From Pseudovirgaria hyperparasitica (lineage: Eukaryota), in NCBI GenBank assembly GCA_010093815.1, contig ML996580.1: a stretch of 64,000 nucleotides of DNA; one strand, given 5' to 3'. Both the position numbers and the translations under genes were made by a program. Positions 1 through 64,000 of this stretch are shown here, piece after piece. The notes beneath the pieces were generated by a model. That model worked only from the letters and a program-made list of their open reading frames with translations. It searched no databases and was not told the DNA's origin. Numbering within the stretch: position 1 is the first letter of the stretch; every line of letters begins with the position of its first letter.

Positions 1-571
1 TGATGTGGATGTTCATCCCAAGACACCGTGCATGCAGATTAAACCCCTCATTAGCCTATCCTGGCGACTCTGCATCTATCAGACTAGACACGATCGCAGC
101 CGTGATCCCAAGCAGCTCTTTCGCGTCCGAATTGCCGTCTCAGGTTTTGCGGAACTGCGGCAGTGCAAAAGAGCGCCGCTGAGGCGAGGGAGCAGCGGCA
201 ATAGTCCATGGAAGCGGCTCTGTAGATCCACGACGGCAAGACATGTCACTGGGCGAGGCTGAGAAATGTGGCTGCGAGGATGATGAAACTTATGGGGATC
301 GAGATGACTCGAGGACCCTGAACGTCATCCAATCACTGCTCGACTACAGCGCTAGCCCTGAACCGGCTGTGAGTATAATTACTCTGTAGGGTGGGTTACC
401 GTGCGTCTATCAGGTCGGACATGCAAGGTCGCGTTAGGTGCTTTGATTTCCTCTGTGTGCTTTTTATATATCCTAGGGCATTACCATCCCATGCGACCCC
501 TAGATTCATGTAAGGCACCATATCCCGAAGTCCATATATGCACATATCTACAAGCATCATGCACTGTGCCT

Positions 572-1914
572 TCATGCCGCCACAGAGGCTGGCTCAGCAC
601 TTGTCTCCGCTGCTGATGCGCTCTCGACTTTCAAAGTCTTCCTTTCCGGTTTCAATTCCTCGCTCTCCATGGGGCGCAGCCCCCACCTATCGAACATAGC
701 CTTGTCCTCATCCCAACCATTGCAATCCGTCGTCAACATCTTCTCCCCCGTGAACACTGCATTCGCGCCAGCCATGAAGCATAGCATCTGCTTCTCCTCG
801 CTCATCACGACTCGTCCGGCAGCTAGCCGCACAATGCTGCCGGGCATGCACACTCGCGCCGTCGCAATCGTGCGCACCACCGCGTCGAACGCAATCGGCT
901 TCGTATCGCCCAGCGGCGTGCCCTTGATCGGAACCAGCGTGTTGATAGGCACACTCTCCGGATGCGCAGGCAGCGTCGCCAGCGTATACACCAGCCCGAT
1001 ATGGTCTTTCTTATTCTCGCCCAAGCCCAAGATACCACCCGTACATACATGTATGCCCGCGTCCGCAACATGCTGAATCGTCGCCAGCCGCTCGTCGTAG
1101 CTGCGCGTTGTAATGACGCTCGGGTAGTGCTCGCGGCTCGTGTCTACGTTGTGGTTGTACGCCGTCAAACCGGCATCTTTCAGCTCTTTGGCTTGCGCGG
1201 CGTCGATCATGCCGAGCGTCACGCAGGCTTCCATGCCGAGCTCGCGCACACCCGTCACCATGGCTTTTATGTTCTTGAGGTTTGTCTTGCGCCCGCGCAT
1301 GTCACGCCATGCGGCGCCCATGCAAAAGCGGTTCGAGCCGTTGGCTTTGGCGATGCGGGCCGCAGCAAGAACTTCTTCAACGGGGGAGAGCTTGGTTGCT
1401 TTGAGACCGGTGGAGTATCGGGAGGATTGTGCGCAGTAGGAGCAGTCTTCAGAACAGCCACCAGTCTTGATGTTCATGAGAGTGCAGAGTTGAATGGCCG
1501 AGGGTGGATGGAAGCGCTTGTGTATTTGGCTCTGTTACTGAGTCAGTCTGAAGCATATGCGTGTGTGTGCTTGTGCATTGGTTATAGACGATGGGCCATT
1601 GAACACTAAATGCACACAGACCAGGGTCCATGCCAACTCACAGCAGCACTGATGAGCTCCATGAGAGGCGTCTCATAGACCTCTTGAATTTCCTCCTTCG
1701 TCCAGTCATTTCTCGGTGCGATTGCATTCAACGCCTTGGCCAATTGCCCTGTCCTTTCGGCAGTGGGCGGGGCAGGTGGTTCTGTAGGAGGTTTGCTGGA
1801 AAACGGCGTGGCGGGGACATCGTGAACTGTGGAGAAGGTCCTAGGTGCGACGATCAAGCCGGGGTGTTGAAAGGTCACACGCTGTAATGATCGTAGGCCG
1901 TGACGTGAAGCCAT
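572..1914 (-). CDS. BIO2: Biotin synthase (radical SAM), mitochondrial; 2 exons (intron 1532-1641)
   Basis: CxxxCxxC radical-SAM motif (GCSEDCSYCAQSS), YNHNVDTS, SVPINTLVPIKGTP and GANAVFTGEKMLTT. Arg/Ser-rich presequence-like N-terminus from the ATG at 1914. A GTGAGT..CTGAC..CAG intron joins ...ELISAA to SQIHKRFH... in frame. Confidence 0.97.
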
Positions 1915-2336
1915 AGCTATTTGCGCGAAGGAATCAAAGGAATGGAGAAGAACGGAAATAGGACACGATTGAGGGATATGATTGTTTGTTGAGTTCTGGA
2001 GCATAGGACTCGGTGTTCATGGATGGCGGGGAGCGCTAAAGACTGGAGGAGCTATTCTACATCTGCTGCTAGGTCTGGCCAATTGCAGGCTAAAAGTTAT
2101 TAAGTCCCCCAACATCCATGGGGGTTTTGCGTTAGGGAACGGTCCGGCCTGTGTCAGTAGCAAAATTGACTGGGATCATTCAGCCGAATTGAAGAGGGCC
2201 TAATGATTGATTGTGGTATTAAAAATTAACGCGTGGCACCACATGCCGGGAATAAGGACTAATCACGCCCACTTTGGTCTGCCGGTCGTATATCCGATCA
2301 TCTCGCTATCCGCCTTCGGCCATGGAGTATGCTGGC

Positions 2337-4431
2337 TCATATGCGTGCTTTGCCCGTCTTCAGCGCCTCGTAGTCTTCGTTTCGGAACGGAATGTACGTG
2401 TCTCCTTCGTATGGAAGCCAGTACATCACATCGTCTCCCGTGACTTTGGCGGGATCAATGCCCTCGCGTCTTATCTTTCCCTTTTGAATCTTGAACGTCC
2501 CGGTGTACTCAATCAGCTTTGTGACCCTGATGAATCCAGGCACGGCGTAGCGAGGGAGCTGCGTTAAACAGTGCTGTGCCAATCCCCTAAAGTCCACCTT
2601 GTCAGCCGTCACTCCAGGTTTGAGAACGACGGCCGCAAGACCACAACGGCCATCTGCCTTTGGCACTTCCACTCCCACGACATTCGATTCGTCGATTTGG
2701 CTGAATGTTCCGACAATGTCGCTGACTTCATTGGTTGATACATTTTCGCTGCGCCAGCGGAAAGTGTCGCCCAGTCGATCTACAAAATACACACGACCAT
2801 CTTTGTCCTGTCGCAGCAGATCCCCAGATCTGTACCATCTGTGCATGGCGGGTCAGCTTTGAGGTGTAGTCATGATCCTATATCAGCACTTACACGTCTC
2901 CCCGCTTAAAAGCATCGCGCAGCAGCCTCTTTTCCATAGCTTCTTTATTTTGGTGATACACTTCTTGCAATGGAGTTGATGTATCCATCCGATATATCTC
3001 TTCGCCAGGCTCGTTTACACCAACAACGACAGGACGTCCGGCTTCATCTTTTATGATCTCCTGAGTGTCCATGTCTATCTTGATCCTTTTAACACCACTT
3101 CCAGCCATGAGTTTGAAAATGAGACCTCGGACACCCACAGCGTATCTGGAGAACTCGCCTCGATTTGCATTCAGTGATGATTTGCCCAAGGAATCCGTGG
3201 CAGCATACAGTTCATTGATGGTCTCGATGCCAAATCTCTGACGGAATGGCTCCCACACGTCAGGACGCATCCCGTTGCCCCACGCCATCTTGACACTGTT
3301 TTGACAATCAAGCGGCGACGGTGGAGCATTTACTAGATATCGGCATAGCTCGCCGACGTACTGTAATATAGTAGCTTTTGACTCTCTAACTTCCGGCCAG
3401 AATGTTTTATGTGAGAATTTGCGACTGAGGACGATCGTAGATCCACCATGAATCGATGGAGTCACACACAAGCCATGACCAGTCCCATGGTATAATGGAA
3501 GGCAGGTGAACATGCGCTCACCGGGTTTCAGTTTAAGGTAGCGGGCCATAATATAGCCAGTCATTAATTCACGTTGTACTGTCACTCTCGTGGCTTTGGG
3601 CAGTCCCGTAGTTCCACTTGTGTACAGCAGGCCTCGAATATCATTCAAGCTTCCAGGAATCTGTCGTTCTTTCGGCACAGGAGCCATGATTTTCAGGCTG
3701 TCAATTAATTGGGGACCGTACAAGTGCAATGTGACCTGCAAATGAATTTAGTGGACATTTATGCAGATTTGTCGCACCTAGCCCACCTTGATGTCATCAA
3801 AATCTTTTGCACAAGTATTAATATTGCGATATGATTCCGAGTCATATAAGACGTAACGAGTGCCACAGAGCTGAGTTTCGAAGTTAGCCATTGAACATTG
3901 TTAAAGGCTTTGAACAATGTAGACCTACCTTAACGCAATGGAGGAGCCCATGACCAGTTAAGTTGCAGTTGAGGAAGCTCGGCGCACCTCCAATACATTC
4001 GAGCGCCATCCATAGCAAGATATATTCGGGAGTGTTGACGCCATATATTGCGACGACTTCATCCTTCTGCACATTGAGGTCATTGAGCAGCCAATTGGCA
4101 GCCTTGATTATCCTGTCGTAGAACTGTTTGTAGGTCCACGATTTTCCCTCGAAAATGAGGAAAAGTCGGTCACCATGATTGCGAGCCTGTTCCTCGAAGA
4201 TATGGAACGTAAATAGTCGTTGCTCTTTGGCACGTGTTTCGATGAACTTCACCACACTGCGATGTGTCGGAGAAAGCGGTGCCAGTGCTAAGTCGCTTGC
4301 AATGTGATATTTCGCATTGACATAGGCAGCTGCAGCCGTAAGGGCCGTTGCGCCTACGAGGGCGGATGAGGCTATGTATGAATATCAACGGAATCGTTCA
4401 AGCATATGTTTGCAGGTTACTTACCAGCCAT
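2337..4431 (-). CDS. FAT1: FATP/very-long-chain acyl-CoA synthetase family protein (Fat1/CefD1-like), 5 exons, C-terminal ARI (PTS1-like)
   Basis: AMP-binding motif YTSGTTGLPK, YVGELCRYL, ELYAATD, and the FATP signature WYRSGDLLRQDKDGRVYFVDRLGDTFRWRSENVST. ATG at 4431 with a short first exon and a GTAAGT intron. The symbol reflects family membership only; orthology was not tested. Confidence 0.9.
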
Positions 4432-5601
4432 CAGGTATCAACAAGACTGGATCGCGGAGAAATGCGGCGGGGGAGTGTCAGGTCAAACACAAAGGTTACG
4501 AAAGAGTGATTCTGGTCAGCGCCTTGACACGACAGAACGCATGGATGAGGCGTGGAGGACATGGAGGCGCCGCCAATGCCCACACGCATCCATGCAGTGA
4601 CAGAGGCCGATTGCCGTGAAACCCCGCACCGAGAGGCAATACTAAGTAGCAGTAAAGCATATTTCGAGTCAAGTAAGGCCGGTTGAAATTGCAAAGCTCA
4701 GACGTCGTTTGTCTACAATCATCTGTACCAGCCTCGGGTACCACCAGTCAGGTCCGTTTCCGTTCCTGAGTCGTGGGCAAAAATGACGATGCGTCGGCTA
4801 GTGCTCTTAAGCGGCTGGGGAACCCTGGACTTCGGTTTACTAGTCATGCGCCCTAGCGGGTTGATGCCGGTCGATGCAGCATCGTGACCATGGAATCGCA
4901 GTTGTCCTTTGTCTCTTTTAGGTAAGATATGCGAAGTAACAATATGAGAGAAGTCCATATGAACATATAGGCATCATGTGACCTTTTCTATTAATCGGAA
5001 AAAAGGTAGAGAGAAGGTGCATGACAGTTCGGTGTTAACATTCATGCCTCAGGTACACACGTCCGGACTTCTTCCAGGTTTCGATCATGCGCAGCAAGTG
5101 GGTCAATAAGTCTATTTCATCGTCAGCCTGACAATGGAGTGAATCATGTACATGAAAGTTTCCTGTTTAACCGAATATACAAAATACCAGGATCCATGTC
5201 CAACGGTACGGCCCGAAGCCGTCAAGGCCATGAATTGCCTGTGTTGCTGAGCCCAGAAATAACGCCGTCCCCAGGAGCCAGATATGCGATTACAGATTTG
5301 CGAAAATGGACATGGAAACATGCACAACGAGGTCATCATGTCACCGTTTCTCGAAACGACCACGTTGACGACCCAAAAGTAAGCGAAGCACTGCGAAAGC
5401 ACCTATAGCCGCCATGCATGTCAAGATGAGCAATGATGTCAATCGAATGGCGGAGAGCATGCGACCTGCGACAGACAAGGGGAATCTTAAAGGTAGAACA
5501 TTCCCAAGTCAGTGAGACTTCGACCTGCTGCGCAATGTGATGAGAAGTGGGATATAGGGAGGTACATGCGATGGTAATGCGGTGCAACCTTTCTGACTTG
5601 T

Positions 5602-6990
5602 CTAGTGTTGCTCCTTCTCATACCCCTCTGGTTTTTGCATTCCATTGACATCAAAGAAACGCGATGTGCCTGATATTTTGGTAAGAACGGGATTTCGGGC
5701 ACCAGTTTTCGAGCAGACTTACAAGAGTATCCGTTCCAATCGAAATTGTCTTTTGGATTGCAATGGCACTTCAGCTTTAACCGCGTCTCCTCACCAGTAG
5801 GACAATGTGTGAATGGGACGTGATAGTAGGCAATATCGTTGAAGAAGTGAATCTCCTCCTTCTTTAGCATCAGAGATGCGGCGATCGAGTGGACAGGGGC
5901 GTCGCCCCAACGTTCGTAGAAGAAGCCACCGTCTCTGTCCAAGTGGTTAAAATAGTCAATGTAGGCTTGCGAGCGAAGCCAGTTTAGATTTCCAATCTCG
6001 AAATTGGACCACTGTGTCCCATCAGTCTTGGTTTCCGAGTTTGGAGATTCCAGGGTTGACTTACGAAATGGCAATGGTTGTAGGTACTACCCCCATCATC
6101 ACTGACAAAGCCCATGGTATTATCCTTCTCCAAATGTTGAGGGAACTTGGCCATAAAACCCTTGACGCTGTCCCACAAAGTGGGGATGGTTTCGACGTAT
6201 TCATACAAGCTGATGACAAAGCTGTACTTCTTACCGTGGTCTGCCATGAATTTGAATGTGTCATAGTGGATATCGCAGTACAATTCAACACTTGGCTCAA
6301 CGCGCCAGTACCATTCATAGTCAAGCATCAATGGGTGACGGAAGAAGAAACCAGACTCATAACGACACATGTGACGGTAGCTGACGGAGTCGCCGTAGAT
6401 GATCTTTTTGGCCTTCATGTCCTCGCGGACTTTCTCGGCTTTGCTCTGGTCAATCCACTCTGGGAACGACCAATGTTCTTTAGGAATGGTGCCATACTTG
6501 GTCTTCCCGGATACCAAGGATGTGGTGATCTTTTTGAAGTTGTCGTCAAACTCCTGGTCGTTCAAGAATACCCAATCGTAGTTGTACCTGCGATTGAAAC
6601 GGTCCTCGACATGGCGAATTGATTTTGCAATTTCCCAGATGTCAGAGTTCCGCGCCAAAGTAACAAATGTAGCATTCATGCGAGGTCCTTCAGCGCTTTC
6701 GTAAGGTAATGTATTTGGAGTATTCGGTGAAGTTCCGGGCTGAGTGTATGTGTCTTTGTCGAGAGATAAATGCGCTTGACTGCTGCTACCTCCAGCATTG
6801 GCCTCTTGCTCTTTGATAACATCTGATGCGTTTGTCAAGGGAGTGCCTCTGATTGGGGCGGAGGATGTGAAAAAGTAGACGATGGTGAGGCACTAGACCT
6901 GTGAGTTGATATTTAGGTGCTGTGAATTGCTGATGCACTTACTAAGAAGGCTAGGAGAATGTAGCGCACATAGCGCTGTGAGCCGGCCAT
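5602..6990 (-). CDS. KRE2: Alpha-1,2-mannosyltransferase, GT15 (Kre2/Mnt1 family), 4 exons
   Basis: Type II membrane anchor ([24 protein letters not shown]), [39 protein letters not shown] and [15 protein letters not shown]. The last exon ends ...[10 protein letters not shown]. Confidence 0.95.
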
Positions 6991-7823
6991 TATTGAAGAA
7001 CGATGCCGTGAGGGCTGAGAATCGTGGGTTTCTTTGGAGTCCGCCACGGTGACTGCTTTGCTGGCCAGAAGCGCTTTTGCGGAAGATGAAGGACGGCGAC
7101 GAGTGTTCGATTCTGTCACGGTGGTGATGTAAGAAAAGCAATGTGTGTGATGGAAGGTAGTACAAAGCGACTGCCGTTGTACTCGTATCAGACGACGTGA
7201 GAGCGAAGTAGCGGTGGCTCAGAGAACGCTGCAGACTGGATCAGGGAACGAGGCACAACGCATCTACTTGGTGGGCATCGCTTGTACGGCCAGTACGACG
7301 AGAGGCTGGGATCGTGGCAGGCAAAAAGGCAGACGAGGGAGAAGGCGTAATTGAAGAAAGGGGACCGAAAAGATATCGAAGTTCGGAATGGCTGCTTCTT
7401 GAGAGCCAAGAGCCCTAAAGCGGTTTGGCAGATCCATTTATCAATCCTGGCTTTTCGAGTTTCAAGGGTTGGTCGGTCTTGCTCGGAGCGTCGTAAGCCA
7501 AACCTGAAATCTCAGGCAACTTTTAGCCTTGCGGGCAATTCTCTAAGGCATCCAATGTGACCTTGAACTTTGTCAAAACAAGCTTTGAGCAATTGTCCAA
7601 GTACATCAAGAGGGAGATCCCTATCCATCAATACACCATCGCCATGTATTACATTTGCCTCAACAAAGCACGCAATGAATGCAAACCACGGGTGTCCCCG
7701 GTTGAGCCCTCGCCTGGCGCGATTTCTAGGTACGCGGGGCAGCAAAAGTGCCCAACCTTTTGAGCAGCAGCATGCTAAACATTGCGAATCATCATTCACT
7801 TTCTCGTTTCTGTTACTCGAGTT

Positions 7824-9226
7824 ATGGAGCAGACTGCGGTCGAGAAGAGGCTTCAATCATTACTAGATCATCGGCAGTCGCAATCTCTTCTACGCAGATT
7901 AACCGTCGCGCCTCCAGGGGCTCCAGACTTTTCATCCAACGATTTCCTCTCATTATCAACAAACAAATCGCTACATACGGCCTTCTTCAACGAGCTCTCA
8001 AAGTCACAAGGAGACTTTAGACTTGGTAGTGGAGGCTCGAGATTGCTGGATGGTAACTCGAGCTTGGCCCAGGATCTGGAGCGTGACGTTGCCCTTTTCC
8101 ACAATGCACCCGCAGGGCTTCTTTTCAATTCCGGTTTCGACGCGAATTCTGGATTCTTTGCATGCGTGCCACGGTGTGGAGACTACGTCGTTTATGATTC
8201 GTATATCCATGCTTCAGTCCATGACGGCATGAGACTGTCAAGAGCATCTTCATGTTTACCTTTCAAGCACAACTCGGTAACAGATCTAAGGGCTCTTCTA
8301 GAGAGGTCAATCAAAACCGATAGGCTACTTGAGCAAGGCTCCCGAGATGTCTTTCTAGCTGTTGAAGCCATCTATAGCATGGATGGTGATTTAACACCGC
8401 TCCAAGAGATCATCGACCTTGTGGACCAGCTCTTCCCGTTCAAAAATTGCCACATCATCATTGACGAAGCACATTCAACAGGCGTCCTAGGGCCTTTAGG
8501 GAAGGGCTTGGTCTGTCAGCTTGGTCTCGAAGATCGCATGTTTGCACGATTGCATACCTTTGGGAAGGCCATGGCCTCTGCAGGTGGTATGTAACCTCAA
8601 CATCATATGCACCTCCTGCCACTGACCATCATCTAGCCATGATCTTATGCTCGCAAACTGTTAGACAGTATTTGATTAACTACGCTCGTCCCTTGATATA
8701 CACGACATCAATGTCATATCCATCTCTAATAAGTATCAAAGTCTCTTACGATTTCCTAGGTAGTGGAAAAGTCGAAGCAGTAAGTTTCGCCATCACTACC
8801 ACTACCAACCACCTCGTAGGACCAAAACAAATCTAACCCTCTCAGCTGCGCCGCCACCTTCAAGCCCTTCAAACCAGATTCTACAGGCTCCTCCAACAAC
8901 TCGTGACCAAACACCCTTTACAAGGTACCGGTATCCTCCCTCTAACCATCCCAGCATCCTGTCCAAGGTCCCCAATCTTCTCAATCCTCACCTCAGAACC
9001 CCGCAACTTGGCCGCGCACTGCCAGAAATCGGGCTTCGTCGTCAGACCGGTCGTGCCACCCACAGTCCCAACTGGCACCGAGCGTATCAGAGTGTGTCTG
9101 CACGCAGGCAACACATATGCGCAGATCGATGCCCTTGCTGCTGCCATCGAACTGTGGACTGTAAAGGAGATGCAGCGAAGGAAGGGGCTCTCCACGTGTA
9201 CATATGCAGATAGAGCGCGGCTTTGA
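7824..9226 (+). CDS. bioF: 8-amino-7-oxononanoate (KAPA) synthase, PLP-dependent; 3 exons; C-terminal PTS1 ARL
   Basis: DFSSNDFLSL, GSGGSRLLDGN, IHASVHDG, IIDEAHSTG, HTFGKA (PLP lysine), RPLIYTTS and PPTVPTGTERIRVCLHAGN. Introns near 8587-8636 and 8780-8845. Ends ...ADRARL*. Confidence 0.95.
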
Positions 9227-9527
9227 TATAGGTCTTGTATAATGGTTGCTATCTTGTACTCTGCGTCGAGCTCGCCATAGTGGATATACGCCATACAGAA
9301 CCACTGGTTCTATGTATGGGGTGACGGGGAGGAAGGAAGGAAGGAAGGAAGGCAAGAAATTAGTAAGCACTGTCCAAAGTCTACCATAATAGTATGACCT
9401 GTGACTACTCTACCGCATATAGTCAATGTTCTCTTGAAGGAGACTTATCAACAAAGCGCGCTGCTGGATAGATAGTGAGTGCAGTAAGAAAATAAAAAGC
9501 CCCAGAGATGTCATACTATAAGGTTAT

Positions 9528-9528
9528 A

Positions 9529-9623
<95 letters not shown>
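9528..9623. repeat. (TCTG)n microsatellite running into the assembly gap
   Basis: Perfect TCTG tandem of about 24 copies visible before the N run. Confidence 0.98.
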
Positions 9624-10438
9624 NNNNNNNNNNNNNNNNNNNNNNNNNNNNNNNNNNNNNNNNNNNNNNNNNNNNNNNNNNNNNNNNNNNNNNNNNNNNN
9701 NNNNNNNNNNNNNNNNNNNNNNNNNNNNNNNNNNNNNNNNNNNNNNNNNNNNNNNNNNNNNNNNNNNNNNNNNNNNNNNNNNNNNNNNNNNNNNNNNNNN
9801 NNNNNNNNNNNNNNNNNNNNNNNNNNNNNNNNNNNNNNNNNNNNNNNNNNNNNNNNNNNNNNNNNNNNNNNNNNNNNNNNNNNNNNNNNNNNNNNNNNNN
9901 NNNNNNNNNNNNNNNNNNNNNNNNNNNNNNNNNNNNNNNNNNNNNNNNNNNNNNNNNNNNNNNNNNNNNNNNNNNNNNNNNNNNNNNNNNNNNNNNNNNN
10001 NNNNNNNNNNNNNNNNNNNNNNNNNNNNNNNNNNNNNNNNNNNNNNNNNNNNNNNNNNNNNNNNNNNNNNNNNNNNNNNNNNNNNNNNNNNNNNNNNNNN
10101 NNNNNNNNNNNNNNNNNNNNNNNNNNNNNNNNNNNNNNNNNNNNNNNNNNNNNNNNNNNNNNNNNNNNNNNNNNNNNNNNNNNNNNNNNNNNNNNNNNNN
10201 NNNNNNNNNNNNNNNNNNNNNNNNNNNNNNNNNNNNNNNNNNNNNNNNNNNNNNNNNNNNNNNNNNNNNNNNNNNNNNNNNNNNNNNNNNNNNNNNNNNN
10301 NNNNNNNNNNNNNNNNNNNNNNNNNNNNNNNNNNNNNNNNNNNNNNNNNNNNNNNNNNNNNNNNNNNNNNNNNNNNNNNNNNNNNNNNNNNNNNNNNNNN
10401 NNNNNNNNNNNNNNNNNNNNNNNNNNNNNNNNNNNNNN
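9624..10438. other. Assembly gap (N run)
   Basis: Continuous N characters. Confidence 1.
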
Positions 10439-10820
10439 TTAGATATATATTCCTTATATAAGGAATATTATATATCTATTTATACCTGCCCTTTTCACAA
10501 GAAGTAATACGATTAGGGAAGTCGTCTACTAGATCTTTTTAGGAGTTGATCATGATTCAAAAACTTATATCTAGTAAGGAGTGTTAGAAGGTAGTGTAGA
10601 TATTGTACTATAGTATAAGAGTTATAGTAATAAGATATCTGATAGTTTACTCTTTTAGATAATAATATATCATAATCTTAGTAGATGCTCTCGTCTAATA
10701 AGAAGTATTAGATCTAAGGGAGTTAGATATGAAAGGTAGAGAATTGATATAGTAAACCTGATAAAGTGATTCGTAAACTCATTCAAGCGCTTTAATAACA
10801 AACTAGTAATTTCGTAGCGA
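10439..10820. other. AT-rich, TpA-enriched patch consistent with RIP-mutated repeat DNA
   Basis: Abrupt compositional shift with dense TA/TAG/CTA/TAA words and few CA/TG dinucleotides beside the gap. No recognisable transposon domain remains. Confidence 0.6.
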
Positions 10821-11324
10821 GCAGTGAAGCGCCAACGCATGTCCAATCTCTCATTCTCGATCGTTTGAATTTTGGAAACAGGCGAGTAGGTAGCAATCAT
10901 ATCTCACTCATCTCACCTGTTCGTCCGTAACACTACTTAGCTATCTCCTGGAGCCCTGAAATGCGATGTCTACTCTGAAGAAGAATCAAGTTGTCATTTG
11001 TTTGCTATAAAATCTGCTACGCCATGGTGACAACTGAACGAGGGACATGCTGATATGAAAACACAAGGAGACCCTTTTTCATAGATCGTAAACCTATTCA
11101 GTGTCATGAAACAGCTCATATCCAATCACTCACGCATAATTGAGTTGAGTTAACGGTACATGCCTCCACAGGCACGCCTACATACTTGCCGCAGCTTTCT
11201 TATTACCTCGTTCATCTCGCGCTATCCCTCAACGCCCACACGCCCCCTTATCTCGCCTCTCCCTGTCCCTCTACCGGCGCATCGCCATTCGTATTGTGCT
11301 TCCTCCCCGCATTGACAGCCTCTA

Positions 11325-12763
11325 TCAAGCAGTCAGTCCCCGCCAGCGACAAGACAGAAACAGAAACAACAGCAACTCACGAATGGTCGCCGCCATCATC
11401 GGCTCGGCCAGCCTCCAACGGCGTATTTCTTCGTCCACAACGCGGTCCTTGCACACATTGTACACTGCCCAGTAGTGCGGTGGCTCGTCAGCAATGTAGT
11501 CTTCCCAGCCTTTGATCGAGAGCTCATGTGAGAGTGCCGGATCGCGGTGGTGGGTGGCCCATATTGTTGTTTCGGGTGTTTGGGGTTGAGACATTGTGTC
11601 TGTTGGACGTGCGGTGATGGTTTGCGGGCAACCTTTGAAGTTGTTTTGCTTGGGGGTTCGCTGGTGCGCTGGGCGATTTCGGTGTATTTGAACGCGGTTA
11701 GCAGCCCGGTGTATATTTGTTCGATGTGCTATGGGGCTTCTGATAAAGCTGATATGAGATGTTGGAGATGGAGGAGGATGTTAGGCTGGTGGTATGTGGA
11801 TGTAGGAATGAGGAGCTCAGGTGTGAGGCAGGACAGGAGCGCGTGATGGAGGTTTCTAGCTAGCAGATCAGCAAGGGGCTTAGGGTTGAACGATGCAACT
11901 GGACGAGACGATTGCGCAGACACACATAGCTCCTCCAGCAAGAGGAGATCATTTCTCGTTGTTCAGAGCTGATTTATCTTCATAGCATCGTCTTGGTGAC
12001 TTCGTCCGGGGATGAGACGGAATGGCAAAGATGTGTTGCTCGATTGGATATTACGCAGGGACGATGAAAGTGAAGGGTCCTCGTGGTATGATGGGTTCAT
12101 GTGGAAACACTCCACGTGGGTGACAAGTGCGGGCAGATCCAGGTCAGGCACGTAGATGACGAGGCGAATATCAGGTTCGTATGTAGTTCTTGTGGATTCT
12201 GGAAGAGTGGAGCTTGAGAAGCACACTGATAGAAGCAGCTGCAGACAACCTTTTCCCCATCTGCCATGTAAAAAATGCCATGAGCGTAAGGAATGCAAAC
12301 GGCGTCCTGGTCAACGCGTGGTGGCAAACACAGGTGGGACGGGAGTCGGCAGAGGAGATTGTTTTGATGCGTACCCCTGGCCTTTCATCATTCTCGGCGC
12401 ACCTCTCTTGCTTGACTGGACATCAGTGAACTGAGATTGGGGTCCTACACCTGAGTATGTGGTAGGTACCAATGGGCAAGGTATGTCTGTAACAAACAAA
12501 CCACAGGAGCGTCTACACTGCCACAATTGGGATTATAATGAGAGCAGTGATCCCACGGGCGTAGCACCAAAAGGGAACAATCTTGTCATTTCTGGCGTAG
12601 GGACTTTGCCATGAAGCAGCTCATCCATGTTCACGATATTGCGCAACGTAGACAAGATATTAGTGCCTCGATTCTCTGCCCTGTTCACCTCTACTATCGG
12701 GCCTGCCTGTTCAGTTCTTGCGACACTTGTGTCAAGTCCACTGTCCAGCCCGAACAGAGACAA
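11325..12763 (-). pseudogene. Probable disrupted gene of unknown family
   Basis: A chain of protein-like ORF fragments on one strand (12533-12763, 12097-12327, 11963-12298, 11729-11941, 11325-11594) separated by single stops or frameshifts, with no obvious introns to repair them. Confidence 0.4.
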
Positions 12764-14004
12764 AGCAGTGATGTATAGCGGTGGATACTTTCAAGGATCT
12801 GCCCTGTTAGATCATGCGCAATAATTCGAAACCTGTTCAGGGTAGATTGCAGAGTCTACCTCTATACCTAAAAACAAACCCTACTTTGAGTATTTCGAAG
12901 GCAGACAGACTATACGTCAAGCGCGAAGCATAATCTACCAGGCATGAGCCGACACAACAGGAACTGCAAGGCAAGAAAGCAAGGAATGCTATGTACAGAT
13001 CACAATACTCTCATGTAGCCTAGAATACTAGAAGTCATAGTAATTCAGTAACCGGGACCTATGCTAGACTCTAGGATGGAAGTCCTCCAGGCTACAAATA
13101 GTTTTCTGCACCGCCGAGTATTATGTATCTGTTCTTCCGAGAGTAATCACTGCTCTACGTCATCCTACCGCCTGTTAACACGTATTTCGGCATGCGGATG
13201 GTCGATGGAAGGACTGGATCGACTCTGAAGATGTCAATAATGAAGAGCGCTTCGCTAGGTCCAGACCGCTCCTTGGAAGGAGTCCCACGGTGGGAAGACT
13301 TTCCATTCCAATCAGCGTTACCAGTCATGATGCATAATACTCAAACATCATATCCAGTCCGGGGCTAGAGCGGCTCGAAACGGAGGACAGTTCGTCGACT
13401 TGCACTCTATATTGTAGGGGAGAAGGCTCGTGAAGAGAAGTTCCTGCACCGCCACAGGGGCCGGAGCAGGAAAACGACGCTCTTTTGTACCCAGACCAGC
13501 CCCAGACATGACGCACATGCACCATCGGAAAGGACTCCGATCACATCGTGCAGTCATGGGCCCCGCTCTTTCGAACGCATTTAGAATATCGATAGACAGC
13601 TTGGCTGAGTCATGCATGGGCTTCAGGAATGCCATGGAGGGAAAATTGAAGCCTGCTGGCATGTGTAAGGCATTCCACGACAGCCACCACACAACCACTC
13701 GGCGTCCAGCAACAGGCTTGAGGCTTGATCTCGGGAAGAATCGCACATATGCGCCGCACAGAATGCACTCAATCTTGTATGAGGTAGGAAACCGAACTCA
13801 ACTCAACCTTAGAGACTAGGCACATTACCTTATGCCTCATGTTTGGACTACACATCGCAAGAATGGATTTCACATCGGATTTACGGGGCAGGGAGGTGCA
13901 AAGGAAGGGTAAGTATGAGAGCCATAGTACATATACGTAGTCTAAGCGACTGTACGTTATTTGACACGGCAGATAGTCGTGCTCTCATATCGTCGGTCCT
14001 TCTA

Positions 14005-14104
14005 ATCTTCTTATCCATCTTCTTATCCATCTTCTTATCCATCTTCTTATCCATCTTCTTATCCATCTTCTTATCCATCTTCTTATCCATCTTCTTATCC
14101 ATCT
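14005..14104. repeat. 12-bp minisatellite (ATCTTCTTATCC) x about 8
   Basis: Perfect tandem copies. Explains the spurious MDKK/IFLS ORFs. Confidence 0.97.
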
Positions 14105-14216
14105 AGTCCAATAAACCTCATTGTACAAGTTCTAATATGGGTCTTCTATGCAATATCCGCCCACTATCTATACGACCAAACATAGGCTCCATAATATTAT
14201 CAAACACAATACCATG

Positions 14217-15842
14217 TCACGCCCTTCCCCAAACCCTCTCCAACCGCACACACAACACACACGCCATGCCTGCAATGCCCGCAAGGAAGATTTGCACCGC
14301 TGCGAACGAGCCGACGGCCGTATGGTCGGTGCTCGCCTCGAGCGGCGCGACTAAGAGAGGCACGAGGGCACCACTGGCGTTGAGAAGCCCGACGCCAGCG
14401 CCGAATGCTACGGTGACGATGTTATTGGCGTCGGAGGAGGAGATGCGATCTTCTGGTTCGTGTGTGGCCGTGCTTGTGGAGAGTGTGCTCATTAGCATGG
14501 ACGATGAGACAGAATCTCGAAGGTCGTCGTCTGCGTGTAGATTTGCGTCTGCGCTGACGTCGACATACTCGGCAGCCCCTACATCATCGTCGTGGTCGAG
14601 CACTCTGCTATATGCCCCGCCGTTCATGTCCACAACCTTCTTGCTTCCTCTGCCCACGCTCTGCGCGATGCCCAGCCCGAAAACGGCGCCGAAGCCAGCA
14701 CCACCGAAGCCGAGCATGACTAACGGGACGACGGCACCCAGCGCGCGCACGATCATAAGCGTGTGTCCGAGCAGCAGACAGGCGCAAGACAGCATGGCAG
14801 CGCGAGGCACGGAGGCCCAAGGCTTACTAAGGAGGTGGCCGAAAAACGGGACAAAGAGGACAGAGAGCAGGGGCATGACGGACAGGGCAGTGCCGGCGGC
14901 GACGTCGGAGCCATCGTAGAAGGTGGCTGCAACGTGTCGCTGGGCAACGACATGGAAGCCGGCGATGGCGGCGTAAAGTGTGACGGAGACGTGGGCGAAG
15001 GCCCAAAAGCGCGTAGGTAGGGAAAGGATGCTAGTGATTATGCCGGTTTGGATGAGGTTAGGTGTTCGAAGGGAGTTTGTGAGTGGTGTGACGAGGTTTG
15101 ACGGGGACCTAGACGATGGGGAGATGACAATCGATAGTGAAGCACAGCTGAGGATCAGGGGAATAGTTGACACCAGGGTGAGGATATTTGTCGCAAAGGG
15201 CACGGAGTGGACGAGGAGACGAGGGGTTGCAAGGGACGTTGTTGCGCCGCCGAGGCGGGATGCATCGTGGAGCATGGCGAGGGCGAGAGCGAGATTTGAG
15301 TGTCTGCAATCGTCAGCCATGGCTCATCAATGGAAACCCAAATCTGCCATAGCAAATAGATGAAACGTACTCAAACCATCTTGTAACGAGATCGTTAGTT
15401 ATAACACCCGTGATCTCGCCTCCTAGCCCATATATCACTCTTCCCAACGCGATAATCCAGATCTGTCGTTGAGCGACGGCCCACGAGAAGATCACCTGAC
15501 CAAGCACCATACAGGCTGACGTGCCGATCAAAACATTTCGCTGACCAAAGCGAGTGACAAGCGGGCCGGTACAGAACGGCAAGAAGATGTTCGGAATGGC
15601 GAAGGCTGTGTATACGGCTGAGATCAAGAACTCAAACTGAGCCTCTGAGAGTCTTAGATGGTCGCGTAGCGGGACGGATAGTGTCGCAGGGAGTGTATAT
15701 ACTGCAACTTGTGAGCTCCTAGTTTGCTTAACTTGCTAGATGGCTGTTTCTTACTGACGTCGGCGCCCCAGTTGAGCACGCACGCTCCAGCGAGATTGAG
15801 GATTCGCGCTGGCCGCGCCCAGGAGGCTGTTGTGAGAGCCAT
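14217..15842 (-). CDS. Major facilitator superfamily transporter, MFSD1-like; 3 exons
   Basis: Spliced model MALTTASWARPARILNLAGACVLNWGADV/IYTLPATLSVPLRDHL...VYTAFAIPNIFLPF...GRVIYGLGGE...TRWFE/HSNLALALAM...SRLG. Many hydrophobic helices, and the motif pattern resembles MFSD1-type carriers. Confidence 0.8.
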
Positions 15843-16191
15843 TACAGAACTCTTATAATCAGTGCGGAATGGTATTCAACATCTCGCTCGTACGGCCCCC
15901 CGTCTCTACTTGGAAGTTTAGCATAAAACTTGAGAACGCTCGTGACCCGTACACGAGCGCGGTGAGACAGACAGGCGAAGAAGTTGAGATGCAGGTTGCA
16001 GCTAGCCACAGCTGCCAAGATAACCTTAGCGGGAGATGAGCTGCAGCTAAGCCCCTAGGACTGCTTCGGACCGATTATGTGAAACATCTTGCTATCATTG
16101 AATGGTATGACCAAATCCGAATAAGGGCAAATAGCTTCTCGCTCCGAACGCCGTGAGCTTCTAGTAATGCCTTCACTTTCCTCCGAAGTAG

Positions 16192-18620
16192 TCATCGCCC
16201 AGGAGGAGGAAAGGATTTATGAAGTACCTCATCGGGAGGTGGAGGAGCTGGACCAGTTCCCATAACTCGCATAAAGGCGTATATATCCATGTTCAGAAAG
16301 TCGTAATCATTCGCGGGACTCGGATAATGCGAAAGGGCTTCACCAGTACCAAGCAAGCTTTGGTTCATATCGGAATCGACGGCAGATAGCGACTGTGGTA
16401 CATCTTGGTCGGTTGATAGCTGCGGTTGAAGAGACGAATCTGGGAAGTAACCGACATTTGTAAGTCTGTCGTTATCATAGCCTGTCCAGTCATGATCTAA
16501 CTGGGTAGTAGGCTGTTGAGAAAAAGAGGTCGAAGGGCTATGTGCCGGCACCTGATGGGGGCCATACTGCTCGTGCTGCTGTGGCGGTCGCGCTTGTGGT
16601 GTCTGCATCGAAGGTGTAGTGTTAATTCTGCCTATGAAACCATGCTGCTGAGGTTGGTTTGTGCCAAGCCAAAGCTGGGAATTGTCTGTAGGAGTTGGCT
16701 CAAAAGCTAAGGGGTTGGGTTGAGGTATAGTTGAGGTAGACTGCTGGGCGCTGTACGTGCGACGGACCGGGACGACTGACGGCGTCAGTGACAAAAAGTC
16801 ATTGCTTACACTTGGTACTGGCAGACTTGAAGATGAAGTAGGATCCAGATTATGCGGAGACTGCTGCTCAATCTTTTGGATCTTCCGACGGAGAGGAGGA
16901 CGCCGCGGGCGAGTAGTGGTCATTTGTTGGTCTTGTCTCGAAAATGAGCAGCGTTCAAGTATTTCTCTGAAGATTGTAGGGACGTGGTCTCGTAAGAGCG
17001 GTCCATACTCTGCTTCATCAAGCTGCAAGCCTGTAGCGGCCAGCGTCCTCCTGGCGATCTCAACTCCTTCGGTCTGCAAGAACTCATTAAGTCCGTCTCT
17101 GACTACAACGATACGTGTATGATCTACATATACACTGGCCGGACGCTCCGCATTTGGGAATATGATACGATAAATCTCGTGCCACTGTTCAGGAGGAGTC
17201 ATTGAGGAAGAGGCATTTGGTTTGAGCAGCGCCTCTTGCTCTGCTGAAATATATTGCCAGTTCGGTCTTGGACCCGCCACTGACACACATCTACCTTGCT
17301 CTGTGTCCATGTGGGCGTACATGAGATCTAAATTGTCAAATATGACGTTGCAATATGGGCAATGGTAAGGCCTGAGATGACGCCTGTTCCTGAACAAATG
17401 CTGTTTCAGATGGGCAATGGTGTCGGCCCCGTATCCCAGACAATCTACATGATTGCTTGGGTCATACTTTGCAAATGGGCAAGCCAGTCTGTGGCCAACT
17501 GCTGTTGATCGTGGTCTGGCGTTGCCGCGTGGTGGGCCTTGTGAACCATCGTCGTCTCCATCCTCATTTTCTTGACCATCATCTCTAGCCTTTCTTTTGG
17601 ATGACGACGAGGCTTTCGAGCGCCGTGTAGCTGACTTTCGGGATGACTGGTTGGACGCAGGATTTTTAGAAGATTTGCCATGAGTCTCTGTATCGCAAGG
17701 CTCTTCGCTAGGTGCTGACTGCCGGGACCACCATTGGGCAAAGGCAATAATAAGAGTACTGATGATGTGCTCCGTCCAAGGTCCAAAGACGGTTGACAAA
17801 GACTTTGGTGTGGCGCTATCCTGGTATTCCCAAGACGCCTCCGTGAGCTCTGACGCGGTCGTGATGAGCTCGTAGCCTTGCGGACTCCTGAGAGCAGTAT
17901 CTTCCGAGGACAGGGGTGTATGCTCATGGGGTGACGGGGTCAATACAAGAGCCGACCGGCTGGAGGATGTTGGGCTGAAGGCAGTTGCTAGTGGTGGATG
18001 CAGCGCTGTGTCATCCAGAGACTGTGGGTCTGAAGAAGGAGGTTTTTCGATCCGGGGAAGGACCGTAATGTGATCGCCTCGGCGATGAAAGGCAAGCACA
18101 AGACATTTCTTCTGGTCGAGATGATACTTGAAAGAGTGAGATATGCTGTTGACAGTGTTGATATGATTGCAACTGGACTGACCTTGTAAGCCTTCTGCGA
18201 CGAAAAAGTACGTCCACAATCGTCGCATTTGACTAGATTGAGTCGACAAGCTAAAGTTCTGTCGATAGTATGGCGATTCTTGTGAGGCTCATACTCCGAG
18301 TACCTTAGACTAGAGCCACATTCGTCACACTCGACAAACAGCTCGTCAGGATGAGTATTAGGCCGGCAAGAGGACCATTGGGCAGAACCCGTAGAAGGCT
18401 CTGACACCAATCTGCAGAGGAAGTAATTCCATCTCTCTTTCTCGGGTACATTGAAGCCAGTGATCGGCTTACGGTCGACAACAACAGGCTGGCTCTCCTT
18501 GTCACTGGACTGGGACTTGGACTGTAGTGCATTTGCATCGTCTTTTGGCGACTTTGATTTGCTTTGCCGAAAGGGAAGAGGGAATGGAAGAGCTGACGGA
18601 GGGAGTTTGGAGTGTGACAT
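16192..18620 (-). CDS. Fungal C2H2-type zinc-finger protein; 2 exons
   Basis: CDECG...HKNRH and CDDCGRTFSSQKAYK/YH fingers joined by a GTCAGT..AAG intron. Central ACPFAKYDP..C..HLKQHLFR..H..HCPYC..H module followed by WHEIYRIIFP. S/Q/P-rich tail. Confidence 0.8.
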
Positions 18621-19749
18621 GGCGAGCAAATATCAACAGAAGAGGGATATAATAGTGACAATTGGACTCAGACACTACGATATAAACAACCTAGAGTCCA
18701 AGAGAAGTGACAGCAACGAGCTGCTGGTACTATGTAGGTATATATGAACACTAGCTCTCTGTTTCTTACCCCTGCCCGCTTCACTCTCAAAAGAGCCTCA
18801 GGCTGTCACCAAGGCTGTATGTGGTGGCTATGTAGCCATCTCCCACAACAGTGCAACACCTACAGCGTGCGAATGCAAACCCTGCAACCAATAATACATC
18901 TAGATTTAAGCGCCCAATCTAATCTGGCAAATAGACCTCTAGCTCTCTTGATCTTATGTCGACAGTCCCATGGCCTCGTACACTCCTTATGGCGGTCGTC
19001 GCGGTGGCAAAAACAAGATAACGGCTGCAGAGTCGCACAAGGGCCGGTCAGCGTCAGTCGAAGACCGATACGTATACATTCCTACTACACACATGGGTTA
19101 ATAACCCCTCCTTCACTGCCAAACCTGATACTCACCCATGACATCTCACCCGCAACACGGACTGCTCACTATACCATGAAATTTCGAAACCACACGCCTC
19201 CTGACCCTTAGCTAGACACACCACTAATACTACGTTCGAGTGGGACAGTGCTCATTCCTTCGTCTTCTCTTAGGATGTATTCATAAGAACTAGTCTTGCT
19301 AGGATATTGATATGAATGTGTATAAACAAAACAAATGTGTCTATATACGAGCATATGCACTAGTATTGATATATCCTATCACACTTTGCTATGATCTCTT
19401 TGTACATCTCAGTACGTCCCATCTAGCGTCGGATATATTAGTATTGAGAGGCCCATAGCTCGACACACTCACATAATGGGAAGCTGGAAAACACATAAGA
19501 ATGCAGACGCAGGAGTGGAGATGATGCATTGTAAGTTGATGCTTATGTATGGAGTAAAGGTAGAGAGTAATGGCGATAAAGAATCGAGGGGCTTCCTATG
19601 TGCGTGAGACACAAAGGGCAAGGCTTCGACATATTCAACACTGCCATAATTATCCATAATTGATATCCATAGCCTACTCTGCTCTGCTACTGTCTATATG
19701 CCAGACATGACACCTGGAAACAGGGGTATAATGCAGCCATAACTGGCCC

Positions 19750-20760
19750 TCACTTCGTTTCTTTCTTCTTCGATGACACAGCAGCAGCCGGGCTTTCGTC
19801 CTCGTCCTCTTCGTCCTTATCAACGTTTATCAAAGGGGCCTGCGCCGCCTCTGGCACTTTCGCAGCGTCCTTGCTCCCGTTGGCAGTATCCGCAGTGTCT
19901 TTTTTCGTCCCCGCGTCGGAAGATCGCGAACTCTGTGCGGCACCGTTAGCACTCTCATCAGCCTCTTTCTTATGCGCATCTTTCTTCGTGGCCGGACTCT
20001 GATCTTCTGGGGGCACAGGGGCTGTGGGCGCGGCGACAGCGCCCACATCTGCAGCCTCGGGCTCAGGGGCCGTCGGGGCGGCAGCAGGCGACGATCCTAC
20101 CGGACGAGCCCTCATGGCCATGGTGGCGTCCATGGCACCACCGCCCTGGTGCAGCTCAGGGTTGCTCTGTAGGTGGTTCTTGATAGCGCGATCGTACAGA
20201 CGCGTGAGGCGGGCGACCTCGCTGCGCACGCTGACCTCGTCGACGTCGATCTCGTCGTAGCCATGTACACCCTTCTGTATGCCCAGCCACATGATTTCGC
20301 TATTTTCTATCTCATCTACGACGCGCTCGAGGTCGTCGCGGAACATGCGAGCGCGCATTGGCTGGCCGCGAGAGCGCAGATAGGTGACCAGGCCTGCGAT
20401 GACGGTGTTCAGGGCGCCGAGGAAGGCAACAGTGACGTGGCTAATGTTGGCGGCACCGAGGGCGGTGAGGGCTGCGCCGATGACGATCTGGCTCAGTAGC
20501 ATCGTTGTCGATAGAGCGGCGGTGAAAGCATACGTTATCTCAGTCGTGGACCGCTTCCGGCGGGCTCGCTCATAGAGGGTGTTGCGTGATGGCTTGGCAT
20601 AATTGGCTCGTTGTTCTGGGGTCAGATTGCACGGAATCAGACCGACGAGGCGACAGTATTGCTGGTGAATGTCTGAGGAGGATGAGTCCGAAGTGCCGTA
20701 CAGCCAGTCTCGATCGCTGTCGTCGAGAAGGGGCGCACGTTCAGAGTCGCCGGTAGGCAT
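19750..20760 (-). CDS. Two-TM SLATT (SMODS/SLOG-associating 2TM) fungal-type domain protein
   Basis: Single-exon 336 aa ORF. Two helices LLSQIVIGAALTALGA / VAFLGALNTVIAGLVTYLRSRGQP followed by R..L..V..EIE, the pattern I recognise for the SLATT_fungal family. N-terminal ERAPLL acidic-dileucine-like motif. Confidence 0.8.
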   Translation of the reverse strand: MPTGDSERAPLLDDSDRDWLYGTSDSSSSDIHQQYCRLVGLIPCNLTPEQRANYAKPSRNTLYERARRKRSTTEITYAFTAALSTTMLLSQIVIGAALTALGAANISHVTVAFLGALNTVIAGLVTYLRSRGQPMRARMFRDDLERVVDEIENSEIMWLGIQKGVHGYDEIDVDEVSVRSEVARLTRLYDRAIKNHLQSNPELHQGGGAMDATMAMRARPVGSSPAAAPTAPEPEAADVGAVAAPTAPVPPEDQSPATKKDAHKKEADESANGAAQSSRSSDAGTKKDTADTANGSKDAAKVPEAAQAPLINVDKDEEDEDESPAAAVSSKKKETK

Positions 20761-21794
20761 GGTAGGATAATTTGAAATGATACGAGGAACAGAACGCTCA
20801 ATAGGAATTGCGAGGAGCGCTTAATTGCAGGAAATACGCTGAGTACAGGAGACTGACAGGAAACGAGAAAGAGATGCGCGAGGACAGAGGAAGGGGACGG
20901 ACAACGGAGGTCAAAGACAAGGAAAAGGAGAAACGAGGAAAGAGGGTTCATCTTATCGCGCCCCACGAATGTCCGCTCCTTACGCTGAGGCCAGCAGCGC
21001 GCCTTAGCACGATCAGCGCCGCTCAGCTCCAGCCCTCAAGTCGATGCGGAGATATGTAGGTACATATGGAATCTGTACGGTCTAGTGTGCCCATGACTCG
21101 GTGACGGAGCAACGAGATCGAGGCGGCGCGTGATAGGTAATACAGAAGTAAGTGTATCATGCGTGGTGGTTCGTGGTGTTTGTGCAATGTCGACGAATGG
21201 ATAAGGTTGTTTTAATCTATCCATCCATCCACGCCTGTGGTCCCCGCTTTTCAGATCTGTCCCGCTTCCCGCCCGATGCCCGCACCCGATCTCTTCCAAG
21301 AGACATAGTATTACATGTTGATATGGAACAACAACACGATAAATAAGAGACACTGATACACCATGCTCATGCTCTACGAGAGTCTATTACATTCACAGTA
21401 GTAGGGGTCTTAACCTTTCTATACCTCTATACTGTCTATGTTGCTCATGGAGATCCACGTATCTTTAATCATATAGTCGGAATAATTGGGTACGCCAAGC
21501 AGTTATCTAGGCACACTTGCGGACGGGCGACCGAGCCAATCCCATAGGTGCATATGATTAGATTCAACAGGGCAATAACATAGACTCGTAGCAGAAGTGT
21601 AGACGTAGATCAAAATCTACCCCAGTGTCCCGTCGAAAAGGCCTGGATACTTCTTCATTGGTTGCCTTCTTTGCGATGCTTCATAACCATGGGAGTTCAT
21701 GCTTGAGGATGATCCTTTGCCTGTGGTATAGGTTTAAGTGACAGACTGCAAATATAACCATCCGGATGTTCAAGACCCTGATTCATAGTCCTCT

Positions 21795-23966
21795 TTACGC
21801 CTGAGGCCCAATGTATTTATCACACCACCCCTTCACCCGCTTCACAAGATCTATCCAATGCTTCTGCTCGCCAAACGCATGCGGCTCCCTTGGGTACGTC
21901 ACAAATGTATGCTCCAATCCATAACTCTCCAGCGCTCTCCTCATGCCCCAGGCTTGCGTGATTGGACATCTCTCGTCCTTCTCACCATGCAGCATCAACA
22001 TTGGTGGCAAGCCCCTGTTCCACATTCCCTTCCCCCTTTGCATCGCGCCGTCAAACTCCCACAACGCACTCCCACTCCTACTTGTGACGTCCTCCTTACT
22101 ACTTCGCCATGGCGTAACCCCCGCTAGTTCCGACTCAATCGACGCGCCCAGATCAGATGTCAACGCCATTGCATCCCAGTCTGTGATCCCTGCACCTGGT
22201 ATACACGCTTTCCACATCCACTTCCTCTCAAAGCCTTCCTCTTTGAGATTGTTGTTGCGTACAGCGCATAGGTAGCTGAGGAATCCGCCCTGGCTCCATC
22301 CGCCGACGACCAGCTTGTGCGCATCCGCGTAGCCGGAGTCGATGGCGCATTGGGTCACAGCAATGATGTCGGGATACTCGTATTGTCCCATGCCGCCGCA
22401 AGCATATTGTGCGAAGCGGGCGCCGTAGGAAGAGGAGCCGCGGTAGTTTATGAGAAGGATCGCGTAGCCATGGTGCAGAAGGTATGGGGCAATGTAGTAG
22501 TAGTAGGCGTTGAAGCGGTCGGTGTTGCGGTCTGTTGGGCCACCGTGGGGGAGAACAATGGTTGGGAGAGCGTGTGTTGGTGTACCGTCGCTAGTGGTGT
22601 GCTGCGCCGGGGTAAGGAAGATGCCGTCGAGAGACTCTTTGCGGTCGAATGAGCGGGTTTTGATAACAGTGAATGTTCCAAAGCGCTTGGAGACGAAAAG
22701 TGAGCCGTGTTTTGATAGAGATACTGGTGACGAAGGTGAGGCTCTGGCTGCAGAGGCCATATCAGCGTTCGGAATAGCTGTGTACATTGCTGTGTACACT
22801 TCAGAAGGTGTGTTGATATCGGACTTAACAAAGGCGAGAATGGTCTTTCCTGTAGTTGAATCGAAGGCCACATCCCATTCTTTGATATCATTCTGGTACG
22901 ATAGCATAGTTACACCCCCAAACAGCTCGAAACACGTATCGAGAGCACGTTGTGTTCGGACCACAATAGTATCTCTATTAATGATCTTTGACTCAGCTGC
23001 GTCATCGACCTCACCATACGCCATGTGCTGGGGCTCCGTTTTGCCTCTTACGTCTACCTTATATAGCGCCGTCGCCGCAAGGTTTCCACTGGGGAACGAA
23101 GTAATGAAGTGGAGCATCCCATGGGATTCCCACGACAGGCTCTTGATCTGCGTATCACAAGTACAGAGACGTTCCAAGCCGATTCCTTCTTTGCTCATGA
23201 TGCAAATTTCACTCCCGTAGATGAACTCGTGTTCCAGGTACGGCGTACGTGCAGTCCATATTGCCAGGGACTGACTGTCTGGGCTCCAGCAAACACCCAG
23301 AACGTGATGATTCTTAATCCTGGCAGCCTCGTGTACATCAAAATTGAGCACTGTAATCTCTCCAGTCGCGATGTCAAGCAGCCGCACTTTGTTAAAAGCC
23401 AATTGCTGCCCCCAGACTGCCGCATCATCCTTCATTTCCTCTCTTTCCTTTTCTTCCTTCGTCTTCTCGTCTGCACTAACAAACGCGATGCTTGTTCCAT
23501 CCGGACTCCATTGAAGAGCCACGATTTGGCGCTCGTTCTCGGTATTTGCAGCTGAGCCTGGAATAGCCTCCCCTCCATCTTCGATTGGAAGAATATAGAT
23601 GGCACAGCTCTTTCCTGGCCTCGCGCGGTCAGAAAGGAAGGCAATACTCTTTCCATCGGGACTCCAGTGTGGCTCGAAGTCATTATACAGTCCAGAGGTC
23701 AGCTGACGAGTGGAATCCTTCTTGTCTGTGGCTGCCAGCCAAAGAGTAGAGCGAGGATGTTCACCCGTACGATGGCCCCACTCCAACGTAGTGCAGTAGG
23801 CAACTTGTGAGGTATTAGGAGAGACTTTAGGTGTTTTTGGAACCTGGAGGTTCATAAGGTTGTCTATGAGCTCGTTATCTGCAATCGAACCCATGCTTGC
23901 AGCAATCGAAGTCACTCCGGGAGATGCAGACTGGATAGGATTTCTGTTGACATAGTTTACTGTCAT
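21795..23966 (-). CDS. S9-family serine peptidase (acylaminoacyl/dipeptidyl aminopeptidase-like) with TolB/PD40 beta-propeller; intronless
   Basis: WSPDG repeats, PHGGP, NYRGSSSYG, nucleophile GWSQGG, Asp in HGEKDERCP and His in YPREPHAF. Confidence 0.93.
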   Translation of the reverse strand: MTVNYVNRNPIQSASPGVTSIAASMGSIADNELIDNLMNLQVPKTPKVSPNTSQVAYCTTLEWGHRTGEHPRSTLWLAATDKKDSTRQLTSGLYNDFEPHWSPDGKSIAFLSDRARPGKSCAIYILPIEDGGEAIPGSAANTENERQIVALQWSPDGTSIAFVSADEKTKEEKEREEMKDDAAVWGQQLAFNKVRLLDIATGEITVLNFDVHEAARIKNHHVLGVCWSPDSQSLAIWTARTPYLEHEFIYGSEICIMSKEGIGLERLCTCDTQIKSLSWESHGMLHFITSFPSGNLAATALYKVDVRGKTEPQHMAYGEVDDAAESKIINRDTIVVRTQRALDTCFELFGGVTMLSYQNDIKEWDVAFDSTTGKTILAFVKSDINTPSEVYTAMYTAIPNADMASAARASPSSPVSLSKHGSLFVSKRFGTFTVIKTRSFDRKESLDGIFLTPAQHTTSDGTPTHALPTIVLPHGGPTDRNTDRFNAYYYYIAPYLLHHGYAILLINYRGSSSYGARFAQYACGGMGQYEYPDIIAVTQCAIDSGYADAHKLVVGGWSQGGFLSYLCAVRNNNLKEEGFERKWMWKACIPGAGITDWDAMALTSDLGASIESELAGVTPWRSSKEDVTSRSGSALWEFDGAMQRGKGMWNRGLPPMLMLHGEKDERCPITQAWGMRRALESYGLEHTFVTYPREPHAFGEQKHWIDLVKRVKGWCDKYIGPQA

Positions 23967-24232
23967 TTCTATTTATTCTCTGTTGTTTGCGTGACACATG
24001 GAGAAGTTGAAAGCTGACAAGGTCTGTTAGATTGGGGGCTAGTGCTGTTGACGAGAAGTCGACGTTCCATTATGGTTTTAGTGTGGCACAGCTCTACCAA
24101 TGACAGATCTGTGACGGGACGCCTACGCCGATCCATGCCGAACAACATCGAACATAACCCATACGAGCCTTCATCCAGTCTACATAACATCTATCAACAT
24201 TCTCTTGGGATCAACTGTCTCTCTTCCCCAGC

Positions 24233-25240
24233 TCACAGCGCAGCAGGATCGATCTGTTCGCCAGCGTCATCACAGTATAGCGGATTGCTGCCCAAGACTT
24301 GCGCGCATGCGGACATGCCATCAACCGAGAGATAGTGACCGAACCCTCCGTCTGGCGCGGCTTTGACGAATGTTGACTCGAGATCGAATGTCGATCCGGG
24401 ACCCAGTGTGACGTTGCCTGTCCGAAGCTGTGGATTTGCAGTTGCATTGTTCAAGTAATAGGTATTGAGAATACATTTGCCTTTATTCGTGATCGGCTCT
24501 TGAGTATTCAGTAGTACTGGCTGGTTCATGACTCTCTTCAGTTGTGCCAGTGTATACTTTGGCCGGGCAGCGGAGGTAAAGACCATGTCCGCCAGTTCGA
24601 GCTCAACACCTGGACCGGAGAGAGGGTTTGGCAGTATGGCGACTTTGGAATTTGCTGACATAACTCCATTTATATCAGTCTGGTAAGCCCCGTCAGTGGG
24701 TTTGAAATTGCCAATACCAAGAGTAGTGCCCCCGAAAAGAGTCGACACAAGAGCTGGCACAAGGCCGCCGAGTGGTGGCGAAGAATCCGTCGCCCCAATG
24801 ACGCCGGCGGTGTCGGCTTGCAGAGGCGTCCTGCTCCCATCCTTGCTAACATAAAGCGCAGAAACACTGGCTTGGAACAGAGCGCCCCAGATTTGGAGTA
24901 CATCTAGTCTGATGTCATCATTCCAACCGCTTTGCACCAGGACCGGGTGTAAATCGTTGCCTTGGAATCCAGGAAGCTCGCTTGCAGGAACGTCAAGAAG
25001 GCTCAAGCCAGTGACGAGCGGATTAGATTTCTGTACGGCTCTAAGAACAGCAGACTTCGAGATTGGTACAATGAACCATGCTAAAAGATGCATTAGCGCA
25101 ATTCCATGAATGGTGAGCAACCTACTATCATTAGCTGTCATTGTTCGCAAGTTTGGATTCCAACTAGCGAGCTGGTTTGTACATTGAGCAGTAGTCTGTC
25201 CAATGGTGCCGATGATGGCCATGATAGCGGAGAAACGCAT
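24233..25240 (-). CDS. Secreted protein of unknown function (probable in-frame intron 25081-25125)
   Basis: Signal peptide MRFSAIMAIIGTIGQTTA-QC, long open frame, four Cys. A 45-nt GTAGGT..GCTAAT..TAG segment lies inside the ORF. Confidence 0.75.
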   Translation of the reverse strand: MRFSAIMAIIGTIGQTTAQCTNQLASWNPNLRTMTANDSRLLTIHGIALMHLLAWFIVPISKSAVLRAVQKSNPLVTGLSLLDVPASELPGFQGNDLHPVLVQSGWNDDIRLDVLQIWGALFQASVSALYVSKDGSRTPLQADTAGVIGATDSSPPLGGLVPALVSTLFGGTTLGIGNFKPTDGAYQTDINGVMSANSKVAILPNPLSGPGVELELADMVFTSAARPKYTLAQLKRVMNQPVLLNTQEPITNKGKCILNTYYLNNATANPQLRTGNVTLGPGSTFDLESTFVKAAPDGGFGHYLSVDGMSACAQVLGSNPLYCDDAGEQIDPAAL

Positions 25241-26148
25241 TTTAATAACAAGCCCTAGGTGCATTCTAATAAATGGCTCTAGGCGAATGGTGTTGAGGAA
25301 CGAAGGATAACAAGAAATATTCGAGGATATAGGAACGTATTAAAGAAACTGATGGATCAGAAAAGATGGCCAAGAGGTTGGCATTTCGAGACAAGGCCAC
25401 ACACGATGCGTAGGAAGTATATGCCCCCTATACCGATCGAACCTTCCAATAGACAACATAAGGCGAGAGTGATACACATATATGGCGCCACCAAACACAT
25501 TATGGATCACACGTGCACCACTATACCGCAAACTAGGAAGCTGCATACTGATGGATTTCAGCTGAGGGCACGCAGGAGCTTCCGACGTCTGGGACCAGCT
25601 ATGGTCATTGGTTTCGTGATACGGTTCTGTCTTCAGATCTGAATCGATCATTACGAAGCGCGAGTGATATTTCTCAGCGTTAAATTTGACGGCAGTGTCA
25701 ACACTTGATATGCAGGTGGCGTTTGTTGTGTTACTATGGATGTTGCCGGACGAAGACGAGGCTGCTGATGCAATTTAACCTTAGCCTCCACACGGAACGA
25801 ACAGTTCCGAGTGTCTTCACTAGATGAATGATTCTTCTCGATCCAGGAGATTGATGTATTCTCTCTACGATGATGATGGTGTTGATGCTACCTCGAGCCT
25901 GCAACTATACGCGAACTTCGACTGCTGATGAACTTATATACCATTAATGCATGATACAAAACATCTGCATGTTGCCATATCAATATGGCAAAATCACATT
26001 TAGATTCGTCCTTCAAAGAATGTCTCGTCTAAGGTTCCATTCGGTAAAGAAGCCGTTGATCTAACTGGGCACAGGCATTCGAACCGAAGACAAAAGGGTC
26101 CAGCCTTCTTTCACGTAGTACACATTACGATCCATAGGTGTTCGTCCA

Positions 26149-28175
26149 ATGATGTGTCAGCTGCCTCACGAATCTTTCAGCTTTGGGTATATTCCAATTT
26201 CAGAATATGCGCGAGTCCTGTTATATCCTATAAGGTACATTGGCGCTCCTTGTCCTCCCTCGGAATCTCTCCGACTCAGAGAGGTGTATCACGTCGTATG
26301 CGAAGCTGCACAGAGGAAGATCGGTTTGGAAGCTCCTCCGGTCTCCGTTACATAAGACTGAACCCCCTGGACATTCAATGTAGGCTTTGATGCCCCAATG
26401 TAGTGTTCTAGAACATGGTCTCAAGACGAATGTCTTATCCAGAGCTCATTTTCGATTCGGCACATCTTACTGAAGAAGACAGCGATACGAATGCATTCCA
26501 AATCGTCGACCGAATGACTTGCCCAACCGGAGCCCCCTTATGTCGCCTTGCTCCCTTTGAACTCAATAAACAATGTGAGGATCCATGGCAATCACTACGT
26601 TGGAGCATGGCGAAGCGATATTATTTTCACACGACGATTATTGTTGCTGGCCCCTTCATGCTCACTGATGGAATCAATGTACAACTTCAACGTATTTTTC
26701 AAGGATATCACATCCAAAACAAAATGCCATTCCTATTGGAGCTGCCTCGATTGATGAAACTGATGTTAGTATGGTCACGAGACGGATTATTTGATCTGAC
26801 TAGTAGAAGACAGCTTATCGGAGCAGTCGCTGATGAACGTTGTACGAGGATATATCATATCCTGAAGGATTCTCGCGCGCTTACATCGTGTGGTGGATGA
26901 CAGTACCAGTATTCTTGGCCTCAACTTCTTCTACTACCATATTCTTCATATTGGCCAGGATCGATGCTGTCGACACGACTGCGTACATCACAAGAGCAAG
27001 GAAATCTTGAATTCCTATGGCAATAATAGCTTTGCTTATAATGAGGACTTTCGGGACGAAGTTGGAGAAGCACCTTTTAAAACAAAGCGGTGAGGCACAC
27101 TCGTGTACTACCGCATCTATCTAAAAAGTTTCGTGCGCTACAATCGACGATGCATCAGTGTGCCCTTGCAAGGCGGAGCGAAAGACATTCACCACATATC
27201 GGCGAACCTCCGCTTTCCAAAACATAACAAGACTTGATGCCCGGCTTACGGTAGATCATCAGGAACATGGCAAGTATAACCGTCGAATTGCGCTTCCATC
27301 GACGATGAACCACCTGATCGGACTGGCTTGGCGTGAGTTTACGCCATGGACTGTCACCACTTGCATAAGGACGTTGTACAATTCAACAACTCTTAGAATT
27401 TATGGCTCGCCAAACTACGCCGAGCCATCAATTTCTGGAAGCTCTCTGATCAGACATCCAGTAGCTAGCTTGCATCGAGATCCAGCTCCAGCCATTTCGT
27501 ATGCCTCACACGGTTATTTTGACATATCTACAACAGAGGTTCTGTTGTACGACGGTGGTGTTGCTACAGGCTTGCGCTCAAATGTTGCACAGGATACTGC
27601 TCCTCGCCACCAATAGCTTGTCGTTGGAATCGGTGATCTCCATACACTTCCATCTCATGTTGGTCCGTCGGACTTCGGTGGACGGTCTTATATGACTCGA
27701 GCAGCAACAAGAAACTATTATACGAACTTACACATTACAGATCACAAAACATACCACCGCTCACAAGCAGGTGGTCCATTGCACGAGAAATACGGGTATG
27801 GTTGCTTATTGTATCAAGTATCACAACGTCTCAACTACTCAGGTTTCTCATCCAACGTATTACGATTAAGTACAATCCTTTCTCGTGGGGTTTTCCTGTT
27901 GAAACTATCAGGGGACGAAGCACATGGTACCCGAGCCAGAAGCATACGCTGTAAGCTATCACCCTTATCCTACACCCTCTCAACGACTCCTCACAGCCAC
28001 AAAAAACGAAGCAATCGAACACGAAGACTTCGAACTTACGAACGATCGCGATCGACTGCGGTTCCTAAACTATCATACCTCGCAACCATGCAGTTTTGCT
28101 CTTGTGAACTGTAATTTATCTCTCTTCCAAACTCTGTGTCGCCAATCCTTACGCGATGCTTATGAAGCTATATAG
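26149..28175 (+). pseudogene. Possible degenerate gene relic
   Basis: Successive short protein-like ORFs on the + strand in shifting frames over 2 kb. No family recognised. Confidence 0.3.
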
Positions 28176-28765
28176 TTTCTGTATCAGCTTTTGGGCTCTC
28201 GATAAATGATATAATCTGCAGCGCAGAAGCAACGTGTGCACATTTTTAGTGTAATATAACATGTCCAAGGCTACGCAAGAGGCAACTGGTTTCTAGGACT
28301 GCTGCTCCAAACCAGACGCAGTTCATGACTACAAGGGGGACATATGGAAATGGATGGAGTACGTGCACTTCCCCGGTTCGGCTTGCGCTGGAGACAGTAG
28401 TTGGGTAATATGAGTTCTTTCTTTTAAGTCAAGATTCTGCCACATTCTGTGAATAGGTGCAATTCTCCCCGTCAAGCTATCACTAATCGTACCTGCAGTG
28501 GCAGCTAGTCTCACCGTCACCATAAAGCCGCGACTATGTCATACACTCTTTTGACCTAATACTAGCCGCGGACTCAGTCATGTCATGGCTAGACTCAGCG
28601 CTCAAAGATGACTGCCTGTCCGAAAGACCAATAGTCATACAGGGTATCAGCCCAGAAACAAGTCAGCAGGATACGCCATGCCATGCAAATCCCGGCACAT
28701 ATGAACAAACAATGTTAATGTCAAATAATACATAGAGTCTCCTCTTTAGAAAAAGAGAGGTACAA

Positions 28766-31677
28766 TCAATAATTGTCCCAGACTTGTTCGGCGAGAGCTC
28801 GCTCGGCCCTGTACGAGCATGTCAGTCTCAGCTAGTTTGCACCGCGGTCGAGTGACTTACACGACACCGTTGCCAGAGAGGCCTTTCCGGGGCACAACTC
28901 CAGAGTTGCGCGGAATTTCTGGCTGATCAGGGTCAACCATTTTGCGCTCTTTGTGCTGACTGCGCATATTTGTACGGCGTTGAGCTGCCGGCTGCTTGTT
29001 CTTGGAAGAAATTGCTACACCCGATCGCTTCTTCCGTGGCGGACTGTCTTGAATAATGATTGGGTCCTCTGAGTTGCCATTGCGGATGCCTTCATTCCGA
29101 GCGGGGCTCTGCCTCGTGGCTCCCGATCTATACTCACGGGGCGTTATGAATGGTTCTTTCAGACGCACAGACGCGTGCCGGCCAGTATTTTGGCTCTGTC
29201 CGCTAAGCAAACGACGACTCTGGGAAGCCTGACAATTAGTATGAATGCGTTTCTCATTCTGATTGGTCATATATTGACGATGAGACTCATGCGCAGGACG
29301 ATAGTCACTTGGAGACATCAGTCGACGTGCCTCTTGCTCGAGCTCCTGAGGAGACTGAACATAATCACTTGGAGACATAAGTCGTCGTGCTGCTTGCTCA
29401 AGTGATCGTGTTGACGGAGTCTCTTCACCATGGATCTGTCCAGGTTCAGTGTAATAATCAGAATGATTCGGCCTATAGCGGCTTTGTGTCCGCGGACTCT
29501 CTGCAATCAAAGGTATGTAACTTTCATCATAATCTGGGACTAGTCCAGGCTTCTGGGGTACGATTTGGCGAGCCTGTATCTGTCCTGTTCGAGATGTTCT
29601 TACGTTGCTAGATATTAGACCTTTGTTTGTCACGTACTGAGGGGCTTTGCTTCGCCCAACATAGTAGTCTTGATGCGATTCATGAAATTGTTGGTTGGTA
29701 TGAGCCTCGTTTGGGATCGATTGCTGTTCTCGATGTGAATGCAGAGTCCGTCTGGACCCACTATGTTCGTGTCCATAAGCGTCTCTGCCTGGGCCATGTA
29801 ATAGCTGTGGCTCCACGGAGGTTGGCATCTTAGCTGCAAGTCGAAGATCACGCATTGACTCGTGCGCGTCTGTATCTTCAATGGATGGAATAGGCATGTC
29901 ATGATCCTTGATAGAGTCATCATCTCGCACATGGGAGTACTGGCTGCCTGCAATCCGGTCTGATACCAGGGCGCGCCGATGCTGCGGCTTATATTCACGT
30001 GATGGTCTGCTGTGATGAATTGGGGGCTCTGCATACTTGCTTGCGACTGGGTAATCTGCGTCTGTATGCTGTCTTCGCAGTATGACAGGGTCAGTGACCA
30101 TCATATTGGGACGCCTGTATACCACGTTTGTATTCGACTAGTGAATGTTAGGTTGAGTCAACACGGGTGCGCACTTGCTTGCAGGTAGCATGAACAGGAA
30201 AACCTACCGCCGGAACTGAGGGGAGAAGACGACCCTCAACGTATCTGCTATTAGGCTTCAGTTGATATCTCAGTGGAGCGCGAGGCTGATAAACTTACTC
30301 TCGAACATAGACAACCTCTCGTATTGGTTCCGCATACGCTGACGGATACGCTGTAGTCGGGGTCTCATATACTGAAGGGACATAGTCCTTTCGGTCTGTA
30401 TACTGCACAATTGACGGTCCAGGCTGATGGGGGCGAGTTCTGACTGTTCGGCCGTTCGTCACCGGACGCATATAAGATATATCAGGCTTTTGTGAGGATG
30501 GTACTACCACTATACGTCTGCGAGCTCGAAAGGAACGCGAATTTCCTGTATAGAAATCTTGCGGGTAATCTTCAGGTTGCAGATCATGCGCAGCAGCTTG
30601 TCTGGATACGATCTCAAGACTATGCCCTCTAGCGTGGCCATTGACGGATTCGTCGGCACTATCGTCGTCGTCATCGTCGTCATCATCATCATTATCAGAA
30701 TCGATAACAATAGTCTCGCGAAAGATGTCCTCGAATTCAGATTCGCCATCATCAATTTCGCCCCGCCACTCCATAAGTTGGTCTAGACACGGCTGTTCAA
30801 CTTTAGCTCGGGCTTCGAGATACGTACCAGATTTGAGCAGTTTATCATAATCGGTGTAGACGTGGCGGATATGAGCAATGACTGCCAATTGTACGCGTCG
30901 TGGAAGCGAAAGCTCTTGTGCATTACCGACTCGTTTGGTGCCCTGTCAGCGTAAGCTCAATCGACCCACGGCAGCTTCGTGATTATTATACTTTTCGAAA
31001 AGCATGTTGGACAATCTCGCCGAGATCTTTGTCGGGGATTTTTGGGAAAAGATCTCGGATCGCAGATCTGACTTGTGTCTTCGTGTCGTCCTCAGAGCCC
31101 TTCCCCTGGTCCAAGCCTAAACGCTTGCTGTGACCCGCAAGACTTCTGGCAAGGCGAGACGTGGCGAGAACATCCAAGTCTTTCCGATACTGACCTCCTC
31201 GGATACTATATCCTAGCCAGTCGCAAGCCTGATCCACAACGGCGTTTGGGAAATGATAACCAACACGATGTAGATGATGGGAGATCTTCTCAGGGTCCGT
31301 TGAGGCCTTGTTTTTCGGAGTGGCCTAAGACACGTAAGGAAAAAGTAGCATCAAGGAATGAAATGACAAACAGAGACAATGTGAACAACGAGGCTACGCT
31401 TCCGACATAGCTCTTTGCAAAACTCGGATAGCTCCGGAATTCCTGCTGGGACAAATGTGTACCCTTCAGGAGATTGCGCATCATATGATACCTGGTCAAC
31501 GACTTGTTAGAAGGGGAAACGTCGTCCAGATGTGAGACCAACAGCGGAGCGCAGCTTCTTCTTCTCTGCTGTCACAGACTCCAAGACAACCTTGTATGGT
31601 TTCTTTTTGCGATGTTCAACGCGACTAGGGGCTCGCGCTGAGCGCGCAGCCAGACCGCGACGCTCTACGAGCACCAT
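28766..31677 (-). CDS. DUF2293 domain protein; multi-exon
   Basis: AIRDLFPKIP..IVQHAF / RVGNA..LSLPRRVQLAVIAHIRHVYTDYDKLL..AR..VEQPCLDQLMEWRGE is the DUF2293 signature. Six GT..AG introns join the exons in frame. Long disordered C-terminus. Confidence 0.87.
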
Positions 31678-32077
31678 GCCAGCCGCTGCTACTTCTCCTC
31701 CTCCCAACAATCCACTAGATGCCAGCTGAAGTCAAACCAGGCCTGGTAGGATGTACTAGTCATTAGTGTTGCAATACGTGTCTACAAATGTGATACAGGC
31801 ACTCCGGGACGAATAACCATGCCAAAGCAGTCGTTGTTGTGCCAGCCAGTGACTCTTCACTTAGAGATCCAGTGACAAGGGCTATTCCTGGAAAGTGCAA
31901 ATGACAGATGCCGATGCAGATGATGGACTGGTCAGGTCAAGTGTGTACGCGTCGAGACATCGGCGTCGGCTCCACGGGCCGGCTCCGGAAAAACCTGCAT
32001 TGCCGGTACCTAAGCGTCGAATACATGCCTTTATCATAGTCGCTGATTCAACAAACACTGTGACACTACTTGGATCC

Positions 32078-32655
32078 ATGCCAGATAAGATTGTTGCGGC
32101 ATACCGGAATCTCTTTAGGCATTCGCTGCGAGCAGTGCAGTTCTCGAAGCCTGCCCGATACATCTACCGCGATAGACTGCGGGAAGCGTTCAGAGATGGC
32201 GACCCTGCTGATTTTGATCAGTCAAAAATCGACAACACAGTGGAATTCTTGAAGGCTGCGACGCACGACACTGGACTGGAACACAAGATAGTAAAGAATC
32301 TTTGCAAGGTGTGGTGGGGCCAGGCATCCCGTTATCAAAGTTGCGCAGAGTAAGCCCACCATCCGGACACTCTGTCAGGAGGTTGCTTATATTGTACAGC
32401 CCGGTGCCATTTATACATCGCACTAAGCTGAATGCCTTCGAGCACTACGACCACAACATCAGAATGCTTAACGAAAGCTTGGGTCTATGCATTCCTACAA
32501 CAAAGCACTGGCAGCTTCTTCGATGGCGACAGGCGTCAGAGATAGTGACACCTAAGTCAGTACAAGGAAAGAAGTCACTACTCTTGAAGACACACTGGGA
32601 ACCTTATCCAGAACTTGTCATGGATACACATGGCAGTACAACGTTTGATCATTAA
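32078..32655 (+). CDS. LYR-motif-like mitochondrial protein (DUF1763-like); 2 exons
   Basis: AYRNLFRHSLRAVQFSKPARY..RDRLREAFR, NTVEFL..A...GLEHKIVKNL and MLNESLGLC. GTAAGC..CAG intron near 32350-32399. Confidence 0.8.
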
Positions 32656-32715
32656 TTTGATTAAAGAAGAAGAATCTACTACGAGCTACACGCTGATCCC
32701 CTTACACTGTTCTCC

Positions 32716-33165
32716 TCACGCGCCTTTCCTGTCACGAACGGTGTCCTGATCATCCTCTTCCTCTCCTGGAGCGCGATCAACTTCGGCTCCAGCTGATGCA
32801 AGCCGATCAAATGCCGAATTGTTATGGCGCATATGCTTTTCATAGCGATCATGTCCTTTGGCATCCGGCTCAGAAGGGTGGGTGTGTAAATTCTTGGTCT
32901 GCACGGTGGCTGGCAGCTGATCTCCTGTGCCGGTAATGACATCTGGGGCAGAGGTGCCAACGTCTTTGGTCGTGCGTGGGATATCGACGTTGTTCGAAGC
33001 GGCAGTGGCCTGGTCTGCTGCCTCTAGAGGGTTGCTAGAGTCTGTGTCTTGATAGGGGCGAGGGACTGATTTGATCAAGTTCATCTTGCCCGCATCACCT
33101 GGGATGGATGTGCCTGTTGCGGCCATATCGGAGAGGTCTCCGCCTTGATGAGGGTCTGGCGCCAT
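32716..33165 (-). CDS. Small hydrophilic hypothetical protein (149 aa)
   Basis: ATG in ACCATGG context. MAPDPHQGGDLSDMAATGTSIPGDAG..SVPRP..VITGTGDQLP has coding-like composition. Confidence 0.7.
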   Translation of the reverse strand: MAPDPHQGGDLSDMAATGTSIPGDAGKMNLIKSVPRPYQDTDSSNPLEAADQATAASNNVDIPRTTKDVGTSAPDVITGTGDQLPATVQTKNLHTHPSEPDAKGHDRYEKHMRHNNSAFDRLASAGAEVDRAPGEEEDDQDTVRDRKGA

Positions 33166-33550
33166 GGTTCGGAGGTAGTGAAGTAGATTGTCTCTCAACA
33201 CAGGGCTCAATAATGTAGTCAAGTTCTGATGACGACTTATGCGATTGTTGTACATGAACGGAACACTGCCAGTTGACACAGCATCTATATATGCATAACG
33301 GCCACACGATTTACCCGATGACATCTGTTGACCCATAATTGCGGAGGACAATGTTGTCAATGCCGTCATGATGAATACAACAAATCACCTACACCCTGAC
33401 CTAACAATCCCAGCACACCTACGCTCCCCAGCAATTTCCACTGCTCCCTAGGGCCCCGCACCCGAAGCATCTCCGCGTTAACATCGACAACGCGTCGTCC
33501 CAAGGTACGCTCCGATCCCATGCTCTCGCAATCCTCTAGTCCTCATAACA

Positions 33551-33935
33551 ATGCCCCCCCAAGATCCTCCTCCCGCAGTTGACAAGCGCGTCGCAGCCCG
33601 CGAAGTCGTCGACATCCTCCACGAAATCTCGACTCTGCTCGTACGGCCCACCTGTTCCCCCTCCCGCAGGCACTGCCTCTTTTGATCCGTCCGCTAACAC
33701 CCGCTGCCAAAATACAGAACACGAATCTATCGCGGCCACAGCTGTCGTTTTGCATCTCGCTGATCGAGAATGGTGTTCACCCGGAGGCATTAGCTGTGAG
33801 TGAGGGTTTTCGTGACTGGGGCATCCCCATAAAATATGCCTGAGAAGCTGATCATTTGTGCTGCGACAGACTGTGATCAAGACGCTGCGGAAGGAGTATC
33901 CCGAGTCGGACATGACGGAGAGTGAGGATGGGTAA
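33551..33935 (+). CDS. MZT1: Mitotic-spindle organizing protein 1 (Mozart1); 3 exons
   Basis: Spliced translation MPPQDPPPAVDKRVAAREVVDILHEISTLL/NTNLSRPQLSFCISLIENGVHPEALA/TVIKTLRKEYPESDMTESEDG. Not visible as one ORF in the track. Confidence 0.95.
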
Positions 33936-34407
33936 TGAGTTGTTTGGCTGCGATATAGAGGCTGTGGCCTTGCGTTGTGCTATTGAGGCGATAGGAGATT
34001 TAAAGAGATCGCGTCTTGATTGGAAGCTTCGCTGTGCGACCAAGCCGCTTACCCGTGCATGAAGCTCTATATGTCGAGTATGCCACGGTATTCAAGACTA
34101 CCAGCAAGTCGATACGGAGACTGGTATTGCAGGAAGGGTGGCGCACGTCGCAATGTTTTGGCGAGCATGCTCAAGAGCAAGACGACGAACGCAGAGGTTA
34201 GGCATGTGGTCAGAGAGGCTATCCCTGAGATGCAGTCGTCTTGGAGAAATACGCAGCAAGGTTGCAGAGCCTACCAAAACGCAGCATCTAGACTCACGCA
34301 CCTCATGTGCATCAAAACTGCTGAGCAAAGCGCACATCACGGTTCATATAGAAACATGAACGTTCATCGCTCACTCGCACAGAAGATTCTCTCACTATCT
34401 CCCGAAA

Positions 34408-35594
34408 CTACATAAAATCATCCTCCCAGTTCGGATCCCGATCCTGGTTACTCTGCGCCGCTAGTGCATCCTCACTAAACATATCATCGTACGCATGCTC
34501 CTTCTCCCACTTCTTCTCCTTCCGCTCCTTTGCAATGCGTGCCTCTTCCTTGGCTCGCGCCTGCTGATTGACTCGGTCCCGCTGCCGCAGCTCCTTGAGA
34601 CGATCTTCCTTTTCCTGCAGCAGGTTGGGATAGGATTCGGTGCGGGTTTTGTTAAGGCGATTTACGATTGGGTTCTCGCGCGCAGCGACATGGATCTTCT
34701 TAACCTGTCGGGGGAATTGAGCTGTGTGTCCTTTGCCCTGACCACTCGATCATATCACATGATATATAGGGGACCGCTGGTGTTGGGAGCGGAGAGAGAA
34801 GATGAAAAAGCATAATTACCTTCTTCTGGTCCTTAAACCCGACCTGCCCAACGGCCATACTTCCATCCTTCTTCAAGTTCGACCACGGCGTGTATATCAC
34901 CGTGATGTTATCCTTCTTATTGCCTGTTCATCAAGGGGTTTTATACCTCAGCCTCGTGAACCCCCTTTCTTAAGCCAAGCGTACACGGAAAGAAGAAAGA
35001 ATTAAAAAAACACGCGAAGCGAAGAATTGAGCATACCTTCAATCGAATTCGCCTTTGTCAGCTGTGCGCAATCAACCAACAAGTCCTTCTCAATCGCATC
35101 CCAGGTCTCGCCGTCGCGCAGACGCACGTAGACATGCGCCGAGGACAGATTGTCAACGTGAAACTATCCGGCCATTGCGCCCATCAGCCTTCCTGACCGC
35201 CCCTCAAACGACGAAAAGAACCATGCATAATTACCCTGAGAGTAGCACAATATTAGTATCGATTTCTCACCCCGCGAGTTCCCCCCACCCCAATTTTCTG
35301 TGTTTGTTTATGGATGCAGGGGGAACGGTAAGGGGAGAAAAAGAAAAGGGGGAATTTATTTACCAGACATCTTCGTCCCAGCCGTACTTTATCAAATCTT
35401 CGTCTAACACGCGCTCAGTCGATTCAGTCCATATGTGCCTTTTTTTACAAAGGGCTGTCCGGGTAGCTGACTGGCTGGCTGGAGCTAGTCTGCGCGCCCG
35501 AGGGAAAAAAAGCCTACGTACTTTCGACTTTGTCCTTGCCCATGTAGATGTATGCCGAGGGCTTGACGACGTTGCTTGTAAAGTAGTACACCAT
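34408..35594 (-). CDS. JLP2: CCDC25/Jlp2 (NFACT-R, DUF814) protein; model includes a 1-nt exon at 35235
   Basis: [97 protein letters not shown]. Confidence 0.95.
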
Positions 35595-36078
35595 ATCTGC
35601 CCCTTTTGCTGATAATAACTCAAGGATCCGTTGCGGGGTGAGCGTCTTGAAAGAAGAAGGCTCAGAAACGAGCTGATGGTTGTTAGTCATATTCGCATTG
35701 GAAGGCGAAGCTTCCACCACGTCTTGGCGGGATGGATCTACTTATTTCGAACACGTGACGGCAAAAAGTGGTCAGGTGCTTTTTGTAACTATTTTTTGCA
35801 TTTCTATTCCATGGAGCTATCAATCTATTTAACAGTAATCTATTTCTCATATTGGAGAGAGAGAGAGAAGAAAAGAATCAATGCCCGCGCCGAAATGATC
35901 TGTTACCTTCCTAATCCTCTGCCTCCCTCCGCCTCCTATATACCTCTTAATCAGTAAACTAAACCTACAAAGGGAAAAAAAATATCTATAATCATCCCTG
36001 CACAAGACGAAGAAGGGATTGTATATACCCCTCAGTCGATATCAAAACGAAAGAAAAAAAACAAGAATGCACATCCCG

Positions 36079-38121
36079 TCAAGCAACAAACCACAGTCCC
36101 GCCACAAGAGCAACAGCAACAGCCATCACAGCCCCACTCGCACCCTCCATCCTCACTGCTCCAGACCCAAGCACAGGCGTCTCCGTAGACTGCGAAAACC
36201 CGCTCGTCTTCGCACTCGTACTATTCTTCGTCGTTTTGCTTGGCGTAGGTAGCGCAGATGACCTTGTCGAGGAGGTGGTGCAAGGCGAGGACGAGGACAA
36301 GGGCGGTGGTAGCGCAGTCGTAGGGGGAGAAGGAACGGCGGATGATGGGGCGGGAGGGCTGGACTCGTGCGTTGCCACGGGCACTGTGGAGATCAGTGTC
36401 ACGCCGGTGGTGAGGGTGATGACGGTGGTGACGTCGGCGCATTTGGGGCAGGGCTTTGTGATGATTGTGGTGCAGGGTTGCGTGACGACTGCAGGTGGAG
36501 GAGGGCTTCTGCTGGGTGGTGGTGGCTGCGGGATGATGCCTTCTGGACTGTGCGGTTTGGGGTGGTCGGATGTGGGTGCTGGGGTGCTGTGTGTGGAGGG
36601 TGATGGTGTGATGAGGGTGGACAGCGTGCTGGAGGGACACGGTGTGCTGGATGGGGGCGGAGTGTGGATGGTGGTGCTGGATGGTGATGGTGCGATGAAG
36701 CCTCTGGACGCTGTGCTCGACGGAGTCGTGCTCGTGGAGCATGGGGTGGAAGAGGGAGTTGGAGTTGTCGTGCATGGGGTCGACGATGACGGTGACGGCG
36801 ATGGAGTGTCTCTGGTCACTTTCGGGGTCGTCGTGCATGGGGTCGATGACGATGGTGACGGCGTTGGTGACGGAGTGCCTCTGGTCAGTGTCGGAGTTAC
36901 GATGGCCTCCATGGTAGTTGTGCTCACTAATTTACTCGTGGAGCACGGAGTCGAGGATGGAGTTGGAGTAGTCGTGCATGGAGTCGACGACGAAGGCGAC
37001 GGCGATGGAGTGCCTCTGGTCAATTTCGGAGTTACGATAGCCTCCAAGGTAGTTGTACTTATTGGCGTGCTTGTAGTGCATGGTGTTGATATATGTGATG
37101 GTGCTCGTTCGCCACCGTGCAGTTGTCTCTTACCGCCATCGTATGGTGCCGGAGCTGGAGGGGCTGACTCTTCGTTCTCGATGTTCTCGTCTTCTTCTGT
37201 CGGGGACGACGGCGAAGAGGTGGGTGTCGCGTAGGTATTTGGCGGAGGTGCGTACGAAGGGATGCCAGGTTCCTCGTCGTTTTCATCTTGATCCTCATCG
37301 TTGTTATTGTCGTCGTCGTCATTGGTGTTCTCATCGTTGTTGTCCTCGTTCTCATTATCGTTATCTTCATCCTCTTGAATATCAGGTACCGTGGTAGGCG
37401 TTGGCTCTTCCAGATCGACAGGACCTCCAAGCGTAAACTGCACAGCCGTGACCGTCGGTGCCGACAACGGAAACAACGGCGTCCAAACCGGATTGTCATC
37501 AAGCGGAGGTGGCAAGACCTGCAACACAGCCCGCGTAGTTGTGACCGGCACCACAGGTTTCTGGGTGACGCTCGCTGACTGAGAGACTACTTGGGGCACT
37601 CCTGGTTTAGGGGGAGATTGATTGATGGGTGGTGCAAAGGGTTGGACAACGTGAGGTCCCTGTGGAGTCCATGGGCTCACAGGTTTGGGCGTTGCCCCGG
37701 GAGGAGCATACTCGTCAAAAGGCTGACCTGGGAACAGGACTGGCCTGGTGACATAGACGGTAGTTGGCTCAGGGGCATCGGATTCGTCGAAAGGCTGCCC
37801 CGGGAACAAGACTGGTCTGGTGACATAGACAGTGGTTGGTTCGGGGGCAGTGAGTTCGTCAAAAGGTTGGCCTGGGAACAGAACTGGTCTAGTAACAAGC
37901 ACCCAGACGACCTCGTTAGTAGAACCTTGGGCAGTACTGGTAGAAGTTGTGCATGGCGTCGATGAAGTACCGTGGCCCCTTCTGGCTACATCGGGAGGAC
38001 CTGCAATAGTCAGTATGGCGACGACTGTATAAGAGAACATATAAGACGTACTTCCAGGAGCCGCCGAAACTGACGACAGTAGTAAGACTAGCGTCAGGGA
38101 TATGGCTTTCATTGAGGCCAT
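36079..38121 (-). CDS. Secreted, probably GPI-anchored Ser/Thr/Pro-rich cell-surface protein with internal repeats
   Basis: Signal peptide MKAISLTLVLLLSSVSA-AP, three VTRPVLFPGQPFDE repeats, an acidic D/N/E tract, STPCTT/STPCST repeats and a hydrophobic tail SGAVRMEGASGAVMAVAVALVAGLWFVA. Probable in-frame intron 38001-38051. Confidence 0.85.
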   Translation of the reverse strand: MASMKAISLTLVLLLSSVSAAPGSTSYMFSYTVVAILTIAGPPDVARRGHGTSSTPCTTSTSTAQGSTNEVVWVLVTRPVLFPGQPFDELTAPEPTTVYVTRPVLFPGQPFDESDAPEPTTVYVTRPVLFPGQPFDEYAPPGATPKPVSPWTPQGPHVVQPFAPPINQSPPKPGVPQVVSQSASVTQKPVVPVTTTRAVLQVLPPPLDDNPVWTPLFPLSAPTVTAVQFTLGGPVDLEEPTPTTVPDIQEDEDNDNENEDNNDENTNDDDDNNNDEDQDENDEEPGIPSYAPPPNTYATPTSSPSSPTEEDENIENEESAPPAPAPYDGGKRQLHGGERAPSHISTPCTTSTPISTTTLEAIVTPKLTRGTPSPSPSSSTPCTTTPTPSSTPCSTSKLVSTTTMEAIVTPTLTRGTPSPTPSPSSSTPCTTTPKVTRDTPSPSPSSSTPCTTTPTPSSTPCSTSTTPSSTASRGFIAPSPSSTTIHTPPPSSTPCPSSTLSTLITPSPSTHSTPAPTSDHPKPHSPEGIIPQPPPPSRSPPPPAVVTQPCTTIITKPCPKCADVTTVITLTTGVTLISTVPVATHESSPPAPSSAVPSPPTTALPPPLSSSSPCTTSSTRSSALPTPSKTTKNSTSAKTSGFSQSTETPVLGSGAVRMEGASGAVMAVAVALVAGLWFVA
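37711..37896 (-). repeat. Coding 72-bp tandem repeat (24 aa unit, about 2.6 copies)
   Basis: VTRPVLFPGQPFDE(LT/SD)APEPTTVY repeated with synonymous differences between copies. Confidence 0.92.
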
Positions 38122-39410
38122 CTGAGTCGTGCGAGACGATTGATGCTGTCCGAGATTGGAATACGTGCGACGCAAAGAAGGACTGATCTATTTCGAAACA
38201 GTGGTGCGTTCCAGGCGACTGTGTAGGAACTGAGTGAGGAAAACGAATGACCAAACAGCCATCTCAACTGCCACAGATATGCGTTCTTATATACAACCAT
38301 GATGGCAACTCGCCAGCCCACAAGAACTTCATGGCAGGGGGTGGCTGCAGCACGCCCAAATTCTCATGATGACCCTCAGGTCCCAGAGGCCAATAGCGAA
38401 GGTTGATATCTGGCTGTTTCAGCCCTGTACCGTCTAGACACGGTATTTCATTGTGTATGAGGTTGGCTTTGAGCATCTTCTTTTGGTCGTGGCGGAGAAT
38501 AGGGCTGGGCCGACCCTTCGTACCAAACTTATACGGTCCGTAGGAACTGTGGTTCGGAGACCCACTATCCTCAAAAACGAAACAAGACGACGGAAGCGCC
38601 GGAAAACAGCGCACTTATGACGTTCCCAGCTACAATTACTCCAGCAACATGGCTTGCTAGTCCCACAGCTAGCAAGCTTCAGGACTTCGAGCCATCCCCT
38701 AGCAACGACGCTCTCCTATCACCAACCAGCCCCTTGGCAGGGCTAGTTTGCTGCATAGCCAAAGAAGGGTCAGCACCCAACCACAAAGGAAATGGCAGAC
38801 GTGACATCACCAATCAGATTTTCCAAATAATAGTCCATCTCTCGTTCGGCTGGACCAGCCACTGGTGACCGCGAAGGACCCTAGGTTTTGATCTTCTGGC
38901 AAAAGAGTGGTGAGTAAAGGGAGATGGATGTTTCGCTGTGATGTACGTGACTACCAGCCAGTCTCTTGGTCATCTCGTCAAGAGGGTGGTGAGTGGCGCA
39001 GAGAGGCGCACCTGGGAGACGTCGGATCTTCGCGGAACAGCAACCGGCCAAGTCAGAGACAAGACATACTTCCAGGAACATTGACAATGAGGATAACGCG
39101 CTGCCAAGTTGTGGTGAGAGTCTGTGTGGTGATCAGCAATCCTAAACGCCCTGGCTATGATATATACCGTTCGTTGCATCGTGTCAATACCTGAAATTTG
39201 ACCTCCAAGTCGATCGTATACACGAGCTAAAGCAACCCATAATGCGGAAAGACAAATGATAGCAGCTCGGGAAAATTGATCGGTTGAATAGATAGTCTTC
39301 ATAATGTTCGTGGTGCCGAACCTGAGAAACACCAAAACACCACACACCACGCCAGCCAGGTATACCCAAGTGCAGTCCTCATGAAACATCAAGATAAAGC
39401 AGTTAAACAA

Positions 39411-40981
39411 TCACGCCAGGTGTTGCTCCATCTCCGTGATATATAGTTTAATATGACTCTCCATCTTAACGTACTCCTCATTCGCGCTCTGTACTTCATT
39501 TTCGATGTTCTCTTTCAGATCAGCCATCTGAAGATGTGGTTAGCCACAACACACAAGAAAACACCGCAGAAAATGGGGCGACTTACCTTCTTCTCGGTTT
39601 GCTCGATTCTCACTCTCCTCCGTTCCATCTCACGTCCTTTCTCGCTGCGTTCGTCTGCGATTTGCTTGTGCACGGCCCTGAGCTCTTCCATACGGGCTTT
39701 TGCGTTGTAGGCTTTCTCCTCAGCATTTGAGCGCAATTTGTCTGTCCGGGTGTTGATCTTGCTGAGTTGGTTCTGCAGGAGCCGCTCTTGTCGCTCGACG
39801 TCGCGCACATTGTTACTCCGCTCTGATAGTGCGTCGCGGTACCTCGAGGCCTTGACAATCTCCTCCTCTTCCTTCGCAAGGTCACCTTGGACTTCTGTGA
39901 GAAGCTTCGTGCACGAGGTGACGTCTGCTGTGACGACGGTGAATGTATCTGCAGAGGTCTGTAGAGCACGCGCGCGGCGGTCGAGAGTCTCAATCTGCGC
40001 TTTGTCTGCAGTCAGATTGTTGCTTAGGTCTGTGAGGGCATTCTCCAGTGTCTCTCGCGATTGCTGGGTGTACGGGCGCAATTTATGCGCTTCTTGCTTC
40101 ACTTGGAGTGTTGTCTCTGTCTTCTCTTGCAGAATGCCTTTCAATCGTTGTTGGTCCTCTTTGACTCGTTCTAACTTCTCCGCAACTCGCTCTTGGCCTT
40201 TCTTGAGCTCGAGCAGGCGTTGCTTGAGCTCGTTGTTTCGTCTTTCCCTGTCCTTCATAGCTCTCTCTGTCGCCTGACGAGTGCGATTCAGTTCGTGGAG
40301 CTGCTCCTCCTTCGCTTGATTCTCATGGTACAATTGCTCAATGCGCAACTTCGTACGCTCTGACTTGTTGAAATGCTCATCGATGACACCAGTTTGTGAC
40401 TCTCGGAAACGAATGAAGTTTATTATGTAGGAGAAGATCTTGACGAGTCTTTGGTGAGTTGGCCTATATAGGTCCTGGAATGAAAAGTCGTTGATTCCAC
40501 ACTGCTCGCTCCGACATTAGAACATGATAATAGAGGCAAGTCTACAATTGGAAAGTCTTACCTCCACCAACAGCCGTCGTAGCATCACAAAGAAGCCCAT
40601 CAGGTCTCGAGTATCCGCAGTGAATATGCGATCGGCATCTGGACCACAGAGCTCTTCCGCAGCGGCTTTCATTGCCGGTGCGACGACTTCTCGACTGAGA
40701 TTCAACAGCACTTCGGAGAATTTCTCGAAGATGGCCTGAATCTGCTGGGGATTTGGCTTTTGTAGGTCTGCGACGGTGAACTGGGTCATTCCGGGGGGAC
40801 CAATGTCGTTTATACATGATGCGATTTCTCTATCGGGCTTCATATGTCAGTCTCAAGGTGTCGCGCTTGAATGCGTAGAGCATACCAGCGTCATGAAGGC
40901 GTCCTCCTCCTGCTGTCGATTGCGAGATTGGGTATTAGCGACGACGCCGCGCGCCATGCTCATGCGTGGGTTGAAGTCCAT
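39411..40981 (-). CDS. NUF2: Kinetochore Ndc80-complex subunit Nuf2; 4 exons
   Basis: [59 protein letters not shown], a long coiled coil and C-terminal [14 protein letters not shown]. Confidence 0.95.
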
Positions 40982-43900
40982 GGCGAAGGCTCGGAGAGTA
41001 TGAACGTATATGCAATGCGAATTGAGAGGCGCACTATGGAGAATGTGCGAGCGGGAGTCGAAGTCGAAGTCGTACCTAGGTACTTGGCAAACAGGTAAAC
41101 AACAAACAAACCTAGATCGGCGGCTTTGGTCAGCCACGCGAAACTACATCAGCCACGGCTAGCCTTGTAACAGACTAGCGTCACAGTAGGAGACAGATGT
41201 CGGATGTCCACTCCTGCCAGGGCACCGACCACCAGACTGGAGAGAGTCACAATAAGCTCAATGAAAGAGCGATTCATGTTTACATGAGCCTACTACAGTG
41301 CTCCATCTGTGAGTCTCTTCACAGAACGTCGCATCGCCAAGTCTTAGTCAGCATTAATCCAAAGCGACGTACCAGTAAGTAGCTGAATGCGGTGACGGTA
41401 TTACTAAGACTTCAATTCGCTTCTATTGCTGAGCGAAGGTATCAAACATCAAACCCAATGATGTATGCCCGGTGCCTACTGTCTGCTTACTGTTGCGCAT
41501 CAACAGCAAGATAGCAGCACTGCGGACGAGGGGAGCTATATCTGTCGAATCTGCCAGGAACTATTCCGTCCCAAGCACATGAGAAGTGACAAGTCCCGTC
41601 TGACAAGAAACGGATACTCTGCGCCGCCAAGCACCACTTTCCGTACATTTTCAAACAAAGGAGAAGGTCAGCTTGAGCCGGGGAAGTTCCCGCTGAACGG
41701 GTGGCAGTTGGGCTTTGAGGAGTGGAAGGCGGAGGTTAGGAAGAGGTGGAAGTTTTGATGCGCGGAACGATAATTTTGTGTCTCTCAGGTTACATTGGCA
41801 TTCGTGAAAGGCGGACTAACATGGCAATTGTTCTCACGCCTGACGAGTATGGCGCATGTATGGATGAATGGATAGACAGCTTCACGCTACACGTCTGGCA
41901 GTGGCAATGGCACGCGTCTGCGCGTGACGCAGTCCATTATTGGAAGCGCGGTATCACAAGACACCCGAACTGCAGTGTAAAGTACGGGGTAGAGTTGTTG
42001 ACAGCAGCGATATGTGGAGGAGGAGAATATTGGATTCTGGCCAGGCCTACCATCAATGCACACAGAAAGAAATACGAGCTGTCGGCATGAGTTGGTCGTA
42101 TGTACTGTGGTAGTCCGCCCTCCTAATACCTACCTACTGCATGCAGCTCCATTAATTAGTAGCTACTGTACCTGTGTTATAATTAGTCGAGAGGAGAGAA
42201 GGAATGACAAGCAAGGCACATCCACAAGAAGAAAAAAAGCATGTGAGACCGCCTCTCCATTGTTACAGGATGTTGTGCACGCAGCACAGGCATAACATAT
42301 AACCAAGAAAAGGGTTGAGCAAGAAAGAAGGGGAAAAAAGAAATTTGATATTCGGGATGGCTGATGAGAGGAGTGCGGGAGGGGCGTTGAAGGTGTAATT
42401 ATGGTATAGCTGAGGTTTGGTGCACGAGGAGGATGTAATTATGGTGCACGAGGAGGGCGGGAGCGTGAGTATCCATGCTATGCCGCCCATGATGATGATG
42501 ATGTTGATGATCATCATCATGCGACACCGAACGCCGTGCGCTGGCTGTGTTCTGCAAGGATCCAAGGTGCACTGGGATAGGATGGCAGTGGTTGCGATGG
42601 AATGGGTTGTTCGTTGTTTGGCTGGTGTGTGTCTGCATGCATAGAGCTTAGGCACTGCATAGGTAGGTATGGATCGAGCCGAGTCTTTGCAGTGAGAAAA
42701 GAAGCGAGTCACAAGCATGATCGATGCATCTCTACTACGCACATGTAATTATTCAATATGACAGGAACCGAGTTTAGACTTCCCAGGAATTCTAGCATAA
42801 TTACGCCACCATGAACGACGATCCCGGGTCATGGATGAGATGTGTATCATTGTCAAAGAAGCTTTCAGGTGGCGGTTCGTTGGCGGGCTACTGACTGTAT
42901 CAGGGGCAATAGACTCACTGACTGACAGACAGACGGACAAAGGTTCAAGCGATGCAGAGATTAATTAGACCTGGAAGACTGTCCAAGACTAATAATAACA
43001 CTAGATACTGCTGTACATGCTTAGCTGTATTACTTACTCCACACTGGGGAAATAGATGGTCACGTAGGAATGGTGGGGATTTTTCATGTCGGATGCTGCA
43101 TGACCATGTAGTGTAGTGATCCCTCCCCACCGCCACTCAGGCACTTGCAGCGGACGTCCGAGACTGACGATCACCCGTCTGTCCAGGCTTCGTCTTGAGT
43201 GAATGTTGTCAAGTATGATTATTAGCATGAATAGAATGTGTGCATCTTCACAATCGTTATCTCGACGTCGACCGTGCACGGGATAATTGATTCAATAGCC
43301 AGACAGTCCGACAGGTCGGTCGGTCGGGCAGCGGGTCAGGGAGGGCAAGCCAGAAGACAGAAGTACAGGACTAACTAAGCCAACTCAGGCCGACTTTTAG
43401 CTGACTCTAGCTGACTCTAGCCAGCTTTGGGGGCACTAGAGGCGGCTGATGGCAGCTAAGGGCAGCTAAAAGTGTGGAAAATGGGCGGGTGAGGTCGGTA
43501 CTGGGTCCCCTCAGTCGGTACTAAATAGGTGGCTTGCGTGTTTGCGTTGTGGCTAACCGGGAAATGTCTAGCTGGCTAGGGATTCATTGTAGGGGCTTGG
43601 GCTTGTACAGTATTATGGAAATAATCATTACGCTCTCGAATCCTACCATCCAAACGATGCCAACTATTGACAAGCCTGGTCTGGCTATCGAGTTTGATCA
43701 TTATTACTATTAGTAGCATGTACTACGATGTATCTATAGTCCCAAGTCTGAGTCTGTGTCTGTATCTGCCCTCTGCAATTAGTCTGTCGTCTGTAGTGTG
43801 GATTGCTGCCAAAGGTGACCAGAGAAGGCCCGGTGTCACGCCTTTTTCACTGATTGACACGCTTCCACTGCTTGTTGCTTCCACATCCTTCTTCCACCTC

Positions 43901-44414
43901 CCCCCCCTCCCCTTACCTATTTACGTCCAACTTTATCTTGGATGTTCTCTGAAACACTGCCCAGTCATCATCATCAACATCCTCATCATCACCACTTCGA
44001 CTGTCTACGACGACGACTACGACGACGAAATCCACGACAGAGACGACCTCTACTCACTGCCAGTCCTGCCCACGGCCTTGTCCTTCCTTCTAGCTCGCTT
44101 CCCATCTATCGAGGCGCGACCTGCACTCGGCACCGTCAGACCAATTGCGCGCGCAGCAACATCACGCCTCCACTCAGCCAACGCAACACCAGAAGCATGC
44201 ACAGCAGCTGTTGTCGTCGTACACCTAGATAGCCCTCGCTGAACCTCTACTCTTTCGCTTTCCATCTTCGTCCTCGCTTTTTCCACCACAATTCATCAAT
44301 CCGTTCATCACCTCGCCACCATTCTGCATGTTTCCACCCGTCTCCCGCCTCTGAGCCTCTGCGCTCTTGCGCCCCACGGTCAAACCTTGGAACGCATCAC
44401 TTCCATTTTCAAGC

Positions 44415-47207
44415 ATGCCGATGTGGCCCTTTGGTCGGCGTCGTCGCAACACAGAGGGTCCGCATTCCACTGCCGCCGAACGCAAGCCAATTTCGGAGCA
44501 TGTCCGCCCAGGAACCCCAACATCCCAGTCACCAGGCCTGGCGCGTAAAAATAGCTCGAGGCATAGTCGCAGGAGAAGAAGAAAGTCGTCGCCCCACAGT
44601 ATTCGAAACCTTGCGGCTGCAAAAGAAAATCATCATCATCAACCCGACACTGCCCATGCCAACAACCCACCTGCAGACTACGACACTTCCTCCTCCCATT
44701 CACCGACTCGTGAGAGGAACGCGCGCGATAAACGTCTAACTGCCTTGCCCTCTTCACCTGTCCTCGCCACCAGTCCGCATTTGCGACCCATTACTCTGCG
44801 CGAAACACCATACAACTTCAGTCTTGACAACAATGCTGATTCGGCCATGAGTCTTCCCAACGCCCGCGAACGGGGCAAGTTGCAGCGGCCTCAGTCGCTG
44901 CGAACACCCGACACTCTTACTCGGCGCAAGTCCATCAAGAGGAAGCCAGACCCTGTACGAGAAGAAGAGATTAGACAGATGATGGCGCCGGTTTCTATCA
45001 AACGACCTGCGACTTTTTCTGGGAGCATCCTACGACGTGACACAAAAAAGATGAGAGGCGGCCTGAATAGAAATTTCGAACGTCCCCCATCCGAGGTGTC
45101 TCTACCAATGCAGGGCTCTGTTCACTCGTCCATGTCAGGCTACTCAGAACTCAAGGGATTCAGGGTCTCTGCCCTTGATGTGTTTTCAGCCCGTCCCAAG
45201 CTTCGCTATTCTGCAAGCGTTCAGCTCGATTCGACTGCGCTTCAGCGAGCATCTCCACCTCCGACCAGGACCAGTTCGAGGAAAGACAAGCAGCCCGAGT
45301 CGCGCAGGGATAGCAACGAGATGGACCGCATTGGTGAGCTAGCCGAAGACATGGACGCTAGTGAGCTGAGAGACGTCATGGAACGAGACGCCCGTAGGCG
45401 TGCGAGAAAGAAGGAGCGCGAAGAAGAAAAGCTGAGACGCAAATTGGAGCGAAGAGCAGAAAAACAACGAGCCAAAGAGGCCAGAGCAAGAGAGCCGAGG
45501 AGGGAGCCCGAGACTGGTGCACTCGAGAGAAGGTATACAGCTCCGCAGGGTCTGGCGATCGAGCATGCCGTTTCACCAGTACCTACCACACCGCAAAGCC
45601 ACATACGACATGAGACCTTGGATGTCACGATGCAAAACTCGGCTCATCATGACGATGATACCTATGAGGCTATCGAACAGCATTATGATGACTCGGCGGT
45701 CCCTGAATTCGCGCATCCAGTACCTCGCTCGCCTTCGCCTCTCCGAACGCCCACAGAGGAGCCAATCATCGGTACTGCTCAAGCAATCAACATTAGATTC
45801 TCCAGAGGGAGTATGCAGCAATCTCCTCCCCCACAGGATATCCATGCTCGTAACATTTCAAACATCTCATATCTACCTGACCTCATCTCTGAGGTTCAAC
45901 CCCCGCCTGTGGAAGACCATCCCGCTTTCAGAACCCAGCCGACAGACCAGTCAAATGAACAGTCAAGCGATGATCGGCGTAGTGGTGCGGATGGAAGAAG
46001 AGGCTCTGTATCCAGCGCTAAACGAATGGGTGGTTGGGCATCCATACTGCGCAAGGCGACGTTTTCAAGAAAGAAACCCTCAAATATAGTACGCTCGTCG
46101 CCATCCCAGGCCTCATTCTCCAACACCTCGAGGGAATCTATGTCTAGACAGCCTTTACCAGCACACCTCGTCCAGTCGAGTGCCGCCACGCCTCCGCCGC
46201 GGTCGGTCTCCAGGGCTTCAGGCACGCCTTCACGAACGATGTCCAAATTCCGTGAAGACCTCCCGGAATTACCTCTGTCACCACCAGATTCCAGAATGCA
46301 ATCTCCAGAGGCCCTTGATCTGACACCTCATGTGCCTCAATTATCAGAAAGAAGAGGGATGAAAGCGCCTGCTAAGATTGAGACCGAGCCAACACATCAG
46401 CAGGCCACGCCAGAGCCAGAAGAGACCATCTCTGAGGAAATGCCCGACTCGCCCTGGAATGCGAGTCGACGCACCTCACGACTCAAGTCTCTCTCCATGG
46501 CCTCGGTCGATTCGGAGGCCTCGTGGCTCTCTGGAAGGCCAGTCAAGAGAGCTGCAACGCAGCGCTACAGAGGTAGCATATCTTCGAGACAGCAGACCGA
46601 GGCGTCTGCAGAGGATGTCTTCGAGACGGCGAATGAGTCGAGTGAAGAGCATGATGTACACGAGGACGAGTTCTTCCAACGACTGTCGCCCACGCACGAC
46701 CGTCGCATGTCGTTGTCCTCTGATCCTCTCAATCGAAAACCTAGCAGCACCATGCTCGGCACGATCGCAGCCGCACAAGAGGCGGAGGCATTAGCGCTTG
46801 CTGATGCCGTGCAACATCCTGTAGGTAGACCACTATCCGGCGACGAAGTGCTGCATACCGGAATTGCGAGAACGCCAACTGTCGTTCACCGAATATCGAC
46901 TGCTCGAGTCAAGTCTAGTGAGGGTCTTGTGAACCTGTACGAAGGCAGCGACACGGCCAGATCCACGCCGTCTCCCTTTGACCACGAGGCTGTTGCCGAA
47001 GAGCCGCCTGAGGGGCCTTCGGAGGCACAACAGGCACAAGCAATTATTCTTGAACGAGCCAAGAGTATCGATCTCGGACGACGACATGGGCGGCACGTAT
47101 CAGCCGGATCAGCGAAACTTTTGGACATCAAGCGACTCTCAGCCAACCCTCCTGTTCCCGACAGCCCACGCACGCCAGCACCTGACAGCGCGTATCAACA
47201 TGAGTGA
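44415..47207 (+). CDS. Large intrinsically disordered S/R/P-rich protein with a central coiled coil; function unknown
   Basis: Single ORF of about 930 aa from MPMWPFGRRRR, with short motif-like islands (DPVREEEIRQM, SVDSEASWLSG, HGRHVSAGSAKLLDI). Confidence 0.85.
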   Translation: MPMWPFGRRRRNTEGPHSTAAERKPISEHVRPGTPTSQSPGLARKNSSRHSRRRRRKSSPHSIRNLAAAKENHHHQPDTAHANNPPADYDTSSSHSPTRERNARDKRLTALPSSPVLATSPHLRPITLRETPYNFSLDNNADSAMSLPNARERGKLQRPQSLRTPDTLTRRKSIKRKPDPVREEEIRQMMAPVSIKRPATFSGSILRRDTKKMRGGLNRNFERPPSEVSLPMQGSVHSSMSGYSELKGFRVSALDVFSARPKLRYSASVQLDSTALQRASPPPTRTSSRKDKQPESRRDSNEMDRIGELAEDMDASELRDVMERDARRRARKKEREEEKLRRKLERRAEKQRAKEARAREPRREPETGALERRYTAPQGLAIEHAVSPVPTTPQSHIRHETLDVTMQNSAHHDDDTYEAIEQHYDDSAVPEFAHPVPRSPSPLRTPTEEPIIGTAQAINIRFSRGSMQQSPPPQDIHARNISNISYLPDLISEVQPPPVEDHPAFRTQPTDQSNEQSSDDRRSGADGRRGSVSSAKRMGGWASILRKATFSRKKPSNIVRSSPSQASFSNTSRESMSRQPLPAHLVQSSAATPPPRSVSRASGTPSRTMSKFREDLPELPLSPPDSRMQSPEALDLTPHVPQLSERRGMKAPAKIETEPTHQQATPEPEETISEEMPDSPWNASRRTSRLKSLSMASVDSEASWLSGRPVKRAATQRYRGSISSRQQTEASAEDVFETANESSEEHDVHEDEFFQRLSPTHDRRMSLSSDPLNRKPSSTMLGTIAAAQEAEALALADAVQHPVGRPLSGDEVLHTGIARTPTVVHRISTARVKSSEGLVNLYEGSDTARSTPSPFDHEAVAEEPPEGPSEAQQAQAIILERAKSIDLGRRHGRHVSAGSAKLLDIKRLSANPPVPDSPRTPAPDSAYQHE

Positions 47208-48955
47208 AGTGGGAAACGTGTTCATGAACCGTGCAGATAGATCCAAAGAGCATGCATCCTGTTGTCGAGTTAGCCACTCTTTTGATTTTCTTTTGTTCTT
47301 ATTTGTCCTACGACACTCCTTGACTCTTCTTTGCGTTTATTCGGATTCTGTTTTGGCACATGATTCATGCTCTTTGGCTATCCGTACACGGTACGGAGCT
47401 CCTGGACACGTTTACCACAAGCAACCATTTCAAGCACGGGTATTGCTCACGTGCTGTCTCTTCAGCTATCACAATCTAAACTCCAGGGTCCCGGATCAAG
47501 CTCTCACACAGCAGAAATTCGCACTCCCTCCTTCGACTGTACACACTTCATCGGCCCCCAACGAGCGCTAAATTTCTTACACTACTGGTCCATTGTCCAT
47601 ACGCGAATGTTGCTTATCAGCACCTCCTTGAACGCGGTGTCTTCTTTTGTTCAACATCATATTATAGACGGCTTTGGTATTTCTGGCATGATATCCGGCC
47701 ACGGCGGCGAACAGTCCGTGGCTTTGTATGTATTTGACTTTTTCTTTCTTCATTATTTGGCTATCTGAAATTTTGGTTGGCAAGCGGTTTGTGTGTGTGT
47801 TTGTGTTGTATGTGCTTTGGCAGGACTGCATCGAGCGCGGCTTAGCTTTCATTGCAGGCGTCGTGGAAAGCATATTATTGTTCACAAAAACGCCAACCCC
47901 TCCATATCCGCGTACCGCCGCGTAGCAATCTTTGTTGTATTTTGAGCACGCACAAGCGAACGGTGGTGGTACATGGGGATGATATCGCGTAGATCAAATC
48001 CAAGTTTGAGCGTCGTTCGAGGGAGGACGACGGGCATGTCTGTGCGCTACATATAGGCGCGTACCTAAGGCTACAATACAATATGAGTAAGAAACAAACA
48101 ACTCTATTAACGTGCTTGGGATTGTCGTGCAACGAGTCTCGGTACTCCCCAAAAGCATACCGGCATCACTATTATATGGTTGATAGAGGCTACGGTCGTG
48201 GCATACATAGTTCATGCATGCATGATGTGTGCTCGTGCCTCCAACGTTTAGACTGGTGTTCTAGAAGGCACTGCAGAGGTGGTGGATGTACCTGCGTAGC
48301 ATCACTGCAGACTGAGTGCGGGCGGTGTGTCAACATGTCAATATATGGATGTTGTTGACTATGCAATGTTGATTGGGCTGGGCCAAGGTGGGGCAAATGG
48401 AGTGGTGCAGTGAGACCTGAGCTGCCCACCCCCACCATGAATGATGTGATGAGAGAGAATGCACTGCTTGGCAGGCAGAAACGTAAGGCATTAGTACCCA
48501 TCTATCCTTCTCTTCAACCTCGTCCTCTTCTCTCTCTTTCTTCTCCTCGCAATCTCCACTCTCGCGCAGCGACAGACGTTCAGACTGTAAGTGCTCTCTG
48601 CTTCTCGTACCGATCCATCTCCTGTGTTGTTCGCCAGCCGAGTCCCCGGGCGCCGTCCGAGACGTCGCCGAAATTGACCTTTCGGTCGCATCATCGCGTA
48701 AGCGTCAGAGCTTGCAAAATCCATCCGAACTGTCAGGAAGTTTTGTCGCATTCGACAGAACGTATACAACAACGGCCGAAGTCGTGCAGTCTCGTCGCTT
48801 CGATCGTTGATACCAACAGAATCCGGTGTTACGTGCTTTGTCATCCGTCTCCTTCATTCCAGAACATCATTGATTGCTCAGCACGTCCCTGGCATTGCAC
48901 GACTACGTCACTCTTCACATATCTATCAGGCTCCGACCCTTCATCCTAACCCACC

Positions 48956-49565
48956 ATGTTCCAAACATCATCTTCAATCATCTTCAGAAGATCAAGCTTG
49001 CTAAGAACAACTGCTCGTACAGTAGCCCGATCGACCGCCAGACAAGCATCCACAACAACGCCCTTTGCGCACCCACTAACAACACCGAGATCAACCCTCC
49101 CGAAACCACCACACACCTCCTCAACCCGTCTCTTCACCCAGACCTCCAAGATGAGTGGCAAGGAAGGCGTGCACAACCTCCAGAAGAAAGAGGACTGGGC
49201 CAAGGCCCTCGAGGAGAGCAAGGAGACCGTCCTCGTGCTCGACTGCTTCGCCACCTGGTGCGGACCCTGCAAGACCATTGCGCCGTTCGTCGTCAAGTAA
49301 GTCTCTCTCTCCTCCCCCTGTTGCATAGCCAGCATATATACAGCATATCTAACAATTGCCCCCCCAACATAGACTGTCCGAGAAGTACCCGACGGCCAAG
49401 TTCTACAAGATCGACGTCGACGAGCTTCCCGAAGTCGCCGAGGAACTCGAGATTCGCGCCATGCCGACATTCTTGATCTACAAGAACGGCGTCAAGCAGA
49501 CGCCCGTTGTCGGTGCTAACCCGTCTTCGCTCGAGAAGGCGGTTAAGGAGGCTGTGGAGGGATGA
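48956..49565 (+). CDS. TRX: Thioredoxin with an N-terminal mitochondrial-type presequence; second in-frame ATG at 49151; intron 49297-49372
   Basis: WCGPC active site, FYKIDVDE, AMPTF and VVGAN. The upstream 65 aa are R/S/T-rich with no acidic residues. Confidence 0.95.
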
Positions 49566-50584
49566 TGATGAAGATGATTACTTGTCCACGTGACTGGGAT
49601 TTTGTACGGTCTTCTTGATGGGACTGTGAGGCTGTGAGGGTGTGATACAGGCCGTATGTAGAGAAATACAAAGACTGTTGGCTTGATTGTTTGTTTGGAC
49701 CTGCGTAGTGCATACTTTGCTCCCTTGCTTCTTGCCCCTTCTTGCTTTTTTGCTATACATGTATGCGTAACATGCCATACCCCGTGTCATTTGATCTACC
49801 CGCACGCTCTCCCTCTATCAGTCTTATCTCCTCTCCTTCTCTCTCATCCCGAGCGAGCCCAGATCAACCTCCCCTAGAACGCCGCCCCCTTTCTAAACCC
49901 CATTTTGGGAGATAGAGATCCCATCTTCTGCTTTTGCTTTTACTTTTGCATTTGTCTTTCTTTTTTTTGCATTGTATAGTTGTGCATTCTTATATCTGCG
50001 GGGCTTATATGTAGTTCTATGTTGTTTATGATTAGTGGTGGGTGTAGGTGTACTCTTGAGAAGTGGGTAGGAAGGAGTTGGGAGTTGGGAGTGACAGGGT
50101 ATTGAAAAGTGGGGAGTGTGGAGTGAGGCGTGGGGTGTGAGGGTGTAAGAGGGTGTAAGATGGAGATGTACTTTGGTAGTGTTGGTGGTGGTTATGGTAG
50201 TAGTGGTGGTGGTGATATAAGGGGCTGAAGTAGCTTGTAGGCTGTGAGCTGTGAGATGCTAGGCTGTGAGCTGTGAGATGCTAGGCTGTGGGATCATGAG
50301 GAGTAGATGGTGCGGGGTATCATGGTGTGCTATGGCTTGAAGTGACATACCACATTCCTGAGTTGGATCTGTGATACGGATTCATAAAATTAAAACTGGT
50401 GGGGTTATGATATATCATATGATATGTGTTTGTGGTATGGATCTATGATATGGATTTATGATATGGATTTATGATATGTGTTTGTGATATGGATTTATGA
50501 AATGGAGTTATAATCTTGAGCTCAGTGTGTTTCTGATATAGATTCCATAATGCAAATTCCTAAATCCATCCCATCCCCTTAGGC

Positions 50585-50668
50585 CCCAATCCCCATCTCC
50601 CAATCCCCATCTCCCAATCCCCATCTCCCAATCCCCATCTCCCAATCCCCATCTCCCAATCCCCATCT
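50585..50668. repeat. 14-bp minisatellite (CCCAATCCCCATCT) x6
   Basis: Perfect tandem copies. Confidence 0.97.
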
Positions 50669-51030
50669 CCCCAATTTCACACTCTTACCAATCCACTCCC
50701 TATCATCTCCTGATTCCTTCCATTTTTCGAAGTGTGCCAGTCCTACTAGTAAGCAGGCTGTTTGACTTGCCATGTATAAATCTCGCCGATTCATGGGTTG
50801 ATGGATTGGTGGCTTTGGGAACTTCTTTGGAAACTTCTTTGGGAACTTGGGAAGAATGGGGAAGAAGAAGAATAGGGAAGAATGGGGTATGCGGTAGAAG
50901 GGTGTGCGTATGGATGGGAAGAGATGTCGTGGATTTGGGAGTATGACAGGTTTTGAATTGGAGGTTTGATGGGGTGTGTGTCTGTGGGTACTATTGGTGT
51001 CGGGTTGATTCAGGATCAAGTTCATGTTAA

Positions 51031-51110
51031 GCCGAGTCGAGTCGAGTCGAGTCGATTCAGTTTCAAGTCAAGTCGAGTAAAGTCGAGTCAAGCCAAGCCA
51101 AGCCAAGTCA
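51031..51110. repeat. Degenerate pentanucleotide array (GAGTC/AAGTC/AAGCC)n
   Basis: Directly visible tandem pentamers. Confidence 0.9.
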
Positions 51111-51493
51111 ATTATGCCGTGTTCATGGCCGTGGATCGTAGCTAGATACTCCAGATATTGGATTTGTGAGCGGAGGATCAAAGGCAAAGTAAGGGGTACA
51201 TGGACAAAGATAGAGACTGAGAGCAATGGACACGGAGGACACTAGTCGTGGACATTCTAGTGGTGATTCCAGTGGCAGTTCAAGCTCAAGTGTGCTTTAT
51301 GAGCTTGGGCTGCGTGTGCCTGATCTGTGAGGTCGTGTTTGAGTGTGGAGATGGGGTTGGTACATGGTACAGTTCAGGGCCAGGCTGCAATGGAACACTG
51401 CTTGCTGGCGAGCGCTTGTCGACGAGGGCTTGATGAGATGCATTAGGGCCAGATGGACTTGGTAATCACGCAGTGGAAAGCGTAAGGCGTTGG

Positions 51494-52900
51494 ACTTACC
51501 TGATTATACGCGCAACCTGAGTACAGTACGTGAAGAAGGACAGTATTTTGTCGTGTTATGGGCATGGACATGAACGTGGACATGGACGTTGGCTTGAACT
51601 TGGACATGGACGTTGGTTTGAACATGGAATGCAACAGAGGCAACAGGTAATGCAGTACCAGCAGGTTCAGACGCTCAAGATGTCACGCGCGAGGTGTCCC
51701 AGTAGCATGAGCGGTCATAGAATACAAGCTGAACAGTGACACACGTTGATAGGAGACATAGCAAGACAGGTCACTGACAAAGACGCAAAGTATGAGCGAG
51801 TATGATCTTTGTATTAATCATTGTATATACTACGAGAAGACATTCGCCAGAAATGAAGACAGAGAGCGAAGTTATTGCGATCAGAACCCAAGAAGCTTTA
51901 CCTCTAACCTACAGGAGAACAACGAGCAGCAAAGAATGTCTAAACCGCTCAAAGTCCTCCAGTAAGCCCTGACCATGAGTAGCATTTTTCTGGGTACCCA
52001 TAAGATGGGCATTCATCATCTCGCATGTGCTCAAAAGGAATCAATGAAGACTTACCAGTGGTATGTAAGATCTGCTATAAAAAGGAAGTGAGAAGTTAGC
52101 ACAAGCCGCAAAAAGGAGAAGGGTGTGTGGTGTGTTAGATCTGCAGTAAGGAGTGAGAACTTAGCATAGGCCATGAATAACATATGAGTTTCAGCATTTG
52201 TCTGTGGTGTGTGGGATCTGCCAAAATAAGGGAAAAGTTAGCAGGGGCCACGAGGGAGAGAAGACTTATCTGCATTCGGCATGTGTTTGAGGCGTGTGGG
52301 ATCTGCCATAAGAAGTGAGAAGTCAGCAGAGTCTATAGAGAAGGGAAGGGTATGTGGTGTGTTAGATCTGCCATAAGAAGTGGATGGAAACTTAGCATGT
52401 GTTTGAGGCGTGTGGGATCTGCCATAAGAAGTGAGAAGTTAGCAGAGATCATGACGAAGAGAAGAGTATGAGCAGGTGTAAGCATCAGTCAAAAATCAGA
52501 AAAAAGGGCAGTCCCTGACAGGGCGACCACCAACCAACAACATCCATTGGTCTTCAAGCCGACGTGAGCCAGCCGTCAGTAACCCAATTTTTTTGTGGAC
52601 AGGAACGAGGCGGCAATTGGTCAAAGTGAAACACTACAAAAGACAAACAATTGCAATCTCGAAACGAGACCCAAAACCAAAGAGAGAGGATGAATCATCA
52701 TGTGAGACTGGAGAATGGAGTGATGTGAAGTGTGATGGTTGAACTTACTTGAGTGGATCTGATGAAGAGCGGCGAGTGATGTATGAAGGGAAGTCTGGTG
52801 GTGGTCAGCCTTAGATGCTGACAGGAAGGAGAGAAGGAAAGCAGATGCCAGGAAGCGAAGCTGCTGTTGGAGCTGAATCCGGTTTGAAGCTGTGGGATGA
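51494..52900 (-). ncRNA. Putative spliced non-coding transcript (or very long spliced 5' leader)
   Basis: TATA box, ATG-less first exon, donor at 52748, acceptor array, and micro-exons 52056-52071, 51902-51908 and 51500-51516. No substantial ORF. Inferred from splice signals only. Confidence 0.4.
52050..52445 (-). repeat. Six imperfect tandem units, each resembling an intron 3' end (branch point, pyrimidine tract, GCAG|ATC)
   Basis: Plus-strand GATCTGC at 52069, 52138, 52215, 52300, 52365 and 52416. On the minus strand each is preceded by GCTAAC, GCTGAC or GCTAAG. Confidence 0.85.
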
Positions 52901-52932
52901 AGGAGGAAGAGATTTTTAGTAGGGGAGAATCT

Positions 52933-52940
52933 CTTATATA
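52933..52940 (-). promoter_or_regulatory. Candidate TATA box (TATATAAG) followed by a CT-rich start region
   Basis: The minus strand reads GTATATAAGAG..CTCTTCCTCCTTCATCCC. A GTAAGT donor follows at 52748. Confidence 0.5.
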
Positions 52941-53764
52941 CTTTTCCAGACAATCAGGGTCCTGATCCGTGCTTTCTCGCCTCTGGCAAGACATCGGCAG
53001 CTCTCTAGCGCTTCGAGTGTATAGGTGTAGCCAATGGGAGGGTGGCAGGAAGGGATGTGTAAGCAGGGAATGGGAGGATTGGGGGGTGAAGGACGAGGAC
53101 GGACGATGAGAGAGCTGGAAGCGATTTCTGGCGGCGGCAAAACGAGGCTGGACCGTCACAACCACGGGGGATTTTCACGTAGAAAGTAGATTCAGTTGTA
53201 GACATAGACCAGGGCTACAAGCCCGTATACTTTTATTGATAGAAGAAGACGTTGTCGTGGCGGCGTCGACGTGAGAGCGGATGAAATCGAGTTTGACAAA
53301 GTTGCCGCAGTGAAGACTATGATCCCACACTGAGTTTGCACATCATGAATTCGGGGATAACCACCATGAAAACTATATGCATCGCTTCGTCTATCTTGTA
53401 GCTAGCCCCTCATGATTTTCCCCTGAGGATATTATTTTGTTGTTGATGTCCAGTGGCCGGGGAGGTGTGAGGGCATGTGGAGGGCATTCGCGGCGTCGGG
53501 AGGACAGCTTGGGAGACCGGCGACAGGAAGGCTGCAGATGGCAATGCAAGACGGAATAGATGTATTATCCTACAGACAGTAAGCTATAGACAGATCCAGA
53601 CCTTCATTCGACGACAATATCTAGAGAATTCGTCGTCGTAGGGGCTGAAGACACTGCCGGGCGTGGACATACAATCCCACACCGTATAGTGGGCAAGGCC
53701 GACCTGCAATTTCGCACTTTGATATCGTCGTTCCACCCACCACGAACCTTCAACATTCCTTCAT

Positions 53765-53858
53765 CCCCAACACCACACGACAACCACCACCATCAACACC
53801 ACCACCAACAACAACAGCAACGACAACACCAACAACAACACCACCACCAACACCACCA
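53765..53858. repeat. Imperfect (CAA/CAC)n trinucleotide tract
   Basis: Visible immediately upstream of the ATG at 53859. Confidence 0.85.
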
Positions 53859-54146
53859 ATGGCTGCCAGCAGCCAAGCAACAGAGAGGGGGGAGAGGGCG
53901 CCACCAGTTGGCAAGGACCCCTCCTCTATCCAGCAATGGATAGAGGAGGTGGAGAGCGAAGAAGAAGAGGAAGAAGAAGAAGACGACGACGATGGGTCGC
54001 CGCAGGAGTCGGAGGGGGATGAGAATCCCACCGAAGACGAAGACGAAGAGGACTGTGCCTGGGACTGCTGTCGCTGCTCCTCCGAGGCACAGGAGGGGGA
54101 CTCCTGCGGTGCCTGTCAGCACGAGCGGTGTTTGGCGTGTCTTTGA
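53859..54146 (+). CDS. Small acidic protein with C-terminal double zinc-ribbon-like motif
   Basis: 95 aa. An E/D tract followed by WDCCRC-x9-CGACQHERCLAC. Confidence 0.7.
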   Translation: MAASSQATERGERAPPVGKDPSSIQQWIEEVESEEEEEEEEDDDDGSPQESEGDENPTEDEDEEDCAWDCCRCSSEAQEGDSCGACQHERCLACL

Positions 54147-54366
54147 TACCCATACCTGACGCAAGTAAGTAAACTCCAGACATATCCAAGGACTAGCACC
54201 GAGCAGTAGACACACAGAAACACATGAGGAAAGGGAATAGTACAAGGGTGGAACCTTACAGTCTCCATAGCTATCAAAGGGAAAGCCAATTCCGCCAGGA
54301 ATTGAGCCTACATCCCTGGCATACCACACGAACTTGAAGCAGTTCTATCAGTCATCGATTGCTAAT

Positions 54367-57300
54367 TCACAAATTCGCTCTAGGCTTTCCCATCGTCGTA
54401 CGTCTTCTTCGTTGTTTCTTGTCCGGCTCCGGGCCCAGCGGGGCCACCGGTTTGGCGGCGGCAGCAGCATCGTCAAACAACTGCTGACCACAAATCTCGA
54501 CCAGTGCCAGTACACGTGTTTGCACCGTCGCCCCGTCTCGCCTGTTCTTCCTAAAAAAAAAATCAGTAAAAGTACCGTGGGCAATTCCGCTCACATACCC
54601 TTCTCTCCTACTCTGCGAAATCATCTCCGCCCAGTCCCACAGCTTGCCCTTCGCCAGAATACGACCAGTCTTGGGGTCGCGAGAGGGCCTCCAGTCGTCA
54701 GCAAGTCTCAGCGTTGGCGGGACTTTCGAGTCTTTCGTCTTCGCTGACGATACTATAATCCCCTCTTCCTCAAAGCGTTGATAGGCGTTTTTGAGCGTCT
54801 CCTTATTCACAGCCTCAAAATACGACAGGTCGCCCTGATGGTATAACGTCTTGCCGAGCTAGAAAAGGAGGAAACGTCAGGCAAACAGATCTTCACACAC
54901 ACACAACGCTACACCACAGCACAAACATAAGAATCGTGAGACATACCAGTTGTGCTTGATCCTGTACCTTCTTCGTCTCGAGCCAGACCTGCGACGATGC
55001 AATAGGGGGCGTGAGCATTATAAGACTCACGGCACCCAGCCAACTCGCCTCAATGAATGGCCAGATCAAGAAACAGTAGAAATCGAAATTTTCGCGGCCC
55101 CTCTCTCGTTCCCTCTCGCTCAGCTCAACGAAGCGGATCTCACCTTGCGGTAGCGCTGAGAGCTCAGAAGCACCATCTGATGGAGCCACAGGAGATGGCC
55201 CATCACGAACAACAGTCACCACATCGTCATTTTCGAGAGAGCGAATAGTCTTGCCCAAGTTGGCCTCGAGACCTTCCGTTGGGAAAATGAACTCGCCGCG
55301 GAAGAGCTGCATACTACATTAGATACTGGCAAGAGCTGTAAACATGCAGGAAGACGACATACCTGAGAAAGAAAGTACACATGATCACGCAACTCCGTGT
55401 AGGAGATCCTCTGTTCTTGACGCCCGCCGCCCTGCTTGACACGTATATACATGCTAGCACTGGTAAGAGCCTGGAGAATGAAGAGATGGATCGTCATATT
55501 GCGGTAGAATGAGAGCTGGAACCTGAGCATCATCAGCAAGGCATTCCAAACGTGCGCTGGCAAAAACAGCATACCTGTCGACTGCGTAGTATGTATCTTC
55601 AGGCAGTCCTTGGACGACACCAACAAGATCAGCACCAAGAACATCTAATCCTCTCTCAACGACGACACTTGTTGGCAGACCCGAGAAATGTGCAACACGA
55701 CCTCCTTGAGAACGCACACGGTCGCTTAGCCATTCGACACGACGTATCAATTCTGATTTCCCAACACCACGACCTCTCAGGGTCAAGAGTACGGTGCCGA
55801 TCAAGGCCGTAGGCATCACAACAGACACTTCATTGATCTCCGACAGGACACGGTACCCCAGAGTTCTTAGAAGACGGAGCCTCGTCTCCTTATCATCGAT
55901 ACGCTTAGGCATCTTGCTGTAGCGTGCGATTTGCTGATCAATGAAACCCCTCAAACTCCACGGCTCATGAAAGCGAACATCGACACGTCCAAGTTTGAGC
56001 GAGAGGATTGAAGATGCAGACAGGAAGTCCATCAGGTTCTCTTTTTGCTTCGGCTGCCCGAGGAGCTCACTTATATATGAACTGAAGAGCACGATCAGCA
56101 CCAATTGAGTCGCTATACCCGCGAGATGAGCACTTACTCTACTTCAATGACTTTGTCATACTGCGTGCTGACAGGACATATTATGGTGTCCTTGACACGA
56201 CCAGACAGTACACTATCGAGGATATAGCTGAGCACACCGAATTTAGGAGGAAGAAGCTTTCCGGTTCTCGAGCGCCCGCCCTCTGTATCTTATTAGCAGG
56301 TGCATTTGCATTCATGCGAGATCATCCTACTCACCAACAAAACATTCGAAGTTGAAACCATCCTGAAGCAATACGTCGATATAGGCTTGCACCATCGTAA
56401 CGTAGAGCTGATCGTCACCAAAGCTCCTGCGAATCCACATAGCGCCTACAGGGATAATTGTGTCAGCTCACATGTCTCTCATATTCATGCTTTGGCAACA
56501 GTCCAATAAGTTCTGATACACACGACTCTCCACGCAGCACTCATGAACGCCACCATGAAGTCTGCCTCCAGGAGTACCAATGCTGTTTCCTTCAAATCAA
56601 ATCGAACAATGTACATTGGCTACACATGCCACCGCATGTATCGTAACAATGAGGACTTCGCCATGCGACAGGCATACTGAGAGATGGTCAACTTACCTGC
56701 ATGCTGCAGAAATGTTCCAACAAGAGGAAAATTCAAGTTGTCGCCAGCTACCACGGTTGGAAGCGCAAGCCCAAGCCGATAACAGACCAATTGCAACGAG
56801 ACGTAGTCAACGTGTGATCTATGACAAGGCAGGAACACAATCGACTGCTTATTCTTGGCCGCCTCTGTAGCCACTGCTCGTAGACGAAGGACCTCCTCGC
56901 TGGACACATGGATGCCTGTCTCAGATCAGCCCTGTACAGCCATGTCACAACACAGTATCATGGACATTTATCTGACCTTGATGGTATGCCCTCGTCAACA
57001 GCTGTGTCGCCAGATAGTAGGCCCCACGGATAAAGCTTTTACTCTCCATCTTGCAAATCATATTATCCGTAATATCCTCCGCAACCTCTCTGATCTGCTC
57101 GCCAATCTCTTGCCTCCTCCTGGCGCGATCCTTCTTCCCCAGAGTCCCTTGCTCAATCTCAACATCCACTCTTCCGCCCGCAAGTTTCGCGATTCTCTCT
57201 TGTACCCGCACATCCTGCATCACCCGGTTCTTCATCCGCTCGCTGAAGCCAGAGTAGAAAATTGGCTGACCCACGATCGAGTCGTATGATCGCCACCCGG

Positions 57301-57511
57301 TCCCGGATACGTACAGCGAGACCTCGCGTAGGAAGTCCATGGGCGAAGTCCGGAATCGTGCCATGTTGTCTATCAGGTTTTCCTCGGAGCTGGGCGCGTC
57401 GTAGCCCGCGGGGTGGAGCGCGACGTGGTCGCCGCGGATCGAGATGTCAGGAGCAGCCGTGGAGGCATCGCGTGCTGCCGCTGCAGGTGAGGAGCTTCTT
57501 GATGACGGCAT
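54367..57511 (-). CDS. GPAT/DHAPAT (PlsB/GNPAT-family) acyltransferase; multi-exon; C-terminal ANL
   Basis: FLPCHRSHVDY (HxxxxD), GAMWIRRSFG, FECFV/EGGRSRTGKLL, PVSTQYDKVIE and ELLGQPKQKENL. All introns join in frame. Ends MGKPRANL*. Confidence 0.93.
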
Positions 57512-59353
57512 TATGGTTGAGGGGAGGTTGTGCTGTGGTGTGGGTGATTTTTTTGTTGTGCAATCGCAGGTTGTGGGATTCGTGGTGCGGTTTTGGGGCT
57601 TCGACGTTGCGCAGAGAGATCTACACGAATGCTTTCTTTTCCCCCCTGGGTCTATCAAGCGCAGGGTACTCGGAATTTTGAAAGGAGATGCGCTTGGTGC
57701 TGTTCGTTGTCGAGGATATTCGCGAGGGTGGGCGTCGCTGGGAATTCGAGTCTTGACGAAGCTATGGTATGCGAAACAACCCGAGTCTTTTGGCAGTCTT
57801 CCTCGGAGAAGATATCTACTACAAGGTTACCTCGACCGAAGTGCCTTCCTCTCCAGCCCAGCAAGGCAAGGAAGCCGTAATCGAGTGTCGTCGCGAGGTC
57901 CGCTTGTTACCTAGGTAGATGCGTATAGGTGATGAAATGCGAAATGAAGCAGTCCTTTTATCTTCTTCAAAGTTGCGAACCTTTCAATCTCGACCAGACA
58001 ACCTTGTCGCCAGGTCTCCGCTTGCTCTGCACGAAGACTTGACAAGCAGGAGCATGATGATATCAAGCATGGTGGTATGGCGTCCAATGAGGGGGGTGAT
58101 ATACAGAAGGTTAGTTCGGATTATTAGCTTCTGTGCTTTGGCCCCGATCACGAAACCTTGGAAGGGAGGGAGCCGCGGCACGATGGGATGTCGTCTCTCC
58201 TGTGGGGAAAACTTTCCAGCCAGAGCCCTGTGGGTCTGTCTCCCCTAACCGAAACAGACTTTACCACATTTGCTCAAACGTGAGCGAATATGCACTGCTA
58301 TGTTAATACACCTGCAGACGAGGTTCGTGATATCTTACATATTGAACCAGGAAAAATGGAGAAGAGTCCTTGTATGTGCTCTCTTGCTTTCTTTTCCTAT
58401 AACCCCCCTGCCAACTTCTGACATGGCCGTGAATCTACTTGATGAGAACATCACCCTAGACGCTACGACATGATTAGGGAGAAAGTATCGTACCTAAACT
58501 AAATAAGAGCACATAATTCTCGCATCTTAACGTCCATGACAGACACGAGGCAGGAATTCGCCAATATCAATACTGCTCTTCGTAGCGAAGAACGGAATGA
58601 CAAACATAATACATTGATGTGTCTACTGCCTTGGGGCCTGGTGTCTAAAGCGGACTCTCAAGCAGAGAAAAGCCTACTAATATAGCAGAGCGAGAATGAG
58701 ACGCTAAATTAAACGCATACTAGCATGTCCATGCTGCTGAGTTATATTATCTGGACATATTGCGTTTGTGGTGGTCATGATGATGACAATGATGATGGTG
58801 ATGATAACAACAGTCTTCCTGGACTCGAGACTTGAGCCGGCTTCTATCCCTCCAAGACCCTGCGCGTGAGGAGTCTGAGCAGGTAATAAGCCATCAAGGC
58901 ATGTGCTTGAAGGTCTCAAATTTCAAGGATTGTGATCCAAGTAACTCGATGATTTTGGGCGTGACATAAATAGATGGATGATCGATTGGTTAGCAATAGA
59001 GGGACTGTGCGGAGGATATATTTAGCTTGTTGATTCGGATATATAAGTAGGGATTGGGTCAATTTTGTGACCAAATTGCATTATATTTGTCATCTCCATT
59101 TGATTCGACATGGTCGACTCTATGCTGTTTCGTATACGAAGTACAAGTCTACAAGACCAGCCCACAACCACATGAATCATCCACACATCAAGATATCTAC
59201 GAGAATATAGTAAACAACCGAGCAAACGCCTCTAAATGCAGTTGAATCATGGATGATGTCCTCCACGCCTGAATATGCCGCACCGAATAGGATTTGTGGT
59301 TCCCAGGATCATCTCTTCCGTTCATGGTCGCCTAGGGTACCAGGGTATCTGAA

Positions 59354-60436
59354 TCAAAGGAAATACTCAGTCTGCACCTCTTTGCCTTGCTGGTTCTGTT
59401 GCTCGGCTCGATGTACATCATTTTCTGGAGCTGCTTCAAAAACATTAAAAAATCGTGCTCCTGTGTCGCTGACTTCTAGAACGGAGGCCATGTTACCGCA
59501 GCGATAGCAGTAATTTGGTGCACTCCAGACTGTACTGAGTCGATCTTCGTACAAAACTTGGTATCCTTCTTGACACAGTTGGTGAGCGCGTAGTATATGG
59601 GACATGTTGTTGACCTCCAGAAACTTTTTCACCACTTGAGCACCGAACGTGTATCCGGCACCTCTTGGCGACAGGCTGAATTCATCGCGCTCGGAGTCTG
59701 GATCACTCCACACTAGATCAGCCATGGGCCCCTCGTGAGGAATCTCTCGGAAGCGGTCGATAATCTTGATCTGGTCGATCGAATGTATACTTGGCGACAG
59801 ACCTCCGTGTACGCAGAATATCTGGTCATTGATCACCACGGACAATGTGAGGAAGTCAAACATATCTGTGAAGTAATGCCATACGTTCGCATTGCCATAT
59901 TTTCGACTGCATTCGGTGTAGAATCCGTATGACTGTGTCACTCCTCGAGATTCATGATTACCACGAATAAGGTGTACGCGCTGTGGATATCGAAGTTTGA
60001 GGCACACGAGTAGGGATATTGTTTCGACGCTGAAGAGACCACGGTCAACGTAGTCACCTAAATCGATAAACACCTGTTAGGAGATAGACGCTTTAGCAGT
60101 AGCCTGTGTCGTTACGTACCGAGGAATAGGTAGTTGGTATCTGGGGGAAAGCCGCCAATCCGAAAGATCTCTATCATGTCGAAGAATTGTCCATGTATGT
60201 CGCCCACCACTGTGACTGGAGCCTTGATGTGTACCACATTGCTCTCCTTCATTAGCAGCTCTTTTGCTTTGGCGCATATTGCCTCAATGACTGATTCTGC
60301 GAGGAGCTCTTTCTTGTATAGCCGTTGTATGCATTCGTCGAGGTCCAGGGAGTCTATCGCAAAAATATCAGACCCACTGCAAATTTCATGAGAGTACGAA
60401 CGAGCGAGGAAGAAACTCACTTGGTAGGCCAGGCAT
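59354..60436 (-). CDS. PPG1: PP2A-like Ser/Thr phosphatase catalytic subunit, Ppg1 subfamily; 3 exons
   Basis: GDIHG, GDYVDRG, GNHE, SAPNYC and C-terminal YFL. LDECIQRLYK, TQSYGFYTEC and DQIKIIDRFREIPH match Ppg1 better than Pph21, Pph3 or Sit4, from recall. Confidence 0.92.
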
Positions 60437-61687
60437 AGTTGGTAGCTCTCAGACAGCACACCGGAAAAGAGGAAGGATGAAGACGCTCTAGTAGAGCAGG
60501 ATGGATGTGTTTTAGTATGAAACCATTCTCCAGGTAGACAATAGTCTAAGACAGACTGAGGACTTATACCACAGTGAAAGGAGCCTGTATAGAAGGACAA
60601 TGCTTGGGAGAAGCTGACAACATAAATGCCCTGAGGCGTCACCTACCTATCTAGAAGGAAGTGCGCCAAGGGTAGTGGTGCCTGGGGCAGAAGTACCTAG
60701 GTATCGCCGGGACCAGGGGAGGTCGGTTGGTGAAAAGACGCCAAACCACTTGCGACGTCCGTTAGAAGCTTCCCTTTTCCTCCAAATCCATCCCTTCCTA
60801 CATCCCAACGGGTACGACGCCACAACCATAGTGTACAAAAGTCTCTCCATATATATATAAAGCCATCCATTCGTTGTCTATATCTGCACACCTGACCCTT
60901 CGGTCTATGCACATATGTCTACCGTTTCAAAGCTATAGAGCTCGTCGCCACCAGGCATCAGACCATATGCCATCTGTCCCAACGTCGATTAATTGTCCGC
61001 CGGGCCTCAATTGCTCACCAGGTAAGCTGAAACACGTTCTTTGGAAAGTCAGTACTGTTCCGCTCCTCATATGTGACTCTTGAGTTATTTCTAAACCAGA
61101 CCAATCTCGTTATCCTCAGTCATGAAGCGAAGTAGGATATGGAGTGAACCAAGTCCCGTTGAGTCTACCAACCTAAACACGCTACCTCTGCATCATATCT
61201 TGTCTTTTCTCAGGGTGTCGTGCCGTTCTTTGAAACGGCTTTTAAGTAAGCACAGAGGTCTCGATTGTACAGGTTGCATCTTCTTTTTCCACAGCGAGCC
61301 GATGCGGGTTTGGCTTCATCAATTATTGGCTGCTTTTCTGTATCCCAGAAATGTCCTACTTGTTTATTGCTGTTCTCTATACATCCTCTGTCCATCCACT
61401 GTCATCTGCTTTGCAAGGTAGACACGCAAACGACACTGATCGCGTTGTTCTTGGTTGAGTGCTCAGTCGGGAGGCATGAAGGGTCACCTGACTAGACCTC
61501 CTTCCGCTCCGCACCACTCAATCTACCCACTCTTCCTCACGCTCCATCTGCATTCTCTGGCCGCCATCGTCTCTTCATGTCTAACTCATGTCATCTCAGA
61601 ACATCCTCTGTAACAACAAGAACTCTGATCTTCTTCAAAAGCATACCTGCCTACGAGTAGGTCGCACCTTGCGACCTGCTGATGGCC

Positions 61688-63828
61688 ATGTACCAGCAGC
61701 AAGGCCATAGACCGTAAGTCATTTCCATATATCACTACAGCCATGTATCAGCATGATATACTGCGCGTCTATCTACCTCCTCTGCTATAATTGCAGGTAC
61801 ACGGCACCTCATCAGGTCGGCTGTGGATCGCTCTCGGTGTTTATTTCTCTCTATTTTCAATCAAGCTGTCGCTAACTCGTAGATGTCTGATGTACAGGGG
61901 AGGCTTTCCATACAAAAAGAAAAACAACCCCGTGGTCACTCGCTACCCTCCTCCACCGGGCTACCAACCAGGCTACCAGCAAACTGGTTACCAACCCCAA
62001 TGGCCTCAAGGCCAGCAAGCTCCAGCTCCCAGTACTCAACAGGCATATTCCTATCCAAATCAAGTGCATCAGTCTCCCCAACACCAGAGTCAGGGATATT
62101 CCCAGCAGTCACCGTATGGCACGTATCCACAGGCGGCCCCCCAGCATTACACCCACCCTTCCAACCATAGTGGCTACTATCAACCGCCTCCCCATAATCA
62201 ATACACACCGCAGGTAGTACAACAACAGCAGCAGCAACCTGTGCATCCCCAACAGTATCAACACCAACATCAGCACCAGCCAGCCCTGCAGCACAATTCC
62301 TCGTCTTCCTACACAGGCAATTCCCCTCAATCTACATTCTACCCTACATATTCGAGTCATGTGTCAGCCTCACCCCAGAGCGCACACAGTGCACAAGGAT
62401 CATCCTCATTTACACATCACAAAGGTATGCAAAATGGCCATCCTTATGGTCAAACTTATCCTCCCCAAACGCACATCCAGAGCCATCATTCGCGGGCCTC
62501 GCAACCACCTGGTCCGCAGTATCCTCAAAGCCAAGGATACGACTGGCTCGGTGGTGTCTATGCGGATGACATGGGTACTGACGCTATTATTCCGCATGTC
62601 GATGAAGCTCCGCCACCACGAAAGCTTCCTAAAGAAGGACCGTGTATCTTTGCCCCCGAGGATGAGCATGTTTTCTGGGATTTCGAGAACTCTGTCGGAG
62701 CATTCTGGCCAAAGGCCGGAGACTACGTAAACCCTCGAACAAGCATAGGTGTTCAAGGTATTTGATTAATTTGATGTAACATGCATAATCACTAAATCAT
62801 TATAGTTTGGCGGTCTGCTCAAAGGCTCACGCGGCCGCTACCAAGCTTATGGAAGGAAGCCGAAGAGCAAGCACAAGCACCTCCTAAAGAACCACTCAAC
62901 TATGGCAACTCTGTTTCAGAGTATCATACTGCTGAGAATGCTCACGAGTCTCAACTTGACGTTCGGCAGACAGACTTTTGGGAAGAGGTAAAACACTTTT
63001 CAGAGTTCAAAGAATTACAGATACCACGGACGTCAAATCCTAGAACCATATCCAAGGATGAATGGAGCATCATGGACTCTTTAGACCAAGCATTGAATAC
63101 CTCAATAAATTCTCAGCCCCCGACATCTTTAAGCCTACAAGGTGGAGAAAAGCAAAAAACCTTTGGATTTTCAGTTGACAGCAACCACCGTACCAGTAGT
63201 CAGTCATCGAGCAATGGAAAGCGTCGGTCTCCCGGACAGGATTATAGACAGACGAAGCCCCCTACCGATCTAACACAAAATGCCGAGCTAGACGCTGCCC
63301 AGGAGGAGATCCTCGCCCGATTAGGTGTCTCAGGGCCAGCGAAACCTTCTGTTTGGACGCCTGCTGATGTTGTGCCTGGGTCTATACCAGGTGCTCCACC
63401 TCCGCCGCCGCCGCCACCACCACCGGAGCCCCAAATGAGGCGCTCACCGTCAATAGATCCCTGGGCGGAGAATCGAGACCGACGTTCCCCCTCACGACAG
63501 TCTTCTGGCAGCCACAAAACAATTGCTGGTTCGGACTTTGATCCAGACGGCCATGACTCTCGTGTACTGAATGAAGAATCGATCAAGACCGAAGATGTTA
63601 CGCATAAAACGGAAACTTCTCTCCTTCGCAAGCGATCACGAGGTAACGACCTTTCGCTGTATGCCGCTTCGGACCTTGGCCGTAATCAAGAGGATGATGG
63701 CGGCAGACAAGCTGATGATGGTGGTAAGAAGAAGCGGCCTAAGCTGAACGGCCGCATCAGCTCCGTATATGGGTAAGCTGTTCTTCTCTAGTCCATTATA
63801 TTCCTAACGAACAAGTAGCCGCCGTTAA
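61688..63828 (+). CDS. Pro/Gln-rich hypothetical protein; 4 exons
   Basis: MYQQQGHRP/GGFPYKKKNNPVVTRYPPPPGY..., introns near 61714-61897, 62758-62805 and 63773-63818, poly-Pro tract, and basic NLS-like end KKKRPKL..VYGRR*. Confidence 0.78.
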
Positions 63829-64000
63829 TATACAGACTCGCAACCTTGAAATGTTTTCATGGACTTCTTGCACATACCATGTCACGGCTGTGCAACGCAT
63901 TGTGTTTCAAAGGCACTCTCACTTCACGAGTGTCTTAAGTCGTTCCGTCCCTACACAGACATAACTTAGAATAGCACTTTGCAACTTGTCTTGTAATTGT

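Follow-up and report, generated by a model that had tools for sequence, protein, structure and literature searches.

Evidence for a one-nucleotide exon that completes a conserved Trp codon in the JLP2/CCDC25 gene of Pseudovirgaria hyperparasitica

Introduction

In the CYP621A P450 genes of Fusarium, an exon of one nucleotide lies within an AGGGT core and is supported by SRA reads (Nelson and Syed 2026, PMC12940212). The JLP2/CCDC25 gene described here has the same core. Both are fungal nuclear genes in which a G exon between AG and GT (AG/G/GT, slashes marking exon borders) keeps a conserved motif in frame and was missed by gene models. In CYP621A the base is the middle of a Gly codon and the exon is reported within Fusarium and Nectria only, whereas JLP2 is a housekeeping gene of ribosome quality control whose exon appears to extend over several classes of Pezizomycotina.

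In plants, the Arabidopsis APC11 gene contains a 1-nt exon supported by mutagenesis (Guo and Liu 2015, PMC4674806), and the 1-nt exons of APC11 and VPS55 occur across land plants, where all reference annotations missed them (Yu et al. 2022, PMC8831610). The authors of the APC11 study propose that the flanking introns are removed one after another (PMC4674806). Like the JLP2 exon as we read it, the plant exons are constitutive, lie between spliceosomal introns, went unannotated and are conserved over a whole major clade. By contrast, the APC11 exon is an A, and the stretch around it had been annotated earlier as a single 422-nt intron. The plant cases are proven by mutagenesis and RT-PCR, whereas the JLP2 exon is known from transcript contigs and the comparison of loci. 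CYP621A is called the second 1-nt exon reported in the 2026 paper (PMC12940212); the 2022 paper had already added VPS55 to APC11 (PMC8831610).

The stwintrons of Pezizomycotina, the fungal group considered here, are pairs of U2 introns, abutting or nested, that are removed consecutively; the papers on them also discuss intron positions one nucleotide apart (PMC5587772, PMC5639578). In a stwintron a splice signal is interrupted by the internal intron and no part of the whole is retained, whereas JLP2 keeps one coding base. In mitochondria, exons of a single base flanked by group I or II introns are reported for placozoan cox1 (PMC5436844) and Ophiostoma (PMC12308204). These share the exon length of one with JLP2; their introns are self-splicing and organellar, not spliceosomal. 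In Drosophila recursive splicing, very long introns contain AG/GT ratchet points, which are zero-length exons. The placement of a 3' site beside a 5' site and the stepwise removal are similar; unlike JLP2, ratchet points retain no nucleotide.

A literature search, supplements aside, found no report of a one-nucleotide exon in JLP2/CCDC25. Within the literature searched, JLP2 is the first fungal housekeeping gene with a 1-nt exon and the first case to span several fungal classes, and it is unusual for its breadth, its nearness to a catalytic residue and the scale of its misannotation. It also extends the list of spliceosomal 1-nt exons that are backed by RNA, here by transcript contigs of one sample.

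Gene structure and possible splice solutions

The window, a stretch of 64,000 nt from P. hyperparasitica, carries the gene on its minus strand. An earlier note on this sequence had set out a base-by-base arrangement of an exon ending in GTCTG at 35364, intron A (35363-35236), a single G at 35235, intron B (35234-35164) and an exon beginning with TTTCAC. All of these bases are present in the minus-strand sequence. The parts of the gene, with the evidence for each, are as follows.

35522..35594, minus strand: CDS exon 1, 73 nt, ATG at 35594-35592 (sequence, and contig piece from 35522 after joint 35403/35522)
35404..35521, minus strand: intron 1, 118 nt, GT..AG (contig joint 'skips 118, CT..AC', both runs)
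35364..35403, minus strand: CDS exon 2, 40 nt, last bases GAT GTC TG (sequence; contig piece 35362-35403)
35236..35363, minus strand: intron A, 128 nt, donor GTAAAT, acceptor CTCAG (sequence; zero contig depth in bins 35169-35339)
35235, minus strand: one-nucleotide exon G, very probably (enumeration, net 199-nt removal in mRNA, core kept in 18/18 loci that need it)
35164..35234, minus strand: intron B, 71 nt, donor GTAATT, acceptor GATAG (sequence; without contig depth)
35037..35163, minus strand: CDS exon 4, 127 nt, begins TTT CAC GTT GAC, F-H-V-D (sequence, contigs, enumeration)
34924..35036, minus strand: intron, 113 nt, GT..AG (contig joint 'skips 113, CT..AC (cut +1)')
34820..34923, minus strand: CDS exon 5, 104 nt (sequence, contigs, enumeration)
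34705..34819, minus strand: intron, 115 nt, GT..AG (contig joint 'skips 115, CT..AC (cut +2)')
34408..34704, minus strand: CDS exon 6, including the stop codon (ORF list and enumeration)

The terminal TG of exon 2 forms bases 1-2 of a Trp codon, and G35235 is the third base of that codon, Trp38. The G stands between an AG and a GT, and both flanking introns have a donor, a branch motif and an acceptor of their own, as had been claimed: GTAAAT..ACTAAT..CAG, then G, then GTAATT..GCTGAT..TAG. The branch motif lies at 35257-35252 in intron A and at 35188-35183 in intron B, which places the branch A 17 and 20 nt, respectively, from the 3' end of the intron. No AG intervenes between the branch motif and the acceptor in either intron. 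With G35235 included, the CDS is 642 nt long and encodes 213 aa, the usual length of orthologs, without an internal stop.

We enumerated every GT/GC..AG solution of the single- and two-intron kinds. Exactly one two-intron GT-AG solution, the 1-nt exon at 35235, restores D-V-W-F-H-V-D, and no single-intron solution does; the statement that only TG+G+TTT gives W-F-H therefore stands. Equally, removal of the 200 nt as one intron, with donor A joined to acceptor B, drops the G and shifts the frame as predicted, giving a stop after 72 codons. The further assertion that no other canonical GT-AG solution exists did not hold: we found four in-frame single introns, which share one donor (GTCTGG, 35368), remove at least V-W from the protein and are contradicted by the RNA. 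One of them, of 205 nt (35164-35368), gives exactly the deposited protein P0001 (coiled-coil domain-containing protein 25, P. hyperparasitica, 211 aa), the model of this species that the window matches. P0001 is without V-W and is otherwise the same as the 213-aa product.

Transcript evidence

Transcript contigs from two runs (X1 and X2) of one sample and one study were aligned to positions 34200-35900 of the window. The run kind is not on record for either, and the contigs were taken as RNA; because introns are absent from them, we consider them to come from spliced RNA. The contigs, of 1400 and 1320 nt, matched the window with 0 mismatches and contained three plain GT..AG joints, which skip 118, 113 and 115 nt. 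At the site of the lone G, the joint was 35162/35362, recorded as 'skips 199', with 2 ambiguous bases. The bins of zero contig depth (35169-35339) fall within the 199-nt gap, 35163-35361, between the contig pieces.

On balance, splicing thus takes out 199 of the 200 intervening nt and leaves GTCTGG-TTTCAC in the mRNA. One base of the mRNA is contiguous with neither flanking exon in the genome, which is what defines a 1-nt microexon. The junction predicted in the earlier note, GTCTGGTTTCAC, is the one present in the contigs. These contain the G-included form alone, as read from contig assembly, a procedure that drops rare isoforms and shows no intermediates. The mRNA by itself does not identify which G is kept; the comparison of loci does. 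Indeed, identical mRNA is predicted by a 1-nt exon, by one 199-nt non-canonical intron and by an assembly that lacks one G.

Comparison of orthologous loci

A profile of 20 fungal orthologs (alignment A1) retrieved 80 metagenomic loci. At the Trp/Phe junction, 57 of these had contiguous TGG-TTY, some of which may be cDNA, 1 did not reach the site and 22 had an intron ending directly before the Phe codon. The donor followed TG in 18 of the 22 intron-bearing loci, giving the arrangement TG/GT...AG/G/GT...AG/TTY (17 complete loci and L014, which is cut by its own contig end and begins ...GGCAG-G-GTATGAG). The central AG/G/GT core was present in all 18. In the other four, the donor followed TGG (TGG/GT...AG/TTC), the introns were 59-61 nt long and AGGGT occurred in none. 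It was likewise found in 0 of 18 control introns located after S-I-E-G (1171 nt in total). When the sequences were shuffled, a usable AGGGT, that is, one from which both resulting introns are at least 40 nt long, arose in 0.7-13.6% of 5000 shuffles per locus. The AG/G/GT layout exceeds chance. The check proposed earlier, a search of orthologous loci for this core, thus found it kept wherever the exon phases need it.

We tabulated 18 sequences, comprising the window and the 17 complete metagenomic loci. Intron A ranged from 53 to 128 nt and intron B from 48 to 163 nt, and the exon was always G; outside the core, intron sequence had diverged past recognition. A strict NCTRAY branch motif was found in intron A of 16/18 sequences. 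The branch motif of intron B was weak in many loci (strict NCTRAY in 5/18, a loose form in 9/18 and none in 4/18). Comparison by blastn of exon 4 from the 80 loci detected no intronless contig that was at least 92% identical to any locus with the 1-nt exon.

The four loci with the donor after TGG (L026, L027, L056 and L060) keep the downstream intron alone, and their best matches are Botryosphaeriales-like (Saccharata and Phyllosticta, 55-71% identity). Judging by its layout, this state is as would be expected after precise loss of intron A. A locus with intron A alone was not found among the 80. Loci with both introns, with intron B only or with neither make a clean case for intron loss at positions one base apart.

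Weighing of alternative explanations

The contigs and the conserved core support the earlier interpretation that a 1-nt G exon completes the Trp of D-V-W-F-H-V-D. We are confident that the spliceosome includes G35235 constitutively, as a genuine exon of one nucleotide in the JLP2/CCDC25 (NFACT-R) gene. The deposited model would be an alternative, in which a 205-nt intron starts with GTCTGG at 35368 and the protein is without V-W. This solution is canonical, in frame and equal to the public P0001. However, the contigs hold 35364-35368 as exon (piece 35362-35403), which rules out all four single-intron solutions, and each of the 19 other A1 sequences, like human CCDC25, has V-W or I-W. We regard it as exceedingly improbable that this model is right. 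It is just as hard to credit an indel in the assembly, such that the true genome has an extra G at the border of exon 2 or of exon 4 and the 200 intervening nt form an ordinary GT-AG intron; the assembled sequence at issue is GTCTGGTAAAT and GGATAGTTTCAC. The same mRNA sequence would then be expected. Yet the phase clash TG/GT ... AG/TTY recurs in 18 metagenomic loci of ~14 lineages, in independent assemblies, each with AG/G/GT, and garbled gene models occur in dozens of independently sequenced genomes. Moreover, a good branch motif lies 17 nt upstream of the internal acceptor in the window, with no AG in between.

Removal of a single non-canonical intron of 199 nt (GT..TA or TA..AG) in one step is permitted by the 2-base ambiguity of the contig joint. 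GT-TA and TA-AG are not among the known U2 or U12 splice-site pairs. If such an intron were removed, the internal AG/G/GT would be unconstrained, yet the core is found in 18/18 loci that need it, in 0/4 that do not and in 0/18 controls; we consider this explanation very unlikely. More generally, the occurrence of the core only where phases demand it, in ~14 lineages and independent assemblies, makes both an assembly error and a non-canonical intron very unlikely. Three other readings were rejected. In a stwintron, a splice signal would be interrupted; here the signals of neither intron are interrupted and one base is retained in the mRNA. A recursive splice site would be a zero-length exon, whereas the core here is AG/G/GT and the G is retained. 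Lastly, RNA editing or insertion of a G would leave the conserved AG/G/GT core unexplained.

Gene identity and position of the exon in the protein

The product belongs to the JLP2/CCDC25 family: it matched Pfam PF05670 (NFACT-R_1) at 107 bits against a cut-off of 29.8. It also fits the family in having an N-terminal NFACT-R domain with the His of W-F-H-V-D, a length of ~210 aa and a coiled-coil tail. P0007, a close ortholog, aligned with solved human CCDC25 chains at an E value of 8e-64, with W-F-H-V-D aligned and its His opposite CCDC25 H41. According to a 2026 preprint, yeast Jlp2 is a peptidyl-tRNA release factor in which His44 is essential and orthologous to CCDC25 His41. Based on this orthology and the alignment, G35235 would finish the Trp codon two residues ahead of the presumed catalytic His.

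Taxonomic breadth and origin

We placed the metagenomic loci, leaving out L012, L013 and L053, by their best protein matches. Pezizomycetes-like loci include L052 (94% identity over 127 aa to Terfezia claveryi) and L064 (95% identity over 133 aa to Wilcoxina mikolae); exon 4 is identical among L063, L064 and L066. Sordariomycetes-like loci include L046 (95% identity to Microdochium nivale), L006 and L051 (85-87% to Podospora conica) and L014 (78% to Apiospora), and Eurotiomycetes-like loci include L031 (83% to Penicillium), L047 (76% to Exophiala dermatitidis) and L028 (nearest to Chaetothyriales, 64-67%). The window itself is from a Dothideomycete. By best named match, some just 57-64% identical, the arrangement thus appears at the DNA level in Pezizomycetes-, Sordariomycetes-, Eurotiomycetes- and Dothideomycetes-like genomes. 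Its presence in these four class-like groups suggests that it arose in an early Pezizomycotina ancestor, and repeated loss of intron A alone or of both introns probably followed. Such an ancestor is hundreds of millions of years old.

Annotation of the junction in deposited proteins

We took a census of 321 proteins from three protein searches, species duplicates being left in. The motif was canonical in 150; 36 were without V-W, 47 had 1-43 extra residues exactly at the V-W site, 6 jumped from D-V-C to A-H-V-Y by a cryptic acceptor, 66 were fragments or started inside the intron and 16 were without the region. Hence 89/321 were wrong exactly at the W-F junction (V-W deleted, insertion or cryptic acceptor). 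These data agree with the earlier statement that gene predictors miss one-nucleotide exons: P0001 deletes V-W, and many orthologous models are garbled at the same spot. The 1-nt exon explains this systematic annotation error, which lies two residues from the His reported to be catalytic in Jlp2.

Affected models are named for many Penicillium species (including Penicillium rubens), Aspergillus luchuensis, A. flavus, A. fischeri, Trichophyton, Exophiala, Cladophialophora, Tuber borchii, Terfezia, Apiospora, Pestalotiopsis and Sporothrix, among others. The fragment class holds models named for A. fumigatus, Coccidioides posadasii and other Tuber species, in which the upstream exons are absent; those of A. 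fumigatus and C. posadasii begin within the intervening sequence. Two Penicillium models (P0109 and P0120) open an exon at the very G, with acceptor A used and intron B read as coding. The cryptic-acceptor models (P0134, P0147, P0156, P0158, P0192 and P0204) are from Endocarpon, Lithohypha, Trichophyton rubrum, Elasticomyces, Talaromyces proteolyticus and Exophiala mesophila. Use of this acceptor, which lies inside exon 4, costs W-F-H-V-D-N-L-S-S, including the presumed catalytic His.

Full-length ORFs on short contigs had the canonical motif and were 99-100% identical to garbled models; they are probably cDNA, and the support that they lend is indirect. One example is the canonical P0132, which closely matches two Exophiala dermatitidis models, P0129 and the V-W-deleted P0131 (99% identity to the latter). 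A canonical deposited protein does not imply that its gene is free of a 1-nt exon.

Splicing of the two introns

The arrangement suggests how the exon might be spliced. Two complete short introns of the U2 type, A (128 nt) and B (71 nt), abut the single G, and the core cAG/G/GTaatt provides both the A acceptor and the B donor. With both introns out, TG+G+TTT reads Trp-Phe. Short fungal introns are probably recognised as units, intron by intron, and a tiny exon would then be no obstacle. Because acceptor A and donor B overlap, their joint occupancy is hardly possible, and the introns probably leave in turn, in either order. Removal of A first would produce ...CTGG/GTAATT and restore a normal donor; removal of B first would produce ...CAG/GTTT and restore a normal acceptor site. 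A G suits both consensus positions, as noted for the consensus by Nelson and Syed (PMC12940212). The loci compared here form a natural series for asking how the spliceosome handles overlapping 3' and 5' splice sites.

In a G-skipped RNA, the stop codon would lie 128 nt upstream of the last exon junction and ahead of two further exon junctions. Given this position, such an RNA could be a target of NMD. A frameshift/NMD switch operated by skipping of the G, as the earlier note had suggested, is plausible, if speculative. A broader proposal is that the exon has been held since the early Pezizomycotina ancestor by a two-step-splicing gate as well as by the rarity of precise intron loss, with Jlp2 dosage coupled via NMD; we think this unlikely. 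Were it true, the dosage of Jlp2 would be tied to splicing fidelity or stress through NMD.

Neighbouring sequences

A contig of ~6.4 kb, present in both runs and aligned to window positions 35759-35900, has its start ~130 nt upstream of the point where the JLP2 contig ends. According to this contig, a transcribed neighbour gene lies close to JLP2. The ORF list also includes a 702-aa stop-to-stop frame on the minus strand at 36079-38187, in which an in-frame Met precedes a stretch that resembles a signal peptide; the long middle is repetitive and rich in Ser/Thr/Pro (...SSSTPCTTTP... units), and the C-terminus is hydrophobic. This predicted product resembles a GPI-anchored, mucin-like cell-wall protein.

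What the first reader, a model, noticed from the sequence alone, without database searches (positions are those of the whole stretch)
52050..52445. Tandem array of six intron 3' ends (branch point plus acceptor) with only one intact donor
Seen in sequence: six units spaced 51-85 bp apart read on the minus strand GCTRA(C/G)-pyrimidine tract-GCAG|ATC(C/T)...ACA. Four have canonical branch sites (GCTAAC or GCTGAC) and two have GCTAAG. Only the last unit is followed by a real donor (16-nt exon 52071-52056, then GTAAGTCTTC). One internal unit carries the dead look-alike ATAAGTCTTC (52269). The splice-signal part is the best-conserved part of the repeat while the spacers diverge. Inference: either a serially duplicated micro-exon/intron unit now acting as a ladder of alternative 3' splice sites for the donor at 52748, or an RNA presenting many branch-point/U2AF-type sites, for example a decoy or sensor of splicing-factor levels. 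I know no named element of this form.
Basis: partly seen in the sequence, partly recalled or inferred. Interest (0 to 1): 0.78.

Follow-up and report, generated by a model that had tools for sequence, protein, structure and literature searches.

The report
Duplicated splice acceptors in noncoding RNA
A short stretch holding the end of an intron was copied six times in a row inside a small non-coding fungal gene; the assembled RNA uses the first copy and carries the other five along as exon, so it looks like a curiosity of gene evolution, not a new kind of element.

Summary
Six units of GCTRA(C/G)–pyrimidine tract–GCAG|ATCY lie on the minus strand, 51–85 bp apart, and nowhere else in the 64-kb window (0.05 expected by chance). 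They belong to a small TATA-driven gene on the minus strand. Assembled cDNA-like contigs from two runs of one sample join donor 52748 to the first acceptor, so the exon resumes at 52418. The contigs then read on unspliced through units 2–6 and through the GTAAGTCTTC at 52055, to 51827 in X1 and 52020 in X2. The spliced RNA has no ATG-started ORF above 46 codons. Near its 3' end sits the only C/D-box-like element in the window: 52025–51876, with a 5-bp terminal stem and a structured fold. It matches no Rfam family.

My best reading is serial tandem duplication of an intron-end/exon-start segment in the weakly constrained leader of a non-coding transcript, possibly a snoRNA precursor. Splicing takes the first intact branch point and AG, and copies 2–6 are exonic relics. 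A ladder of alternative acceptors at low frequency is not excluded, because contigs drop rare forms. The decoy idea has no support. No relatives could be compared. Interest is modest.

The parts
52933..52940 (-). TATA box (TATATAAG) of the non-coding gene
   Evidence: Sequence. It lies 43-50 nt upstream of 52890, where both RNA contigs end.
52749..52890 (-). Exon 1 (142 nt) as covered by contigs. Its last bases read CAG|ATCCACTCAA|GTAAGT, which resembles a unit.
   Evidence: records 2 and 5, with 0 other letters. Sequence.
52419..52748 (-). Intron 1, 330 nt, GTAAGT...GCTAAC-N18-CAG. It holds ATGATGA at 52701-52695, 47 nt from the donor, and its 3' end is unit 1 of the array.
   Evidence: The joint 52418/52749 skips 330 nt with CT..AC ends in X1 and X2. 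Splice ends, motifs.
52395..52470 (-). Unit 1 with its upstream repeat part. Branch word GCTAAC 52443-52438, AG 52420-52419. This is the acceptor seen in use.
52344..52394 (-). Unit 2 (GCTAAG, AG before 52367), exonic in the contigs
52279..52343 (-). Unit 3 (GCTGAC, AG before 52302). Its core is 97% identical to unit 1. Exonic in the contigs.
52260..52269 (-). ATAAGTCTTC, a donor look-alike with A at +1. With unit 4 it outlines a 52-nt mini-intron relic.
52194..52278 (-). Unit 4 (GCTAAC, AG before 52217), exonic in the contigs
52117..52193 (-). Unit 5 (GCTAAG, AG before 52140), exonic in the contigs
52046..52116 (-). Unit 6 (GCTAAC, AG before 52071), then 16 nt, then GTAAGTCTTC (52055-52046). 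Both contigs read through it.
51876..52025 (-). C/D-box-like RNA candidate, 150 nt: TGCGA-G-ATGATGA ... CTGA-TCGCA. C box 52019-52013, D box 51884-51881.
   Evidence: It is the only hit of a C/D scan in the window, against 0.07 expected. Fold -56.2 kcal/mol, z -3.29, 0 of 200 shuffles as stable, and the terminal stem forms. The X1 contig covers it. No Rfam family matches.
51827..52418 (-). Exon 2 as covered by the longest contig (592 nt)
   Evidence: record 2. The X2 record 5 stops at 52020.

Best explanation
The array is the junction region of a small, TATA-driven, spliced non-coding gene on the minus strand, in what looks like a filamentous ascomycete. A segment of about 50-85 bp spanning an intron 3' end (branch point, pyrimidine tract, AG) and the first bases of the next exon was duplicated in tandem several times. 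The ATAAGTCTTC and GTAAGTCTTC relics suggest that the ancestral unit was a whole mini-intron plus micro-exon. In the RNA seen, the donor at 52748 pairs with the first intact branch point/AG downstream (unit 1). Units 2-6 have no upstream donor of their own and ride along as exon sequence. The RNA has no credible ORF. Its likely product is the 150-nt C/D-box-like RNA close to its 3' end. On that reading the array sits in a disposable leader under little sequence constraint, where duplications can pile up. Shown: the units, the transcript, the junction, and the read-through of units 2-6 and of the 52055 GTAAGT. Inferred: origin by tandem duplication, lack of function of copies 2-6, and the snoRNA-like nature of the 3' element.
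For: There are six units and no other copy in the window (sub-patterns). Core identities among units are 62-97%, and units 1 and 3 match at 88% over 76 nt, showing repeated duplication of different ages; contigs of 734 nt (X1) and 541 nt (X2) lie on 52890-52749 plus 52418-51827 or 52418-52020 with 0 other letters. The only joint listed in this gene is 52749|52418 (GT..AG on the minus strand). All 7 joints listed in the 7-kb stretch have GT..AG ends on the strand of their gene, so the runs behave as cDNA; the six RNA-verified neighbouring introns are 48-104 nt long. Five of them show a CTRAY-type word about 10-20 nt before the AG (my reading of the printed 3' ends), so unit 1 is a standard acceptor for this genome; the longest ATG-started ORF of the spliced RNA is 46 codons. 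Pfam gave no family above its cut-off for 6 ORFs; there is a single C/D-like hit in the window (0.07 expected), it lies on the sense strand inside this transcript, and it has a closing stem and z -3.29. Literature, from passages and sections read. In fungal non-coding snoRNA host genes, serial intron 3' ends behind a single working donor are described as 'complex introns', and the ESTs are compatible with one donor choosing among acceptors (PMC3596301, section 8). In Neurospora crassa, 45 of 55 C/D snoRNAs are intronic, 9 are intergenic with their own promoter and 1 is exonic, and host RNAs have only short ORFs and alternative 3' splice sites (PMC2780460). 64 of 75 N. crassa snoRNAs were absent from Rfam 12.3 (PMC5824354).
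Against: Contigs drop rare variants, and X1 and X2 are one sample of one study, so use of acceptors 2-6 under other conditions or at low level is untested. GCAG|ATC is invariant in 6 of 6 units while the cores are only 62-97% alike. That could mean constraint or gene conversion and not neutral relics. The C/D-like element is long at 150 nt, has no clear internal D'/C' boxes by eye, matches no Rfam family and has no homologue found (one search gave one chance hit). Its guide could not be tested against rRNA. The element lies 30 nt after a consensus donor (52055), and 46 nt before a pyrimidine-rich CGTAG (51834-51830; the AG is at 51831-51830). That geometry fits an intronic snoRNA better than an exonic one. 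No related genome could be compared, so neither the age nor the conservation of the array is known.
Confidence: 0.6

Rival explanations
1. A working ladder of alternative 3' splice sites. The single donor at 52748 can pair with any of the four to six acceptors, giving isoforms with leaders shortened by 51-347 nt. The contigs show only the commonest form.
For: Units 3, 4 and 6 keep consensus GCTGAC or GCTAAC about 20 nt before an invariant CAG. Fungal snoRNA host RNAs are reported to use alternative 3' splice sites and possibly one donor with several acceptors (PMC2780460 passages; PMC3596301 section 8). Contigs cannot show absence (notes).
Against: Only the joint to 52418 was listed, in both runs. 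One unbroken contig runs from exon 1 through all the units. Since the RNA is non-coding, the isoforms would differ only in a leader with no evident role.
Confidence: 0.2
2. A decayed multi-intron snoRNA host gene that is still spliced further. The GTAAGT at 52055 is a live donor, the C/D-like RNA lies in a second intron (52055 to the AG at 51831-51830), and the contigs are a partly processed, intron-retaining form.
For: A consensus GTAAGT lies 30 nt before the C/D-like element. After it come AATAAC, a pyrimidine-rich tract and CGTAG, with the AG 46 nt downstream, which is the usual geometry of intronic snoRNAs (distances for N. crassa in PMC2780460 passages). The longest contig ends 3 nt after that AG.
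Against: Both contigs read through 52055 without a joint. No contig joins 52056 to anything downstream. A contig ending a few bases after some YAG is not unlikely by chance.
Confidence: 0.12
3. An RNA that displays many branch-point/U2AF-type sites in its exon, as a decoy or sensor for splicing factors or as a nuclear-retention platform that keeps the precursor in the nucleus.
For: Five branch point/pyrimidine/AG modules are present in the spliced RNA. The array is G-poor (12% G) and shows no special folding (z -0.73), so the sites would be accessible. GCAG|ATC is invariant.
Against: There is no direct evidence. Two of the five exonic units have the off-consensus GCTAAG. The conserved core extends as far into the 'exon' part as into the splice signal, which selection on factor binding does not predict. 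No relatives are available to show conservation.
Confidence: 0.05
4. A DNA-level minisatellite or protein-binding repeat, or a terminus of a dispersed element, that only by accident reads like splice signals.
For: The region 50000-52000 just below the gene is full of micro- and minisatellites. The conserved core straddles the AG and does not track the splice signal alone.
Against: Unit 1 is the acceptor actually used, so the splice-signal reading is correct for at least one copy. No copy lies elsewhere in the window on either strand.
Confidence: 0.03

Closest known systems
'Complex introns' of fungal polycistronic snoRNA host genes (intron-intron-intron without intercalating exons; Luo et al. 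2013, PMC3596301, sections 5 and 8 read)
   Same: Both are non-coding, spliced fungal transcripts with several intron 3' ends in series behind a single working donor. In the ESTs the first intron is always removed first, which is compatible with one donor choosing among acceptors.
   Different: There, each sub-intron carries a snoRNA and the arrangement arose by deletion of internal exons. Here the units are only 51-85 nt, carry no C/D motif pair, are clearly tandem duplicates of one another, and only the first acceptor is seen in use.
UHG/GAS5-like non-coding snoRNA host genes and independently transcribed snoRNA genes of Neurospora crassa (Liu et al. 2009, PMC2780460, passages read)
   Same: A Pol II-type promoter, a spliced RNA with only short ORFs, a C/D-type element in the transcript, and alternative 3' splice sites known in such hosts.
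   Different: The C/D-like element here matches no described family and lies in what the contigs show as exon. No snoRNA is demonstrated in the one spliced intron.
Splice-site creation or multiplication by tandem genomic duplication (intron gain by duplication; listed, e.g. PMC3265369 and PMC4974935, search listing and abstracts only)
   Same: A short tandem duplication that includes splice signals yields extra, potentially usable splice sites.
   Different: Those cases duplicate an exonic AGGT segment once and create a new intron in a coding gene. Here an acceptor region is multiplied about six-fold in a non-coding RNA and creates no new intron in the RNA seen.
Introner-like elements of fungi (PMC4457414, search listing and abstract only)
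   Same: Repeated sequence that carries splice signals.
   Different: Introner-like elements are complete introns dispersed through many genes. These units lack donors, are tandem, and have no other copy in the window.

Membership tests
Box C/D snoRNA (for 52025-51876) | C box RUGAUGA near the 5' end and D box CUGA near the 3' end | tested here: met
   ATGATGA at 52019-52013 and CTGA at 51884-51881.
Box C/D snoRNA (for 52025-51876) | Terminal stem of 4-5 bp bringing the C and D boxes together | tested here: met
   TGCGA/TCGCA, 5 Watson-Crick pairs. It is the only such C/D arrangement in the window, with 0.07 expected, and the stem is present in the MFE and centroid folds.
Box C/D snoRNA (for 52025-51876) | Antisense element of 10 nt or more, complementary to rRNA or snRNA, ending next to D or D' | not testable with these tools
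A string search of papers gave only unrelated primers.
Box C/D snoRNA (for 52025-51876) | Homology to a described snoRNA family | tested here: not met
   Rfam 15 gave nothing at gathering scores and only chance-level hits at E up to 10. The metagenome pattern scan gave one chance hit. Many fungal snoRNAs were missing from Rfam 12.3 (PMC5824354 passage).
Box C/D snoRNA (for 52025-51876) | Accumulates as a stable small RNA bound by fibrillarin/Nop56/Nop58/Snu13 | not testable with these tools
   Only assembled contigs were available.
Non-coding snoRNA host gene (UHG/GAS5-like) | Spliced Pol II transcript without a long ORF | tested here: met
   Joint 52749|52418. The longest ATG-started ORF is 46 codons. 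No Pfam family above its cut-off.
Non-coding snoRNA host gene (UHG/GAS5-like) | The snoRNA lies inside a spliced intron | tested here: inconclusive
   Intron 1 has ATGATGA 47 nt from the donor but no D box with a terminal stem, and its folds are unremarkable. The C/D-like element lies in sequence that the contigs keep.
Complex intron (serial introns without exons, PMC3596301) | Several intron 3' ends in series with no donor between them | tested here: met
   There is no GTAAGT between 52743 and 52055. Six branch point/AG modules are present.
Complex intron (serial introns without exons, PMC3596301) | Each serial intron carries a snoRNA | tested here: not met
   The units are 51-85 nt. There is no ATGATGA between 52695 and 52019.
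Complex intron (serial introns without exons, PMC3596301) | cDNAs show stepwise removal or use of the later acceptors | tested here: inconclusive
   Only the first acceptor is joined in the contigs of one sample, and contigs drop rare forms.
Dispersed intron-like or transposon-derived repeat | Copies at many loci, on either strand | tested here: inconclusive
   There are no copies outside the array in the 64-kb window. No whole genome is held.

The most novel reading that the evidence does not exclude
The five acceptor-like modules kept in the spliced RNA are functional. By binding branch-point-binding protein/SF1 and U2AF without a partner donor, they would hold the precursor in the nucleus, or titrate these factors, so that the 3' C/D-like RNA is processed rather than exported. 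Alternatively they would offer a regulated ladder of acceptors. That would make this an RNA built from serial 'half introns', a form not described as such in the papers I searched.
Probability: 0.07. Interest if true: 0.65.

Novelty: new variant of a known kind. Interest (0 to 1): 0.3.

Why it matters
If the main reading holds, the locus is a clean natural example of two things. First, tandem duplication can multiply a splice acceptor. Second, a short-intron fungal spliceosome resolves the resulting ambiguity by taking the first competent branch point and AG. It also adds an unannotated spliced non-coding gene with a candidate C/D RNA to this genome. This is useful for annotation and as a small natural experiment in 3' splice-site choice, but it does not open a new field. 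Only if the exonic copies turned out to bind splicing factors, or to be used in a regulated way, would it become a notable new RNA design.

Tried and rejected
- **Whole genome:** not held, so copy number outside the window is unknown.
- **Sequencing runs:** no RNA holder is listed. The two holders, X1 and X2, are of unrecorded kind and come from one sample and one study. They were laid anyway and behave as cDNA.
- **Parts without cover:** the bins 51106-51807 and 52978-53211, and the intron stretch 52419-52509 beyond the main contig. These are not used as evidence. In particular, the lack of cover below 51827 does not prove an RNA 3' end or the absence of a third exon.
- **Extra depth in intron 1:** X1 shows a mean word depth of 2.92 in bin 52510-52743, which hints at a further contig that was not shown.
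- **Rfam:** nothing at gathering scores in the whole window. At E up to 10, only sub-threshold chance-level hits appeared: snoZ159 at 19.7 bits against a gathering score of 39, some miRNA hairpins, and a group II fragment on the + strand.
- **Folds:** intron 1 gave z 0.36, its C-box region z -0.46 and the array z -0.73, so none is special.
- **Metagenome pattern scan:** the search for C box, gap, guide plus D box returned one locus, L001. The sequence between the motifs is unlike the window and looks like a coding strand with acidic repeats. I took it as the roughly one chance hit expected by my own rough estimate.
- **Earlier findings of this scan:** none by place, sequence or words.
- **Paper search for the guide or target string:** three unrelated papers.
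- **Coding readings of the array:** rejected. The unit lengths (51, 65, 85, 77, 69) do not keep a reading frame, ATG-started ORFs reach at most 46 codons, and the only Pfam hit, at 14.2 bits against a cut-off of 24, was below threshold.
- **Promoter motifs shared with ribosomal-protein or snoRNA genes:** the paper read (PMC4138321, passages) reports no motif shared by snoRNA and ribosomal-protein genes for Neurospora or Aspergillus, so this was dropped.
- **Supplementary tables of the snoRNA papers:** these may list sequences and targets of Pezizomycotina snoRNAs, but they were closed.

Full report
**1. What is in the sequence**

On the minus strand between 52470 and 52046 there is a tandem array. 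Each unit reads: branch-site word, pyrimidine tract, GCAG, then ATC(C/T)nACA. A composite pattern, GCT[AG]A[CG]-N12-24-GCAGATC[CT], hits six times, all inside the array, and nowhere else on either strand of the 64-kb window. 200 block shuffles gave a mean of 0.05 hits. Sub-patterns behave the same way:
- 5 matches against 0.53 expected for the branch-site/tract part.
- 2 matches against 0 expected for the 26-mer.
- 4 matches in the array plus one chance 3-mismatch hit elsewhere for the AG/'exon' part.

The positions after each AG are 52418, 52367, 52302, 52217, 52140 and 52071, giving spacings of 51, 65, 85, 77 and 69. The branch words are GCTAAC in three units, GCTGAC in one and GCTAAG in two. 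ATAAGTCTTC is at 52269-52260 and GTAAGTCTTC at 52055-52046.

Two refinements apply.
- The conserved core straddles the AG, from about -25 to +14. GCAG|ATC is invariant in 6 of 6 units, and some 'exon' columns are invariant as well, whereas the branch word varies in 3 of 6. What is conserved is therefore the repeat core, not specifically the splice signal.
- The repeat is larger than stated. 52395-52470 matches 52279-52354 at 88% over 76 nt, a 116-bp higher-order unit. A possible seventh, decayed copy with CTG for CAG lies inside the intron at about 52506-52450, but its scores are borderline against shuffles. The end of exon 1 (CAG|ATCCACTCAA|GTAAGT) also resembles a unit by eye.

Ungapped core identities range from 62% to 97%, so the copies are of different ages.

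**2. What the RNA shows**

No run on record as RNA was listed. The two holders, X1 and X2, come from one sample of one study and their kind is unrecorded. When laid on 49000-56000 they behave as cDNA. All 7 joints listed have GT..AG ends on the strand of the gene concerned: one in a thioredoxin-like gene on the + strand, five in a GPAT-like gene on the minus strand, and one in the locus of interest.

In the locus of interest, both runs give a contig that covers 52890-52749, skips 330 nt (CT..AC on the + strand, so GT..AG on the minus strand) and resumes at 52418. The contig continues without any further joint to 51827 in X1 (734 nt) or 52020 in X2 (541 nt), with 0 differing letters. This establishes four things:
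- There is minus-strand transcription.
- The donor at 52748 is real.
- That donor is joined to the acceptor of unit 1.
- In this RNA form, units 2-6 and the GTAAGTCTTC at 52055 are exon sequence; in the X1 contig the sequence beyond, down to 51827, is as well.

Both contigs end at 52890, which is 43-50 nt below a TATATAAG at 52940-52933, so a TATA-driven start site there is likely. Contigs drop rare variants and cannot show ends or expression levels. Minor isoforms therefore remain possible, and 51827 is not a proven 3' end.

**3. What kind of gene it is**

The spliced RNA has no ATG-started ORF longer than 46 codons. The unit lengths do not keep a reading frame, and six ORF translations gave no Pfam family above its cut-off. 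So the gene is non-coding.

Intron 1 is 330 nt, against 48-104 nt for the six neighbouring introns verified by the same contigs. Five of those six show a CTRAY-type word roughly 10-20 nt before the AG in the printed 3' ends, which is my reading of that output. Unit 1 is therefore a standard acceptor for this genome, and units 3, 4 and 6 look equally competent.

I scanned the whole window for C/D-box RNA geometry: RTGATGA, then CTGA 50-200 nt on, with at least 4 Watson-Crick pairs flanking. There was exactly one hit, minus strand 52025-51876, 150 nt, with the stem TGCGA/TCGCA. 200 shuffles gave a mean of 0.07 hits. The hit lies on the sense strand inside this transcript. It folds with the terminal stem closed and a structured interior (-56.2 kcal/mol, z -3.29, 0 of 200 shuffles as stable). 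It matches no Rfam family, is long for a C/D RNA, and its guide could not be tested because no rRNA is available here.

Intron 1 carries ATGATGA 47 nt from the donor, a typical distance for intronic snoRNAs in Neurospora (PMC2780460, passage). However, it has no D box with a stem and no unusual fold, so I make no claim for it.

**4. How it most likely works**

The simplest account is serial tandem duplication of a segment that spans the intron 3' end and the exon start. The ATAAGTCTTC after unit 3 and the GTAAGTCTTC after unit 6 suggest that the original unit was a mini-intron plus micro-exon whose donors have since been lost or mutated. With one live donor upstream, the spliceosome takes the first intact branch point and AG. 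If the decayed copy inside the intron is real, it is skipped because its AG is gone. The later copies have no donor to pair with and stay in the exon.

That such duplications persist fits a leader under little sequence constraint, as expected if the useful product is the C/D-like RNA near the 3' end. I put this reading at about 0.6.

The rivals are:
- A real but minor or conditional ladder of alternative acceptors (0.2).
- A second, still active intron from 52055 to the AG at 51831-51830, with the C/D-like RNA inside it and the contigs as an intron-retaining form (0.12). The geometry favours this, but the read-through contigs do not.
- A splicing-factor decoy or nuclear-retention platform (0.05).
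- A DNA-level or dispersed repeat (0.03).

**5. Comparison with what is known**

The nearest described thing is the 'complex intron' of fungal polycistronic snoRNA host genes. There, several introns lie in series without exons between them, and the ESTs fit either stepwise removal or one donor choosing among acceptors (PMC3596301, sections 5 and 8 read). The present array shares the one-donor, many-acceptor layout and the non-coding host context. It differs in three respects: its units are tandem duplicates, they are only 51-85 nt long, and they carry no snoRNA. Only the first acceptor is seen in use.

It also resembles the UHG-like hosts and the independently transcribed snoRNA genes of Neurospora (PMC2780460, passages read), and splice-site multiplication by tandem duplication (listings and abstracts only). 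It does not behave like an introner-type dispersed element within this window. Four paper searches turned up no description of a six-fold tandem acceptor array. That is a limited search and does not prove there is none in print.

**6. Verdict**

I rate it a new variant of a known kind and of modest interest (0.3).

The main gaps are the lack of any related genome and of read-level or small-RNA data. These are needed to tell relic copies from functional ones and to confirm the C/D-like RNA.

Noticed in passing
window 49089-49682 (+): A thioredoxin-like gene, named from the ORF translations, with one 76-nt GT..AG intron (49297-49372). The same contigs verify the intron.
   Followed up: partly
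window 53250-56143 and beyond (-): A glycerol-3-phosphate acyltransferase-like gene. The Atlas features give GPAT_C at 0.96, with Ascomycota the commonest taxon. It has five short introns verified by contigs. Its contig ends at 53250, about 360 nt upstream of the start of the non-coding gene on the same strand.
   Followed up: partly
window 50074-51628: A dense run of micro- and minisatellites between the thioredoxin-like gene and the non-coding gene, for example a perfect 14-mer repeated 6.2 times at 50585-50671 and a 13-mer repeated 7.2 times at 50418-50511. GC skew is strong over 50001-54000.
   Followed up: no
window 50179-50211: Contigs of both runs match only this 33-nt low-complexity stretch and run on unlike the window on both sides (table 7). 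It is probably a similar repeat in another transcript.
   Followed up: no
window 52510-52743 (-): X1 shows extra mean word depth of 2.92 in this bin inside intron 1, apart from the main contig. The piece was not shown. The bin includes the ATGATGA at 52701-52695 and the CTGA at 52579-52576. It might be unspliced precursor or a stable intron-derived RNA.
   Followed up: partly
window 51903-51972 (-): The interior of the C/D-like element forms a long imperfect hairpin that draws sub-threshold hits to miRNA-precursor models. This is taken as a generic hairpin resemblance.
   Followed up: no
window 51494-51499 (-): A further GTAAGT follows a short ORF-like stretch below the end of the longest contig. 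It has no contig cover and its meaning is unknown.
   Followed up: no
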